Notes: generated by a model from the letters alone, not told the origin. 63,815 bases of DNA, filler included, from Gemmatimonadota bacterium (GCA_003697105.1; 4 parts of 4 records of this genome joined end to end with filler, not necessarily neighbours in it); one strand, 5' to 3'. Counted from the whole stretch's first letter, positions 1 to 63,815 are shown. A program made the numbers and translations.

Positions 1-63
1 ATTCTCCTCTTATAGCAATGAATGAAAATAGAAAGTCAATCATGCTATAATGTAAAGAGAATA

Positions 64-276
64 TCAGGTCACCTCAAATTTTGGCGAAGGTATTGTTATA
101 TCAGATAAAATTAAATCCGGTAGGGGTCTGTGTTGGCGTAAAATCTCAACAGCCTGAAGCCCATTCTCGGCGGAAATAATGTCATAGCCTTGGGTTTCCA
201 GAATCATGGAAATTCCGGTACGAATTGACGATTCATCTTCCACCACTAAAATGAGTCCGGTATAGTTATCATCCAT
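64..276 (-). pseudogene. Truncated response-regulator receiver domain (~70 aa)
   Basis: ILVVEDE...AENGLQAVEIL...PDLILSDI matches the first half of a REC domain, then the ORF diverges and stops before the conserved Thr/Lys. ATG at 276 follows an AAGGAG SD. Confidence 0.6.
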
Positions 277-405
277 AAACGGTGCGTACTCCTTACGGTT
301 CATCGGATTTGAAGAATCACGGCGGGCTAGAAGGGTTCGGTCGCCAAATAGGAAAAATACATGCCAACAGGATTAGACGTACAGGCGGTATTCATGAAAA
401 ACCGC

Positions 406-435
406 TTGACAGAACATGACTCAGGATAGTATCAT
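406..435 (+). promoter_or_regulatory. Sigma70-like promoter
   Basis: TTGACA-N18-TATCAT upstream of the ORF at 501. Confidence 0.45.
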
Positions 436-500
436 TTTTTCCATCAAGTTAGGAGAACACGGTCAATTGCTATTACTGCCCATGAGGAGGTTATCGACGA

Positions 501-1268
501 ATGAAACACTTACTGTACTATGGACTAATCGGCATTGTGATGTTGAGCAGCAGTTCTTTTTGGGGTTGCACGAAACGTCCAGTTTATCGTACCAACCCCA
601 CCCCATTTCCAGACCGGCAGGAAGTACCTGCCCCGCCCCCACAGGTTGAAGAAACCCCCCCACCTGTGGTACTACCCGAACCGGAACCACCGGTACGCCC
701 CACAGTGGAAGAACCACCCGTTCTTACCGAAACCCCTCCGCCACCACCGCCGCAACCGGAACCACCAAGCGCCAATATTTTGGAAGACTTTGAAAACATG
801 GCAGAATGGAGCTTTAGACGCTACCCCGATCCGGTTTCAGGAAGTGTTGAATCCTACACGTTGGAAGTACACGACGGCATGGCTTCCGGCCGGTTAAACT
901 ATAATTTTACCAACTTGCCTTACGGGGAAATCGGCGCGGCGTACATGGCAGCTAATAAAATCATTCCTTTGGATGCTGAGGAACTGAGTCTATGGGTGTA
1001 TGGGAATGGAAGCAACCATTGGTTACGTATCCGCTTTATCGACGCTAAAGGCATCAAATATGTCGCGGATTTTGCCCGGCGGGTCGATTGGCTGAATCAG
1101 TGGAAAAAATGCACCATTTCTATCAATGAAATTACCAGTTTTGATGACAGCCAGAAAAATTTGCGCCCCCAATTACCCCTAACGACCGAATTTATCTATC
1201 TGGTCTGCGAAAAAGAAGGAAAACGGGATCAGGGTTATCTATTGTTCGACAATTTTATGACGCGCTAA
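501..1268 (+). CDS. Lipoprotein with Pro/Glu-rich linker and C-terminal beta-sandwich (carbohydrate-binding/CIA30-like) domain
   Basis: Hydrophobic signal ending FWGC, PEP-rich linker, then ILEDFE...LSLWVYGNGSNHWLRIRFIDAKG...VDW...WK...LLFDN pattern; GAGGAGG SD. Confidence 0.65.
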   Translation: MKHLLYYGLIGIVMLSSSSFWGCTKRPVYRTNPTPFPDRQEVPAPPPQVEETPPPVVLPEPEPPVRPTVEEPPVLTETPPPPPPQPEPPSANILEDFENMAEWSFRRYPDPVSGSVESYTLEVHDGMASGRLNYNFTNLPYGEIGAAYMAANKIIPLDAEELSLWVYGNGSNHWLRIRFIDAKGIKYVADFARRVDWLNQWKKCTISINEITSFDDSQKNLRPQLPLTTEFIYLVCEKEGKRDQGYLLFDNFMTR

Positions 1269-1287
1269 ACGTGAAGGTGTTCCCCCC

Positions 1288-2025
1288 ATGGCAAAACATT
1301 ACACAATTTTGGTGGTCAATAAAGATGAAAATGCCTCCCGGATTATGCGCACCCGCCTACAAAAGTTCGGTTATGATGTGATCATTGCCCACTCGGAACA
1401 GCAAGCGTTTGATTACATGACCTTTCAACACCCGGATTTGATTATTTCGGGCGTTCTTTTTCCGGAGGGTCCCACCGGTTACGAGTTTTGCCGTAAAATC
1501 CGGACGGACACGCGCACACAGGATATCCCTTTTATTTTCCTGACATCAAAAAGTAAGATCGATGACCGAATTGAGGGCTTAAAAGCAGGGGCTGATGATT
1601 ACATCATTAAACCGTTTGATATGGACGAACTTCACGCCCGCATCCAGATGATATTTAAACGTCTGGAACGCGCCCAGCGGTTAGCGGCGACTAGCCGGAC
1701 CACCACCAAAGGGTCACTGGCACAGATGAGCTTGGTCGATATCATCGGTATTTTTGAGATGACCAAAAAAACCGGAGTACTTGCCCTGACCTTTGACCAA
1801 CACAAGTTTGGGAGCGTTTACCTGAAAGATGGCAACGTGGTTCATGCGGCTCTTCAAGATTTAGTGGGGGAAGAAGCGTTTTATCATTTACTAAAATGGA
1901 AAGACAGCGGTAATTTCGAGTTTACACCCGGGGTCACCAGCCCCGAACACACCATTCAGATGCGGGGTAGTGAATTGATAATGGAGGGTCTGCGCCGGTT
2001 GGATGAGTCCACCCGCGATAGTTAA
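1288..2025 (+). CDS. Response regulator with C-terminal DUF4388-type domain
   Basis: REC motifs (PDLII, IPFIFLTS, GADDYIIKPF) plus GSLAQMSLVDII...KTGVL...GEEAFYHLLKW...G.FEF...LIMEGLRRLDE. The phospho-acceptor Asp appears replaced (LIISG). Confidence 0.85.
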   Translation: MAKHYTILVVNKDENASRIMRTRLQKFGYDVIIAHSEQQAFDYMTFQHPDLIISGVLFPEGPTGYEFCRKIRTDTRTQDIPFIFLTSKSKIDDRIEGLKAGADDYIIKPFDMDELHARIQMIFKRLERAQRLAATSRTTTKGSLAQMSLVDIIGIFEMTKKTGVLALTFDQHKFGSVYLKDGNVVHAALQDLVGEEAFYHLLKWKDSGNFEFTPGVTSPEHTIQMRGSELIMEGLRRLDESTRDS

Positions 2026-2038
2026 AACCAGTTAAAAC

Positions 2039-3229
2039 TTAGAGTACTTTGACCACAACCAGCGTCAAGTCATCGTGGGGCTCCGCCTCCCCCACAAAAG
2101 CATTCACATCCATAAGAATATGTTCGCGAATCTCCCGGGCGGATGCCCGCGGCGGTATTTCAGCTAAGGTTTTTAGTAAGCGATCCGTACCATACATCTG
2201 CCCTTTTGTATTTGTCGCCTCATCAATTCCATCCGTAGTGAAAATAATCACATCATCCGGTTGCAATTGGAGACGTTTCTCATCATAGTTCAAATGGGGA
2301 AATTGACCTAACGGGAGCCGTTCTTCGCAATAGGCTAACTCGCACCATTGCTGGTTGCGTAGCAAAATGGGTGAGGGTAATCCCGCCATGGCATAGGTCA
2401 TGGTCAAAGTTTGTAGATCAAATTCGGCGTAACAGAGCGCTACGAACAACTTTTTATGAATGTGGCGGCATAATAATCGATTCACCCGCCGTAGAATATC
2501 TGCCGGGCAGGAATGGCTCTCCACTGCCATTTCGACCATTCCTTGTGAAATTGCCATCAACATCGCGGCGGGAACCGATTTTCCAGAAACATCACCAATC
2601 ACAACGCCTAAATTACCCTGATGATCTAAGATGTTGTAGAGGTCACCCCCGACTTTAGCAGCAGGTTTGGAATACCCATCAATTTCAAAATAGACAAATG
2701 CTGGAACCTGATGCGGCATCATATCTTGCTGGATTTGGGTAGCAATCTCCAACTCTCGTTTGAGTTCAGATTCTTCTCGAATCCATGTTTCCATTAAGCC
2801 GCTCGCCTCTTCAATCCGTTTAACCAAAACCGGCATAATTTTGATCGCAATTTCCGGGTAGAGCATCATTAAGCGCACAAAGTCATCACGACGGATCGTA
2901 AGCAATTCCGTATGACCCGCCGAGATCAAGGTTGCCGGATGGTATGTGATCCGAAACAAAGCGAGATCATTGATGACCTGCCCCCGATACAATGTCGCCA
3001 ACGGTTTTGTATTCCCGTTTTTGTACACATGCACTTCACCTTCTACAATAATGTGGAGTGCCGAGGCTTCTTCACCCTGCCGCGTAATAACCTCCTGTTG
3101 CGGAACGGTTTGTTCGGCGGCAATTTTCGCAATTTCGGTCAACAACTTTTTATCAACACTCTGCCGATAGTCAAAGTTTCGGAGTACCGGAATTTGCAGG
3201 AGTAACCCCATTTTCTGGTACATTTTCAT
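2039..3229 (-). CDS. cNMP-binding domain + SpoIIE/PP2C (RsbU-like) Ser phosphatase
   Basis: N-terminal cNMP fold (ITRQGE...LHIIVEGEV); VGGDLY, IGDVSGK, FTTDGIDE, HDDLTLVV motifs. Confidence 0.9.
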   Translation of the reverse strand: MKMYQKMGLLLQIPVLRNFDYRQSVDKKLLTEIAKIAAEQTVPQQEVITRQGEEASALHIIVEGEVHVYKNGNTKPLATLYRGQVINDLALFRITYHPATLISAGHTELLTIRRDDFVRLMMLYPEIAIKIMPVLVKRIEEASGLMETWIREESELKRELEIATQIQQDMMPHQVPAFVYFEIDGYSKPAAKVGGDLYNILDHQGNLGVVIGDVSGKSVPAAMLMAISQGMVEMAVESHSCPADILRRVNRLLCRHIHKKLFVALCYAEFDLQTLTMTYAMAGLPSPILLRNQQWCELAYCEERLPLGQFPHLNYDEKRLQLQPDDVIIFTTDGIDEATNTKGQMYGTDRLLKTLAEIPPRASAREIREHILMDVNAFVGEAEPHDDLTLVVVKVL

Positions 3230-3434
3230 AACATCACCTCAACGTTATCATCAAACCAAAACAGATGTCGTGCCATTATAGAAGAAACAAAGTCAAAATT
3301 CAACCGGAAAAACAAAACGGAACTAATCCATTGATATTCTTTATGTTATTGTGATGGTTGTGTGACATCTAAACGGTTAGTAAAAAGTACCTTTGGTAAA
3401 ATTAACCTTTTATTTTAGGAAAGGAAGGACAACT

Positions 3435-4154
3435 ATGCAACGCTCATCAAGCTTCATCATTCAATTCATTTTAGTATTTCTAATGGGTTGGTCTATTTTT
3501 GGATATGCGGAAGAGATCGATCCTGAGGAAGGTGATGAATTAGTCGTATCCTATTGCCGGGAGTGCCATTCATTAGCTCGTGTTTACCAAACACCCTATA
3601 CCAAGGCACAATGGGAAGAAGCAATTGACCGTATGATCAAGGAAGGATTGGAGATTAATAGTGCAGATCGGGGCAATATTACCACCTATCTAGCCAGTCT
3701 TCACAAACCGGACTCTATCCTCAAATTAATTGGAAACTTCCATTTCATTTTGGTTCATTTCCCAATTGCCTTGATTCTGATTATCGGCTTGTTTGAATTA
3801 ATTGCGATCCTTACGGGGGAGCTACCTCAAATCAATCTGTTACATTGGCTCTGGCGTCTTGCACTTCTCTCAATTCTCCCCGTGATAATGCTGGGATTTT
3901 TTCTGGTACTTGGAAATGAGCATCTTTCCGCCACACTAATGTGGCACCGGAATTTAGCATTGTTGACGGCGCTTCTCACCCTAGTGGGATTGATTTTACG
4001 AGAGATTGCGGTCAAAAACCCGCAAAAATCGATGATTTGGGGGTACCGGTTGGTGTTATTACTGATGATGGGCGCTGTGGGCTTAACCGGACACTTAGGC
4101 GGAATCAGCGTTCATGGTGATTTTGTAACCTCATTGATGGAATCTTTTTTCTAA
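3435..4154 (+). CDS. Monoheme cytochrome c fused to DUF2231-like membrane domain
   Basis: Signal peptide, CRECH heme motif, then H.ILVHFPIAL...H...GH.GG..V 4-TM pattern; ATG 3435 after AAGGA. Confidence 0.75.
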   Translation: MQRSSSFIIQFILVFLMGWSIFGYAEEIDPEEGDELVVSYCRECHSLARVYQTPYTKAQWEEAIDRMIKEGLEINSADRGNITTYLASLHKPDSILKLIGNFHFILVHFPIALILIIGLFELIAILTGELPQINLLHWLWRLALLSILPVIMLGFFLVLGNEHLSATLMWHRNLALLTALLTLVGLILREIAVKNPQKSMIWGYRLVLLLMMGAVGLTGHLGGISVHGDFVTSLMESFF

Positions 4155-4178
4155 CAGTCCGTTCCCCTGTTCTAACAG

Positions 4179-4221
4179 AAAAAACCCGAATCGATCTAAC
4201 TCGGATCGATTCGGGTTTTTT
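4179..4221. terminator. Bidirectional intrinsic terminator
   Basis: AAAAAACCCGAATCGATC-loop-GATCGATTCGGGTTTTTT perfect inverted repeat between convergent genes. Confidence 0.9.
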
Positions 4222-4254
4222 ATTTTCATCAAAAGCGGGTCACGTAACGGCGGG

Positions 4255-4992
4255 TCACATACCTATCAAGTTGATATGCATTGTACCGAGCCAATCCCCT
4301 AACAAGAACTGCATTCGTCCAATCAGCAATGAGATACGCGCCATCACGGTAAAACCGAAGGATGCCCCAAAGGAAATCATTAAAAACCAGATACCGGCAC
4401 GGGCGGTCACACCCATTGCACCTTCATGCTTAATCGAAAAGAAGAAGTACGCCAAGCACGCTACCAAGCCAAAAACGATAATGGCATTGTTAATCACGCC
4501 ACCGGAGCTACCAAACACCATCCACGCATCTGGACTGGTCGCAATTCCTGCCCACCCTTGCTTAACCAGTTCGCCGGTAGCGGGCACAAATACCTCGGTT
4601 CCCGGGTTTAAGGAGAGCATAGAGCCATGTAGCTGTTTGATGATATTCGATTGCATTTCCGCCGTCAGGGCAATTCCCGCACCGAAACCGACACTCAGGG
4701 CAATGGGCCAGCGGCTCATCCAAGCAATATTCGGGAAAAAGCGTGTCAGGTACATCAGCCCAAACACCAATCCGAAAACCAGCATAAAGCCTTCAAACCC
4801 GCTGGGTCCGGCTTGGAAGGGTTCAATCAAGTTTGGTTTTAGAATTTGCCACCAGGCAATCGGCACCATATACCCCGCCGAAACTCCCACGAACAAGTGT
4901 TCTGCCAGTTTGTATACCGGATTATCATTGTACAAAAAGCTGTATAGTGCTAATGTGAGCAACGCCGCTACCCAAATTCCAAAAACATCCAT
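4255..4992 (-). CDS. Conserved hypothetical multi-TM membrane protein (operon gene 5)
   Basis: About 6 hydrophobic segments; YSFLY.DNP.YK.AEH motif; AAGGAG/GGAG SD. Confidence 0.8.
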   Translation of the reverse strand: MDVFGIWVAALLTLALYSFLYNDNPVYKLAEHLFVGVSAGYMVPIAWWQILKPNLIEPFQAGPSGFEGFMLVFGLVFGLMYLTRFFPNIAWMSRWPIALSVGFGAGIALTAEMQSNIIKQLHGSMLSLNPGTEVFVPATGELVKQGWAGIATSPDAWMVFGSSGGVINNAIIVFGLVACLAYFFFSIKHEGAMGVTARAGIWFLMISFGASFGFTVMARISLLIGRMQFLLGDWLGTMHINLIGM

Positions 4993-5008
4993 GGTTATCT
5001 CCTACTCC

Positions 5009-5872
5009 TTATGGGTTTGATTGGTTGCGAGTCATAAAAAACGCCACATTTCCAATTATGATAAAAATCACAATCACAATGTGTGCAATTGACTGTGATG
5101 CCATCCCAGCGGAAGCCGAACCGAGTTCAAATTTGGGATACTTTTGAGCTAACAGGTTTTCATATTCCGCCGCACCTTTCAATCCCGCCATTAATCCGGT
5201 CAATTGTCCGGTATCCAAAAATGGATACAGTTCAGGAGCACTCACGGCGGTACACCCGCCGGCAAGCGGGAAATTATACCGCGTTTGCCCCACCGGCACC
5301 CACGAATCTGCCATACCCGGCGAGCCTGCCGCTAATGAGACCACGAGGTCTACATCCTTTAAGTTCGTGATTCCTTTCATCAACGGAAAGTCTTTAATGG
5401 GTTTGGCTTCACGGGTATCCAGCGGATAGGCTGTGGCAATATCATTCCCTAACTGGTCGATCACAACCGGACCACCTACCTTATATCCCAAGAATATAAA
5501 ATCCTCTCCATAGGTTTTTTCCACACCGTATGCCGCTTTTAAGTCCTCCGCCGCCTCAAATATGGCTTGTTCTGAGAGGGGTGCGCCCGGCGCCCATAAA
5601 TTCATGGTGATAATCTTCAAATCTTTCTTTAAGAGATGGCGGACTATCGCCAAATTCATGGGATACAACTCCGGCATAGAACCGGGGTCGTAATCTCCCG
5701 AAACAACCACAACACTACCCGGTTCCAGGTTTTCCACAAATTCAAAGATATTCCGAACTGCCGGGGTATAGCTCATGGGCAATTTCGGTTTGAAGATCAA
5801 GGGAAGCGCCACGGCAAAAGCGATAAACAAAAAGATGATTCGACGATCCAGATTAGAAATTTTCTCGAGCAT
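5009..5872 (-). CDS. Conserved hypothetical membrane protein, TM-soluble domain-TM (operon gene 4)
   Basis: N- and C-terminal TM helices around a ~220-aa alpha/beta domain; PFLDTGQLTGLMAGLKGAAEYE; GAGGAGG SD. Confidence 0.8.
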   Translation of the reverse strand: MLEKISNLDRRIIFLFIAFAVALPLIFKPKLPMSYTPAVRNIFEFVENLEPGSVVVVSGDYDPGSMPELYPMNLAIVRHLLKKDLKIITMNLWAPGAPLSEQAIFEAAEDLKAAYGVEKTYGEDFIFLGYKVGGPVVIDQLGNDIATAYPLDTREAKPIKDFPLMKGITNLKDVDLVVSLAAGSPGMADSWVPVGQTRYNFPLAGGCTAVSAPELYPFLDTGQLTGLMAGLKGAAEYENLLAQKYPKFELGSASAGMASQSIAHIVIVIFIIIGNVAFFMTRNQSNP

Positions 5873-5887
5873 TTGATCCTCCTCTTC

Positions 5888-6532
5888 TTACTCATTGCCC
5901 AGATATGATCGATCAATACCGACTAAAATACGCAACGCTTGCGCAATCCCACCAAAAGCGGCACCGATCAAAATTGCGCGTTTCGCTGCCACATTCGGTT
6001 TGTTCATAATCCAGTCCGTAATTTGAGGATCAAAGATTTTCAAAAACATGGTGTCGGAGAGCCACTTTCCAATGGGTACTTGACCCAACATTACGATGGT
6101 TGCCGAAACCAGCAAGAGTCCCGCTTCTAAATTGCGCATGCGGAACGCCCGGAATGCCGCCGAAGCAATGAAGAATGCCAACATCGAAAACATGGTGGCT
6201 TGCATGGGCACATACATGTAATTAAACATCCAGCCAAACAGGTTGGTCGTTACATTATAATCTCGCCAAATAAACCCGGCGAGTGCCATCACGACCAGAC
6301 CCACCAACAACACAACCCGATAACCTGAATCTTCACTCTTCATAGAAATACGACGAACATTGACCTGAACCAAGTTCCCTATCCCCAGCACAACCGCAAA
6401 TGCGCTCGCAATAATCACCGCATTACGAAACGAGTTATTCAACGTTTGAAATGTCTCATGGGGAATGAAGAAACTGAAGATCATAATCAATCCGGAGATA
6501 AAGGCAATTGCTAACGGTACTTCTCGACGCAC
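5888..6532 (-). CDS. Conserved hypothetical multi-TM membrane protein (operon gene 3)
   Basis: About 6 TM; PMQATMFSMLAFFIASAAFRAFR motif; GTG at 6532 after AAGGAG. Confidence 0.8.
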   Translation of the reverse strand: MRREVPLAIAFISGLIMIFSFFIPHETFQTLNNSFRNAVIIASAFAVVLGIGNLVQVNVRRISMKSEDSGYRVVLLVGLVVMALAGFIWRDYNVTTNLFGWMFNYMYVPMQATMFSMLAFFIASAAFRAFRMRNLEAGLLLVSATIVMLGQVPIGKWLSDTMFLKIFDPQITDWIMNKPNVAAKRAILIGAAFGGIAQALRILVGIDRSYLGNE

Positions 6533-6549
6533 AGTTCTACTCCTTTCCC

Positions 6550-7809
6550 TTAATTGACCGCAAATAAGGCGCGATACCATTCGACATTCATGGTGCTCAT
6601 CAGCACCCCGAGTAGCATCAAGACGACAAAAATTGCCTTACCGATATCGGAGCTTTTTAAACTCGCAATCAACCGGGGGTCGCGGGAGAGATACGCACTC
6701 GCCGCGAACAATTCTTCCCCAATCAACGTGTAGTCACAAGCCGCAATAAAAAATGGAATTTGTGCGACCATAGCGGTGCCAGCCACTTGAATTGCTCCCG
6801 CCGAAAACCCGGTTTCCGCCAAGATGAGAGATTCGGCATAGAATTCACCTAAATACAGGTTCGCAGCCGGATGTTCGCGAAGCATGATCCCGTTCACCCC
6901 GGCCACATAGGCAAATTGCTCCTCAGTTAGGAAGCGAACATTCTCCGGCGAATAGGCATCTAACCGTCCGGCATCCAAATAGCCTTCCCGAACCGTTTCA
7001 TCCGCCGCCGTCATAACGATGGGGTCGCGGCAAGGTACAATGAGTTTGGTGTCATATTCAGCGGTAATCTTAGCCACCTCACCCATAATCGCTAAACTCG
7101 CCAGGGTCTGGATGTTGGAGATCACCCCAATTCCCGGCACATACAACACCGGACGCCCCATTTCCGTGGCACGCCCAATCGCTTCTCCCACCGCGGAAAG
7201 CCCCGGAATACGCCGCACAAATAATTCACGCCGTTGCGCCTGAGCGGTGTACCAAAGCACCAAGCCCGAAAAAATAATAACCCCCAGCAAGATGTTTAAC
7301 AGCAAGGAGTTAAACCACTGGGGCTTTGCCATCCCTTCAACGGGAGTCGCCAATCGAGAGCGAATCTCATCGGTAGCGCCGACAGCCTGCACTTTATAAA
7401 AATAGGACTTTTGGTTCTCTACATTGTGATCGGTGTATTCCGTCGTTCCGGCACTGACCTCACCGATTTCCTCATAGGAACCACTCGCACTCGTCGAACG
7501 AAGAATAATATATTTGTGGACTAAGTTTCGGCCCTCACCATCATCTTGTGATTTTTCCCACGTAAGTTGAATAGCGCCACCACCATCATTTGGAACATCT
7601 TTCGCCTTTAATTGGCGGGGCGGCTCCGGAATGGGTGCCGGTAATGCGGGTACAATATCACTCAGATTTAAGGAATCAACGGAAACCGAATCCACTTCCG
7701 TAACTGGTACATCCGGATTGGATTCCTGAGCAGAAGCAGAATCCCCTGCCCAGCTAATCATCAGGAGAAAAGCACATAATCCTAAAAAAACGAAGGTCTG
7801 TTTGTGCAT
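6550..7809 (-). CDS. Signal peptide + fibronectin type III + DUF6754-like membrane protein (operon gene 2)
   Basis: FN3 pattern (PRQLKA...IQLTW...YIILRS...YTD...YFYKVQAV), TM, then RRIPGL.A..EAIGRATEMGRP...AESLILAETG...ACDYTLIGEELFAASAY. Family name recalled, not searched. Confidence 0.8.
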   Translation of the reverse strand: MHKQTFVFLGLCAFLLMISWAGDSASAQESNPDVPVTEVDSVSVDSLNLSDIVPALPAPIPEPPRQLKAKDVPNDGGGAIQLTWEKSQDDGEGRNLVHKYIILRSTSASGSYEEIGEVSAGTTEYTDHNVENQKSYFYKVQAVGATDEIRSRLATPVEGMAKPQWFNSLLLNILLGVIIFSGLVLWYTAQAQRRELFVRRIPGLSAVGEAIGRATEMGRPVLYVPGIGVISNIQTLASLAIMGEVAKITAEYDTKLIVPCRDPIVMTAADETVREGYLDAGRLDAYSPENVRFLTEEQFAYVAGVNGIMLREHPAANLYLGEFYAESLILAETGFSAGAIQVAGTAMVAQIPFFIAACDYTLIGEELFAASAYLSRDPRLIASLKSSDIGKAIFVVLMLLGVLMSTMNVEWYRALFAVN

Positions 7810-7835
7810 AACTACTCCTTTCCTTTAACAAAAAC

Positions 7836-7867
7836 AAAAAAGGAGACCGTCATGGCTGACGCTCTCC
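7836..7867 (-). terminator. Intra-operon terminator/attenuator-like hairpin
   Basis: GGAGA-C-CGTCA / TGACG-C-TCTCC stem (one mismatch) followed on the minus strand by a U6 tract, between genes 1 and 2. Confidence 0.55.
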
Positions 7868-7878
7868 AGATAAAGGTA

Positions 7879-9024
7879 TTATTCTTCAATCATTTCCACA
7901 TTCGCCCGAGGTAGGGTAACTTCTTGCTCAACACCTTCCAATTTTGCCTGTAAGACCCGCACTTTTGCTTCGGTTTCCAAGGCAGTTAATTCCGGTGGTA
8001 AAGCCGTCACCGTACCCAGTATACCAAAATAGGGATTCCGAATGACGCGGATGGGAGTCCCAATATCCATTCCTTTTAGTTCTCGTTCCACATCTTCAGA
8101 GCCGGTGAGATTTTGCATCTCCTCACTTATCGGGATAATAATTTCTGGACGAATCACACCTGCCCGAATTTGAGTTGCGCCGTTGATAGAGGCGTGCCGT
8201 CCAGCAGACTTTTGAAGCAGATGGAACGTTTTCCGCGCCATCGTAATTTGCCCAAACCCTTCCGTGATGACCAAACTGATCCCTAAATCTTCCGAACCGG
8301 TAATCGCCACACCTAAATCGTATCCCAGAAATTCGCGCAAATCACTATCATTAAGACCGCCCACAACGATCCCGCGCACACCGGTATCGATTGCCTTCTG
8401 AATAGCCGCCGCGGTAACCAGAGAACCGCCGCCAATAATCTTATCTTTGCAATCAGGTGTAACAAACGATTCATCCAAAATTTGTGCAGGAGATTCCGTC
8501 ACCACTTTCAGTTCACCGTGGGTCTCTCCACCGACACCAAAAATTCCTTGAATGAACGTACCTACGGTCTCCACGGCAATGCCTTCATTTTCAAAAACGT
8601 CAACCACGACGCCATCTACGTAGGCATTAATCTCAATCGGAATGGGGGGTTCCCGTAAAATCGCTTTACCGGTCACATTGGAAACACTTTCAAAAAAACC
8701 ATCGATGGGGGATTTTACCGTCGATTGAAAAAAACCAAAAAAACCACCACCTTTGGCAATCGGTTCGCCTTTCGTTACGGGGTCACCTTCTTTTTTCAAC
8801 ATGGCTTCCGGCACATCCGATGGATTGATCGTCAATGCACTTGCCACATTCACCGTTTGAATATTTCCGGGTAAATCTGTTCGGGCAACAACCGTATCCG
8901 CTTTAACCCGATCCCCTTTTTTGACGACAATTTGACCCGGCAATGGCAACCGGCGGTCTTTAATCAAAACAGTCTTTTCGGTAACCCGTAACCCAGGTGT
9001 GTATGCGTGTGCCAAAGCTGTCAC
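7879..9024 (-). CDS. Conserved hypothetical soluble protein with barrel-sandwich-hybrid-like motifs and C-terminal KOW-like domain (operon gene 1)
   Basis: GQIVVKKGDRVKADTVVA and LKKEGDPVTKGEPIA...VKSPIDG hybrid motifs; IGTPIRVIRNPYFGILGTV KOW-like motif; GTG start with GGGAGG SD. Confidence 0.8.
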   Translation of the reverse strand: MTALAHAYTPGLRVTEKTVLIKDRRLPLPGQIVVKKGDRVKADTVVARTDLPGNIQTVNVASALTINPSDVPEAMLKKEGDPVTKGEPIAKGGGFFGFFQSTVKSPIDGFFESVSNVTGKAILREPPIPIEINAYVDGVVVDVFENEGIAVETVGTFIQGIFGVGGETHGELKVVTESPAQILDESFVTPDCKDKIIGGGSLVTAAAIQKAIDTGVRGIVVGGLNDSDLREFLGYDLGVAITGSEDLGISLVITEGFGQITMARKTFHLLQKSAGRHASINGATQIRAGVIRPEIIIPISEEMQNLTGSEDVERELKGMDIGTPIRVIRNPYFGILGTVTALPPELTALETEAKVRVLQAKLEGVEQEVTLPRANVEMIEE

Positions 9025-9087
9025 GCCTCCCTTCTAAACGTCTGAATTAAAAAGCAGATAAGACCTTAGTTCAATTTTGTAAGCGCT

Positions 9088-9117
9088 AGATTACCACACT
9101 TGTCCAGTACTTGTCAA
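9088..9117 (-). promoter_or_regulatory. Sigma70-like promoter for the five-gene operon
   Basis: Minus strand TTGACA-N18-TAATCT with extended -10 TG. Confidence 0.55.
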
Positions 9118-9257
9118 GTGCTTTTTCAAGAATGGACTCAAAAAGCCATTCGCCGGGACATTCTCGAATATCGAAGGGTCTGAAACGAGACTGCAAGTCC
9201 AACTGTATATATTTACATGTAACTTTCCGAAAGTACGTGATAACAAGGCGTTTTCCG

Positions 9258-9286
9258 TTGACATTAATTTCTCTTTTTGTTACTTT
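9258..9286 (+). promoter_or_regulatory. Sigma70-like promoter for dnaJ
   Basis: TTGACA-N17-TACTTT with extended -10 TG. Confidence 0.6.
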
Positions 9287-9359
9287 AATTTTCGCATTTT
9301 AATGTTACAAAGAGTTTTACATCATTTGAAGAACATAACCGACTTGCAGATGAGGTGCT

Positions 9360-10508
9360 ATGTCTAAACGAGATTATTACGAGGTTCTAGGGGTGGATCG
9401 ATCCGCCTCAGCGGAGGAAATCAAAAAAGCGTACCGAAAACTTGCCATGAAATATCATCCGGATCGAAATCCAGATGATAAAAATGCCGAAGAAAAATTT
9501 AAGGAAGCCTCCGAAGCGTATGAAATCCTTAGTGATCGAGAAAAGCGTGCATTATACGACCGGCATGGACATGCCGGCGTGGATCCCATGTTTGGTCAAG
9601 GGGGATTCTCGTGGTCCGATTTTACCCACGCCTCCGAATTTGAAGACATTTTGGGCGATCTATTTGGCAGTTTTTTTGGCGGACGGAGTCGTAGTAGTAG
9701 AAGCCGGCGCGGCTCAGCCCGGCGAGGAAAAGACGTTACCATCCCCCTTCACCTCTCTCTGGAAGAAATTGCGACCGGTGTTGAAAAGAAAATCCGCTAC
9801 AAACGTTACGAAAAGTGTGAAAAATGCGACGGAACCGGTGCCAAAAATAGAAATGCGGTTCAAACCTGCCCCGATTGTGGGGGTGCCGGCGAAGTACGCC
9901 GCGTTCAACGCTCCTTTTTAGGATCGTTCACAACCGTCACCGGTTGCCCTCGCTGCCAAGGGGAAGGTCAGATTATTACCGAACGGTGTCATGCTTGCCG
10001 GGGCGAAGGGCTTGTTCATGGAGAACAAACGGTTTCAGTGCGTGTGCCCGCTGGGGTTAGTTCTGGAAATTACATTCCAATCCGAGGGCAAGGCAGTGCC
10101 GGACCCCGCGGCGGGCCAAATGGGGACTTGATCGTCCATATCGAAGAAAAAGAACATGAATTTTTCGAGCGCGTCGGCGATAATATCATTTACACCTTAC
10201 CCATCAGTTTCCCGCAAGCGGCGTTAGGTGCAGAAATTGAAATTCCGACCCTCACGGATACGATCAAGTTAAAAATTCCGGAAGGAACTCAATCGGGTAA
10301 AGTGTTTCGGGTGCGAGACCGGGGGATACCTCACCTGAACGGGCGCGGTAGAGGTGACCAGTTAGTTCGGGTGATTGTCTGGGTACCGGAAAAACTGAGC
10401 AAAGACGATAAAAAATGGATCGAAAAGCTGGCAAAAAGTGAGAATCTGATGCCCCCCCAACCCGGCAAAGGCTTTCTCTCTAAAGTAAAAGAATTTTTGG
10501 GCTTGTAA
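9360..10508 (+). CDS. dnaJ: Chaperone DnaJ
   Basis: J domain with HPD, G/F region, four CxxCxGxG repeats. Confidence 0.98.
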
Positions 10509-11247
10509 ATGTACGCCTTCTATGCCCCAGTGTCCGCATTTCAGGGGGAACACGTTCTAATTACGGGCGATGAAGCCCATCATTTAAACCATGTCCTGCG
10601 CGGTCAAGTCGGTGACACGGTTGAAATTCGGGATGGGGAGGGTCACGCCTATCAGGCTCAAATCGAATCCATCCAAAAAAAAAGACGTAACCTGCCGGAT
10701 TCTCACCCGGTGCACCCGCGATACCGAAGCCTCTATCCACATTGGGTTGGCACAAGCCCTACCAAAAGGCAAAAAATTTGAAGAAATTATTCGGAAAAAC
10801 ACCGAGATCGGCGTCCAAGAATTTCTGCCCCTCATAACCGAACGGACAGAAATACGCTACCCCAGCCATAAATGGAGGGGTGTTCACGAGCGGTGGAAAC
10901 GAGTCGCCATCAGTGCCATGAAACAATCCGGCAGAACCATTTTACCGGATATCCACCCACCTCAACCGGTGAGCGACATCCTGACCAGTACGCAGAACTA
11001 CGAATTAAAACTAATTGCATCTGCCTTTGAACATGATGTTACCATTCGGGATGTGTTGCACGCCTATCCCGATTTGACATCGGTACTCATCTGTATTGGA
11101 CCGGAAGGAGGGTTCACCGAGGCAGAAGTCACTCAAGCAAAAAGCCATGATTTTCGGGCGATAACTCTGGGTAAGCGTCGATTACGCACGGAAACGGCCG
11201 GTGCGGTCGCCGCGGGTATTTTTGCGGGGTATTATGACAATCCATGA
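10509..11247 (+). pseudogene. rsmE: 16S rRNA m3U1498 methyltransferase RsmE, frameshifted at an A9 run
   Basis: N-terminus (EAHHLNHVLR) and C-terminus (IGPEGGFT, LGKRRLRTETA) are in different frames. Deleting one A from A9 at 10675-10683 gives IQKKDVTC and one intact ORF. Confidence 0.85.
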
Positions 11248-11283
11248 CCTTCATTCATTTCATTTCAACAAGGAGTTTGATTC

Positions 11284-12336
11284 ATGAGCATAGCAGTGGA
11301 TCGCCACAAAATTGAGATGGTCAACCAAACCATGAGCCAAATTGAAAAGCAATTTGGCAAAGGAGCGATCATGTGGCTGGGGAGCGATGAAGCAAAAGTC
11401 AAAGCCCCGGTAATCCCGACAGGAGCCATCAGTCTGGATGCGGCATTGGGTGTCGGCGGAGTACCCCGCGGTCGCGTTGTCGAAATTTATGGTCCCGAAG
11501 CCTCCGGTAAAACGACGATCGTCCTCCACATCATTGCCGAAGCACAGAAACGAGGCGGGTTAGCGGCATTTATTGATGCCGAACACGCCCTGGACCCCGT
11601 TTATGCCAAAAATCTGGGGGTAGATATCGAACGGCTGGTGATTTCACAGCCGGATACCGGCGAACAAGCCCTAGAAATCGCCGAAATGCTCGTTCGGAGT
11701 GGTGCAATGGATGTGATCGCCATTGACTCGGTTGCCGCCCTTGTCCCCCGTGCCGAAATCGAAGGCGAAATGGGAGACTCTCACATGGGTCTTCACGCCC
11801 GCTTGATGTCACAAGCGCTCCGGAAATTAACCGGTGTCATCAACAAATCAAAAACATGCGTGATTTTTACAAACCAAATCCGGTTGAAGATCGGCGTCAT
11901 GTTTGGGAATCCCGAAACCACCACCGGCGGACAGGCGTTGAAGTTTTATGCTTCGGTACGGATGGAAATCCGGCGCTTAGCCGCAATCAAAAAGGGGGAT
12001 TCGGTTGAAGGAAACCGGACACGTGTCAGAGTGGTCAAAAACAAATTAGCCCCGCCATTCCGCGAAACCGAATTCGATATTTTATATGGCCAAGGGATTT
12101 CCAAACATGGTGACTTGATCGATCTCGGCGTGGATATGGACATCATCACCAAACGGGGAACGTGGTATAGTTACGGTGAGGAACGCATCGGGCAAGGACG
12201 CAGCAACGCGATTCAATTTCTGCAAGAAAATCCTGAAATAGCCAACCAAATTGAAGCCCTAATACGGGAGAAACTGGGTTTACCCGGTGACCCCGATAGT
12301 AACGATGCCGAAAAGAGTGAAAACACGGCGGGATAA
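11284..12336 (+). CDS. recA: Recombinase RecA
   Basis: GPEASGKT Walker [34 protein letters not shown]. Confidence 0.99.
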
Positions 12337-12838
12337 TCTACCGCCTCATGAGTTCAAAATCCGCTGTAAAGAATATCTGTTGTATCTACTGAGCCGCCGG
12401 GCATACAGCCGGAAAGAGCTCCACCAACGGGCAATCCGTAAAGGATATCCGGCGGAGATCATCCACGAAATCCTTGATGATCTAGAACGGGTAAATTTGG
12501 TAAATGACACTCAATTTGCGGAGCAATGGGTCGCCTCGCGGTTGCGATCCAAACCCCGGGGCGCTAAATTGCTCCGCTTGGAACTCAAACAGAAAGGAAT
12601 TGCACCCGACATTATCGATACGGTTTTAGCGGATCAATTCAATGATGAAAATCCAGAGAAAATATTTGCGCAACGTGTCACCCAGAACTATCTCAAAAAA
12701 GTGAAACATCTTGATCCACATATCCAAAAGCGCCGGATATATCAGTTTTTATCCCGGCGCGGATTTTCATACGATGCTATTTCTAGCGTCCTGGATGATC
12801 TCTCAATACATAATCCTCTGACGCCAGACAATCCTTAG
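12287..12838 (+). CDS. recX: Regulatory protein RecX (start uncertain)
   Basis: [10 protein letters not shown]...ND.QFA.....R....RG...L..EL.QKGI...FL.RRGF; follows recA. Confidence 0.88.
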
Positions 12839-12921
12839 TTGTACGATTATTCACCATCATGGCGCATCTTAACCGGTTAATTCATCATATTTTTACAACA
12901 TAACCCATAAGGAGTACTACC

Positions 12922-14205
12922 ATGGCTAATTTGAAAGAAACACTCCAACAAAAGATTCCCGTTTGGCGGGACGAAATTCGCAGCATTGTCAAAGAACACG
13001 GCTCAACCGTGATTTCGGAAGTCACCATTCAACAGGCATACGGGGGAATGCGCGGAGTCAAAGGGCTTGTGTGCGATACGTCGCTGGTCAAGCCGGATGC
13101 AGGCTTAATCATCCGTGGAATCCCTGTACTGGAATTGACGGAGCGCCTGCCGGAAGAGATTTTTTTCTTGTTATGCACTGGTGAGCTACCGGATGAGGCG
13201 GCGCTAAAAGACCTGCAAACCGAACTGAAACGCCGCGCCGAAGTCCCCCAATATGTGTGGGATATGCTGGAAACGCTTCCGGCGGATTCACACCCCATGA
13301 TGATGTTTAATATGGCGGTTTTGTCATTGGAAAAGCAGTCGGTATTTCGTCAAAAATATGATGAAGGTATGTCCAAAACAGATTACTGGGAACCCACGTT
13401 GGAAGATGCTTTGAACCTATTAGCAAAAATTCCAGCACTTGTCACCGGCATTTACCGGTTGCGATTCAATAAAGGAGACCGCATTGCGCCCAATCCCGAT
13501 TTGGATTGGGCAGGCAACATGGCGCACATGTTTGGTATTGATGACCCCGAAGGGCACTTCGCGGACTTGATGCGACTTTATATGGTGCTTCACACCGACC
13601 ATGAAGGCGGGAATGTAAGCGCCTTCTCTTGCCATGTAATCGGCTCAGCACTTTCGGATGCCTATTACGCCGTTTCCGGTGGTTTGAACGGGCTTGCCGG
13701 GCCATTACATGGGCTGGCAAATCAGGAAGTGTTACGTTGGATCATCAACCTACGGAAACAATACAACGGTGTCCCGACCGCCGAAGAAATCGTCAAGTTT
13801 GCATGGGATACCCTCAACAGCGGCAAAGTGATTCCGGGGTACGGTCACGCCGTCTTGCGAGTGACGGATCCCCGTTACACCGCCTTCCATAACTTTGGTA
13901 AAAAGGTCTGCCCGGAAGCGGAAATGTTCCAAATTGTAGATGTGATCTTCCAAAACATCCCCAAGGTACTGCAAGAACATGGTAAGGCTAAAAACCCTTG
14001 GCCCAACGTGGATGCCATTTCCGGTTCGTTACTCTATCACTTCGGCTTGACCGAAATGATCTTCTACACCGTGCTATTCAGTGCCTCGCGCGCAATGGGT
14101 ATGCTTTCCCAGTTGTTAATGAGCCGGGCAATGGGCGAACCCATCACGCGACCCAAGTCAGTCGGTACCCAATGGATCAAAGACTTCTTAGCGGGACAGA
14201 GCTAA
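12922..14205 (+). CDS. gltA: Citrate (Si)-synthase, eukaryote-like type
   Basis: YGGMRG, DHEGGNVSA, GPLHGLANQEV, PGYGHAVLR, NPWPNVDA. Confidence 0.95.
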   Translation: MANLKETLQQKIPVWRDEIRSIVKEHGSTVISEVTIQQAYGGMRGVKGLVCDTSLVKPDAGLIIRGIPVLELTERLPEEIFFLLCTGELPDEAALKDLQTELKRRAEVPQYVWDMLETLPADSHPMMMFNMAVLSLEKQSVFRQKYDEGMSKTDYWEPTLEDALNLLAKIPALVTGIYRLRFNKGDRIAPNPDLDWAGNMAHMFGIDDPEGHFADLMRLYMVLHTDHEGGNVSAFSCHVIGSALSDAYYAVSGGLNGLAGPLHGLANQEVLRWIINLRKQYNGVPTAEEIVKFAWDTLNSGKVIPGYGHAVLRVTDPRYTAFHNFGKKVCPEAEMFQIVDVIFQNIPKVLQEHGKAKNPWPNVDAISGSLLYHFGLTEMIFYTVLFSASRAMGMLSQLLMSRAMGEPITRPKSVGTQWIKDFLAGQS

Positions 14206-14233
14206 ATAAAGCCGCATCGATACCATATACTGA

Positions 14234-14268
14234 AAACGCCGTCAATGGAGATTTCATTGGCGGCGTTT
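14234..14268 (+). terminator. Intrinsic terminator-like hairpin
   Basis: AAACGCCGTCAATG / CATTGGCGGCGTTT inverted repeat after gltA. Confidence 0.6.
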
Positions 14269-14376
14269 CGCATTCCGTAAAAAGCCCTTGACCCTCCTTG
14301 TAAAAAGCCACATAATAGACCCATTAAAATCCCCTTAACATCTATCCCTTTTAATTCGAGAAAGGATCATTACGAT

Positions 14377-15822
14377 ATGTCACAAAAGCGAGCGATTACT
14401 GTCGCTTATGGCGATGGTATTGGACCCGAAATTATGGATGCCACCTTACACATTCTTCAAGAAGCGGGCGCCCAACTGGAGATTGAGACCATTGACGTCG
14501 GCGAAAGTGTTTATAAAAGTGGCTACACCTCCGGCATTGAACCCAGTGCATGGGATTCCTTGCGCCGGACGAAAGTCTTTCTTAAAGCACCGATCACCAC
14601 ACCCCAAGGCGGGGGCTACAAAAGCTTAAATGTAACCATCCGCAAAACGCTGGGCTTGTACGCCAATATTCGCCCCAGTGTTTCCTACCACCCTTTTATT
14701 GATACAAAACATCCCAACATGGACTTGGTGATTATCCGGGAAAATGAAGAAGATGTGTATGGCGGTATCGAACACCAACAAACGGATGAAGTAACCCAGT
14801 GCCTCAAATTGATCAGCCGTCCCGGCACGGAGCGGGTCATCCGCTACGCCTTTGAATATGCCCTGCGCAACGAGCGAAAACTGGTAAGCTGTTTTACCAA
14901 AGATAATATTATGAAAATCACCGATGGTATGTTCCATAAAATTTTTGATGAAATTGCCGCCGATTACCCCGAACTGAAATCCGAACATTGGATTATTGAC
15001 ATTGGTACGGCAAAACTTGCCAGTCGCCCAGAATTGTTTGACGTCGTCGTCGTGCCCAATCTCTACGGTGATATAATCTCTGACATCGCGGCGGAATTGG
15101 TGGGTTCGGTGGGTCTGGCCGGATCCGCAAATATCGGGGATCAGGTGGCAATGTTTGAAGCTGTACACGGGTCTGCCCCGGATATTGCCGGTAAAGGAAT
15201 CGCTAACCCGTCAGGATTGCTGATGGGCGCAATCAAAATGCTCGTCCACATCGGACAAGCCGATGTGGCGGAACGGATTCATAATGCGTGGCTCAAAACC
15301 ATTGAAGATGGCATCCACACCCCCGATATTTACTCTCGGGATGCCCGTCAGGAGAAAGTCGGTACCAAAGAATTCACCACCGCCATCGTGGAACGGCTCG
15401 GTACCCAACCGGAACGACTTCGCGCGGTGCACTATCATGTGGGTCATGATGCGCCCCACCATCCACCGAAACCACCCGCCAAAAAAGAACTGGTCGGCGT
15501 TGATGTCTTCCTACATTGGAAGGACGGCTCCCCGAATGATCTGGGTAAAAAATTGGAAGAACTCAGCGGTGATGACCTCAAAATATTGATGATCACCAAC
15601 CGCGGAACAAAAGTGTGGCCCCACGGACTGCCGGAAACCTTTTGTACCGATCACTGGCGGTGCCGCTTTGTCTCCCCACAGGGGGAAGGCACTCCGGTGA
15701 CCCACTACCAGATTATCGACCTGCTGAAGCGGGTCGCCGATGCCGGTCTGGATTTTATCAAAACCGAACATCTTTGCCATTTTGATGGTAAACCGGCTTA
15801 TTCCTTAGGTCAGGGTCAATGA
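14377..15822 (+). CDS. icd: NADP-dependent isocitrate dehydrogenase with C-terminal extension
   Basis: GDGIGPEI, KAPITTPQGGGYKSLNV, NLYGDI.SD, EAVHGSAPDIAG; C-terminal TFCTDHWRCRF...YSLGQGQ; TTGACC-N17-CATAAT promoter at 14288-14316. Confidence 0.95.
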   Translation: MSQKRAITVAYGDGIGPEIMDATLHILQEAGAQLEIETIDVGESVYKSGYTSGIEPSAWDSLRRTKVFLKAPITTPQGGGYKSLNVTIRKTLGLYANIRPSVSYHPFIDTKHPNMDLVIIRENEEDVYGGIEHQQTDEVTQCLKLISRPGTERVIRYAFEYALRNERKLVSCFTKDNIMKITDGMFHKIFDEIAADYPELKSEHWIIDIGTAKLASRPELFDVVVVPNLYGDIISDIAAELVGSVGLAGSANIGDQVAMFEAVHGSAPDIAGKGIANPSGLLMGAIKMLVHIGQADVAERIHNAWLKTIEDGIHTPDIYSRDARQEKVGTKEFTTAIVERLGTQPERLRAVHYHVGHDAPHHPPKPPAKKELVGVDVFLHWKDGSPNDLGKKLEELSGDDLKILMITNRGTKVWPHGLPETFCTDHWRCRFVSPQGEGTPVTHYQIIDLLKRVADAGLDFIKTEHLCHFDGKPAYSLGQGQ

Positions 15823-15836
15823 AAGGAGGAGATTAT

Positions 15837-16622
15837 ATGCCACATTACCATACATTAGAACTGACTATTGACCAGCACGTCGCATATCTCACCCTGAACC
15901 GCCCGGATAAGCACAACTCATTTAATGATACCCTCATCGCGGAGATGACCCGTTGCTTCAAAACCTTAGCAAATGAACCCGACGTGCGGATGATCGTGTT
16001 GACCGGAAACGGCAAATCATTTTGTGCCGGTGCGGATTTGAATTGGATGAAATCAACCATCCACTACACCGAAGAACAGAACCGGGAGGATGCCCGTAAA
16101 CTTTCCGAAATGTTCCACACGATCAACTTCTGCCCGATTCCGGTGATTGGCAAAATCAATGGGGCGGCAATTGGCGGTGGGGCTGGATTAGTCTCCGTTT
16201 GCGATATTGTGATCGCCAGCGAACGAGCCATGTTTGGTCTGGCAGAAGTAAAATTGGGGATCATTCCGGCAGTCATCTCCCCTTATATGATCGCTAAAAT
16301 CGGGGAAAGCCATGCGCGGTCACTCTTTTTCACGGGGGAACGCATCAACGCACAACGAGCACATCAGATCGGGTTGGTACATCAGGTAGTTTCACCGGCG
16401 CTCTTGGATGCTGCCGTGCAAGAGAAAATCGATCTGATCAAAACCAGCGGACCTCAGGCAATCCGCGCCGGAAAAAAGCTTGTCCACATGGTGATGACAC
16501 TTGATGAAGCGGGGATCCGGGAATATAATATTAACGAAATCGCCCGCATCCGCGTTACGGAGGAGGCACAAGAAGGATTTGCCGCCTTTCTGGAAAAGCG
16601 AAAACCAGCGTGGAGTTTGTAA
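15837..16622 (+). CDS. Enoyl-CoA hydratase/isomerase (methylglutaconyl-CoA hydratase-like)
   Basis: LNRP.KHN, SFCAGADLNWM, GAAIGGG.GL...CD, EVKLGIIPAVISPY. Confidence 0.9.
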   Translation: MPHYHTLELTIDQHVAYLTLNRPDKHNSFNDTLIAEMTRCFKTLANEPDVRMIVLTGNGKSFCAGADLNWMKSTIHYTEEQNREDARKLSEMFHTINFCPIPVIGKINGAAIGGGAGLVSVCDIVIASERAMFGLAEVKLGIIPAVISPYMIAKIGESHARSLFFTGERINAQRAHQIGLVHQVVSPALLDAAVQEKIDLIKTSGPQAIRAGKKLVHMVMTLDEAGIREYNINEIARIRVTEEAQEGFAAFLEKRKPAWSL

Positions 16623-16760
16623 AACCGGTTGGCAAAATGAAAATGAGGGTTGGCACTCCGACCAATCCCATATTGAACCACTAAAGCTACCTAAAAAAGC
16701 CTTAGTTCAAACCTTTTGGTTTCGTAACCAAATGAACCATATTATTATTGGAAAAAACGC

Positions 16761-17285
16761 ATGAAACTCATCTACCAATATTACGATGATGAAATCACAA
16801 TTAATGCGGAAAAACAACAGGATAAGCTGATACTCCACATCGGTGAGCGCACCTACTGTGTGAAAGTGGATGCCGTGCGCGATACCACTATCCAATTTAG
16901 AATTGGCGATAGCAACTGCGACGCAGAAAAAGCCCACTACGCCCATTTTGCCGTCGTTGATCCGGAAAAACGTGTGGTCGCCTTTAAAGGCAAAACTTAC
17001 CCGTTGGAAAAAAAGGACTTACGCAAACCCACTCGCCACGTGAGTGACCACCACCCTCAGGACATTAAAGCTCCCATGCCCGGTCAGATTATTGAGGTGA
17101 AGGTCGCGGTCGGAGATAGGGTCGAAGCACAGCAACCCTTAATTGTGATGGAAGCCATGAAAATGGAATATACCTTACGCGCACCCCAAGCAGGCATCGT
17201 TACTGCCATCCATTTTACAAAAGGAGATCAGGTCGAATTGGGTGCGGTCTTAGTCGATGTAGAACCGGAGGAACATGATGATTGA
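16761..17285 (+). CDS. Biotin carboxyl carrier subunit of an acyl-CoA carboxylase
   Basis: APMPG...EAMKME biotinylation motif. Confidence 0.9.
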   Translation: MKLIYQYYDDEITINAEKQQDKLILHIGERTYCVKVDAVRDTTIQFRIGDSNCDAEKAHYAHFAVVDPEKRVVAFKGKTYPLEKKDLRKPTRHVSDHHPQDIKAPMPGQIIEVKVAVGDRVEAQQPLIVMEAMKMEYTLRAPQAGIVTAIHFTKGDQVELGAVLVDVEPEEHDD

Positions 17286-17475
17286 AACCAGTAATATTCT
17301 GTTGATAGTGGTGATTGCCGTAGCGGTACTGATCGCGTATGTTATCGGTAAAATGGTCTCTAAACTGTTGGCAGTGGTCATCCGTATCGCTTTGGGAATT
17401 GCCGTGATCGGACTGATTTTAGTCGCCTTCGATGTCGTGAGCATCGCGGAGACTCGGGCTTATTTCAACTTTTGA
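17275..17475 (+). CDS. Small two-TM membrane protein
   Basis: 66 aa, two hydrophobic helices, GGAGG SD, coupled to the upstream gene. Confidence 0.55.
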   Translation: MMIETSNILLIVVIAVAVLIAYVIGKMVSKLLAVVIRIALGIAVIGLILVAFDVVSIAETRAYFNF

Positions 17476-18366
17476 GTCCCTAATACCGGCAAGTAATTGA
17501 TCCCGCCATAATTGATAGCGTTCGAGATCAACATCCGGCAGAAAGGTTGCTTGGTGCAACTGTCGATAAAGGTCTGCCAATGGATTTCCCCGCTTAATGG
17601 CTCCTTTTTCCAAAATACGAGCTTTTCGCCGGATTTCTAGCCGGACTAAATCAATTTGAGAGGGCTGTAACGCCTGTTCCACGAGTAAATTAAGCAATGC
17701 GAAGAGTCGAAACCGGTCCATAGCCGGCAACGAGCGCGATAGCTGATCCGCATGACCACCGTACTTCACGATCAAAGATTCCGCCACCAAACCGACCTCA
17801 TAAGATGCCGTCAGGCGCAACCATAGTTCATAGTCCTCACATACGGGCAAACGTTCATCAAAACCGCCACATTCATCCCACACGACGCGATCCACCAGCA
17901 CTGAAGAAGGGCTAACACTACACCGTGCCACGGACTGGCGAAAGCTATCTGCCCCAGAGGCGAGCACATGATATTTTTTGGGATTCACCCGTCTGCCTCG
18001 CCGGATCCAAATTTCCCCAGTTTGACAAATCCGAAAATGAGGATGATCCGCTAAAAATGCCATTTGGCGGGCTAATTTTTCCGGTAACCACCGGTCGTCG
18101 GAATCTAAAAACGCCATCCACGCCCCCCGGGCATGTGCCACCCCGACATTGCGTGCCGCTGAAACACCCCGATTTTGATCCAGCCGGATATATTGATGTC
18201 CCTGCCGGTTCAAATCCGCTTGAATGGAATTCAAGTCAACCGTTGACCCATCATCCACAACGATCAGTTCAAAATCACGGTAGGTCTGGGCAAGCACCGA
18301 GTCCACCGCCTGCCGCAGAAAATCCACCCGATTATATACCGGAATAATCACCGAAATGTGAGGCAT
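17419..18366 (-). CDS. Glycosyltransferase family 2
   Basis: ISVIIPVYNR, VVDDGS, GVSAARN, FLDSDD, CEDYELWLR. Confidence 0.92.
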   Translation of the reverse strand: MPHISVIIPVYNRVDFLRQAVDSVLAQTYRDFELIVVDDGSTVDLNSIQADLNRQGHQYIRLDQNRGVSAARNVGVAHARGAWMAFLDSDDRWLPEKLARQMAFLADHPHFRICQTGEIWIRRGRRVNPKKYHVLASGADSFRQSVARCSVSPSSVLVDRVVWDECGGFDERLPVCEDYELWLRLTASYEVGLVAESLIVKYGGHADQLSRSLPAMDRFRLFALLNLLVEQALQPSQIDLVRLEIRRKARILEKGAIKRGNPLADLYRQLHQATFLPDVDLERYQLWRDQLLAGIRDSKVEISPSLRDAHDIEGD

Positions 18367-18381
18367 GATGACGCTTTTGTC

Positions 18382-18410
18382 TTGACTTTGAATGAAATTT
18401 TTACTACTTT
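18382..18410 (+). promoter_or_regulatory. Sigma70-like promoter for tRNA-Gln
   Basis: TTGACT-N17-TACTTT just upstream of the tRNA. Confidence 0.6.
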
Positions 18411-18425
18411 GCGGGTCTTACAGAT

Positions 18426-18499
18426 TGGGGTGTCGTCTAATGGTAGGACAGCGGACTCTGGATCCGTCAGTCGGGGTTCGAATCCCTGCACCCCAGCCA
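18426..18499 (+). tRNA. tRNA-Gln(CTG)
   Basis: Acceptor stem TGGGGTG/CACCCCA, anticodon arm GCGGA-CT-CTG-GA-TCCGT, GGTTCGAATCC T-arm, encoded CCA. Confidence 0.97.
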
Positions 18500-18517
18500 A
18501 AACACACACGGTAAAAG

Positions 18518-18550
18518 GAACTCGCGCCACTCCGGCACGAGTTCTTTTTT
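18518..18550 (+). terminator. Intrinsic terminator after tRNA
   Basis: GAACTCGCGCC / GGCACGAGTTC stem followed by T6. Confidence 0.75.
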
Positions 18551-18563
18551 ATTCGGTCGCCCC

Positions 18564-19235
18564 ATGATCCAATTATACCACGTGGACAAAATCTATAAGC
18601 AAGATTGGTACGCCCTGCGTGATGTCAATCTGAGCATTGGCAAAGGTGAATTTGTCTTCCTGACCGGAGCCAGCGGCGCCGGCAAGACGACGTTGCTGGA
18701 ATTGCTTTACATGCAGGAATTCCCCACCAATGGGCAAGTGATTGTGGGAGACTATTCCTCCACAACCATCAAACGGCGCGATATTCCCTACCTGCGACGC
18801 CAATTGGGCATCATTTTTCAGGATTTTCAATTGATGACCGACCGCACGGTATATGAAAACCTTGCATTTGCCTTGGAAGTGGTCAATACGCCGCGTCCCC
18901 AGATCAAACCGCGAGTTCTCAAATTGCTCTCCTTTGTGGGGCTAAGCCACAAGCTCTCCGCCTTGCCCTATGAACTATCCGGTGGAGAGCAACAACGGGT
19001 GACCATTGCCCGGGCGCTGATTAATGATCCGGTACTCGTTCTGGCAGATGAACCCACCGGCAACCTTGACCCCCAAAGCTCCGATCAAGTCATGCAACTT
19101 TTGCGCGACATCAATCTACAGGGAGCAACCGTCTTGATGGCGACACACAACACTGAAATTCTGCGACATTACAATTACCGCACCATCCGGTTGGATCAAG
19201 GGCGAGTAGTTGAGGATCGCTCACCCCTATTCTGA
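18564..19235 (+). CDS. ftsE: Cell division ATP-binding protein FtsE
   Basis: [48 protein letters not shown]. Confidence 0.9.
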
Positions 19236-21755
19236 TCCCAACTTTTCTCTCACCAGTTGCAAGTTCTGTTGGGCCGCCACATTGTCCGGGTCTTCTTCCA
19301 AAATCCGCTCATACTCGGCTTTTGCCTGCAAGTAATTTCCCAATTTTTCATAAACAATCCCCAAATTATTACGCACCGCATGTGCCCGGGGATTGATGTT
19401 TAGTGCCTCCTTAAAAACCGCAATTGCCTGTTCATTTTTGCCCATGTGGCTATATGCCACCCCCAAATTCCCCCATAGTTCCATGTTCGTTTGTTGGTCG
19501 AGGAGTGCCATTTCATAATGCTGGATAGCCGCCGGATAATCACCGGCTAAATCTGCCAGATAGGCTAACCCTTGATGTGCCTGCGACTGTAAAGAATCCT
19601 GTGCCAACACTGCTTGAAATGCCTGTGCGGCAGTTGCCCGGTCTCCCGCTTGTAGTGCCGCAAATCCGGTAGAGAGAAGACGATCCATCTCATTTTGGGG
19701 CGAGGATAACGTTTGCAATTTCTTCTGAAGAGCCTCACGTTGGGGGGTGTATGGATCGATTTGCAACGCCTGCCGGTAGTAATCCGCCGCGTGATCGAGC
19801 TGCCCTTGTTGTTCATAGCATTGTGCCAAATTGATGTAGCCGGTTGCCGCCGTCGGGAGCAGTTGTATTACGGTTTCATATTCTCGAATCGCCAAATCAT
19901 AGCGTTGTTGGTAAAAATAGACGTTGCCCAAGTTATTCCGAAACTGGGCTTCCGTAGGATGTAACTTAACGGCGCGGCGCAAATAGAGTTCAGCTAAAGG
20001 GTAAATCCGGTCTTGCAGATAAGCACTGCCTAAATGATACAAATTATAAGGGTCACCCGGATCGAGCTTGACTGCCGCTCTTAATGTCTTGATACCCACT
20101 TCCATGTGGTGATGTTCAACCAACACATTCCCAACGACGCTCAGAATATCCTTGCTATCATAGGCTAATTCTGCCGCTTGCTGATAATACTTCTGGGCTG
20201 TAGCCGGCTGGTCACTCCAGAGCGGTTGCCCTGCCATCAACAGATACCGTGCCAGTAGGTTGCGGTCTCCCTGCGAGAGCCGGTGCGCTTCCACGATCGT
20301 CTCAATATCCCATGAATCCGGTGCGCCCCACGGGCGAATGACCTGTGGGAAAGGCATCGTGTTTGGAACGTCCAGATAAACCACACCCACCGGATATGCC
20401 CGCATTTGCAATGTCCGTTGCAAAATAAAATCATTGATTGCCGCTAAAGGACGACCCGACACAGGCAACTGCGCATACAACGCCTCGGGTTCCGGTTCGT
20501 AATTAAAGATGATCCCATCCCGTATTGTCACATCGGGACGGCGTTGCTCAACCCACTGCACATAAGCGGCGGTAAAAACCGGCTCCGCTTCATGAGCCAC
20601 CAGCACCGCATCGGGAGGCAAACTACGAAACACATTTTGAGTGTAATCATAAGCAATAAAATTTTGCCGCTGCGGCTTTGAAGGATAATTAATTCCCACC
20701 GTGCTGAGCAACACGGTCACACCCAATACCTGCGCCACAAATTTCAACTGGGATAACCAAAGGAGTTGCAACAGATATCCAGCCAGCACCACACCCACCA
20801 AAATCACCGGCAGATAGTAGGGCTGAATATCGGGGATGTTGTAATTGAGGGCAAAAATTAATGAAATCAAGCCAAAGATAACCAGCGCAAAAACATCCCA
20901 TGCCTGTTTTTTCACCGCTACCACAATCCCGATCGTGCTAAAAATCAACAGGAAAAAGGGCAGTTGGGCAGAGAGTGTCCAGAAGGCATCTTGATACCGG
21001 TGCAGAAATTGAGCAAAGGTTTGGTTAAACAGAAACCCCCCGAACTTCAAGCCAAGAATATGGGCCAATAAATTTGCCGGTTGGGATAAATCCCCCCAAA
21101 ATTGATCCGGACGGAAAGCGGAGCGGAGCGGAAGATAGAGAAAGATGGTCAAAAAGAGTCCCGAAATACCCATCAAGGTCAGTCCGGTGAGCACTGGGGG
21201 GAAACGGTCTTTTTGCCAGCCGCGCCAGACCATGTAGATCAGGGTCGGGGTCAAAAAAATCAGGGTTAAATGATGTGTAATCGCTAAACTATGAAAGATG
21301 GCAATCGCATAAAGCCACTGGCGATTGCCCGTCTGTTGGTAGGTAAGTGCGACGTAAAGAATCAGTACAATAAAAAGCATACTGAGCGAGTACACTTCCG
21401 TACTGATTGCGTGAAGCCACATCAATTGTGAAAAGGCGAAGATTAAACTGGTGTACGCGGCGATTTCTTTTGAGGCAAACCACCGAACCAGCAGTTCAAA
21501 AAGAAGAGCAATACATATTGCCCCCATTACAGCACTGAGCAAGTTCACCCGGAAAGCAACCGTACCCAGTGGCAACCATGTGAAGATATGGGCAATCAAC
21601 GTATAGAGTGGGTAACCCGGCGGATGAACGGTTTCCAAGAGAAACGCTCCGGTAACCAGTTCCCCCGAATCACCGACCGTAATGGTAGGAGCTAACGTCT
21701 GTAAATAGAGCAAAAACGCGGCAACGCCAATAACATAAGCGGGTCGAAAGTTCAT
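19227..21755 (-). CDS. DUF2723 (TMEM260-like GT-C) membrane protein with C-terminal TPR repeats
   Basis: LYLQTLAPTI..GDSGEL......V.HPPGYPLY, RVNLLSA, EVYSL; multiple TPRs (NNLG..Y, YINLA); start uncertain. Confidence 0.85.
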   Translation of the reverse strand: MNFRPAYVIGVAAFLLYLQTLAPTITVGDSGELVTGAFLLETVHPPGYPLYTLIAHIFTWLPLGTVAFRVNLLSAVMGAICIALLFELLVRWFASKEIAAYTSLIFAFSQLMWLHAISTEVYSLSMLFIVLILYVALTYQQTGNRQWLYAIAIFHSLAITHHLTLIFLTPTLIYMVWRGWQKDRFPPVLTGLTLMGISGLFLTIFLYLPLRSAFRPDQFWGDLSQPANLLAHILGLKFGGFLFNQTFAQFLHRYQDAFWTLSAQLPFFLLIFSTIGIVVAVKKQAWDVFALVIFGLISLIFALNYNIPDIQPYYLPVILVGVVLAGYLLQLLWLSQLKFVAQVLGVTVLLSTVGINYPSKPQRQNFIAYDYTQNVFRSLPPDAVLVAHEAEPVFTAAYVQWVEQRRPDVTIRDGIIFNYEPEPEALYAQLPVSGRPLAAINDFILQRTLQMRAYPVGVVYLDVPNTMPFPQVIRPWGAPDSWDIETIVEAHRLSQGDRNLLARYLLMAGQPLWSDQPATAQKYYQQAAELAYDSKDILSVVGNVLVEHHHMEVGIKTLRAAVKLDPGDPYNLYHLGSAYLQDRIYPLAELYLRRAVKLHPTEAQFRNNLGNVYFYQQRYDLAIREYETVIQLLPTAATGYINLAQCYEQQGQLDHAADYYRQALQIDPYTPQREALQKKLQTLSSPQNEMDRLLSTGFAALQAGDRATAAQAFQAVLAQDSLQSQAHQGLAYLADLAGDYPAAIQHYEMALLDQQTNMELWGNLGVAYSHMGKNEQAIAVFKEALNINPRAHAVRNNLGIVYEKLGNYLQAKAEYERILEEDPDNVAAQQNLQLVREKLGSE

Positions 21756-21849
21756 TGCCAAAACCTTACCAAAATCGTGAAATGAAGCCGCGACGAGTTT
21801 TCCCTCCATCGCGGCTTCTGAAAAAGAGATACAGTAAAAGCCGTAGCCC

Positions 21850-24420
21850 TTATTTTTTACCATCCGCCATGGCTTTGACCTGTTCTTCCAGTTTGGCGAG
21901 GCGTTCTTTCAGGGTTTTGTTTTCATCATGCAGGGAACCGAGTTCAGTCTCAAAATCCGCTTTTAAATGTTTCCGTCCGGCTTTTTGGCGAATTTCACGC
22001 ACACTGTTGCGGATTGCCCGCCGGATAAAGTCCGCCGGGTCGCTGGTGGCTAATTTTTCCAGATGGCGCAACGCGTTGGGGTCACCCAATGCCGCCAATG
22101 CCGAGATGGTCATCCGCCGGACAAACATGTAGTTATCATCCAACAGCGGAATGAGAAACTCGCGAACATCCGTTTTGGTTTCATCATCCAATTTATCCGC
22201 CAGCCGTCCCAGTGCCATGATCGCCGCCAATCGTGCCCACACGGGCTTGCCATACGCCGCCCATTCCTTCAACACAGGAATACCGGCTTTCTCACGCAGT
22301 TCGACAATTCCGTTCAGCACTGCGGTGCGGATCACATCCCGGTGGGAATCACGCTCCAAGCCTTTTAGGATGGTTTTGTACGCCCCTTCAACATCAATTT
22401 TGGCGATTGACTGAATCGCCGCGGCAACCGCAAAATAGCTCCCATCTTTTTTGATGACCTTTTTCAGTTTCTTAAATACGCTGTCATCATGTTTAAATTC
22501 ACCCAGCGCCGCAATTGCCGCCCGCCGGACCCACGAATGGTCATGATCCAGTGCCGCAAACAGTGCGTCGCGTGCCGCTTCGCTGCGCAAATTGCCCAAG
22601 GCTTTTGCCGCCGCCATACTGACGTAGAAGAAACTATCCGTAAGCATCGCCATTTTTAACGCTTCGACAACTTCCATATCACCATTGATTTTCCCCAGTT
22701 CTTGGCAGGCATGGCGACGACCAGCAACGGTTGTCGCATGTTTTAATTGGTACAACGCTTCTTTTTTGGATTTTTTGAACTCCAGCGTTTTGGTCAACCA
22801 TGAATTCGGGTCAAAAACGATCATATCCGGTTTTTTGGAGGCAGGGAAATAGAAGGTTTGCTCCCGTTTTTCCAAATCTACGCGATACATTTGGGTGCGT
22901 TCACCGGTGGTCACAGCAATTTCTAAAGGCGTACGGTAGATTTTCTCTTCGTCTTGTTCGTTTTCTGCTTGTTTTTGGGTGATCGAAACCACCGCCATCT
23001 TCAGCTCTTTTTTCCATTCCCACTTGACCTCAAATTCGGGGTGTCCGGCACGGTAAACCCACTGGCGAAAAAACCAATCCAGACTTTTACCGGTGGCTTC
23101 TTCAAAAGCAATTCGTAAATCGGTGGTTTCAGCAATCTTACCGGCAAATTTGCGGGTGTAATATTGAATCCCTTTCCACCACAGTTCATCTCCCAGATAA
23201 AACCGGAGCATATGCAACACACACGCTCCCTTGTTGTAGGAGTGGGTATCGTACATATCCACATGATGGTGATATTTGTTGGTCACAATCGGGCGAAAGT
23301 ACGGCGACGCGAGATACTCATCCTGCTCCTCAATCATGCGCCAATCGAACATATCTTTACCGTAGTAATCCTCAAACCAAAGCGGATCAAAATACGACGC
23401 AAACCCCTCCTTAACCCACAGATGCTCAAAATTTTTGATGGTAATATGATCCCCATACCACTGGTGCGCCAATTCATGCGCGACCAACCCCTCACTGCGA
23501 TGCCACACATCGGGGTGCGCGGCTTTATCGTGCAGAATCGTTTCGATCATGACCGTCAGAGAGGTATCCTCCATACCTCCAAAAGTGAAATCCCGTACCA
23601 CAACCTGACCATATTTGGCGTGAGGGTAACGTACTCCGGTACATTTGGAGAAAAATTCGACCATGTGCGGCGTTTTACCGAAACAATCCTCAATCTGGTC
23701 CGCAAGTCCCTTTGGGACCCAATAGGGAAGGGGAATATCTTCAAAATAGTCTGTTTTCTCATCAAATTCACCGGCAATGACCACGATCAAATAGGTCGGA
23801 TGGGGCACATCTTGTTTCCAATGAAAGGTACGTGTGCCATCTTCATTTTCAACCGTTTCAACCAATCCACCATTCGATAACGCCGTGTAGGGTTTCGCAA
23901 TCGTTAATTTAGCCTCGGTGGTGCATTTGTCGTTGGGGAAATCAAAAATAGGTAGCCAATGACGATTATCAACCGATTCACCTTGCGTCCAGATCATCTT
24001 TTCTTTATCGGGGTATCCCTCGTCCGGGTGGACAAAAAACATGCCGTAGCGGGGATGGGCATCGTATTCAATGGTAACGGCAATCTGCTGGCGCTGGCGG
24101 TACGCCCGCCCTAAATCGATATGTAATTTATCGTCAGAAGTCGAAAAATCGAGGAGATTACCTTTGTGATCGGTGATCTGGTGAATATTGAGTTGAATAG
24201 CATCCAGTTCAAACTCCCGAAAGCCATGATTGACCGGTCGAATATGGTGTGTTACCGTACCTTTCACCTGCTTACCATCTATATCTAAATATAAATCCAT
24301 TGCAATATGATCGGTCGTGAACGTTCGATCCGGGTTCCAATGCCGTTTGGCGGTGTGGTCGGCAAACCCATCAATGCTATCATTGCGCCAAAACAGCCGT
24401 TCAGTTTTGAGAGTAGACAT
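21850..24420 (-). CDS. M1 family aminopeptidase with HEAT repeats and C-terminal coiled coil
   Basis: GGMED, HELAHQW..D......W.KEGFA (HExxH...E), Y.KG..VLHML; VR..A..ALG repeats. Confidence 0.92.
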   Translation of the reverse strand: MSTLKTERLFWRNDSIDGFADHTAKRHWNPDRTFTTDHIAMDLYLDIDGKQVKGTVTHHIRPVNHGFREFELDAIQLNIHQITDHKGNLLDFSTSDDKLHIDLGRAYRQRQQIAVTIEYDAHPRYGMFFVHPDEGYPDKEKMIWTQGESVDNRHWLPIFDFPNDKCTTEAKLTIAKPYTALSNGGLVETVENEDGTRTFHWKQDVPHPTYLIVVIAGEFDEKTDYFEDIPLPYWVPKGLADQIEDCFGKTPHMVEFFSKCTGVRYPHAKYGQVVVRDFTFGGMEDTSLTVMIETILHDKAAHPDVWHRSEGLVAHELAHQWYGDHITIKNFEHLWVKEGFASYFDPLWFEDYYGKDMFDWRMIEEQDEYLASPYFRPIVTNKYHHHVDMYDTHSYNKGACVLHMLRFYLGDELWWKGIQYYTRKFAGKIAETTDLRIAFEEATGKSLDWFFRQWVYRAGHPEFEVKWEWKKELKMAVVSITQKQAENEQDEEKIYRTPLEIAVTTGERTQMYRVDLEKREQTFYFPASKKPDMIVFDPNSWLTKTLEFKKSKKEALYQLKHATTVAGRRHACQELGKINGDMEVVEALKMAMLTDSFFYVSMAAAKALGNLRSEAARDALFAALDHDHSWVRRAAIAALGEFKHDDSVFKKLKKVIKKDGSYFAVAAAIQSIAKIDVEGAYKTILKGLERDSHRDVIRTAVLNGIVELREKAGIPVLKEWAAYGKPVWARLAAIMALGRLADKLDDETKTDVREFLIPLLDDNYMFVRRMTISALAALGDPNALRHLEKLATSDPADFIRRAIRNSVREIRQKAGRKHLKADFETELGSLHDENKTLKERLAKLEEQVKAMADGKK

Positions 24421-24460
24421 CGTCGTCCTTTCGTATAAAAGAATAGTGGGTAATTGAAAA

Positions 24461-24572
24461 TCTGACTTTCCGCACCCCTGTTTTTAGAAATTGTATTTTT
24501 CGGAATGTGAGTTATCTTATCATTTCACCGTTTTGGAGGGAAATGAAATGGATACCCATTACACCAGTAAGG
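24461..24572 (+). mobile_element. Possible IS1634-family left end and transposase start, cut by the gap
   Basis: TCTGACTTTCCGCAC end-like motif, GGAGGG SD and ATG 24548 giving MDTHYTSK. This resembles recalled IS1634 N-termini (Y.SK.LDHLG). The contig breaks here. Confidence 0.35.
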
Positions 24573-24672
24573 NNNNNNNNNNNNNNNNNNNNNNNNNNNN
24601 NNNNNNNNNNNNNNNNTTAATTAATTAANNNNNNNNNNNNNNNNNNNNNNNNNNNNNNNNNNNNNNNNNNNN
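24573..24672. other. Artificial assembly spacer
   Basis: N44-TTAATTAATTAA-N44 (stop codons in all six frames). Confidence 0.97.
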
Positions 24673-25002
24673 AAGTCAAACGTAGAAAAAGAAAACAAAT
24701 CACCATCGCACTTACGTTTTTCACCTAACTGTCAAATAAATTCGGAAATAGTTTTGTCAGTCAATCAGCCAGTACCCCTTAAAGAGCCAGCGGATGACAT
24801 GTTGGTTTCCGAGAAAGTCGTCTCTTAATGTCAGCGGATTCTCCCCCCCCCCCCCGCATGGATACTCATTTGCCATCGCATGGGTTTATTAACAAATGTA
24901 ATTGATAAACCCATTTGGACTTTTAAATTTGACTTTTCCGAGTACTCGGCTTTATTTTGTACGTCCCGTTAGCATGTTTCCTTCAGATTAAAGGATGGGA
25001 TA

Positions 25003-25635
25003 ATGCCCCGACTACGTGTGACCTATAATGCCCCCGTGATTTTGACCTTCAGCCTGCTCTGTGTGAGCGTGCTTATCATCGATAAACTCATCGGAATTGC
25101 CCCAGTCCTCTTTGCCGCACCCCCCCGCGGGATGTTCAGTATGACCAACCCATTTGATTATTTCCGCCTCTTCTCTCATATTTTGGGGCATAGTGGTTGG
25201 ACACATCTCGCAGGGAATTTTTACCTGATTTTGCTCATCGGGCCCATTCTGGAAGAAAAATACGGGTCGTTCAATTTACTGCTGATGATTCTGTTCACCG
25301 CATTTATCACGGGTGTCCTTAATGCCCTCTTGTTTCCGGCGGGCTTGATGGGTGCAAGCGGAATTGCGTTCATGCTGATTTTACTTAGCCCGTTTACCAG
25401 CACCAAACCCGGTGAAATACCCCTGACGTTTATCTTAATTGTGCTGCTTTACCTGACGCGCGAGGTGTTTCAGGCGTTTGAACCGGATAATGTCTCTCAA
25501 TTTGCCCACCTGATCGGGGGAGTTGTAGGAAGTGTGTTTGGCTTTGTCGGACTCCAGCGGGAAGGTCGGATTGAGACAACGCCCGTGCCTCCGCTCGATT
25601 CAAACTCTGATGAAAAGGATGACGTTACCCTATGA
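25003..25635 (+). CDS. Rhomboid family intramembrane serine protease
   Basis: H.GW.HL.GN, GASG, AHL.G. Confidence 0.92.
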   Translation: MPRLRVTYNAPVILTFSLLCVSVLIIDKLIGIAPVLFAAPPRGMFSMTNPFDYFRLFSHILGHSGWTHLAGNFYLILLIGPILEEKYGSFNLLLMILFTAFITGVLNALLFPAGLMGASGIAFMLILLSPFTSTKPGEIPLTFILIVLLYLTREVFQAFEPDNVSQFAHLIGGVVGSVFGFVGLQREGRIETTPVPPLDSNSDEKDDVTL

Positions 25636-26093
25636 AACAATCGGTGCTAATTGCGTTGGTTCTAGTACTCGGATTCGGTTTTATCGTTTTTCAAGTTGCC
25701 ACCACCGCAGGAACAGCCGTAGAATGGCAAACCGATTTTGCCAAAGCCCAAAATCAGGCAAACCAGCAAGGGAAATATTTACTCCTCAACTTCTCCGGTT
25801 CAGACTGGTGCGTTTGGTGTCGTCGTTTGAATGACGAGGTCTTCTCCCAACCGGAATTTAAGACGTATGCCCGCCAACATCTCGTGTTAGCCGTCGCCGA
25901 TTTCCCGCGCTACCAACACCTCCCTGAAAATCTAAAAAGACAAAATGAACGATTGAAAGCGACGTATGGAGTAAAAGGATTTCCGACCGTGATTCTCTTC
26001 AACCCCAAGGGAGAATTTGTGACACAAACGGGCTACCAACACGGCGGTGCCGCGGCTTATGTGAAGCATCTGAAAGCTTTCATTGAAAAATAG
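25632..26093 (+). CDS. Exported thioredoxin-fold protein
   Basis: Signal peptide; FSGSDWCVWC; V.GFPT. Confidence 0.9.
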   Translation: MKQSVLIALVLVLGFGFIVFQVATTAGTAVEWQTDFAKAQNQANQQGKYLLLNFSGSDWCVWCRRLNDEVFSQPEFKTYARQHLVLAVADFPRYQHLPENLKRQNERLKATYGVKGFPTVILFNPKGEFVTQTGYQHGGAAAYVKHLKAFIEK

Positions 26094-26131
26094 AAAAAGA
26101 AAACTTCATCAAACAATAATGATAACACAGC

Positions 26132-26166
26132 ATCCCCTACGAGGGTCTTGCCTCGTGGGGGATTTT
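26132..26166 (+). terminator. Intrinsic terminator-like hairpin
   Basis: ATCCCCTACGAGG / CCTCGTGGGGGAT followed by TTT. Confidence 0.65.
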
Positions 26167-26382
26167 CAGGTATAAGAGATTTCGTTAGTCATAAGTGGAT
26201 CGCTCAGGCTCGTTTTCTCTTTCCAGAATAAACGGGAACACAATTGAACCAAAAGGTAAGTAAGATTGATACCGGACAGCTTTTTGCTTATATTCACAAA
26301 AACACGCCAATTCCCATCGCTTAAACACAGGTAATCGATTGGTATTGAATGAGATAGCATGGTTTTTATAGAGGAATAATGT

Positions 26383-28245
26383 ATGTCGCAAAATCGAATC
26401 AATATCCTCCCAGAGGATGTCGCAAATAAAATTGCCGCCGGAGAAGTCGTGGAACGACCCGCATCCGTCGTGAAGGAATTAGTAGAAAACGCCATTGATG
26501 CCGGTAGCACCAAAATTCTAGTCGATGTGGAAGTTGGGGGACGGAAACGTATCCGGGTGACCGATAACGGTAGTGGTATGAGTCCACAAGATGCAGTAAA
26601 TGCCTTTAAACGGCATGCTACCAGCAAACTCCGTAGTGCCGATGATCTCAACCATATTGTAACGCTTGGTTTTCGGGGGGAAGCCTTACCCAGTATCGCT
26701 TCTGTAGCAAAAGTGGAATTACAAACTCGGACGGACGGTGCCCCTAGCGGCACGCGCCTTCGGATTGAAGGGGGTTCCCTGTTGGAACATGAACCGTGCG
26801 GCTGTCCCGTAGGAACACAATTAGACGTGGAGCGTCTCTTTTTTAATACCCCTGCCCGCTATAAATTCCTGAAAACCACAACCACAGAGATGCGCCACAT
26901 CACCGCGCATGTCACCCGCCAAGCTATTGCACACCCAGAAATCAGTTTTCGCCTGACCCATGATGACCGGAACATCTTCGATTATGCAAAAGCAACCGAT
27001 TCGCTGGCGCGTCTGCGCGATGTGTTCGGGAGTGAAACGGCAGAACAACTCATCATGGTGAAAAACGAACAATACGGTATTCGCCTTTGGGGTTTTGTAG
27101 GCAACCAGAATGCAACCCGCAAAAACAAAGATTATCAATATCTTTACATCAACCAGCGCTATATTCGTAACCCTGTCATTACCCGGGCATTGTACGATGG
27201 ATATGGCAGTGCCCTTGTCAAAGGACGGCATCCAGTGGCAGTGCTATTTATGGAAATTGATCCCGAATGGGTCGATGTGAATGTCCACCCGACAAAAGAA
27301 GAAGTCCGATTTTCCGACGGACAAACGATCTACCGTGTCGTTTATCATGCCGTGAAAAATGCGTTTCAAATTGCGACAGAAAGCATTCCCGAACACCTAC
27401 CCGGATTTTTTGAAATCGAAAATAAGGATCAGGAATCAGGGGTTAGGAAGCAGGGATTAGGGGTTAGGGATCAGGAAGCAGGGGTTAGGGAGCAGGGATC
27501 ATCATCCCAAAAGTTATGGCAGTTTCCGAATCAACCCCGCCACTACCGCCCGTCACGCCAGCACGTTGATGCCGCAATTTCGGCCTACCGCGAACCCACC
27601 GTTGATTTTGGAGAAAACACACCCCCACCAGCAGATGACCTGGATCGATTATCCCCAACCGCACCCCCCACTCCCCATTTTCGGGTATTAGGGCAATTGC
27701 ACCGGTGCTATATTTTAGCAGAATTTCAGAATGGTTTGTGGCTGGTTGACCAGCATGTGGCACATGAACGGATTCTCTATGATGAAGCAATGGCGGCACA
27801 ACGGGGGCAAACCTTTCCCTCCCAGCGGTTGCTTTTCCCGATTACTTTAAACCTTTCCGCCGAAGAATACCAGCGCTACCAAGAGGTACAGCCTATTTTG
27901 CAAAATCTGGGCTTCCAAATTACGCCTACGGACGGGCGTACCGTGCATGTGGAGGGCATCCCCACGTCGATCCGCCGCTGGAAAGACGGGCAAGCGTTAC
28001 GTGATTTGCTCGATGCCTCCGATGAAGACCCACCCCCCGTGTTAGATGATGCCGAGTGGGTTATCAACCAATATTCCTGCAAAAATGCCATCAAAAAAGG
28101 CGACCCGCTCAATCCTACCGAGATGGAAATCTTACTAAAACGATTATTTGCCACCGAAAACCCCTATACGTGCCAGCATCACCGTCCCATCATCCTTGAA
28201 ATCACGCTAACGGAATTGGATCGGAAGTTCGGGCGGAACACCTAA
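26383..28245 (+). CDS. mutL: DNA mismatch repair endonuclease MutL
   Basis: IAAGEVVERPASVVKELVEN, GFRGEAL, DQHVAHERILY, SCK, C.H.RP. Confidence 0.97.
   Translation: MSQNRINILPEDVANKIAAGEVVERPASVVKELVENAIDAGSTKILVDVEVGGRKRIRVTDNGSGMSPQDAVNAFKRHATSKLRSADDLNHIVTLGFRGEALPSIASVAKVELQTRTDGAPSGTRLRIEGGSLLEHEPCGCPVGTQLDVERLFFNTPARYKFLKTTTTEMRHITAHVTRQAIAHPEISFRLTHDDRNIFDYAKATDSLARLRDVFGSETAEQLIMVKNEQYGIRLWGFVGNQNATRKNKDYQYLYINQRYIRNPVITRALYDGYGSALVKGRHPVAVLFMEIDPEWVDVNVHPTKEEVRFSDGQTIYRVVYHAVKNAFQIATESIPEHLPGFFEIENKDQESGVRKQGLGVRDQEAGVREQGSSSQKLWQFPNQPRHYRPSRQHVDAAISAYREPTVDFGENTPPPADDLDRLSPTAPPTPHFRVLGQLHRCYILAEFQNGLWLVDQHVAHERILYDEAMAAQRGQTFPSQRLLFPITLNLSAEEYQRYQEVQPILQNLGFQITPTDGRTVHVEGIPTSIRRWKDGQALRDLLDASDEDPPPVLDDAEWVINQYSCKNAIKKGDPLNPTEMEILLKRLFATENPYTCQHHRPIILEITLTELDRKFGRNT
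27426..27502 (+). repeat. 11 tandem degenerate heptamers (GGATCAG/GAATCAG/GGGTTAG/GAAGCAG) in the mutL linker
   Basis: Read directly; 21-bp higher-order period encoding DQESGVR/KQGLGVR/DQEAGVR. Confidence 0.85.
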
Positions 28246-28333
28246 AAGAGATTGGGAATAAGTTCTAATGGCGAAAAAACCTAACGGTCTGGAAAACTGC
28301 TAGGGTCTCAAAAGGAAGCTCGGAAACGTACCC

Positions 28334-29845
28334 ATGGATCATACCAAGGATGTTTACATGTGTTTTAGAGACCTCGTTTTTGCTTCGGTTCTGTTGCTGA
28401 TTTTTTGCGCGGTCACGCGGAGCGAACCCCGTGAGACGGTCACGTTGGTTAAAGATATTTTTGTACGGGAGGGCTTTCCTGAAGGAAGTTCTAACCCCGA
28501 TTCCCTTGAGGTGTTGGATGGCATTGTCTATTTTGCCGCGACCGCCTACCGGGAAGGACGGCAGTTGTGGCGCAGTGATGGCACGGAAAGCGGTACTTAT
28601 CCCGTGGTCGATACGGCGCGCGCTGACTGGGTGCGGGATGGTGTTCCCTACAACCCCGATCATCTGACGGTGTGGCAGAACCGGCTTTTTTTTAGTGCCA
28701 TCGATGGGCAAGCCGGTGGTGACTATCGCCTAGAACAGGATACCCAATACGGGGTGGAATTGTGGGTCACAGATGGCGCTGCTTGGGGGACGCATCTCGT
28801 GGCGGATATCAATCCGGGACGGTGGGATTCCTCACCGCACCAATTATTTGCCGGTATAGACAGACTCTATTTTTTAGCTTCCGGTGAGGGGTATCCCGGC
28901 ATCGAACTGTGGGCAACGGATGGTACAAACCGGCATACATATTTGGTGAAGGACATCCACAGTGGCAATGCTGACGCGAATATTGATTGGTTGACGCGAG
29001 TAGGAGATGCCGTTTTTTTTGTGGCGGATTCGGATTTTCACGGGCGCGAAATTTGGGTCACAGATGGTACAGCATCCGGGACCCAGTTGGTACTCGATGT
29101 GAATCCCGGTATCTTTGATGCCAACCCACGGGATTTGGTCAACCTAAATGGGATACTCTTTTTCAGTGCAGAAAATCAATACGGGACACGGGAATTATGG
29201 CGCTCTGCCGGCACGGCAAAAACCACCCGCCGGGTTCGCCGTGCTTACATTCAGGGTTGGGGGAATCCCCACCATTTAAAACCGGTGGACGACCGGCTTT
29301 TTTTCGCCGCCTATCAGGAGGAACTGGGGGTGGAACTGTGGCAGAGTCAGGGATCGCCGCAAAGCACGAATTTGGTTAAAGACATTGCTCCTGTTGGAAA
29401 TTCGTACCCGCGTTTGTTCATGCCCGTCGGGGAACGGGTCTATTTTTGGGCAACAGATGGCATGTTTGGCATGGAGCTTTGGTGCAGCGATGGCACTGCA
29501 GAAGGTACGTTTCTGGTTAAGGATATTAATATCGGTTCTGCAGGGTCGTTGCCTTACCCACAAAAACAGAATCTAAGCCCGGAAAACCCTGATTTTCATC
29601 CCCGCGCTACTGAATTTTATGCCGTGTTAAATGGCATTCTTTATTTTCGGGCGTATGATAAAATTTACGGCGCGGAGGTATGGCGCACCGATGGTACGCT
29701 TTCCGGCACGTATATGGTGGCGGATATTAATTCCGGCAGTGCGAGTTCCAATCCGTCTTCCTTTGTTGTGGCAGAGGGGCGGCTCTTTTTCCGTGCCGAT
29801 GACGGCGTTCATGGAGCAGAATTGTGGATGCTAACACCCCCTTAA
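28334..29845 (+). CDS. Secreted ELWxxDGT-repeat protein
   Basis: Repeated G.ELW.TDGT..GT.LV.DI.PG units. Confidence 0.92.
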   Translation: MDHTKDVYMCFRDLVFASVLLLIFCAVTRSEPRETVTLVKDIFVREGFPEGSSNPDSLEVLDGIVYFAATAYREGRQLWRSDGTESGTYPVVDTARADWVRDGVPYNPDHLTVWQNRLFFSAIDGQAGGDYRLEQDTQYGVELWVTDGAAWGTHLVADINPGRWDSSPHQLFAGIDRLYFLASGEGYPGIELWATDGTNRHTYLVKDIHSGNADANIDWLTRVGDAVFFVADSDFHGREIWVTDGTASGTQLVLDVNPGIFDANPRDLVNLNGILFFSAENQYGTRELWRSAGTAKTTRRVRRAYIQGWGNPHHLKPVDDRLFFAAYQEELGVELWQSQGSPQSTNLVKDIAPVGNSYPRLFMPVGERVYFWATDGMFGMELWCSDGTAEGTFLVKDINIGSAGSLPYPQKQNLSPENPDFHPRATEFYAVLNGILYFRAYDKIYGAEVWRTDGTLSGTYMVADINSGSASSNPSSFVVAEGRLFFRADDGVHGAELWMLTPP

Positions 29846-32259
29846 AACGAATAGCCAATAGCAAAATACCACCGGTCTGCCCGAGTTTCGTCCCAAGCGT
29901 AATCCAGCTTGACGGGTCCCAAAACCGTATCCAGATGCAAACCCACCTGTCCTCCCATAATAGAGCGCCCTTCCTGATAGACATCCTCTTTTTTCGGGTA
30001 GAAATCCGCCGCGGTAAACCACAAAAAAAGGTATAGATTTTTTTTGACAATCATGTTGTAACTCCGTAAGGCAAGACGTAGCCCGATATTTTGTGCCCGG
30101 TAGTACCGTCCGATCCGCTGCCCAAAGCCTTGCGCCGGTAAAAAGTCTTCTTCTCCCGCTTGAAAAAGTACGTGATAGGGTACTGCCCCCGTAATAACGC
30201 CGGCATGACCCTCAGCAATAACAGTCGCCGGTGGTAACGGTGTCCAGTAACCCTTAAAATGAAGATGCCATCGATGGTACTCCCCCCCGGTGCCCGCTTC
30301 ATATTCCAACTGTCGCGATGAACCCCGGCGCGGGTACGGATTCCGATCCAGACTGTCATAGGTCAGATTTACGCCCCAGGAGTTGTACACTTTTGGGCGT
30401 TGGGATACGTACCTCGGGCTATCATCGGCATAATGGATTCGGCGTAACCGGTAATTTAGTTCCAACCGCCCCACCCGACGAATTTGATACCCCAGCGGTA
30501 AATCAAACCCCCAAGTATGGCGGAAGAAACGTAATCGGGTTTCAGGTGAGGGGTAATCATAGTAAAAATTTTTGTGATAATAACCGGTTGGATTCAAGGT
30601 GAAGTTGGTTTTTCCGACACGTGGCATCCGGTATGTTATGCGATAATCCTGAATGCGACCCATTCTACCGGTCATAAACAGCCCCCCACCGAATCCGGCA
30701 AAATTACGAAATCCAACTTCTACTAGAGCACTGGCGCTGGTCTCCCGATCCGCACGCAATCCGAACCGCAAAATACCATCGGCACGCTCTTTCACCACAA
30801 AAATAAGACGGATATTGCCCGGTGGATCGATCTTCTCGATTTCAATTTTAACATTATCAAATAGACCTAAACTGTAAATCCGGTTGATGTCCCGAATGAC
30901 CGTCTCCAAATGGAACAGGTCGCCGGGCGTACTTTTCACTTCTCGGGTGATAATCCAATTTCGGGTTTTTTGATTCCCGCGAAGGGCAATTTCGCCAATC
31001 CGTCCTTCATCCAGGACTATCCACAGGGTGCCGGTAGAATCCACATCCAGTGAATCCACATGAGCGAGTACCCATCCCCGTTCATGGTAACGGCGTTCGA
31101 TCTGGTTGACCGCCTGCTTTAAGCCTGTGCGCGTCGGCTGAAAGGGTCGCGTGGGAAATATCTCCTTTATCGTTTCTGTGGAAAGGCTCTTATTTCCATG
31201 AATCTGAATCTGCGTAACCTGGGGTAATGGGGGGAGTAAGGTTGTATCGGGCGGGATAAAGGTCACTTTTTTCCGAATAGCAGGCAAGGCTTGCACTACC
31301 GCTTGGTAGCCAAGCGTCATTAGGGTGTCCAGATTCCGCCAGTCAGAGGGGTCAAATTCGTCCACGTTCGGATGAATCAGCACATCCGCCAACTCCCGCA
31401 ATTCCTGCGTTTGAGACTGTGCCATGATGGCAATAGTACGTTGGGTCAAATCAATGATATTTTGGGGATTGGGATGGTATTGATCCGATGCCAGATCGAC
31501 CCCGATGACAAGACCCGGGTGTTTTCGAGCCGTTCGCGTTGGCAGATTTTCCAACAGACCCCCATCGGCAAGTAGCAAGGAATCCACTTGTACCGGTGTG
31601 AACGCAATCGGGAACGCACTACTGGCACGCATCATCTCGCCGGGATAACCCCGCTCCAAAACCACAGCCCTCCCCCGGTTCAGGTCTGTTGCCAACAACT
31701 GGAACGGAATGGGGGCACGGGAAAAATCAAAATCCGCTTTATACCCCTGTCCAATGGTGAGTTGTGTCAAGCGGGTTCGCATCTCTTGGCCCTCAGAAAG
31801 CCCACTCGGGAATTGAAGTCGCCAATTTTTGAACCGGAATTCCAGCAAATTGCGGTCATTATCTTTTTTTTGTCCGAAGTAGAGAAGGCGGCGTTCTGGG
31901 AGGTCTAAAAAGACGGTCTCCCACGGGACCCAATGGGCAATCGCTTCAATATCATCTGCGGAATAGCCGAGGGCGTGCAAGCCACCGATCACCCCACCCA
32001 TACTGGTACCGGTAATTCGGTCAATGGGGATGTGATAATCCTCGAACGCACGAATCACCCCAATATGGGTCAATCCTTTGGCAATGCCACCGCTAAAAGC
32101 AACCGTCACTAGCGGACGATTGGGAGCGACAGTCTGCTGTAAAATGCCTTTCGGTTGGCTTAAATCCAGTGTGAACGGGGGAGATACCGGTTCTGCCGCA
32201 AGAGCACTCCACCCCATGATACCGAAAATCAGCCCTACCCATTTCAAAAAATCGATCAT
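29842..32259 (-). CDS. Patatin-like phospholipase-POTRA-Omp85 barrel protein (PlpD-like)
   Basis: SGG.AKG..HIG, GTSMG, DGG; two I.I.GN POTRA-like starts; C-terminal YFAIGYSF beta-signal. Confidence 0.88.
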   Translation of the reverse strand: MIDFLKWVGLIFGIMGWSALAAEPVSPPFTLDLSQPKGILQQTVAPNRPLVTVAFSGGIAKGLTHIGVIRAFEDYHIPIDRITGTSMGGVIGGLHALGYSADDIEAIAHWVPWETVFLDLPERRLLYFGQKKDNDRNLLEFRFKNWRLQFPSGLSEGQEMRTRLTQLTIGQGYKADFDFSRAPIPFQLLATDLNRGRAVVLERGYPGEMMRASSAFPIAFTPVQVDSLLLADGGLLENLPTRTARKHPGLVIGVDLASDQYHPNPQNIIDLTQRTIAIMAQSQTQELRELADVLIHPNVDEFDPSDWRNLDTLMTLGYQAVVQALPAIRKKVTFIPPDTTLLPPLPQVTQIQIHGNKSLSTETIKEIFPTRPFQPTRTGLKQAVNQIERRYHERGWVLAHVDSLDVDSTGTLWIVLDEGRIGEIALRGNQKTRNWIITREVKSTPGDLFHLETVIRDINRIYSLGLFDNVKIEIEKIDPPGNIRLIFVVKERADGILRFGLRADRETSASALVEVGFRNFAGFGGGLFMTGRMGRIQDYRITYRMPRVGKTNFTLNPTGYYHKNFYYDYPSPETRLRFFRHTWGFDLPLGYQIRRVGRLELNYRLRRIHYADDSPRYVSQRPKVYNSWGVNLTYDSLDRNPYPRRGSSRQLEYEAGTGGEYHRWHLHFKGYWTPLPPATVIAEGHAGVITGAVPYHVLFQAGEEDFLPAQGFGQRIGRYYRAQNIGLRLALRSYNMIVKKNLYLFLWFTAADFYPKKEDVYQEGRSIMGGQVGLHLDTVLGPVKLDYAWDETRADRWYFAIGYSF

Positions 32260-32351
32260 TTCACCAACTTATCACTAAAAAAATTAGTAACCTCTTTGTG
32301 ACAAAACATATTTCTGGAGAGCATCCCGGTCAAGACTTTTTGTTAATTCGC

Positions 32352-32380
32352 TTGACAAAACCAGAGGTCTACCCTACTTT
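32352..32380 (+). promoter_or_regulatory. Sigma70-like promoter
   Basis: TTGACA-N17-TACTTT. Confidence 0.55.
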
Positions 32381-32439
32381 TCAACCGGTTTAATACTATA
32401 GATAACAGTGTTGCAACTATTTTTAGGATTGTGGGCGAC

Positions 32440-32922
32440 ATGAAATTTAGCGAGTTGCTGACAGAACAAACCATCCTGTTGAATTTTGATGCCGAGGATA
32501 AATGGGTGGCTATTAAACTCCTGACGGCACGCGTGGGGCGGGTGAACCAGTTACATATTTCGGACATCACGGATATTACACGAGAACTCATTCAGCGTGA
32601 GCAGGAATATAACACCGGTACAGGTGACGGTTTAGCCATACCTCACATTTCCACCTCAATGGTGCGAGAAGCACTTGGCGGGTTGGCAATTATTCCTGAG
32701 GGGCTTTCGTTTGATGCCATTGACGAGCAGCCCGTACAATGGATGGTACTCATCATCATCCCCCAACATCGCTTTCGGGAACACCTTAACACGATTGCCA
32801 ATGTGGCTAAAGTGATGCACTGCTCTCAATTTAGACAACATTTGTTAAGATGTACGTCATCGGCGGAGGTGTTGAAGTGCATTTTGAACCGGGAAGAGGA
32901 ATTAACATCCTATGAACCGTAA
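32440..32922 (+). CDS. PTS EIIA (Fru/Ntr family) domain protein
   Basis: RE...TG.G.GLAIPH, G..FDAID..PV. Confidence 0.88.
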   Translation: MKFSELLTEQTILLNFDAEDKWVAIKLLTARVGRVNQLHISDITDITRELIQREQEYNTGTGDGLAIPHISTSMVREALGGLAIIPEGLSFDAIDEQPVQWMVLIIIPQHRFREHLNTIANVAKVMHCSQFRQHLLRCTSSAEVLKCILNREEELTSYEP

Positions 32923-33916
32923 GCATGTGTTGGTTACGGGCGGGACCGGTTTTATTGGCGGGCATCTGATCGAGCGTCTCCTTGCCGACGGGTACCGGGT
33001 CACGGCAATGGTTCGCCGTTCCAGCAAATACCAATGGCTATCGACCTTACCGGCAGTAGAGATTGTTTTTCAGGATGACGTGTTGGACGGCAATTTTTCG
33101 TTTCAGGGAGTGGATATCGTCTATCATTTGGCGGCGATCCGGCACCGGTACGGCACCTCGGATGCCGAATATCGCACGGCGAATGTAGAGTTGACCCGTC
33201 ACTTATTGGATCGTTCCCAACGCCATATTGGGCAATTTATTTTTTGCAGTTCTATTGCGGTATTTGGCTGGCCCCCCCGTTTACCAATCTCAGATGAAAA
33301 TCCCTATGCCCCTGTTTCCAGCTATGCCCGTTCTAAAGTGGATTGTGAAAAGCTCGTTTTTGATTACCACCGGCGGGGTAAAGTACCCACAACGATTGTA
33401 CGTCCTTCCATCACATACGGTCCCCGCGATGAAACCGGTATGATGACAAAGTTAATCACCCTGATCCACAAGGGTACGTATCGCACCGTGGGAAACGGTA
33501 AAAATCGGGTGCAACTCGCATACATCACGGATGTGCTCGATGGGTTTGTTCGCGTCATCGGGCATGAGGGAGCTTTCGGTCAGGGATTCATCATCACCGC
33601 GGCACGACCGGCAACAATCAATGAATTGGTACAGATCATCTGTCAGCACCTGAACAAACCCGAACCCAAACCCCACATACCACTCTGGTTCGCCCGTCTT
33701 GCCGCCTGGAACCTTGAGACTCTGCACCAATGGGGGCTGAAATTGACCGGCAAACAAGAACCGGTTATCACCAACGAAAAAATTGATGTGATGACCACCG
33801 ACCGCGCTTATGACATTTCCAAAGCACGCCAAATACTCAATTATCAACCCCAAATTGATTATCCCGAAGGCATTCAGAAAACTATCACCGCTCTTAACTT
33901 ACAAATCCGCAGATAA
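32912..33916 (+). CDS. NAD-dependent epimerase/dehydratase
   Basis: VLVTGGTGFIG, SSIAVFG, YARSK. Confidence 0.9.
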   Translation: MNRKHVLVTGGTGFIGGHLIERLLADGYRVTAMVRRSSKYQWLSTLPAVEIVFQDDVLDGNFSFQGVDIVYHLAAIRHRYGTSDAEYRTANVELTRHLLDRSQRHIGQFIFCSSIAVFGWPPRLPISDENPYAPVSSYARSKVDCEKLVFDYHRRGKVPTTIVRPSITYGPRDETGMMTKLITLIHKGTYRTVGNGKNRVQLAYITDVLDGFVRVIGHEGAFGQGFIITAARPATINELVQIICQHLNKPEPKPHIPLWFARLAAWNLETLHQWGLKLTGKQEPVITNEKIDVMTTDRAYDISKARQILNYQPQIDYPEGIQKTITALNLQIRR

Positions 33917-33922
33917 GGTATA

Positions 33923-34645
33923 ATGACAACAAAATCCGCAATGGTCGTCGTTCCGACCTACAACGAACGGGAAAACCTTCCAAACCTCATTGAAGCAATT
34001 CTGAAACAAGGCGAGTCATTCAACATTCTGGTAGTTGACGATAATTCGCCAGATGGTACCGGGCAAATCGCGGATGAATACGCGCAAAAATACCCGGGTC
34101 GAGTGTTTGTATTGCACCGTCAGGAAAAAAAAGGCTTAGGTCAAGCCTATGTTGCCGGTTTTAAGGAAGCCCTGACCCACCAGACGGATTATATCATTCA
34201 GATGGATGCTGATTTCTCCCACGATCCCAACGAGTTGCCTAAATTTATGCCCTTAATGGAACAGTACGATCTGGTGATCGGCTCGCGCTATATTGACGGG
34301 CACATCAGTGTGGTCAACTGGTCGTTGACCCGGTTACTCCTCAGCTTTTTTGCCAGTGTGTATGTGCGGCTTATCACCGGGATGAAAATTTGGGACACCA
34401 CCGGCGGGTTTAAATGCTGGAAGCGTCAGGTGCTAGAGCAGATCAATCTAGACCATGTTCAGAGTGACGGCTATTCCTTCCAAATTGAAATGAACTGGCG
34501 GGCGTACCGGCTCAATTATCGCATTGGAGAAATGCCGATTATCTTTCTGGACCGGCATTCCGGGACATCGAAAATGACGATGAGTATCATTCGGGAGGCA
34601 GTCTGGCGGGTGTGGGCGTTACGTTTTGGCTTTTACAAACGGTAA
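33923..34645 (+). CDS. Polyprenol monophosphomannose synthase (DPM1-like GT2)
   Basis: PTYNE.EN, VDDNSPDGTG, QMDADFSHDP, GYSFQIE. Confidence 0.9.
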   Translation: MTTKSAMVVVPTYNERENLPNLIEAILKQGESFNILVVDDNSPDGTGQIADEYAQKYPGRVFVLHRQEKKGLGQAYVAGFKEALTHQTDYIIQMDADFSHDPNELPKFMPLMEQYDLVIGSRYIDGHISVVNWSLTRLLLSFFASVYVRLITGMKIWDTTGGFKCWKRQVLEQINLDHVQSDGYSFQIEMNWRAYRLNYRIGEMPIIFLDRHSGTSKMTMSIIREAVWRVWALRFGFYKR

Positions 34646-34651
34646 TCGATC

Positions 34652-35422
34652 ATGTTTGACCAACAGTCATACCGGTATCGCATGGAGTGGGGGATTCGCG
34701 GAGCACGAGACGCCGCGGCACGAGGCGATATTGTGGTTATTGTCGATGTCCTCTGTTTTTCCACCACGACCATTGTAGCGGTTCATGCCGGAATGCAGGT
34801 CATCCCCGCTTCGCCGCAAACCGATGTAGCCACCCTTGCCAAAACATGGCAGGCAGAAGTCGCCCATCCCCGGCAAACTGCCGGTGAGGGATATTCGCTC
34901 TCCCCAACATCATTTTTACGGGGCACTAATGGCAACAACCGGTTGATTCTGCCGTCGCCGAATGGCGCCCGCTGTAGCACCGCTTGCCGGACGGCAACAG
35001 CGGTGTTTATCGGAGCACTGATTAATGCTCAGCCGGTTTCCCGCCATATCCAGCAGTTGAGCCATGAACTCGATAAGCCCGTGACGATCATCGCCTGTGG
35101 TGAGCAGTGGAATGACCCCATCTCCGGGGATAATTGCTTGCGACCCGCCATCGAGGATTATCTTGGAGCCGGGGCAATCCTGGCTTATATCGATGAGGAA
35201 CTATCGCCAGAAGCGGACGTTTGCCGGAGCGCCTTTCGGGGATCGCTCAAACGGCTTGATGACTTGATTTGGGATTGTGGAAGTGGGCGGGAACTCCGCG
35301 AACGGGGATTTGCGGATGATGTCCATTTGGCACGGAAACTGAATCTTTACTCTACTGTGCCCGGATGGGTTGGCGGCGTTTTCCAAAACGTGGGCGCGGA
35401 TGTGGACCCCAAGGCGTTTTGA
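34652..35422 (+). CDS. 2-phosphosulfolactate phosphatase (ComB) family protein
   Basis: IVDVL.FST, SLSP, SPNG, IACGE.W, ED.LGAG. Confidence 0.85.
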   Translation: MFDQQSYRYRMEWGIRGARDAAARGDIVVIVDVLCFSTTTIVAVHAGMQVIPASPQTDVATLAKTWQAEVAHPRQTAGEGYSLSPTSFLRGTNGNNRLILPSPNGARCSTACRTATAVFIGALINAQPVSRHIQQLSHELDKPVTIIACGEQWNDPISGDNCLRPAIEDYLGAGAILAYIDEELSPEADVCRSAFRGSLKRLDDLIWDCGSGRELRERGFADDVHLARKLNLYSTVPGWVGGVFQNVGADVDPKAF

Positions 35423-35425
35423 CCT

Positions 35426-36637
35426 ATGCCCGAGCTTACCATTCCTGAACTTGAAGCCCAGATTCTCGATCATCCCCAGTGGCAGTCTCATTTACCTTCC
35501 CGGCAACAACAAGACCCGCGGTTGCTGGATCAAATCTGTACGCAAGCGCTCAATCTGCTCACCGGTGTGGATTTAACCCTGACCGGTGATTCGTTTTTTG
35601 TGGGGGCGGTGGATGTGCTGGCCGGACAAGAGGGGGCGTTTTACGTGTTGGAGGCGAACGGGGGGAGTACCCGCGGCTTCTGGTCGCTACCGGAAGCAAA
35701 AATTGAAGCCATCTACCGTGCCTATGGCGAAGCGTTGCAATGGGTTGACCCGGATGCACCCCTGATTATCATTGGGCATGTGGATGATGATGTTCTGTTG
35801 TACGAACGCCTTCTACTGGCAGAACGTCTGCGGGCGTGGTCGGGCAAATCTGTTCGACTCTGCCCCTATTCCCAACTGGTACCGGCACTGAATTTCTCGG
35901 AAAATTGGGTGACATACGCGAACCAGCGGGTGGCACTGCTGATCGGTGATGGCGTAGCACGCCGTCACCCAAAGCTCAGCGAACACCCGTGTTCCCGGAC
36001 GCTGATCGTTAACCGCATTTTTCCGCTGACCGACAGCAAAGCCTTGACATATCACGTTGTGGCGGAACATGCCGCCGAACTCGGGAACTTTGGTTATCGC
36101 CCGCTACGGTTTTGGGAAGGCTTTTCCGAAAAAAGCACCCTTCACGCCATGAAAACGGCTTTCGAGTCGTGTAAATCGATCCTCATCAAGCCTCACGGTG
36201 GTAGCGGAGGATGTGGCTTACAGTGGGTTACAACAGCGGACGCCATAGCATCCGCCCTTCAGAAAAGCCAAGCGGAATTTCATGCCAAATTCGGCGCAGA
36301 CCGGTCTCCCTTTCCGTACACCATTAGTGAAACAATTGAGGGGCGGACGTGGCGTTGGCAGGGAAAGCCATATCATTTTGATCTGAAAATTTACATCGTC
36401 CGGCAAAATAATACCCTCGTGCCGGTTGGGGTAAAAATCCGGCGTGCGAGGGTTCCCGCCGGAGAATCCACCGCCAGTTTACGCACCAACTTGACGTATG
36501 GCGGTGGGCTGGCGGCGGAACGGGCTGGCGGGATCAATCCGCAAACCTTGGAACAGATCGGGTTATCCACAGCGGATGTCGCCCGGATGGTTGCCGGCGC
36601 CACATTGCTGGTCAAACGATTGTGCGATGTCCACTAA
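35426..36637 (+). CDS. Circularly permuted ATP-grasp-fold protein
   Basis: AVDVL...FYVLEANG near the N-terminus; ILIKPHGGSGG.G, FDLKIYI and TNL..GG later. Confidence 0.65.
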   Translation: MPELTIPELEAQILDHPQWQSHLPSRQQQDPRLLDQICTQALNLLTGVDLTLTGDSFFVGAVDVLAGQEGAFYVLEANGGSTRGFWSLPEAKIEAIYRAYGEALQWVDPDAPLIIIGHVDDDVLLYERLLLAERLRAWSGKSVRLCPYSQLVPALNFSENWVTYANQRVALLIGDGVARRHPKLSEHPCSRTLIVNRIFPLTDSKALTYHVVAEHAAELGNFGYRPLRFWEGFSEKSTLHAMKTAFESCKSILIKPHGGSGGCGLQWVTTADAIASALQKSQAEFHAKFGADRSPFPYTISETIEGRTWRWQGKPYHFDLKIYIVRQNNTLVPVGVKIRRARVPAGESTASLRTNLTYGGGLAAERAGGINPQTLEQIGLSTADVARMVAGATLLVKRLCDVH

Positions 36638-36658
36638 AAACACAGCAGTAGGCAGGTT

Positions 36659-36871
36659 TTAAGCGTTATCTTCCAGCCGGAAACCGACTTTTAATTCCAC
36701 CTGAAAGACCGGTTTGCCATTCTCCACATAGCCCCGCGTCCCGACGACTTCAAACCAACCGATATGGCGGATCGTTTCCGACGCTTTTGCGAGTGCATTT
36801 GCTACCGCCTCCGAGATGGAGACCTCCGAAACGCCAATGATTTCTACTTTTTTATATACATGATGTGACAT
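36659..36871 (-). CDS. Dodecin
   Basis: HVYKKVEIIG.S...A..NA...A..T.RHI.WFEV...FQV.LKVGF.L. Confidence 0.93.
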   Translation of the reverse strand: MSHHVYKKVEIIGVSEVSISEAVANALAKASETIRHIGWFEVVGTRGYVENGKPVFQVELKVGFRLEDNA

Positions 36872-36904
36872 GTCATGCTCCTTTTGTTAAATGTGTTGTG
36901 GGTA

Positions 36905-37384
36905 TTAACCGTTACCCCTGCCCATATCATACACCATCTGAAATTCTTCTGGGGTAACCGGCTGTACGGAAAGACGCTGTCCTCGTTGGACGACTTTCAT
37001 ATTTGCCAGTTCCAGATTGGCTTTTAGTGCTTGCAACGTGACCATCTTTGGGAATTTTTCTTTCCACCGGATGTCCACCATGTACCAGCGTGGATTTTCG
37101 GGGCTTGCTTTGGGGTCAAAATGATCGGAATTGGGGTCCCACGCCGTATGGTCGGGGTATCCGGCGCGCACAACCTCGGCGATGCCCACAATCCCAGCGG
37201 GTTTGCAACTGGAGTGATAAAACAGTATCAGATCCCCCACCTGCATCTCATCACGCATGAAGTTCCGCGCTTGATAATTCCGCACTCCGTCCCAATGTGT
37301 TGTTGAATGTGGACTGTTTTTCAGGTCATCAAAGGAAAAACAGTCCGGCTCAGACTTCATTAACCAGTATTTTGTTGCCATCAT
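36905..37384 (-). CDS. EVE domain protein
   Basis: YWLMKSEP, WDGVRNYQARN, FYHSS, RLSVQPV. Confidence 0.95.
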   Translation of the reverse strand: MMATKYWLMKSEPDCFSFDDLKNSPHSTTHWDGVRNYQARNFMRDEMQVGDLILFYHSSCKPAGIVGIAEVVRAGYPDHTAWDPNSDHFDPKASPENPRWYMVDIRWKEKFPKMVTLQALKANLELANMKVVQRGQRLSVQPVTPEEFQMVYDMGRGNG

Positions 37385-37866
37385 GACTCCTCATTTGTAG
37401 TACAGCTAACTAGAAATTGAAGCACTTCCGGCAGGATACGGCATTCTTGTTCCAAAATCCGTTGTTCCAGTTTCGACACCGTATCGCTTTCATAAACAGG
37501 CACCACCGCCTGCGCTAAAATATCCCCATTTAAACGGTACACCGTACACCCACTCACTTTGACACCGTAGCGCAAAGCATGTTCTACCGCCTGTTCCTCG
37601 GGAAAGGCAGGTAATAAAGAAGGATGCACGCACACCGTTTGTCTGGCAAAATGAGCCTTAAAAAAGGCCGTTAAGGTTGAATCCGGGGAGACCAGCACAA
37701 TTTGGTCGACCCCGTTTTGGCGGATCAATTCGGGGGTAATACCGATCAAGTCTGCCCGCTCAAACACCACTTCTGCCGCGAGCTCACCCTGCTCAATCGC
37801 CTGATGGATTGCCTGCAGACGCGGATCATCTGGTAAACCAAAAAGTGCGCATCGAATCAATTTCAT
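37381..37866 (-). CDS. Degenerate PurN-like formyltransferase-fold protein
   Basis: HPSLLPAF, A...GVKVSGCTV, Q.VVPV...DT...L..RI...E; catalytic positions altered. Confidence 0.7.
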   Translation of the reverse strand: MKLIRCALFGLPDDPRLQAIHQAIEQGELAAEVVFERADLIGITPELIRQNGVDQIVLVSPDSTLTAFFKAHFARQTVCVHPSLLPAFPEEQAVEHALRYGVKVSGCTVYRLNGDILAQAVVPVYESDTVSKLEQRILEQECRILPEVLQFLVSCTTNEES

Positions 37867-37899
37867 AATCGCCCTCCTGGGACGCGTTGTGGATGAATC

Positions 37900-38958
37900 T
37901 CAACAAAAGTTTGTCCGGTTGATGAGCCGGTACAGAACACGGGCGCCGACATTGGCATCCCAATCACCGTCACCCGGTGCCACTTCGCACAGATCAAAAC
38001 CGATAATATTTCGTCCAGATTCGACAAGGCGGGTCAAGAGGTAAACCAATTCCTCAAATTGCAAGCCACCGGGGACGGGTGTACCGGTATGCGGGCATAA
38101 TTTTGGGTCCAGACCGTCAATATCCAAACTGATATAGACCGCTTCTGAAAGGGGTGAAATGATCCGTTCACACTGATCATGCCAAGTTTGCCCGGTGAAT
38201 TGCTTGCGTTTTAAGTCCCAGTCATAAAACGTGCAAATACGCCCGTTGGAGGTCTCAATACGGTTCACTTCCTCCGGGCAGATGTCCCGGATGCCGACTT
38301 GCACCAAGCGCTGGATTTGAGGAATTTTGAGCGCATTGTACATGATCGAAGCATGCGAGAATTTAAAGCCTTCATAACTATCCCGTAGGTCAGCATGGGC
38401 ATCAATTTGCAGGATGGAAAAGCGCGGGTACCGTTCCGCGAGGGCGTGCATCAACCCTAGCGGCGTGCTGTGGTCACCTCCTAAAATACCGACCGTCTTA
38501 CCCCGTTTCAACCACTTTGTCGCTTCATCTTGAACCCACTGGTGCAGTTCATTGCAAGCGGTATTAACCTCATCGCGCATTGCCCAAACATCTTTTAACT
38601 GCTCGGATTTGCGAAGATGACCGGCTTGGGTTGTCTCCAAAAAATGGATATATGTTTCCGCCCGTTTTCGCAAAATTTGATTTCGCTTTTGCCAAATTTC
38701 TGAAATTTCGAGCATTGCGACCCCGATTTCCCACGGGCGCGCCTTATCCGGATCGATTAAATCCAGTTGGGGGGATGCGGCTAGAATCGCGGCGGGTCCT
38801 TGTGCCGTCCCGGAATGATACGAGACCGTTACTTCCCATGGCACCGGTAAAATCACCACTTCCGCTTCTTCGGGAGTGAAGGGAAAACCAAAGAGATTAC
38901 CGTTGGTAGCGCCAAGTCCGTTAGGGTCGAATTGGGCAAGTTTTTGAGATTTACTCAT
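37900..38958 (-). CDS. speB: Agmatinase (ureohydrolase family)
   Basis: [21 protein letters not shown]...[14 protein letters not shown]. Confidence 0.9.
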
Positions 38959-40241
38959 TGATTATCACCCAGCATATTAGACACAAATGTAGGTAGCGCA
39001 AAGGCGCCCCGATGCACCCCAGCATTGTAATATTGCAACTGGTGTGTGGTGGCAAACGCATTTGCGTGCTCATCATCCAAACCGGTTAAGGGGTGGGCTG
39101 AACCTTTGGAGGCATAGGAAAAACTCCACATACCGGTGGGATACGTGGGAATGTACGCCAGATAGCAGTACACCTGATCCCGGCCAAAAATCTGCCGGTG
39201 ACAATCAAAAATCTCCCGGAAAATACGCTGGTTGTAGCGGGGTGATTCGCTTTGTACAACCAAAATCCCATTTTCACTTAAAATGCGGTAAACTTGGCGA
39301 TAAAATGCCTCGTTAAATAATCCGGCGGCGGGTCCAATGGGGTCGGTGGAGTCCACGATCACCACATCAAAGGCGGCATCTTTGGCATTTTGGACGTATT
39401 TAATGCCATCCTCTATTCGCAGGTCTAATTGGGGATGCTCCAAGGCAGCAGAAATGGAGGGTAGATGTGCTTTCGACGCCTCAATCACCAGCGCATCAAT
39501 TTCCACCATGACCACTTGCTCTAATTGCTCATGACGGAGTAATTCCCGCGCCACCCCGCCATCACCTCCGCCGATAATTAATGCCCGTTTCGGATTCGGA
39601 TGGGTTAGAACCGGAACGTGAGCAATCATTTCATGGTAGGCGTACTCATCTTTTTCGGTACACATAATACACCCATCTAAAACAAGCATATTACCAAACT
39701 CAAAGGTTTGATAGACCTCGACTTTTTGGAACGGTGAATTTTTCCGATACAGCAGATCGCCGGTATGGCGCACGGAAAACGCAGTGTTTTGTTCACGTTC
39801 CGTAAACCAGACATCGCGGCTACTTTTCACTTTGGGCTGCATATCCGCGAGGGGTTGCAGTTCAGATGGTGTTTCACCGGCTTTTTCCAACAGATGCAGC
39901 GAACCCCGTTGCATTTCCATCGCGGAATAATGGGTTGCTTCGAGCACCTCTTTCATTAGGTCGAATGAGACCCACGGATCCACAATATCACCGCAGGTAA
40001 AGAGGTCCACCGAGGCAAATTGATATTCGGGCCACGTATGAATTGCTAAATGACTCTCCTGAATCACTACCACGCCGGAAACACCAAACGGCGAAAAATG
40101 ATGAAAAGTAGAGTTGATCACCGTTGCACCGGCTTCTGTAGCGGCGTTGAGCATCCCCTGCTCAATGTGAATCACATCATTGAGCCGGGCAGACGTACAG
40201 CCGTAAAATTCAACAATGATATGCCGTCCAAGGGCATCCAT
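38955..40241 (-). CDS. speE: S-adenosylmethionine decarboxylase-aminopropyltransferase (SpeD-SpeE) fusion
   Basis: N-terminal G.H...E...[27 protein letters not shown]-terminal [25 protein letters not shown] 40241 after GGAGG. Confidence 0.93.
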
Positions 40242-40336
40242 AACAACCTCCCATGATGAGAAAATGAACAAACTGATTTGAGTTAGAATGTAAATAATGT
40301 TCTGATGAATCGCACGATGCACTTGAGGGATAATCG

Positions 40337-40572
40337 TTACACGGTCAATTTTGGTTTGAATAGCAATATAAGCGTAGGGAGTACCATCAGATCCGCCAAA
40401 AGTGCCACAAATAAGGTGATCGAGGTCAGCAGTCCAAAAACCGATGTGCCGGTAAAGTTGGAGGTCAGCAAAATTCCGAAGCCGAAGAATAAAATCACGG
40501 AAGTAAAGATCATCGCTTTGCCGGTTGTGAGCAACGTCTGGCGGATGGCTTCCGGTAAGGAACGACCGGCGG
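40337..40572 (-). CDS. C-terminal fragment of an MMPL/RND family transporter (cut by the gap)
   Basis: [17 protein letters not shown].....FG.L.......AL..DL.VLP.L. Confidence 0.8.
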
Positions 40573-40672
40573 NNNNNNNNNNNNNNNNNNNNNNNNNNNN
40601 NNNNNNNNNNNNNNNNTTAATTAATTAANNNNNNNNNNNNNNNNNNNNNNNNNNNNNNNNNNNNNNNNNNNN
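40573..40672. other. Artificial assembly spacer
   Basis: N44-TTAATTAATTAA-N44. Confidence 0.97.
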
Positions 40673-41440
40673 ATTCAGTTTTGTGATGGGGCATTGGATG
40701 ATTGCCCGTTGTTCTCACAGGAAAGCGGGTTTCTGGGTGCGATCCAACAGGTGAGAGAACAGCTTGAGGTCTATTTCTGTAATTTATATTTACATAATTT
40801 TAGAACACTTTATGCGCGCTACGCCGCCGGCGACCTTGCCCGTGCCCTTGACTTTGACCTTGACCTTGCCCTTGACCTTGACCGTGACCTTGCCCTTGCC
40901 CGTGACCTTGCCCTTGCCCGTGACCTTGCCCTTGCCCGTGCCCTTGACCGTGACCTTGCCCTTGACCTTGCCCTTGCCCGTGCCCGTGCCCGTGCCCGTG
41001 CCCTTGCCCTTGACCTTGCCCTTGCCCTTGCCCTTGACCGTGACCTTGACCTTGCCCGTGCCCGTGACCTTGCCCGTGACCTTGCCCTTGCCCGTGCCCG
41101 TGCCCTTGACCGTGCCCTTGACCTTGACCTTGCCCTTGACCTTGACCTTGTTAAAAAATTAGAGAACTCTAACAAATTACGAAAGTCTAAAATGATTAGA
41201 ATTGTAAAGGAGATTGAGGCTCAATGGACTTCCAGCTTACACGCTATCCTCAAAGCTTATCCAACGTATTTAGAAGGTGATCATCGGCAGTTTATTCAGT
41301 TTAGCACTTTGGGGTTGATTTTAATGGGCTTTATTAACTATTTTAGAGCTATTTATGCGGAAAAAGGCATACAAGACGAGTGGGATTTGGTGGTGTTTGA
41401 TACGTTTATGGCACATTTTGCAATGAGGAATGAACCATGA
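40673..41440 (+). CDS. 3' part of a protein with an (A/D)(L/R) dipeptide repeat; 5' end lost in the gap
   Basis: Frame is open from the gap edge (IQFCDGALDD...) to the stop at 41440. Similar DLALAR repeats are recalled from C-termini of NACHT-type proteins, but no NTPase domain is visible here. Confidence 0.6.
   Translation: MQFCDGALDDCPLFSQESGFLGAIQQVREQLEVYFCNLYLHNFRTLYARYAAGDLARALDFDLDLALDLDRDLALARDLALARDLALARALDRDLALDLALARARARARALALDLALALALDRDLDLARARDLARDLALARARALDRALDLDLALDLDLVKKLENSNKLRKSKMIRIVKEIEAQWTSSLHAILKAYPTYLEGDHRQFIQFSTLGLILMGFINYFRAIYAEKGIQDEWDLVVFDTFMAHFAMRNEP
40832..41149 (+). repeat. 53 tandem hexamers G[A/C]CC[T/G]T
   Basis: Only GACCTT, GCCCTT, GCCCGT and GACCGT occur, plus one GACTTT. 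Confidence 0.95.
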
Positions 41441-41845
41441 GGGTTTTGGATTGTTTTGGGACGAAACCCCACAACAAAATTATCCAGATGTTACAAGGCG
41501 TCAAGACGCCTTGTTCGCATTCAGCCCTGAAGAGTATATAGCACACGTTTCATAGGTATTCTTCAGGGCTGTACGTCTAAAATAACTTTTTAGACCGGGC
41601 TCAACCTAGTATTCTATTGAGTGGGTTTCAAAATGAAATTGGATTGGTTTCAATCTGAAATCTGAAAAGGGAATTCGCGAAGGGCTTACGAGGGAGGTAG
41701 TATATATTTAGTGCCTTTATTTTCAATGGGTTATATCTATATTAGGGGTAGATCAGCTCTTGGCACAGCGTGTGCTTTACCATCATATTGAACGTAACGC
41801 GTAACGCGCTTCTTATTAGACATAACTGTCTTACCCTCCTTAACG

Positions 41846-41882
41846 CAAAACCCCCCTCATAGTATAAGTGAGGGGGGTTTTG
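41846..41882. terminator. Bidirectional intrinsic terminator
   Basis: CAAAACCCCCCTCA / TGAGGGGGGTTTTG perfect 14-bp inverted repeat immediately after the yigZ stop. Confidence 0.85.
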
Positions 41883-41884
41883 TG

Positions 41885-42478
41885 TTATCTGCTGTTCAGG
41901 GCGGCTTTTAACTGGTCTGCCTGACTTTTCCGAATCTGAATATGTAGGACAACCTCTGTTCCGCCATAATCGATATGATCCACCGTACCCCCTAGTTTTT
42001 CCAGCGTATGCAGGGCTTTACCAATACCGGCATAGGGGACGGTGTGTTGGAGACATGTCATTTGAATGACGGTCTGGAATTGGGCAAGTTCCAAGCAGGC
42101 TTCGGCAGTGCCGCCGTAGGCACGGATCAAGCCGCCAACACCTAATTTAACCCCGCCAAAATAGCGAATCACCGCGCAAATCCCATTGACGACAGCGTAC
42201 TTTTGCAATACAGAGAGTACCGGCTTGCCGGCGGAGTACGTCGGTTCACCATCATCTGTACAATACTCACGAATCGTGTCCTCAATTTTCAACCGGTAGG
42301 CATAGACGATGTGGGTCGGGTTGTGGTGGGTTTGCCGGACTTCCGCTAAAAAGGCGTCGATTTCTGCTTCAGAATTGACGCGGCGAGCCCAGCCGAAAAA
42401 TCGAGACCGTTTTTCCGTTACTTTTACTTGCGGTTCATTTGCTAAGGTTTTGAAATTGTCAGATGGATCTACTTTCAT
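41885..42478 (-). CDS. yigZ: YigZ/IMPACT family protein
   Basis: EKRSRF, H...AY, DDGEP..AG.P, RYFGG.KLG.GGL.RAY. Confidence 0.93.
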   Translation of the reverse strand: MKVDPSDNFKTLANEPQVKVTEKRSRFFGWARRVNSEAEIDAFLAEVRQTHHNPTHIVYAYRLKIEDTIREYCTDDGEPTYSAGKPVLSVLQKYAVVNGICAVIRYFGGVKLGVGGLIRAYGGTAEACLELAQFQTVIQMTCLQHTVPYAGIGKALHTLEKLGGTVDHIDYGGTEVVLHIQIRKSQADQLKAALNSR

Positions 42479-42546
42479 ATATTCGATTGGATGGTTGGGT
42501 GCATGTGGTATGGTTTGCTAAAAAATAGGTGGGGTGCCCTGTCGCC

Positions 42547-43806
42547 TCACCAGAAGGGCCGGAGGGCTTCCCACTGAACGATCCCCAGCGGCGCGGTTGG
42601 ATGGTAGCCAAACAGCGTGATCGGTTCTACAGGCGCTTGGGTGGCATCGATCCGCCCTTCGCTGGCGGTTAAACTGTGGGTAATCAGGTATCCTTCGATG
42701 GTGCCCCGAGTCCAAAGGTGCCCGGTTGCGTAAATGAAGCCACGGAGATGGGCATAGGTTCCAATTTCCACCTGAGTTTGCCCCGGTTCCGCATATCCGT
42801 GGTAAATGATGCTCCCATCGACCCGGCTCCGGTCTGCCAGCGTTATTTTACCGGCATGTTGGGGTGCCTCGATGTACAGTAAACTATTGCCGGTAATCTG
42901 TGCCTCGTCTAATAATGTGATTTGTCCGGTTGAGAGCACTTGCCCGCTAATACGGCTCCAATTCCGGCAGATGATGGTCTCACTGCTATACAGTTGGGCG
43001 CCGGGAAGGGTGGCGCGTTCCGCAATGGTCAACTGGTGGCGGGCAATGAGCTGAATGTCATCGCGGATTTCGAGCGTCCCATCCACTAAAATATTGCTGG
43101 CGATGAAGGTCAAGGGGGTATCGAACCAACCCGGACCGCCGCCAGAGGAAAGGTGCAAATCTCCCAAAATATAGATCACGCTGCCGGCTTCAAAAGGGGG
43201 TGGATCGACGTCCGTATAAAATACGGAATGCCCAATTTGGACATCCGCGAGGTTAGGGTTTGCCAGTAGATTCCTCATATGGGCAATGGCGCGGCTCACT
43301 TGGGTAAAATCCCACTCTGGCAATGCTGTTTGCCACTGTCCGCCAGTGATTTCTACTTCGGGACGAATATCGGGGGGTTCTTGGCAGGTGATTGCTGCCG
43401 GTGGTTTTTGGAATATCTGCCCTAAGCGAGCACTCACGGATCGTTGCCGCGAGCCAATTTGTCCGGTAGATTTTACCTGCACAAACGCCCCGGCATCGAG
43501 TACGGTAATGGTGCACCTTCCGGGAAAGTCAACCGAGATGGGATCAAAGGTTTCAGACCCGCGCCAATTCTTTGTTTTACCACCATTTCCGGCTAAAAGC
43601 CATTGCGCCTTTTGAACCCCTGCTTCGGCAAGGTAAAATGCCTGAGCGTTCTGTTCAAACCGGTGAAGATTATCACGCCGGTAATAAATCACCCCGAACC
43701 ACGTCAAAATGAGCAAAGACATGACCAGCAAGACCAAGATAACATGCGTCAAAATGGACCCACGTGATAATGGTTGAGAGGGGATGGGGGGAATGGTACG
43801 GTTCAT
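42547..43806 (-). CDS. PilX/GspK-like minor pilin N-terminus with beta-helix-like C-terminal region
   Basis: RGSIL + hydrophobic helix; AQAFYLAEAGV..A; V.STG; repeated I.G..Y..G units. Confidence 0.6.
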   Translation of the reverse strand: MNRTIPPIPSQPLSRGSILTHVILVLLVMSLLILTWFGVIYYRRDNLHRFEQNAQAFYLAEAGVQKAQWLLAGNGGKTKNWRGSETFDPISVDFPGRCTITVLDAGAFVQVKSTGQIGSRQRSVSARLGQIFQKPPAAITCQEPPDIRPEVEITGGQWQTALPEWDFTQVSRAIAHMRNLLANPNLADVQIGHSVFYTDVDPPPFEAGSVIYILGDLHLSSGGGPGWFDTPLTFIASNILVDGTLEIRDDIQLIARHQLTIAERATLPGAQLYSSETIICRNWSRISGQVLSTGQITLLDEAQITGNSLLYIEAPQHAGKITLADRSRVDGSIIYHGYAEPGQTQVEIGTYAHLRGFIYATGHLWTRGTIEGYLITHSLTASEGRIDATQAPVEPITLFGYHPTAPLGIVQWEALRPFW

Positions 43807-43830
43807 CGGTCTTCTTTTCAGGGTGATTCC

Positions 43831-44970
43831 TTAATGTGATACAATGGGGTGCGGGTACTCTGGGGAGCGGTGCTGGAATGATAAAATTTTAGGATTTTGG
43901 ATGACTCCCTCCCGAATTTCAATTGCCCGGTGGATAGTTTCGTCCCGATCCCATGCTTCATGACCCTCTATCACCACCGGCAAATAGGGCAACAGTGCTT
44001 TAGAAATCTCACGTGACGCACTATCCCACAAATAAGATGGGGTATGATCAACCGCATAATATGTGATCCCGCCAACAGTAAACGTTGGGTTTTCAAAGGA
44101 GGTTGGACGCGCAAAAGGGAATCCCATTCCTAAATCACAACTGACGTCAATGATGAGGCTGCCGGAAGGGAAGCGATGAATTTCATCCGCGTGCACAAAC
44201 ATCACTGGATTATCCGTATCCTGCAAAATTCCGTTGACGATAATATCCATTGTTTCCAAATCATCAATTAGCGGGTATTCATTATGGTTATCATCGATTA
44301 CCTTTAGACGCCCGTCATCACCGGCATAGAATTGGCGATACTGGACGCCGATAACTTGGTCTGCCACCCAAACGCTAGGGCGGCGCGTATAGACGGTAAT
44401 ATCGGTGAAACCGCGACCTTTCAACGCATAAATGGCACCCCGACTCACAGACCCCAAGCTGATCACGGTGACGCGGCGCGGTCGTCCATAAAATCCATCC
44501 ATGCCGGTCAACCGAAGGGCATCCAACACGGCACAGTAGCCCGCCATCTCGTTATTTTTATAAAAGATGTGCATTTGCCGTGACCCGTTGCGATTCCATT
44601 TGTGCATTGCTTCCCATGCGATTAAGGTTAATTTTTTATCGATAGAAATTTGAGTAAAGGTTTGCTGTTGCACACAATGGGGCCATCCCCACAGGATTCC
44701 ACCGGATTTCATCGCCTCAAAATCTGCCAGAACCGGTTTTGGCAGCAACACCATATCACACTGGAAGATTTCCTCACGGGAGACCACCTGCATATTTTTC
44801 GCGCGGATGGTCTCATCCGGCACCCCAAACGGTTCACCGTAACCGCTCTCAAAATAGAGGTATGGGTACAGTTCACTCTGGATCCAATCTAGGTGCTCCG
44901 GATGAATTGGGACCCGCTTTTCATTCTCTTTACCCGATTTACCGATAACCCCAATGGTTAATTTACTCAT
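43831..44970 (-). CDS. N5-(carboxyethyl)ornithine synthase-like protein (AlaDH/PNT family)
   Basis: KENEKRVPIHP, GW.HCVQ, NNEMAGYCAV, NGILQD.D.P, DVSCD.GMGF.FA.PTSF..P, YYAVDHTPS. Confidence 0.85.
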   Translation of the reverse strand: MSKLTIGVIGKSGKENEKRVPIHPEHLDWIQSELYPYLYFESGYGEPFGVPDETIRAKNMQVVSREEIFQCDMVLLPKPVLADFEAMKSGGILWGWPHCVQQQTFTQISIDKKLTLIAWEAMHKWNRNGSRQMHIFYKNNEMAGYCAVLDALRLTGMDGFYGRPRRVTVISLGSVSRGAIYALKGRGFTDITVYTRRPSVWVADQVIGVQYRQFYAGDDGRLKVIDDNHNEYPLIDDLETMDIIVNGILQDTDNPVMFVHADEIHRFPSGSLIIDVSCDLGMGFPFARPTSFENPTFTVGGITYYAVDHTPSYLWDSASREISKALLPYLPVVIEGHEAWDRDETIHRAIEIREGVIQNPKILSFQHRSPEYPHPIVSH

Positions 44971-45003
44971 GAGAATCTCCTTATCGCTAGATCACCTTGA
45001 AGC

Positions 45004-45040
45004 AAAAAGCGGCGTTCCAGATTTCCGTCGAAACGCCGCT
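45004..45040 (-). terminator. Intrinsic terminator after katG
   Basis: AGCGGCGTT / AACGCCGCT stem with a U tract on the minus strand. Confidence 0.65.
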
Positions 45041-45068
45041 CGTAGGATAGTTTTAATTTAGATACGGT

Positions 45069-47354
<2,286 letters not shown>

Positions 47355-47482
47355 TTACTGGGACGAGACCTCCGGTGAAACCGAGAAGATCCCCAAGACA
47401 CGAAGATCGAAACTTTGGGGATGTTACCATTCTGATAATCGATTCCGGCTTGTCTTGCTAACGTGTCTTGCCAATGATACAT

Positions 47483-48220
47483 TTAACCTCGCCACATCAG
47501 GTTGATTGCCATAGCAATCACGGCTATTGCCAAGACATACCTTAACCACTTTTCACCCAGTGCCACCGCAGAGTGGCTACCGATCCACCCACCCAAACCA
47601 TTACCCAGGGCTAAAGTACTGCCGATAAGCCAATCGATTTTGCCTTCCCAAATAAAGACACTCAGGGCAAAAATGGTATAAATACCAACGATAAATACTT
47701 TATAATAGTTGACATAGACTAAATTTTTACCCGTAACTACGGTTAATGCCATGATCAAAAAAAAGCCGACACCCGCTTGGATGAAGCCACCATAAATTCC
47801 AACAAAAAAGAAGATGAGCAGGGTCAATCCCCAGCCGCGAGAGCCTTTTTTTAGGTGGATTTTCGGTTTTTTTAAGGTGATAATCAGCACCAAGACCATA
47901 ATTACCGCTAACACCTTACGAAACCATTCATCCGGTAATTCCACTCCGATTTTCGCCCCAACCATTGCGCCCATTAGCGTCGGAAGCGCCAGTTGGATGC
48001 TCCGTTTGACATCTGATATGCCTTTGCGGTGAAAGCCGCTAACCGCAAATATATTTTGTACTAAAATCGCAATTCGATTCGTACCGTTGGCGGTTGCGCC
48101 CGACAATCCGATAAAAATAAGTGTTGGTAGGGTCAATAGGGAACCACCACCTGCCAGGGTATTGATTATGCCCGCGACTATCCCGACGACAAATACAATC
48201 ACGAGTTGGGTCAGTTCCAT
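47483..48220 (-). CDS. TauE/SafE family sulfite exporter
   Basis: AG.INTLAGGGSL.TLP, ANGTN, G.YGGF...GVG. Confidence 0.9.
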   Translation of the reverse strand: MELTQLVIVFVVGIVAGIINTLAGGGSLLTLPTLIFIGLSGATANGTNRIAILVQNIFAVSGFHRKGISDVKRSIQLALPTLMGAMVGAKIGVELPDEWFRKVLAVIMVLVLIITLKKPKIHLKKGSRGWGLTLLIFFFVGIYGGFIQAGVGFFLIMALTVVTGKNLVYVNYYKVFIVGIYTIFALSVFIWEGKIDWLIGSTLALGNGLGGWIGSHSAVALGEKWLRYVLAIAVIAMAINLMWRG

Positions 48221-48230
48221 CTGATGTCCT

Positions 48231-49844
48231 CTATACCTTGGATGGTACACTGAATTCCGGAACACCGGATTGAGCGGTTTGATGAAGTCCGAGTTGCTCC
48301 GCTTCAGGTATTGGGCGCATTCCAGAGGTATCCACTTGGAGCGGTTGGTCAAACAGACGATTTTTTTCCAATATTAATTGCCGGCGGGAGTAATCAAAAT
48401 AGACGGTAAATTTGTGTAAAATTTGTCCGCCAATTGTACCCAGTGTAGATTCCAGCGAGAGGATGTTTGCCTCTTCCGCCACCAACGCCACCAGCGGGTC
48501 TGGTATTCGCACGTGTCCCAGTTGCAGATTTTCCATACGGGTAAGATACGTCAATGATTCTCCCCCAATCCCGAACGTGTTTACTTCCATGAGTTGGCGG
48601 TTTTTCAGTAGGTTATGCTCTTTTAGGACTCGAATACCCAGATGCAGACAACCGCTTGATCCGGTATCGACCCGAAAATCACCTTCAATTCCATTAATAG
48701 ACCCCGGAATTTGCAAGATATTGGTCACTAATTTGCCGGTGAGAACTTCGCCTTCACCGGAATAAGCAAATCCTCGGGGATCAAATAACCCGAGTCGCTG
48801 TTGCTCATAATCGACCCGGATAACGCAACGGATAAATAGATCGTAACCGAGCACGCCGTGTACCTCGCGACCTGTCTGCAAGCGGACTTCTGATAAATCC
48901 ATGGCGTAGGTACGCTGGTGGTGAATTTCAACCCCGGGTAATCTAAATTTTTCCACCTGAACTGCTTCGACGAGTTGTTGCCCTCCCACCCCTAAAATGG
49001 GCATTGTACCGCGGCGTGGTATATGTAATTGATCCGCTAATTCTTGGCTGATAACCGTACTGCCCGCTCCAGAATCCAAAATAAAGAGTACTGGCGGGCT
49101 GTCATTTACCTGTACGGGCACATAAATGTGGTAATTGTGGATTTCTACCGGGATTTGGCGCGCCACCACCGGATCAACGAAGACCACATCTTTTGCCGGA
49201 GATGTGGGTATCTGGAACAGGCTATCGGGTAGCAACGGGTTTAGCCGGATGTGCTCCAATTGGAAGTCTAATGCCGGAAAACCTGCAATCGGAGTCGATT
49301 GGACAAACCGGTGAGCCACTTGTAAGCCCTGAATTGGACGATAATCGCTGAAATCAATTTGCACTGGCAACCCTTGGTCGTGGAGAATTCGCCGTTTGAG
49401 AAGAAACGTTGTGGCATCAATGAAGAGCTGTTCCACTTCGGGTGGATCGCCTTCTATTTTCTCCAGAACGAAGCAGCGCACCTCATCAATATTGACCGCC
49501 GGTAAACTTCTCAATTGGATTTGGGGAGAGGGAAATAGGTATTGGTAATCCGGCAGCACATTTGGTTTTCCCGCGCCAGCAATGGTTTTTTCTTGTAGCA
49601 CTTGTACTTGCTGATTTTGGTCTAAGCGCCAGCGGGTTTGCCCGTCACAACCGGTGGTCTCGTTTGTCACCTCAGAGATGATCTCGAAACGGGATTTATC
49701 CGGTGCGCGATAAAATTCTTCTGCTCGACCCTGCCAAAAAAGGACATCTACCCGGTAGGTGGCGTGCCAGGCGTGGATGTGCTGTAATCGTTCTGCACCG
49801 CCAAGGGCTTCACAATGATAGTGTAAGATGGAGTTTAGGTTCAA
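48231..49844 (-). CDS. Two-domain retropepsin-like aspartyl protease with N-terminal LolA-like region
   Basis: FILDSGA...GVLG and FRVDTGS...GTIG motifs; FSDYR.I.G..V.H upstream. Confidence 0.8.
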   Translation of the reverse strand: MNLNSILHYHCEALGGAERLQHIHAWHATYRVDVLFWQGRAEEFYRAPDKSRFEIISEVTNETTGCDGQTRWRLDQNQQVQVLQEKTIAGAGKPNVLPDYQYLFPSPQIQLRSLPAVNIDEVRCFVLEKIEGDPPEVEQLFIDATTFLLKRRILHDQGLPVQIDFSDYRPIQGLQVAHRFVQSTPIAGFPALDFQLEHIRLNPLLPDSLFQIPTSPAKDVVFVDPVVARQIPVEIHNYHIYVPVQVNDSPPVLFILDSGAGSTVISQELADQLHIPRRGTMPILGVGGQQLVEAVQVEKFRLPGVEIHHQRTYAMDLSEVRLQTGREVHGVLGYDLFIRCVIRVDYEQQRLGLFDPRGFAYSGEGEVLTGKLVTNILQIPGSINGIEGDFRVDTGSSGCLHLGIRVLKEHNLLKNRQLMEVNTFGIGGESLTYLTRMENLQLGHVRIPDPLVALVAEEANILSLESTLGTIGGQILHKFTVYFDYSRRQLILEKNRLFDQPLQVDTSGMRPIPEAEQLGLHQTAQSGVPEFSVPSKV

Positions 49845-49930
49845 GAGATTTTCCTTTGATATTAGAATTGACGCTAATGAACAAATCCGCTATTTTCAGA
49901 TGAAACCTTTTTAACTTCAGGAGCCGTACA

Positions 49931-50707
49931 ATGCAACGTTTTTTTCTGATTATTCTGGTGTGCTGGTTAGGGGCGTGTACAAGCGAACCTTCTAACTCTG
50001 CCCCGTCGCACGAACCGACTCGCTATACGTATGAAGTCGTCAACCGCTATCCGCACCAAACGGATGCGTTCACCCAAGGTTTGATTTATGTGGAAGGGGT
50101 CTTGTACGAAAGTGTTGGGCGGTATGGATACTCGGCTTTGCGTGAAGTGGACCTGATCCGAGGAGAGGTTCTCCGGCAGCACACCCTCAGTGCGGATTAT
50201 TTTGCCGAAGGATTGACCCTATTTGATAACCGGTTGATTCAACTTACGTGGCGCGAGGAGACCGGTTTTGTCTATGATCGCACTACCTTTGAGGTGATCG
50301 ATACTTTTGAATACCTGACACAAGGATGGGGCTTAACGCACGATGGCGAACATCTGATTATGAGTGATGGTAGTTCCACGCTCTATTTCCTCGATCCCCA
50401 AACATACGAGGTCATCTCCAAATTACCGGTACGGGAAGGTTCCCGGCCTATTACTCGCCTGAATGAATTGGAGTACATCGAAGGGTACATCTATGCCAAT
50501 GTTTGGCAAACAGAACAGATTGTGATTATTCATCCGGTTAGTGGACAAGTTGCCGGCTGGATTGATCTGACCGGTCTCCGCCCACCCAGTGACCAACCAG
50601 TGGATGTGCTTAATGGAATTGCCTATGAAACCGAAACCGGACATCTGTTTGTTACGGGTAAATTGTGGCCCCTTTTGTTTGAAATCAAATTAATTGAGGT
50701 TAAATGA
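49931..50707 (+). CDS. Glutaminyl-peptide cyclotransferase (lipoprotein)
   Basis: LGAC lipobox; YPH..AFTQGL, F.EG, QLTW, GWGL, NELE, VLNGIA, TGKLWP. Confidence 0.95.
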   Translation: MQRFFLIILVCWLGACTSEPSNSAPSHEPTRYTYEVVNRYPHQTDAFTQGLIYVEGVLYESVGRYGYSALREVDLIRGEVLRQHTLSADYFAEGLTLFDNRLIQLTWREETGFVYDRTTFEVIDTFEYLTQGWGLTHDGEHLIMSDGSSTLYFLDPQTYEVISKLPVREGSRPITRLNELEYIEGYIYANVWQTEQIVIIHPVSGQVAGWIDLTGLRPPSDQPVDVLNGIAYETETGHLFVTGKLWPLLFEIKLIEVK

Positions 50708-50793
50708 GTTTGGGAATTAGGGGTTAGGGATCAGGGGGAACGAAAATCGCAACTTCCCAACTCATAAACTCCCCAACTCCCCAACCCCCAGCT
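50706..50793. repeat. Short G-rich heptamer and C-rich octamer repeats between convergent genes
   Basis: GAATTAG-GGGTTAG-GGATCAG, then AACTTCCC-AACTCATA-AACTCCCC-AACTCCCC-AACCCCCA. Confidence 0.65.
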
Positions 50794-53589
50794 CTACCGT
50801 AACAAAATCATTTTTTCGGTTTGTTGAAACCCGTTGGAAACCTCTAACTGGTAAAAATAGACCCCGCTACTTAATTTCTGCCTGCTTGAATCCATGCCAT
50901 CCCATTGTACCTGATACACGCCTGCCGGTTGTTCCTCAAAGACCCATGTGCGAACGAGTTGCCCGTGTAGATTGTAAATCCGTAGATACACATCACCGGA
51001 TACGGCTAAATCATACGGGAGCGTAGTTTGAGGATTAAACGGATTGGGGTAATTTCGTCCTAAACGTGTCATTAGGGGTACATGAGTTACGGTGTTTTCA
51101 CGTTGCACATTGACCATTTCCAGCCGGCTGTTGAGTACAAAATAATCCAATGCCCAACCGGATTGAGCGGCATTTGCCATCGCCCCAAACTCAAATCGAA
51201 AGCGCACTGTTTCATTTTGGTACGCTTCTAACGGGAATATCATGGGTTGCCAATCGAATACACCGGAATAGCCGGGTTCATTTCCTAAACCCGTAATGGC
51301 GGGTTGCGGATAATCCGGATCGGGGTGGAGCAATTGCCAACTTGAACCGCCATCGGTGCTGATGTTGACCTGCCCGCCATCAGCGACACTGTTTGTTGCC
51401 ATGTGGTGATAGACTTTCAAATACGGGTTTTCGGAAACACCCAAGGCATATGTTCCGGTTTCCAGCCAATATGTACCCGCCTCGTACCCTCCATTTAGAC
51501 CGGTTGTCCACAAATGGTCGCCGTGATACGCCCGAAGGGTATCGGATATACCCCACATCCACAGGTTTGGCGTACCACCGGGCATAAATCCGCCATCATC
51601 TGCCTCAAAACTAAGGTAGGGGACAAGTGCCGGATGCCATTCGGTGATTTGATCGGGTTCCACTTGAATCTCGGCGGTTTGGGGATCAAACCCTCCGGCT
51701 TGGGCTTGGATAGTATGGGAACCAACTGGTACGAATTCGACCCGGTAAAATCCGGTGGAATCCGATTGCGCACGATATGCCGGGTTATCCACCAAAAAAA
51801 CGCCGGTATTTGGCAGGGGCAGATCGAGTTGTCCATCCGTGATTATTCCTTCTATTGTGCCGGTATCAAAGAGCGGTGTCAGTTGTACATCGAGGTAAAG
51901 TGTGTCTCCGATACCCACCGCCAGTTCTTCTAAAATCGCGGGTTGGTATTGGGGGTGGTAAATGTTGAGAACATGTGTACCGGCTGGTAGCCGTATATCA
52001 AATTGACCCCGCTCTGTGCTGAAAACGGTATAAATTGAATCTGCAATCGTGAACATCACTCCTTCAATGGCAACGCCACTGCGTGCATCCGTGACCGTGC
52101 CTTGCACCGAACTGAGCGTGGAAAAGGTGGCTTGGACGGCAGCGTAAGCATTGATGCACCCCCAGCCGTAAAGCGTATCTTCGCCGGCTTCGCCGAGATC
52201 GAGTGCGGTTTCCATTAAAATTTCTTTCGCTCGCTCGCTGGTAATATCTGGGTTCACCTGTCGCATTAGTGCCAGCGTTCCGGAGGCCAACGCTACGGAA
52301 ATGGAGGTGCCCGTGCCGGTACTATAGCCATCATTGGCGTCCAGAGTACGCACATCCACGCCGGGTGCCGTCACTTCGGGCTTGATCCGTAGGGGGAATT
52401 CTTCCGTGCAGAGACTATACCCCCCGCCACTACCGATCCAGGTGATATTACCACTACCACGTATCCAAATTGTCAGATTACTGTCCACCGCGCCAACTGC
52501 AAAGCTATTCGTTGGGGTGGTCGCGCGATCGGCTGGGCTTTTGAGGCGGTAACTCCACGACGAAGGGGCATTTCCAGAAGCATACGTTAAAATCACGCCT
52601 GCCGCTTCGCAATTATCCATTGCTTCCCAATATGCGTCGTAACAAAAATCGTAATAGCCGCCGGGCCACTGGGCATGTACTCCCCACGAATTATTGACCA
52701 CATCCGGTACATCCTCGATAGTTGCCGGATTGCTGTCGGGGTCAGCAAACCACTGGTATGTGGCGATGATCTCATCATCCCAATCACCGGTCATCCAACC
52801 GGGATGGCTGATGGTATTGGCGGCAATCCAGAGGGCATCAATGGCAACCCCGACGGTGTCGCTTTCCGTGACGCCGAGGATGTTGCCGGTGGTGCGTGTT
52901 CCATGATATGATCCCCACGGTTGGGGCACTTCGGAGGGGGCTGAGCGCCAATCAAGCCAGCATTCCTCTGCAGGGGCGAAATTCCCCCGCCAACTGGCTG
53001 TCAGGGCGTCATGATTCAGATCAACACCGGTATCGAAACTACCGACCAGTGTACCACGTCCGGTAATACCCCGCTCCCAACACTGGCGCACATTAATGAG
53101 GTCTAATGCGGGGTCGAGTTCGCGCAGATGGGCGGATGGGGTGTGGTCTATTCCAATTGGTTCGACCGGGATACGAGGATAAATCCGTTTAATATCAGGG
53201 TGATCTACCAGATCGAGTAGCGCCTCCGGCAGGGCGAGGACACTGATCGCGTTGGTGATCCAGTAAGATCGATACCCATCAACTAAACCGGCGGCTTTTT
53301 TGGCTTCCAAATGGGTAATTAGATCGCGTTGGGTACGCTCTGCCAAGTGCTGGCACGCTTCGATCACTCGCTGGTGGCGTTCCTGCCGGGTGGCGGTGCG
53401 GAGTTCTTCATGGAGTTGATCCAGATCGACTTGATCATTTAAAACGATGAGTGTGGGAAGTGCTGCCGGCTCCTCTTGCGCTTGAATTTGATCGCGTAAA
53501 ATCGGGTGCAAATCCCCCGCGTAACTTGATGAAAAACGGGTGAGAATCATCAACCACACCAAAGCATAACCGAGAGCTTTACGTTTCAT
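50794..53589 (-). CDS. Secreted S8 serine peptidase with carboxypeptidase-regulatory-like domains and FCB-type C-terminal sorting/FlgD-Ig domain
   Basis: DTG, HGT, GTS triad motifs; NNSWG, KPEVTAPG, YGWG; NYPNPFNP...IYN..GQLVR...WDG...SSGVYFY. Confidence 0.9.
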   Translation of the reverse strand: MKRKALGYALVWLMILTRFSSSYAGDLHPILRDQIQAQEEPAALPTLIVLNDQVDLDQLHEELRTATRQERHQRVIEACQHLAERTQRDLITHLEAKKAAGLVDGYRSYWITNAISVLALPEALLDLVDHPDIKRIYPRIPVEPIGIDHTPSAHLRELDPALDLINVRQCWERGITGRGTLVGSFDTGVDLNHDALTASWRGNFAPAEECWLDWRSAPSEVPQPWGSYHGTRTTGNILGVTESDTVGVAIDALWIAANTISHPGWMTGDWDDEIIATYQWFADPDSNPATIEDVPDVVNNSWGVHAQWPGGYYDFCYDAYWEAMDNCEAAGVILTYASGNAPSSWSYRLKSPADRATTPTNSFAVGAVDSNLTIWIRGSGNITWIGSGGGYSLCTEEFPLRIKPEVTAPGVDVRTLDANDGYSTGTGTSISVALASGTLALMRQVNPDITSERAKEILMETALDLGEAGEDTLYGWGCINAYAAVQATFSTLSSVQGTVTDARSGVAIEGVMFTIADSIYTVFSTERGQFDIRLPAGTHVLNIYHPQYQPAILEELAVGIGDTLYLDVQLTPLFDTGTIEGIITDGQLDLPLPNTGVFLVDNPAYRAQSDSTGFYRVEFVPVGSHTIQAQAGGFDPQTAEIQVEPDQITEWHPALVPYLSFEADDGGFMPGGTPNLWMWGISDTLRAYHGDHLWTTGLNGGYEAGTYWLETGTYALGVSENPYLKVYHHMATNSVADGGQVNISTDGGSSWQLLHPDPDYPQPAITGLGNEPGYSGVFDWQPMIFPLEAYQNETVRFRFEFGAMANAAQSGWALDYFVLNSRLEMVNVQRENTVTHVPLMTRLGRNYPNPFNPQTTLPYDLAVSGDVYLRIYNLHGQLVRTWVFEEQPAGVYQVQWDGMDSSRQKLSSGVYFYQLEVSNGFQQTEKMILLR

Positions 53590-53709
53590 GGGTTATCTCC
53601 TGAAAAATGTTGACTTTTGAAGCGGAATATGGTACAAACTTGTGTGTTTCAAACAGATTCGTCAACATTATTTTATGGACTTTTACCAATGTTTTAGGAG
53701 GTTTGACCT

Positions 53710-55095
53710 ATGGTATCTATTAATCGCCAGATTGCAGAATTTGCCGTCAATTTAACCTATGATGACTTGCCGGAAGCGGTGGTCAAGGAGACGAAACGGT
53801 TTGTATTCGATTCGATTGGTTGTGCTTTAGGGGCAACCCAAACTCATGATGCTAAAATTATGCGGGATGTACTTAAGGTTCTCGGCGGGGAATCCCAAGC
53901 GACGGTAATGGGTTGGGGTGACCGGAATAACATTGTGAATACGGCGTTTATGAACGCGTTGCTAGTACGTGGCATGGATTACAACGACATTTATTGGGAA
54001 CAAGACCCCAGCCATCCCAGTGACATTATTCCGGCGTCGTTAGCGGTCGGGGAACTGGAGGGATCCTCCGGTAAGGAATTGATCGTTTCCATTGTATTGG
54101 CGTATGAATTCGAGCAACGGCTGTGTGAGTTTGCTTTTCCCGGCATTCGGGAGCGCAAATGGCACCATGCCACGCTCACGCAGTTTGTCTCACCGATTGC
54201 TGCCGGTAAATTGCTCGGGCTAAATGTGGATCAGATGGTTCATGCGGTGGGAATTTCCGCTTGCCACAATTTTACGCCGGGCAAAGTGACTGCCGGGGAT
54301 TTGACCATGATGAAAAATACGGTGGATCCGATGGCAACCCGTAGTGGGGTTATGGCGGCACTGATGGCAAAGCATGGATATGAAGGTCCTGAAGAGATTT
54401 ATGAAGGTAAAGAAGGCTTTTTTGACACCTTCAGTTATACCGGAATTGAATTCAAACCGGAGATTTTAACGGAGGGTCTGGGGGATTCTTTTCGGATTAT
54501 GCGGTGTGGAATGAAGGCTTTTCCGACAGAAGCGTTGACGCACTCTTTCATTACCGGAACACTGGCTCTTGTGACAGAGCATGACATTAAACCCCATGAG
54601 ATTGAAGAGTTGACGGTAAAAACGGTTGCCCGGGCGGTCGATATTTTAGCAGACCCGACGAAGTACGATCCCCAAACGCGCGAAACCGCGGATCATAGCT
54701 TGCCGTATGTGGTGGCGGCATCGATTGTAGACCGGATGGTGACACCGGAACAATTTACCCCAGAGCGGATTCAAGACCCGAATATTCGGGCATTGTTACC
54801 GAAAATCAAAGCTGTTGCCGATCCGGAACTGGAAAAGCAATTTCCGGCAAAAAAACCGTGTGACATTATCATCAAAACCACGGATGGACGGACGTTGACG
54901 CATCATGTGGAATATCCGATTGGTGACCCGCGCTTACCCATCCCACCAGATCAATTGGATAATAAATTTAACGCTTTGGCAAAATCTTTATTCTCCAGTG
55001 AAAAATTAGCCGAATTGAAAGAGGCGATCTGGAATTTGGAAACGTTTGCTTCTACAGCGGACTTTATGCAGCTCACTGTGGGGAATTTGGCTTAA
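53710..55095 (+). CDS. prpD: MmgE/PrpD family protein (2-methylcitrate dehydratase-like)
   Basis: DYND, SHPSD, WHH, RETADHSLPY. Confidence 0.88.
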   Translation: MVSINRQIAEFAVNLTYDDLPEAVVKETKRFVFDSIGCALGATQTHDAKIMRDVLKVLGGESQATVMGWGDRNNIVNTAFMNALLVRGMDYNDIYWEQDPSHPSDIIPASLAVGELEGSSGKELIVSIVLAYEFEQRLCEFAFPGIRERKWHHATLTQFVSPIAAGKLLGLNVDQMVHAVGISACHNFTPGKVTAGDLTMMKNTVDPMATRSGVMAALMAKHGYEGPEEIYEGKEGFFDTFSYTGIEFKPEILTEGLGDSFRIMRCGMKAFPTEALTHSFITGTLALVTEHDIKPHEIEELTVKTVARAVDILADPTKYDPQTRETADHSLPYVVAASIVDRMVTPEQFTPERIQDPNIRALLPKIKAVADPELEKQFPAKKPCDIIIKTTDGRTLTHHVEYPIGDPRLPIPPDQLDNKFNALAKSLFSSEKLAELKEAIWNLETFASTADFMQLTVGNLA

Positions 55096-55227
55096 TTTGT
55101 CGCCCGATATGGCTACATGTCAAGAAGTACAACAGGCAGAAGGGAGGCGGCGGGTAAATCCTCCCATTCTGTCTTGTAAAAGCTGTGCATTATTCTTGCT
55201 TTGAATGTAGCGGCGTTCGGTGATAAA
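55096..55227 (+). ncRNA. Candidate structured RNA (long interrupted rod)
   Basis: Six nested helices whose non-Watson-Crick pairs are G-U on the + strand; no family recognised. Confidence 0.35.
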
Positions 55228-55231
55228 AGGC

Positions 55232-55260
55232 TTGACACCGATCTGTGGAATATGTATACT
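55232..55260 (+). promoter_or_regulatory. Near-consensus sigma70 promoter for the large surface protein
   Basis: TTGACA-N17-TATACT. Confidence 0.75.
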
Positions 55261-55497
55261 TTAGTCCTAATATTTCTTACCTTAACCACCGAAATTATCT
55301 AACTTTGTTAGACCTCAATACTTAATCTCAACCCATATTATAATGGACTGCAGGCTGGAGGTGATATTTTAAGCATCGCGCTTAACTGAAATGAAGATGG
55401 GTTGTTATGGGTGAAATTTTAATAAAACATAGGTTGTTATGGGCAAAACGTTTAATTTCTATTTACAATGTCATCTATTTTTTAAGGAGGAGACATA

Positions 55498-58400
55498 ATG
55501 TCGAATCGGGTAATTCTAACGCTTTTCGCGTCTCTTTTGTTGGTGATTGGTTTTGTCTCATCGGCGCTGGCGGTCAATGTAAGCATCGTCGGTGAGCAAG
55601 ATGAGAGCACCATTGAAGCCAGCATCAATCAGCGGTTTGCGATCAATGTTAAAATTGATCTGGAAGGTGCGAGCCTTACCAATGGGGTGGGTGCTTTTGA
55701 GTTCAAAGTGCAGTATGATGCAGACCTTTTAAGCATTGAAAATACGGATGTGCTCTTAGGCACTGTTGCTGGGGGGGAGACCTCCTATCTTGCCGCCGAA
55801 GGGCGTATTCCGACACACGGGTATGAATATGATGATGATGGTGAGCCGGCAACGTTGGATTCGCTGATTGCAATTACGGTGGAAGGAAGTTCTGGAGAAT
55901 TGGTGTTTGCCTGTGCGACTCTCCCTCAAGAAGGTAATGAAGCCGATACCACCAACGGTACTAAAGTTGATGGGTATTTAGCTCAACTATGGTTTACCGC
56001 TCTGGATACAACGGCTACCGGCGATTCTTCGCTGGTTGATTTGGTGGCAGATGATTTAATTTTGGTCGATCCGGCAGCGAATCGTTTGGAAGAGGTCGAA
56101 GGGGTGACCATCACCACCACCGATGGGTATGTGAAAGTTAAAGGTACACGGACCATTGAAATTCCGTTAACTTCTGGCTGGAATTTAATTTCTTTCAATG
56201 TGTTACCGGATGATCAGTCGGTGGAAGCGGTGATGGCAAATGTGTTGGATGATGTGATGTTAATCACCACTCCCGGGGATGGTTTTGGTCGTGGATTCTG
56301 GCGTCCAAATTTCCCGTTTTCCAGCTTATCATTTATGGACCCGAGCATTGGATATTGGGTACAGATGAGCCAAGCAAATACTCTTGAGATTACTGGAGCG
56401 CCGGTAGCCCCAACATCGCGCACCATTTCGCTCTCTTCCGGCTGGAATCTGGTGTCCTATTTACCGGAAACCGCATATTCTGTGGAAGAAGCGTTGGCTT
56501 CTATTTTGTCTTCAGTTCAATTAGTCACGACTCCTGGTGATGGTTTTGGTCGTGGATTCTGGCGTCCGAATTTTCCGTTTTCTTCCCTGAGTGAAATGGC
56601 GGAGGGCATTGGATATTGGGTGCAAACGGATGCAAATGTAGAATTGACGTATCCGGCAAATTCTTCGGGTAGCCGAATTTTAGCCGCGAATTCTACACCA
56701 CAACTCCACCGATCCGAACGGCGTGTTTCTGTCACAAAAGCGGTCACTGTCCCCACTTCTTCCGTATTACCCGCCTCTTCAAAATCACTTTATGCTTCTA
56801 AAGATATGAAATCCGTGAGTGTTATCGAACGGAATTTTAGTGAGCGGGAGGGTTCTGTGCTTCGTGAAGGAGAGCGGGATTTACCTCCGGGTTGGAACGC
56901 ACCTGTTATTCAAACGGCTTATGCGTTGGTTACCTGCGCGAATGCCACCATCAACGGTGACCCCATTGCGGTGGGTGACTGGGTTGGTGCCTACAAAATG
57001 GAAGGGGATAACATTGTTTTTGCGGGTGCTTATCAGATCGAATTTGAAGGTGGCTTTGGCTTTAATATTTATGGACCTCCGTATGAATCGGGTGAGGAAA
57101 TCCTCTTCAAAGTTTATGATACCAGCGCTGGTGTGGAATATGAAGGGTTTGCTCTGGATAGCGAAGGCAATGTGACTACGGCTATCTGGCAAAACTTGTT
57201 TGAACCGCCTTTTGAAACGGTTGATTTAGAAGGTTTTCGGAATGCTGCTCCGGCAGTCCACATCGATAATGAGTCTGACGGTAATGATAATTTAATCCTT
57301 GATTTTGGTCAGATTCCTTTATCGGGTAATGGCTCGGTATCGTTTGACATCTCCAACACCGGTGATGATGGAACGTTGCTCACAGGTACCCTTGCGACGA
57401 CCACCCCACCGGCAAATGCGGATGTTCTCATTTCACCGGATGCTTTCACGGATATTCCGACAGATGGTACGACCGAGACGATCACCGTGACGGTTGACCC
57501 GACGGAAAGCGCTCAAGATGGTGAGTCGTTCAGTGCTACAATTACGATTAGCAGCAATGGTGGCGATCAAAACATCACGTTGTCAGGTTCTTTTATCGCG
57601 AATCCGGTGATTCCGACACCTTCCGTTGACGAGGGGTATGATCTCACGGTTCCTTACCATGGTGACCCTGAGATCACTGGGCTGGAATTGGAAAATACAT
57701 TTAATCAAGCGGTAACGTATAGCATTACAACGGCTTCTGCCCGTGCAGAGCGCATTATTGGCGCCTCTAAATCCGCGGTAGACCGCACCTTGAACCGCAC
57801 GAAATCCGCAATTACGGAACCACTTCAGGTAACCGTTCAAAAAGATGTTCAGGGTAATATCCGCTCGGTTGAAACTGAACCGGTGGCTGTAGGCAATACC
57901 CGGGTTAAAGTAGACGTGACCACAACCTCTCAACGTATCGCGATGGGTAATGTGTCCCGTGGCGGTGACCTTCGTGAAGATAATGTTACTGTTACAACGA
58001 ACCCAACCTCTGGCACCATTGACGCTGGAGCTGTTGAAAACGTTACGGTAACATTTGATGCCTCTACAGCACCCATTGGTTCGTATAGCGGCAATATCAC
58101 GGTTACGGTGGATGGTTTTGGTGATCTAGTTATTCCATGGAATTTAACGGTAGAAGGGGCGATTGTCAGTATAACGCCAGTTTCCAACGATTTCGGTGAG
58201 CAGGAAATTGGTACTACGTCCCCCAGCGCCGAGTTTGAAATTGCCAACACTGGTAACGTTGCGATTAATTTCGATGCCGAAACAGGTGAACATTTTACGG
58301 TTGGTAATGGCTCCCGGGTCATTAGTGGTACGGTAGAAGCTGGTGGCACAACTTCCGTATTTGTCAGTTTCACCCCGGGAGCAGAAGGCGCGCTGAGTGG

Positions 58401-60021
58401 TGAACTCAATGTGACCCCGAGCGATGCCGTGATTTGGACGAATGGCACCGACATTATTTCAGGACTTACCGCTGATCTAACCGGTACCGGTATTTCGATT
58501 GGTCGTTTGAGTGTAGCAGAAACAAATGTTGATTTTGGTGATGCCGACATTGATGATGAAATGCCACAACAAGCGATCACGGTCTCCAACGATGGCGGTA
58601 CCGGCACTATTTTAATTACGGGCTTAAATTTTGGTGGAGATAATGCCGCCGATTTCATGGGTCCGAATCCATTTGAAGCATTTGAACTGGCGCCAGATGC
58701 CAGTGAAACCATCACTTTAACTTTCGACCCCAGTGCCTTAGGCGAACGTTCTGCAACCGTAATGGTCAATGCAGAGATTACTGGTGAAACCGATCAAATC
58801 GAGCTTCCGACAACCCCAGTCAACCTGACTGGTGTCGGTGTGAAAGAAGATATTAGTGCTAATTCGTTAGCCATTGACTTTGATCGCGTTCGTGCCGGTG
58901 AAACCGCCATGCAAACCGTCACGTTGACCAATGATGGTACAGATGAGTTAATTGTGAACGATATTGTTATTGCCGGAGAAAGTTTTACCCGCAGTGATGT
59001 CCGTGAAAATGCACCGTCCAGTACGCGCCGTGCCGGAAATGGTAGCTCCGTGATGGCAACTCGTGGTGAATCCACTAAAATTGCTACGCTTCGGGACGAT
59101 AACTTCCCGTACACGGTTTTGCCCGGGGGTTCTCTGGAATTTGATGTCACGTTTGCCCCGACCGATGAAGCTACTTATAACGGTACCGTAACGGTTACCA
59201 GTAGTGACCCGGATGAATCTCCTTTGGAAGTGACACTTACCGGTCAAGGCTTCTTGTGCCCTGGATTTTTGTTGACAGGTGTGGATGTTGATGGTTCTGT
59301 TACTGTTGGTGAACGCGTTTTGGTTGGAATGTCGGGTAGTAATACAATAACCGTTACCAATTTTGTTACCGATCCGGATGTTGCGGGTAACTTGTTGGTA
59401 GATGTCCAACTCAGTGACAATGAGGATGGCTTATTTGGGTACCAAGTTGACTGGGGTGAATCCGGTATTGCTCCGAATGCCAGCGGAACCATTACCGTAA
59501 CGTATACGCCAACCGCCTATGGTATGTCGAACGCAACATTAAACATTAGCATTTTGGGAGCGGGAGAATGTGGTCTAACCGACCCAGACCCGATTACCTT
59601 GATTGGTTCCGGGGTTGCGGCTGAAGCTGTCGTGAAAGTGTTAGATAACAACATGGCAGAACTTGCCAGTTACGATAATATTGGGGATTTAACCGCTATT
59701 GATTTTGGTATTGTGCCGTTTGGTAGCTCGGCGATGCGTACGTTACGTTTTATGAATACGGATGGAGATGCAAATACCTACATCAGTACACTGAGTATGA
59801 TGGTCTCTCTGACCGATGATGATGGCGAATTCTCCATGAGTGATACTACTGGGATTAGCATGATCGGCGCGGGAGAATCGTTTGATGTGACCATTACGTT
59901 TGCTCCAGATAGTACGGGCGGGGCTTTGCCAGGTATTCGGGATGCCCAATTTGATGGTACCACGAATGACCCAGATGAACCAACCATTAGCGTTGCGATT
60001 ACCGGTGACGGTCAATATCGA
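55498..60021 (+). CDS. Large acidic secreted/surface protein: cohesin-like domain, duplicated GWNL domains, multiple choice-of-anchor-D/ASH-like Ig domains (3' end in gap)
   Basis: Signal peptide; AFEFKVQYD..LL...G.LA.L.F cohesin-like pattern; two GWNL(I/V)S...GYWV repeats; recurring DFG...N.G...V.F.P...SDPDE...L.G.G. Confidence 0.8.
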
Positions 60022-60121
60022 NNNNNNNNNNNNNNNNNNNNNNNNNNNNNNNNNNNNNNNNNNNNTTAATTAATTAANNNNNNNNNNNNNNNNNNNNNNN
60101 NNNNNNNNNNNNNNNNNNNNN
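60022..60121. other. Artificial assembly spacer
   Basis: N44-TTAATTAATTAA-N44. Confidence 0.97.
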
Positions 60122-60144
60122 ATTTTGTAGTGTTCCGTGTATTC

Positions 60145-60333
60145 GTTTCAATCCCTAAGAGGGATTCTCTTTATTCTGACTGAAACATACTTTCTTCTAG
60201 TCCAAAAGTTGTAATTTCTTTGTGTTTCAATCCCTAAGAGGGATTCTCTTTATTCTGACCTCTCCAACCAATCAGGTAACTCTACAGTGCTAACTTTGTT
60301 TCAATCCCTAAGAGGGATTCTCTTTATTCTGAC
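60145..60333 (-). CRISPR. CRISPR array, leader-proximal end: 3 identical 36-bp repeats (GTCAGAATAAAGAGAATCCCTCTTAGGGATTGAAAC)
   Basis: Repeats at 60145-60180, 60224-60259 and 60298-60333; spacers of 43 and 38 nt plus a partial one at 60122-60144; AATCCC/GGGATT stem and ATTGAAAC 3' end. Confidence 0.97.
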
Positions 60334-60530
60334 AGCGGGGGTTGTAACTTAAACAATATCAGTATGTTAGAACACGGAAATCGAGAACCTCCCAAAATTC
60401 TGCTTTTTTGCCGCCATTTCCACATCATCCCGCCTCAAATCATCTAACCAAACACGTTAAAAATAAACATCTTACGCCAGATCGAGAGGGCCTAGGGGTT
60501 ACCGCTGCCAACGAACCTCTCGCAAATTGC
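60334..60530 (-). promoter_or_regulatory. CRISPR leader
   Basis: Non-coding region between cas2 and the first repeat; IHF-like TATCAG-N4-TTA at 60357-60369. Confidence 0.8.
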
Positions 60531-60812
60531 TTAAACGATAGTCCACTTGCGGTCGGATAACGGAGCCGCTCCACCGATACGCTCAATCTGTTTCCGGTGC
60601 ACATCATCAATAAAATAAAAAAAGATGCGGTCGGTTGTCAAGTTAATTAGTTCGTTTAATTTATCCCTTAGAATCAGATAATCTCGTCGCCGCAAGTAAC
60701 ATTCAAACAGACTGTACTGCATCCGCTGCCCGTAATTTTCCAGTAAGTTAGCGATCTTTGTTCGCCGGCGATTATCTCCGATGTCGTACGCAATTACGCA
60801 AAAGATTTTCAT
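60531..60812 (-). CDS. cas2: CRISPR-associated Cas2
   Basis: IAYDI...RR.KI..LL..YG.R.QYSLFEC; ATG 60812 after AAGGAG. Confidence 0.95.
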   Translation of the reverse strand: MKIFCVIAYDIGDNRRRTKIANLLENYGQRMQYSLFECYLRRRDYLILRDKLNELINLTTDRIFFYFIDDVHRKQIERIGGAAPLSDRKWTIV

Positions 60813-60863
60813 TTTTACTCCTTTCTTTATTCTGGGTTTCCGGCCAGGTCTCATTGCGTTATC

Positions 60864-62507
60864 CTACCGGACGTGAAACGGCTGATAGGTATCAATTTCG
60901 CCTAGCAGTCGTTTTGCGAACATTCGGATTTGCACTTCAATTGCCCGGCGATAGCTAATTGTATAGCGAAAGACGGGGTGGGTAATATCGGTATTCATTC
61001 GTTTTTCGTAGGCGGCGTAAACGGCTTTTCGTCCGGTCTCAGTTAGCAGACAACTCTGGTAAGGCGTCTGGATAAAATGGGTTGGTTTCAGCATCCCGTT
61101 ATTGATCAGAGTCAGGACGACGGAATCCACAATGATCGGGCGAAACTCTTCCATAATATCCAGTGCGAGGGCAGGTTTTCCATACCCCGGTTGATGAAGG
61201 TATCCCAGATAGGGGTCAAGTCCAACCGTGGAACATGCACTAAAGACATCTTGGGTAAGCAAACTGTACCCCAGGCTTAGCAACGCATTAACGGGGTCTG
61301 TCGGCGGACGGCGGTGCCGGGCTTCAAATTGGAAATCCAGAGGTGTTTTGATGAGTTTTCCAAACACACCAAAGTAAATCGCTGTGGCACTGCCTTCCAA
61401 ACCCAACAAGGATTCCAATTGCTCCACCTTGTCGATCTTGCGGATCCATTTTTTCAATTGATTTACGGCGTGTTGAATCTGATCATCGTTGCGGGTACGA
61501 TTCATCCGCATCAAAAACGTGCGCATATTTTTGATCTTTCCGGTGACGAATTGGCGGGCAAATGTCAGGGAGCAATCGGGGTCAAATGCGGCTTTAAATT
61601 GGGCGATCCGTATGCTCACATTTTTTGAGACCTCCGGTGTTAAACTACCGTAATAACGCCCATTGGAGGAGAGAAAGGTCACCGGGATATGGTGTTTCAA
61701 GCACCATTTCATGGCGGGTGTGGTCAGTGTCGCATTCGCGGCAACAACAATCTGATTTAAATTGACCAGTGGAATCTTTTCCAGAATGCTTTCAGCGGAT
61801 TTAACCAATATCTGGTCTGCTTGTTTGCCGATCAGCACCCCGGGGCGGTCCACATAAAGGGTGTGTCCCCAATCCAAGCGAGGTAGTACCTTAGCCGTCG
61901 TTGTGGTAGAAGCGGATGATTGCAGAGCGTTTGTTTCATGGGGCAGGCAGATGGGTTCTAGGCTGCAACTGCTGCACTTATTGGAATTCACCAACCGGGG
62001 CGGCATTTCACCGCTGGTACACAATGCCTGTGCCCGTTCAATTGCGCGTAAGGTTTCTTGCCGGAGCGTTGGGTTAAATTGAATTACGATCTTCTGATTC
62101 GTTTTGAAGTAGTATAAATAGCCAAACTCTAGTTCGATTTGATGATGTTCTTCCAATAACATGCCTTGGGCACACAGTTGAACTTTATCATTGAGCCAAT
62201 CGCCAGGCCGTCCTTTTTTGTATTCTAGCGGTCGAATTTGCCCCTGCTTATCTTCCACCACATCAATTTTGGCAATAATCCCCAGCCGCTCGGATGAGAG
62301 ATACAGGCTGCGGGTGGTCTCGACCCCCTTTTGGGTTGTGGTTCGATGGTCTTGGCGATCCACATGCTTATGCCTAATTTCACCTTCGATGGTGTGATGA
62401 TTGTGGACTTGAATCCCATCGATATGCTCGTACCAAAAGCGCCGGGGGCAATAGATGAGGGTGTTGAGTTTGGATACGGGAATCCACCGGTCTATTTTTT
62501 TGGACAT
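60864..62507 (-). CDS. cas1: Cas4-Cas1 fusion
   Basis: Cas4: YCPR, KIDVVE, EYKKG, QLCAQ, CSSCSLEPIC. Cas1: LLGLEG, RRPP.DPVNALLS.GY, G.LH, LALDIMEEFRP. Confidence 0.95.
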   Translation of the reverse strand: MSKKIDRWIPVSKLNTLIYCPRRFWYEHIDGIQVHNHHTIEGEIRHKHVDRQDHRTTTQKGVETTRSLYLSSERLGIIAKIDVVEDKQGQIRPLEYKKGRPGDWLNDKVQLCAQGMLLEEHHQIELEFGYLYYFKTNQKIVIQFNPTLRQETLRAIERAQALCTSGEMPPRLVNSNKCSSCSLEPICLPHETNALQSSASTTTTAKVLPRLDWGHTLYVDRPGVLIGKQADQILVKSAESILEKIPLVNLNQIVVAANATLTTPAMKWCLKHHIPVTFLSSNGRYYGSLTPEVSKNVSIRIAQFKAAFDPDCSLTFARQFVTGKIKNMRTFLMRMNRTRNDDQIQHAVNQLKKWIRKIDKVEQLESLLGLEGSATAIYFGVFGKLIKTPLDFQFEARHRRPPTDPVNALLSLGYSLLTQDVFSACSTVGLDPYLGYLHQPGYGKPALALDIMEEFRPIIVDSVVLTLINNGMLKPTHFIQTPYQSCLLTETGRKAVYAAYEKRMNTDITHPVFRYTISYRRAIEVQIRMFAKRLLGEIDTYQPFHVR

Positions 62508-63346
62508 TGGTTTATTCTCTCTGAATTTTCGTTGGGGGGAATCTCTGGAATCCGGCGAACTTGCCCCATTCCTTGAGTGGTTTTTGCTCCGATACCGGTG
62601 AAGAAGGCATAATTACCCATCAGATTCAAGCGGTGCCGGAATTCGGGGTCCGTTTCGGTGGTGGTCACGGTACAGATGCCTTGAAACCCGGTAAGTAATC
62701 CTTTGTACTGGAGTGCCGCTGTTTGTACCTGCGCGTGCAGGGTGACCGCGGCATCGAGGCGTCCCGCAAAGGTATCGAGGTCAATGGGGGGGAGGTTGCG
62801 GGCAAATATATTCCACTTTTTCGCCACATTGAGCAATAGGGCGCGGGCACTGTCTGGGTGGTCGATCCAACGGCTGCCGCGCTTGATCAGGGTCGGGCTT
62901 TCAAATTTTAAGATGAAGGTGGAGGCATTTTCTGCCTGCTCCCACAGTTTATGATACGGTTGGTAGATTGCCCACGGGGTGGCTTTATGAGGCGTCATCA
63001 GGACTTCACTCAGTAAAAACGGGACCCGCGCCAAATGGATCGTCAACCGGCTCCGGATCAGACTTTGAATCCAATACTGGTGCAGCTCATCGGCAAGGGT
63101 CGTGACACGGAACCAGTATTCATTACCCCCCCGCACCGAAATCCATTTGCCCGCTTTGCGAAAATCCCCGATCAACGGGGAGATGGTGAAGGGCTTGTAG
63201 GGCCGGTTTTCGTGCAACAGAGCGGATGTTTCCGGATCGATATGCTCGATCATCTTCAGAAATGCGCTATGAATCAATTTGCCGTTAGTGGCGGGCAGGC
63301 GGTCTGTCCGTTTGGCAATGAGTTTTATCACCGTTGAGGCGGGCAT
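62492..63346 (-). CDS. cas6: CRISPR pre-crRNA endoribonuclease Cas6
   Basis: LH....KPFTIS, F.SPT, GF.G, G-loop GIGAKTTQGMG. Confidence 0.93.
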   Translation of the reverse strand: MPASTVIKLIAKRTDRLPATNGKLIHSAFLKMIEHIDPETSALLHENRPYKPFTISPLIGDFRKAGKWISVRGGNEYWFRVTTLADELHQYWIQSLIRSRLTIHLARVPFLLSEVLMTPHKATPWAIYQPYHKLWEQAENASTFILKFESPTLIKRGSRWIDHPDSARALLLNVAKKWNIFARNLPPIDLDTFAGRLDAAVTLHAQVQTAALQYKGLLTGFQGICTVTTTETDPEFRHRLNLMGNYAFFTGIGAKTTQGMGQVRRIPEIPPNENSERINQCPKK

Positions 63347-63360
63347 AGCGTTTTACCTGT

Positions 63361-63813
63361 TCAGGGGTTGGGGTGTTGGGTGGTTTGGCGGTTAGATTCC
63401 CATTTTTCACGTAACTCTGCGTGAACGAGAAAGGCAGGTGTACCGATTACAAGCAGAAACGGTTCACGAGTTTTACCTTTTAAATCCACAAACAATCGGG
63501 TTGGATACACGTCAAACAGGTTAAGACAATACTGGAATTGCGCCCGATGGTGGAAATCCAAGATTAAGCAGGTGACATACTTTTGAGCAAACATATCAAC
63601 CAGATCAACATCAACAGATTCAAATGAATATTGCTTATTTATTTCTCTAAAGGCACAGACCCGTAAACCTGAGATCGCAATGGGTCGATTGGCATATTCT
63701 CTTAAAAAACCAGCCCGATCCAAATCTTGCGCATCATACTTGAACCCGATGTAATAAGACCGATCTTTGAATTCAAGGACTTCACAGTAAAAGTCTTGAT
63801 GGGGAACCCATTT
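63361..63813 (-). CDS. cas3: C-terminal fragment, probably type I-D Cas3' helicase
   Basis: Frame is open to the window edge (KWVPHQDFYCEVLEFKDRSYYIGFKYDAQDLDRAGF...). The tail FLLVIGTPAFLVHAEL resembles recalled I-D Cas3' C-termini, and the gene lies directly before cas6. Confidence 0.5.
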   Translation of the reverse strand, partial: KWVPHQDFYCEVLEFKDRSYYIGFKYDAQDLDRAGFLREYANRPIAISGLRVCAFREINKQYSFESVDVDLVDMFAQKYVTCLILDFHHRAQFQYCLNLFDVYPTRLFVDLKGKTREPFLLVIGTPAFLVHAELREKWESNRQTTQHPNP

Positions 63814-63815
63814 AC

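Follow-up and report, generated by a model that had tools for sequence, protein, structure and literature searches.

The window, i.e., the whole stretch of 63,815 nucleotides of Gemmatimonadota DNA that was analysed, carries an operon of five co-directional ORFs, all on the minus strand in the ORF listing: g1 (7879..9024, 381 aa), g2 (6550..7809, 419 aa), g3 (5888..6532, ~214 aa from GTG 6532; the longest ORF reaches 6580, 230 aa), g4 (5009..5872, 287 aa) and g5 (4255..4992, 245 aa). Each is preceded by a GGAG-type ribosome-binding site, in agreement with an earlier note on this DNA that described a minus-strand unit of five genes with Shine-Dalgarno sites. The start of g3 is most likely GTG 6532 rather than ATG 6580: AGGAG lies 7 nt upstream of the GTG and none precedes the ATG, g3 homologues are 206–216 aa long, and the Atlas record begins at g3 residue 17. 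The g1 protein probably starts at TTG 9015, a reading that gives the N-terminus MAHAY... as in its homologues. With both starts corrected, the intergenic gaps become 69, 17, 15, and 16 nt.

Downstream of g5, a bidirectional intrinsic-terminator-like hairpin (4179..4221) with a 19-pair stem and T runs on both strands corresponds to the strong terminator noted earlier, and is common to the operon and a convergent gene at 3393–4154. Upstream of g1, a promoter-like site was read from the sequence on the minus strand (9088..9117): TTGACA (9117–9112), an 18-nt spacer with TGG at its end, and TAATCT (9093–9088). The hexamers of the promoter claimed for the operon are thus present, but a consensus promoter scan leaves the site unflagged because the -10 hexamer matches at only 3/6 positions.

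The membrane cassette g2–g5

Only g2 among the five proteins belongs to a family. It is made up of a hydrophobic leader, an extracytoplasmic FN3 domain, a TM helix, a cytoplasmic DUF6754 domain and a second TM helix, as assigned from Pfam, profile searches and K/R counts. Residues 162–415 match DUF6754 (PF20539) over profile positions 2–256 of 257 (372.5 bits, E 1.1e-111; gathering score 27 bits), and positions 35–136 of the g2 family profile match titin FN3 domains (E 1.2e-21). In the literature searched, neither the name DUF6754 nor the accession PF20539 was found, and the family is catalogued without an attached function; nor was any paper or solved structure found that matches the system. 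The g4 protein has a similar TM–domain–TM layout with K/R-rich termini, and its AF2 model (pLDDT 93.1) contains a Rossmann-like alpha/beta domain, predicted to be extracytoplasmic, for which the list of fold matches is flat and generic (best Z 9.7). It is the most diverged subunit, with 26% identity between the genome's own paralogues and a mean column identity of 38% in the family alignment. From hydropathy, g3 is a six-TM protein, predicted N-in/C-in (mean K+R 9.0 vs 4.2), that has no Pfam or PDB match; g5 has about six TM segments and no family, and is predicted N-out from hydropathy, K/R counts and fusions. Profile searches of the PDB with g3, g4, and g5 found nothing. An ABC transporter was considered and rejected, since no ABC ATPase or permease family is found among the five proteins (Pfam, NCBIfam; PDB profiles for g3–g5); the same kinds of search matched no redox or known transporter family, as had been anticipated.

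The layouts proposed earlier for g2 and g4, including the leader and FN3 of g2, and the six or so hydrophobic segments in each of g3 and g5 are therefore borne out. The proposed likeness of the C-terminal helices of g3 and g5 is not (hhalign probability 1.2–1.4%), and the idea of a 2+2 pseudo-symmetry pairing g2 with g4 and g3 with g5 finds no sequence homology behind it (1.2–2.5%).

The window operon contains what can be defined as a four-gene DUF6754 cassette, a DUF6754 gene followed by g3-, g4-, and g5-type genes. The order g2, g3, g4, g5 is kept in all 27 related g2 genes with enough room downstream, and the same order recurs in the cassettes of 20 additional loci. Furthermore, natural g4–g5 fusions were found, three among the best 150 of the 2887 representatives of the g5 family (E<=0.001). 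Gene order and fusions indicate that g2–g5 are a co-conserved membrane module, and the four proteins very probably form one complex.

Hydropathy and K/R counts over family alignments suggest an antiparallel arrangement, in which the DUF6754 domain of g2 lies inside, the domain of g4 lies outside, g3 is N-in and g5 is N-out. The linker of each of the three g4–g5 fusions contains exactly one additional TM helix, which supports the antiparallel placement of g2/g4 and g3/g5; some g5 relatives have an N-terminal signal-anchor extension. With six-helix subunits of opposite orientation and the g2 and g4 domains on opposite faces, g2–g5 would be a four-subunit inner-membrane complex of two antiparallel halves, with its DUF6754 domain in the cytoplasm and the Rossmann-like domain of g4 outside. 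One domain on each membrane face is also what a membrane sensor might have, in which the outer domain of g4 binds a ligand and signals via g2, g1, and an ATPase to the cytoplasm. Sensors too often have many paralogues per genome, and GntR and HutP regulators adjoin some cassettes. However, no kinase, cyclase or DNA-binding output domain was matched in the five proteins (Pfam, NCBIfam), and four membrane subunits with ~16 helices exceed what signalling needs, so that a sensor appears very unlikely.

The adaptor g1 and its ATPase partner

In g1, according to its AF2 model (pLDDT 83.5) and fold matches, a pair of barrel-sandwich hybrid motifs is followed by a swivelling beta/beta/alpha domain, and the tail is KOW-like. 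The first hybrid motif reads KKGDRV (residue 35) and the second KEGDPV (residue 78), and the tail superimposes on KOW-like folds with Z 8.8–9.3 and rmsd 0.9–1.7 over 50–53 residues; motif and fold searches thus agree with the earlier description of g1 as having two lipoyl/biotinyl-like hybrid motifs without the MKM/DKA attachment motif, and a KOW-like tail. Against the lipoyl/biotinyl domain PF00364, g1 scores 22.2 bits at a cut-off of 22.1, and no stretch passes on its own. The MKM/DKA motif is absent from g1 and occurs in only 1/50 aligned relatives; an attachment domain was rejected because this modified-lysine hairpin is missing. Residues 155–298 share a beta/beta/alpha fold with the phosphohistidine swivelling domain of PEP-utilising enzymes and with RraA, with Z values (PTS enzyme I, 2wqd: 9.5, rmsd 2.6 over 104 residues; rifampin phosphotransferase: 8.7–9.2; RraA: 8.3–8.6) that sit near a level also reached by unrelated models. 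Unlike PEP-utilising enzymes, g1 has no PF00391 match in Pfam, and no His is conserved in this region (of the aligned rows, 12% have H169, 4% H268 and 2% H277). Assignment as a PEP-utiliser mobile domain was rejected for the lack of both a family match and a conserved phosphorylatable His, and that as NusG/Spt5 because likeness to a KOW barrel is confined to the last 60 residues and no NusG family was matched (Pfam, NCBIfam).

The hybrid-barrel N-terminus of g1, taken together with two six-helix subunits predicted to be antiparallel, recalls ion-translocating redox complexes of the Rnf/Nqr type, with g1 standing in for RnfC/NqrA and the g3/g5 pair for RnfA/RnfE. The hybrid-barrel signals of g1 are weak, with 22 bits for RnfC_N and Z 7.5 over 64 residues for NqrA. 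The former score is, however, under the family cut-off of 25.6; among g2–g5 there is no match to an Rnf or Nqr membrane family, and hence no homologous membrane subunit; flavin and Fe-S motifs are absent; and each of the five proteins has 1–3 Cys (one in g1), with only a single conserved His in g1. A divergent Rnf/Nqr-type complex is close to refuted.

The g1 adaptor is ~375 residues long and ~58% identical across many phyla. The family comprises at least 8000 protein clusters, has 598 confirmed locations in species genomes, and extends to Bacillota and to records labelled archaeal. All 52 of the longer relatives are fusions to a GlmL/MutL-type ATPase (PF13941), and none of the 52 is fused to a cassette subunit. 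In 34/67 related loci with sufficient upstream DNA, the gene immediately upstream of g1 is GlmL-like, in line with the neighbour named in the earlier note; such a gene is missing from the window operon, where no member of PF13941 or NF040745 was found among the five proteins (Pfam, NCBIfam). A search of the rest of the genome found one copy, on contig C6 (G000:C6:4088-5962), preceded by two small membrane-protein genes. The genome has one g1 and two cassettes, the second of which is diverged and lies on contig C20. With the ATPase partner of g1 on another contig and a second cassette on a third, the operon is not the self-contained unit that had been proposed.

The C6 ATPase resembles GlmL/MutL, an accessory protein of B12-dependent glutamate mutase, in its full-length match to PF13941 (E 2.2e-129 in a Pfam scan) and in the family signature of an actin/Hsp70-type fold. 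It differs in being ~620 aa long with an additional C-terminal domain, in being encoded outside the window operon, in the lack of a mutase gene beside it in the loci read, and in its genomic association with g1, the cassette and a pair of small membrane proteins. It is 65% identical across phyla. The GlmL equivalog (NF040745, cut-off 475 bits) was rejected on a 65%-identical relative from another genome, which scores 225.1 bits.

Whether g1 belongs functionally with the cassette can be judged at two levels. At the level of loci, g2 lies directly downstream of g1 in 20/63 and was not found in the fetched flank in 37/63. The latter count and the fusions of g1, all with the ATPase, would fit a g1 that is a mere neighbour here with no functional tie to g2–g5. 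Against this, g1–g2 adjacency recurs in Zixibacteria, Eisenbacteria, Fermentibacteria, Ignavibacteria, Planctomycetota and Gemmatimonadota, and the two families co-occur at the level of genomes. Among 151 Planctomycetota genomes, g1 and DUF6754 are both present in 38, g1 only in none, DUF6754 only in two, and neither in 111; the corresponding numbers for g1-family and DUF6754 genes in 101 genomes of one Bacillota class are 40, 8, 0, and 53, although such tables overstate the support because kin are not independent. In the same Planctomycetota, adaptor, ATPase and cassette are found together in 38, a weak PF13941 match only in one, and none of them in 110. Similarly, a DUF6754 gene is present elsewhere in 5/5 genomes of Poribacteria whose g1 lacks an adjacent cassette. 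The co-occurrence upholds the earlier view of g1 as a conserved cytoplasmic partner, its independence from the cassette appears highly improbable, and g1 and the ATPase are likely to act on the g2–g5 complex.

Copy number, neighbours and a possible import function

In one Bacillota class, DUF6754 genes reach 23, 17, 13, 12, and 11 copies per genome, with 6, 5, 5, 7, and 3 copies of PF13941, respectively, and in some Bacillota the cassettes take up several percent of a 2-Mb genome. This two- to four-fold excess of cassettes over ATPase genes bears on the possibility that the cassette runs without ATP, and that the GlmL-like ATPase and g1 form a chaperone or "reactivase"-type pair that assembles, repairs or gates it. 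GlmL itself reportedly has been proposed to play such a role for glutamate mutase, and GlmL/MutL is the closest named family of the ATPase, at the Pfam level only. Most cassettes being far from g1, and the ATPase module having two small membrane proteins of its own, also speak for such a pair. On the other hand, an adaptor without a cassette was seen in 0/38 of the Planctomycetota sample, the identities of ATPase and adaptor across phyla are far above those usual for an accessory factor, and the helices show no obvious ion-coupling residues. On balance, a chaperone pair seems unlikely.

Neighbouring genes point in two directions. In 14/19 and 4/14 loci (18/33), drawn from five genomes of the same Bacillota class, a gene for an amide-bond hydrolase lies close to the cassette and points the same way, and a signal-like N-terminus is absent in the 17 cassette-neighbour hydrolases checked. 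Among these neighbour hydrolases the genome-wide background was counted for Amidohydro_3 only, which has just 18 and 13 matches across entire ~2-Mb genomes. In other phyla, stand-alone cassette loci have a hydrolase neighbour in 1/16 (an S11 carboxypeptidase), the remainder being heterogeneous, and the window operon has none. Cell-wall genes are also found near some cassettes, including FtsW/RodA directly upstream in two loci, an M23 peptidase, an N-acetylmuramoyl-L-alanine amidase and a D-Ala-D-Ala ligase. These genes and the S11 carboxypeptidase, together with a TonB-dependent receptor after the cassette in one lineage, the extracytoplasmic FN3 domain of g2 and its Planctomycetota extensions of 650–1050 aa, would suit a machine for envelope biogenesis or export, e.g., of cell-wall or surface-polymer precursors, instead of an importer. 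However, the system extends to Bacillota and archaeal-labelled records and hence cannot depend on an outer membrane; 10–23 copies per 2–4 Mb genome are rare for housekeeping envelope machines; and cytoplasmic hydrolases are the commonest neighbours in the expanded genomes. Such a machine is considered improbable.

The best reading is that the operon encodes two parts, cassette and adaptor, of a larger and widespread system that acts as an ATP-driven importer of a new kind, a proposal held at slightly under even confidence; that the g2–g5 complex is a transporter at all is about an even call. In this importer, g1 would be a soluble adaptor that may dock on g2, with the GlmL/MutL-type actin-fold (ASKHA) ATPase from contig C6 as its other partner, and the diverged second cassette, on C20, would share this one adaptor and ATPase. 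Closure of the ATPase, presumably driven by ATP, would reach the cassette on its cytoplasmic side via the adaptor, and the cassette may then alternate between outward- and inward-facing states and import a small solute. Where the cassette has multiplied, the solute would most plausibly contain an amide bond, as peptides and N-acyl amino acids do; we suggest this substrate only tentatively.

Like those importers of the ABC/ECF type in which several membrane modules draw on one energising module, the system has many membrane cassettes and few ATPase genes per genome, an outward domain (g4) that could bind substrate, and catabolic hydrolases beside cassettes. Unlike them, it has no ABC ATPase and no Walker-type family match, its putative motor has an actin-type fold, and it shows no homology to a known permease or substrate-binding protein. 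Several points stand against the importer: conserved charged residues are few in the membrane-helix cores of the cassette, the g4 fold is generic, g1 lies away from cassettes at over half of its loci, cell-wall genes are among the neighbours, and hydrolases are lacking at the window operon and nearly so outside the Bacillota class. More speculatively, the system could possibly represent a primary active transporter of a new class, with an ASKHA ATPase as motor and not an ABC, P-type or rotary one, a swivelling-domain adaptor, and interchangeable four-subunit cassettes of antiparallel non-homologous halves with one alpha/beta domain per face, so that one motor would drive many cassettes, each with its own substrate.

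Neither the five operon proteins nor the ATPase with its two small membrane proteins have a characterised relative. The split arrangement, with adaptor and cassette in one operon and the ATPase gene on another contig, makes the question testable, as do the natural fusions and the hydrolase neighbours that point at candidate substrates. Should it prove to be an ATP-driven importer, the system would bring a motor of a new type to membrane transport, and would fill a gap for nutrient uptake in the metabolic models of many uncultured lineages.

Components of the system in the window genome

The earlier note regarded the operon as self-contained, and this view does not hold, since other components are encoded elsewhere in the genome, on contigs C6 and C20. 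Contig C20 carries a second DUF6754 gene, which heads a complete second g2-g3-g4-g5 cassette with the same gene order; the two cassettes are 26–34% identical, and no g1 adjoins the C20 copy. The window genome has only one g1, the adaptor gene, and one PF13941 (MutL/GlmL) gene, the latter on contig C6. The product of the C6 gene is 624 aa long, and two genes, for 121 and 146 aa, come before it; this trio is 65%, 49% and 33% identical to genes directly upstream of g1 in Zixibacteria/Eisenbacteria records. What the operon encodes is the adaptor plus a single membrane cassette; the full system has at least nine components, and its ATPase and two small membrane proteins are encoded elsewhere in the genome. 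Behind the C20 cassette, 72 nt on and on the same strand, lies a gene for a 549-aa 5′-nucleotidase/metallophosphoesterase (PF02872, PF00149; locus L003, 4031–5680, minus strand).

The contig of the operon, G000:C135, corresponds to bases 1–24572 of the window only; runs of N at 24573–24672, 40573–40672 and 60022–60121 divide the window into four pieces, which are therefore not readable as mutual neighbours. In an ORF listing made with simple scripts of our own, the minus strand carries g1 at 7879–9024, g2 at 6550–7809, g3 at 5888–6580 (longest ORF), g4 at 5009–5872 and g5 at 4255–4992. A GGAG-type site precedes every one, in agreement with the earlier description of five co-directional genes, each with a ribosome-binding site. 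The start of g3 is most likely GTG at 6532 rather than ATG at 6580, because AGGAG is found before 6532 and nothing before 6580; g3 homologues are 206–216 aa long with 93% query coverage, and the Atlas record begins at residue 17. Probably g1 starts at TTG 9015, yielding the N-terminus MAHAYTPG as in its relatives. With the corrected starts, the intergenic gaps are 69, 17, 15 and 16 nt. The strong terminator noticed before is a 19-pair hairpin at 4179–4221 with T runs on both strands, which ends the operon and also terminates the convergent gene at 3393–4154. Upstream of g1, a perfect TTGACA (9117–9112) is followed by an 18-nt spacer with a TGG end and by TAATCT (9093–9088); this site (9117–9088) is absent from the list of a promoter consensus scan and is therefore no more than a plausible operon promoter.

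No neighbour gene of the window operon is informative. Judged from translation only, the convergent gene at 3393–4154 (plus strand) encodes 253 aa with a CRECH motif (CxxCH, haem c-type) followed by several hydrophobic helices, and the divergent upstream gene at 9360–10508 (plus strand) encodes a DnaJ-like protein with an HPD-containing J-domain and four CxxCxGxG repeats. A tRNA is located at 18426–18496.

The adaptor and the membrane subunits

The two lipoyl/biotinyl-like hybrid motifs ascribed to g1 are present (KKGDRV at residue 35 and KEGDPV at residue 78), and neither an MKM nor a DKA attachment motif is found, as had been stated. None of g1, g3, g4 and g5 scores above a Pfam or NCBIfam threshold; the sole borderline family match is Biotin_lipoyl on g1, at 22.2 bits against a cut-off of 22.1 and with no individual stretch passing. 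Among solved structures (PDB), no sequence relative was found for g1 (best E 0.024), for g3, g4 and g5, also by profile searches, or for the GlmL-like ATPase. ESM Atlas clusters for g1 are labelled “hypothetical”, with Biotin_lipoyl or RnfC_N as minority labels; the reading of the whole system as an Rnf/Nqr-like complex is close to excluded.

In an AlphaFold2 model of g1 built from 50 sequences (mean pLDDT 83.5), residues 155–298 resemble the swivelling beta/beta/alpha domain of PTS enzyme I (2wqd; Z 9.5, rmsd 2.6, 104 residues) and also rifampin phosphotransferase (Z 8.7–9.2), RraA (Z 8.3–8.6) and the pyruvate kinase C-terminal domain (Z 8.0–8.2), and the last 60 residues, the KOW-like tail of the earlier note, do form a KOW-type barrel (Z 8.8–9.3, rmsd 0.9–1.7), these Z values being near those of unrelated models, so that they describe the fold and not the function. 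The invariant His of g1 is H6 alone, within an AHAY(T/S)PG motif. A PTS-like phosphorelay through g1 is put aside, as the swivel domain has no conserved His.

Among the operon proteins, only g2 belongs to a named family: residues 162–415 match Pfam DUF6754 (E 1.1e-111), and the N-terminal part contains a hydrophobic leader, as well as an FN3 domain recognised by a match of the family profile to titin FN3 (E 1.2e-21). Planctomycetota g2 proteins (L092 2857–6795, L093 7394–11212, L094 6492–9302, L095 1902–4628) have 650–1050 extra N-terminal residues with no Pfam match, and in the one examined the FN3 domain is seemingly split by a long, probably helical insert rich in Ala, Glu and Lys. The model of g4 (pLDDT 93.1) has a Rossmann-like three-layer domain between two helices; its fold matches are flat and generic, the structural-genomics protein MT0777 ranking first at Z 9.7 and RCK/KTN domains, SDRs and GT-B halves coming next with Z 7.5–8.5. 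About six hydrophobic segments each are found in g3 and g5. A census of weak Pfam matches over the members of both families gave nothing consistent, the best being TMD0_ABC in 9 of 31 g3 members (E ≥ 0.0069), and an ESM Atlas search with g3 returned unnamed clusters only. Six g3 relatives of 284–395 aa (P0123, P0136, P0150, P0158, P0192 and P0199) carry a charged insert of about 60–180 residues between helices 3 and 4.

The earlier note had paired g2 with g4 and g3 with g5 in a pseudo-symmetric 2+2 complex. The hhalign probabilities, 1.9–2.5% for g2 with g4 and 1.2–1.4% for g3 with g5, are so low that the proposed similarity has no sequence support, and homology within either pair was rejected on this profile comparison (1.2–2.5%).

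Topology signals, taken from hydropathy and charge in family alignments with our own scripts and not from a dedicated predictor, suggest instead an antiparallel arrangement of the cassette. The g2 domain would lie inside (mean K+R 7.1 in its flanks). Both g4 termini appear to be inside (3.2 and 3.5), which would place the g4 domain outside. For g3 an N-in/C-in topology is indicated (9.0 versus 4.2), and, less clearly, N-out/C-out for g5 (6.3 versus 3.8). Three g4-g5 fusions of 579–598 aa occur among the best 150 of 2887 g5-family representatives, and each has exactly one added hydrophobic helix in a linker of about 88 residues, as would be required if g4 ends inside and g5 begins outside. Furthermore, in four g5 relatives examined the first g5 helix is preceded by a signal-anchor helix at the N-terminus and by 100–200 soluble residues, which also fits an outside N-terminus of g5.

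Gene order, fusions and co-occurrence

Relatives of g1 are numerous: there are at least 8000 matches, counting all scored candidates, and in contigs taken from one genome per species at least 598 g1 stretches were confirmed among the 599 candidates listed. Except for the three closest, the listed relatives are 56–62% identical, and their records are labelled WOR-3, Hydrothermota, Zixibacteria, Eisenbacteria, Eremiobacterota, TA06, CPR3 and, in one case, a Thermoplasmata archaeon. We analysed 80 related loci with our own ORF caller and phmmer. The GlmL-like neighbour named in the earlier note is real: of the 67 loci that extend 2 kb or more upstream of g1, 34 have a gene for about 616 aa immediately before it, and a representative matches PF13941 with E 1.5e-127 (GlmL equivalog 225 bits versus a cut-off of 475). 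Downstream of g1, g2 follows directly in 20 of the 63 loci with at least 1.5 kb of sequence there, and is present anywhere in 26 of 63. The cassette itself is co-conserved, as the gene set was said to be, with g3, g4 and g5 following g2 in that order at all 27 g2 genes with room; tandem g2, in two or three copies, is seen in seven loci. In L109 (7583–9255) and L115 (7210–10462), the order is reversed, with the cassette before the GlmL-like gene (two ORFs in L109), and in L115 a 470-aa g1-like protein comes after the latter. No lysine riboswitch reached the Rfam gathering score in 50 related loci, the window or the other two loci of its genome. The sole riboswitch seen is a c-di-GMP-I-GGC element (L102, 173–283, plus strand; 63.6 bits, gathering score 59), which precedes another gene; a Planctomycetota cassette lies about 3.7 kb further downstream.

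Fusions connect g1 with the ATPase. All 52 g1-matching proteins longer than 667 aa contain PF13941, and in 45 of these 52 fusions 98–100% of g1 is covered at 44–51% identity; the AHAY(T/S)PG motif is kept at the junction in the two examined. Fusions of g1 to a cassette subunit were not found. A chance neighbourhood of g1 and cassette is a rival reading of low probability. In the phylum of the window genome, g1 is present in all three genomes of the collection. In all five Poribacteria genomes with no cassette within 8 kb of g1, a DUF6754 gene is located elsewhere. Among 151 evenly sampled Planctomycetota genomes (completeness ≥80%), g1 occurs in 38, DUF6754 in 40 and PF13941 in 39; the same 38 have all three, two have DUF6754 only, in one a weak partial PF13941 match is the only signal, and 110 lack all three. 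A single Bacillota class was sampled at 101 genomes with no completeness filter; there the g1 family occurs in 48 (four merely by weak partial matches) and DUF6754 in 40; both are found in 40, the g1 family only in eight, DUF6754 only in none and neither in 53. Because kinship makes the genomes non-independent, the tables exaggerate the support, while the direction of co-occurrence of g1, ATPase and cassette is clear.

Cassette expansion, neighbours and a proposed mechanism

In the sampled Bacillota class the cassette has multiplied: five genomes have 23, 17, 13, 12 and 11 DUF6754 matches (in 3.8, 1.9, 2.0, 2.4 and 3.0 Mb) with 6, 5, 5, 7 and 3 PF13941 matches, respectively, and a Zixibacteria and an Ignavibacteria genome have five and four DUF6754 copies. 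Few motors for many membrane modules, and a g4 that has diverged more than any other subunit, are what is seen in transport systems with a common energising module. The g1 family is also expanded in this Bacillota class (G192, G177, G191 and others), reaching 12 matches in a genome; the majority of the matches are a 450–500-aa variant that matches only profile positions ~54–373. Counts of g1-like genes and of cassettes do not scale with each other (12 versus 3 in G192).

At 20 cassette loci of two expanded Bacillota genomes, we scanned the near neighbours that are encoded on the same strand and have 140 aa or more (54 in all, from the 19 loci that had any), and at least one amide-bond hydrolase is found at 14 of the 19. 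These comprise eight Amidohydro_3, three M20, two M81/MlrC and three Beta-lactamase2 proteins, and one each of amidase, S9/DPP-IV, arginase and N-acetylmuramoyl-L-alanine amidase. None of 17 neighbour hydrolases checked has a signal-like hydrophobic N-terminus, so their expected place of action is the cytoplasm and their substrate something imported. Amidohydro_3, the family for which a genome-wide background was counted, has merely 18 and 13 matches in the two genomes, so abundance alone does not explain the adjacency. Among 20 loci of three more genomes of the class, 14 had scannable neighbours and four had such enzymes (amidase and S9; M20; creatininase and two Amidohydro_3; M23 and M50). 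In two loci of these genomes FtsW/RodA is directly upstream, and an envelope or cell-wall machine is another reading of the system. Against the hydrolase link, such a neighbour, an S11 carboxypeptidase, is found at only one of 16 cassette loci that stand alone (in Planctomycetota, Zixibacteria, Ignavibacteria, Poribacteria, one Bacillota genome and the window genome). Other neighbours there are mixed, namely 2-oxoacid:ferredoxin oxidoreductase, protein kinase, PTS enzyme I, ABC permeases, sulfatase and 5′-nucleotidase. Glycine-cleavage genes are found upstream among the 80 loci (GcvP 17, GcvT 12), and a lipoate-protein ligase follows g5 in two (L049 and L030); this lipoate link is only a lead, because it is confined to related FCB lineages and absent around the copies of the window genome. 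Fermentibacteria-type records have a TonB-dependent receptor with CarboxypepD_reg after the cassette, in full length in L012, L023, L026, L029, L049 and L050 and as fragments in L043 and L078.

The most economical mechanism for the system would be an ATP-driven importer. The actin-fold ATPase would act by way of g1 on the DUF6754 domain that g2 places in the cytoplasm, access would alternate between the two antiparallel cassette halves, and the outward-facing g4 domain may help substrate selection. In this picture co-conservation, fusions and topology signals are observed, and the rest is inferred. Alternatively, the cassette may be an ATP-independent transporter accompanied by a chaperone-like ATPase pair; a membrane sensor is a less likely reading. 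The diol-dehydratase reactivase DdrA, in which a swivelling domain accompanies an ASKHA fold, is not among the structural fold matches of g1.

In the portions of the literature available to us, no mention of DUF6754, PF20539, PF13941 or TIGR01319 was found, and nothing on the system in those on GlmL with glutamate mutase or on the methylaspartate mutase accessory protein/ASKHA. New here are the split arrangement in the window genome, the tables of co-occurrence for three components, the g4-g5 fusions and their single additional helix, the assignment of a swivelling domain to g1, and the 10- to 23-fold expansion of cassettes adjoining apparently cytoplasmic amide hydrolases.
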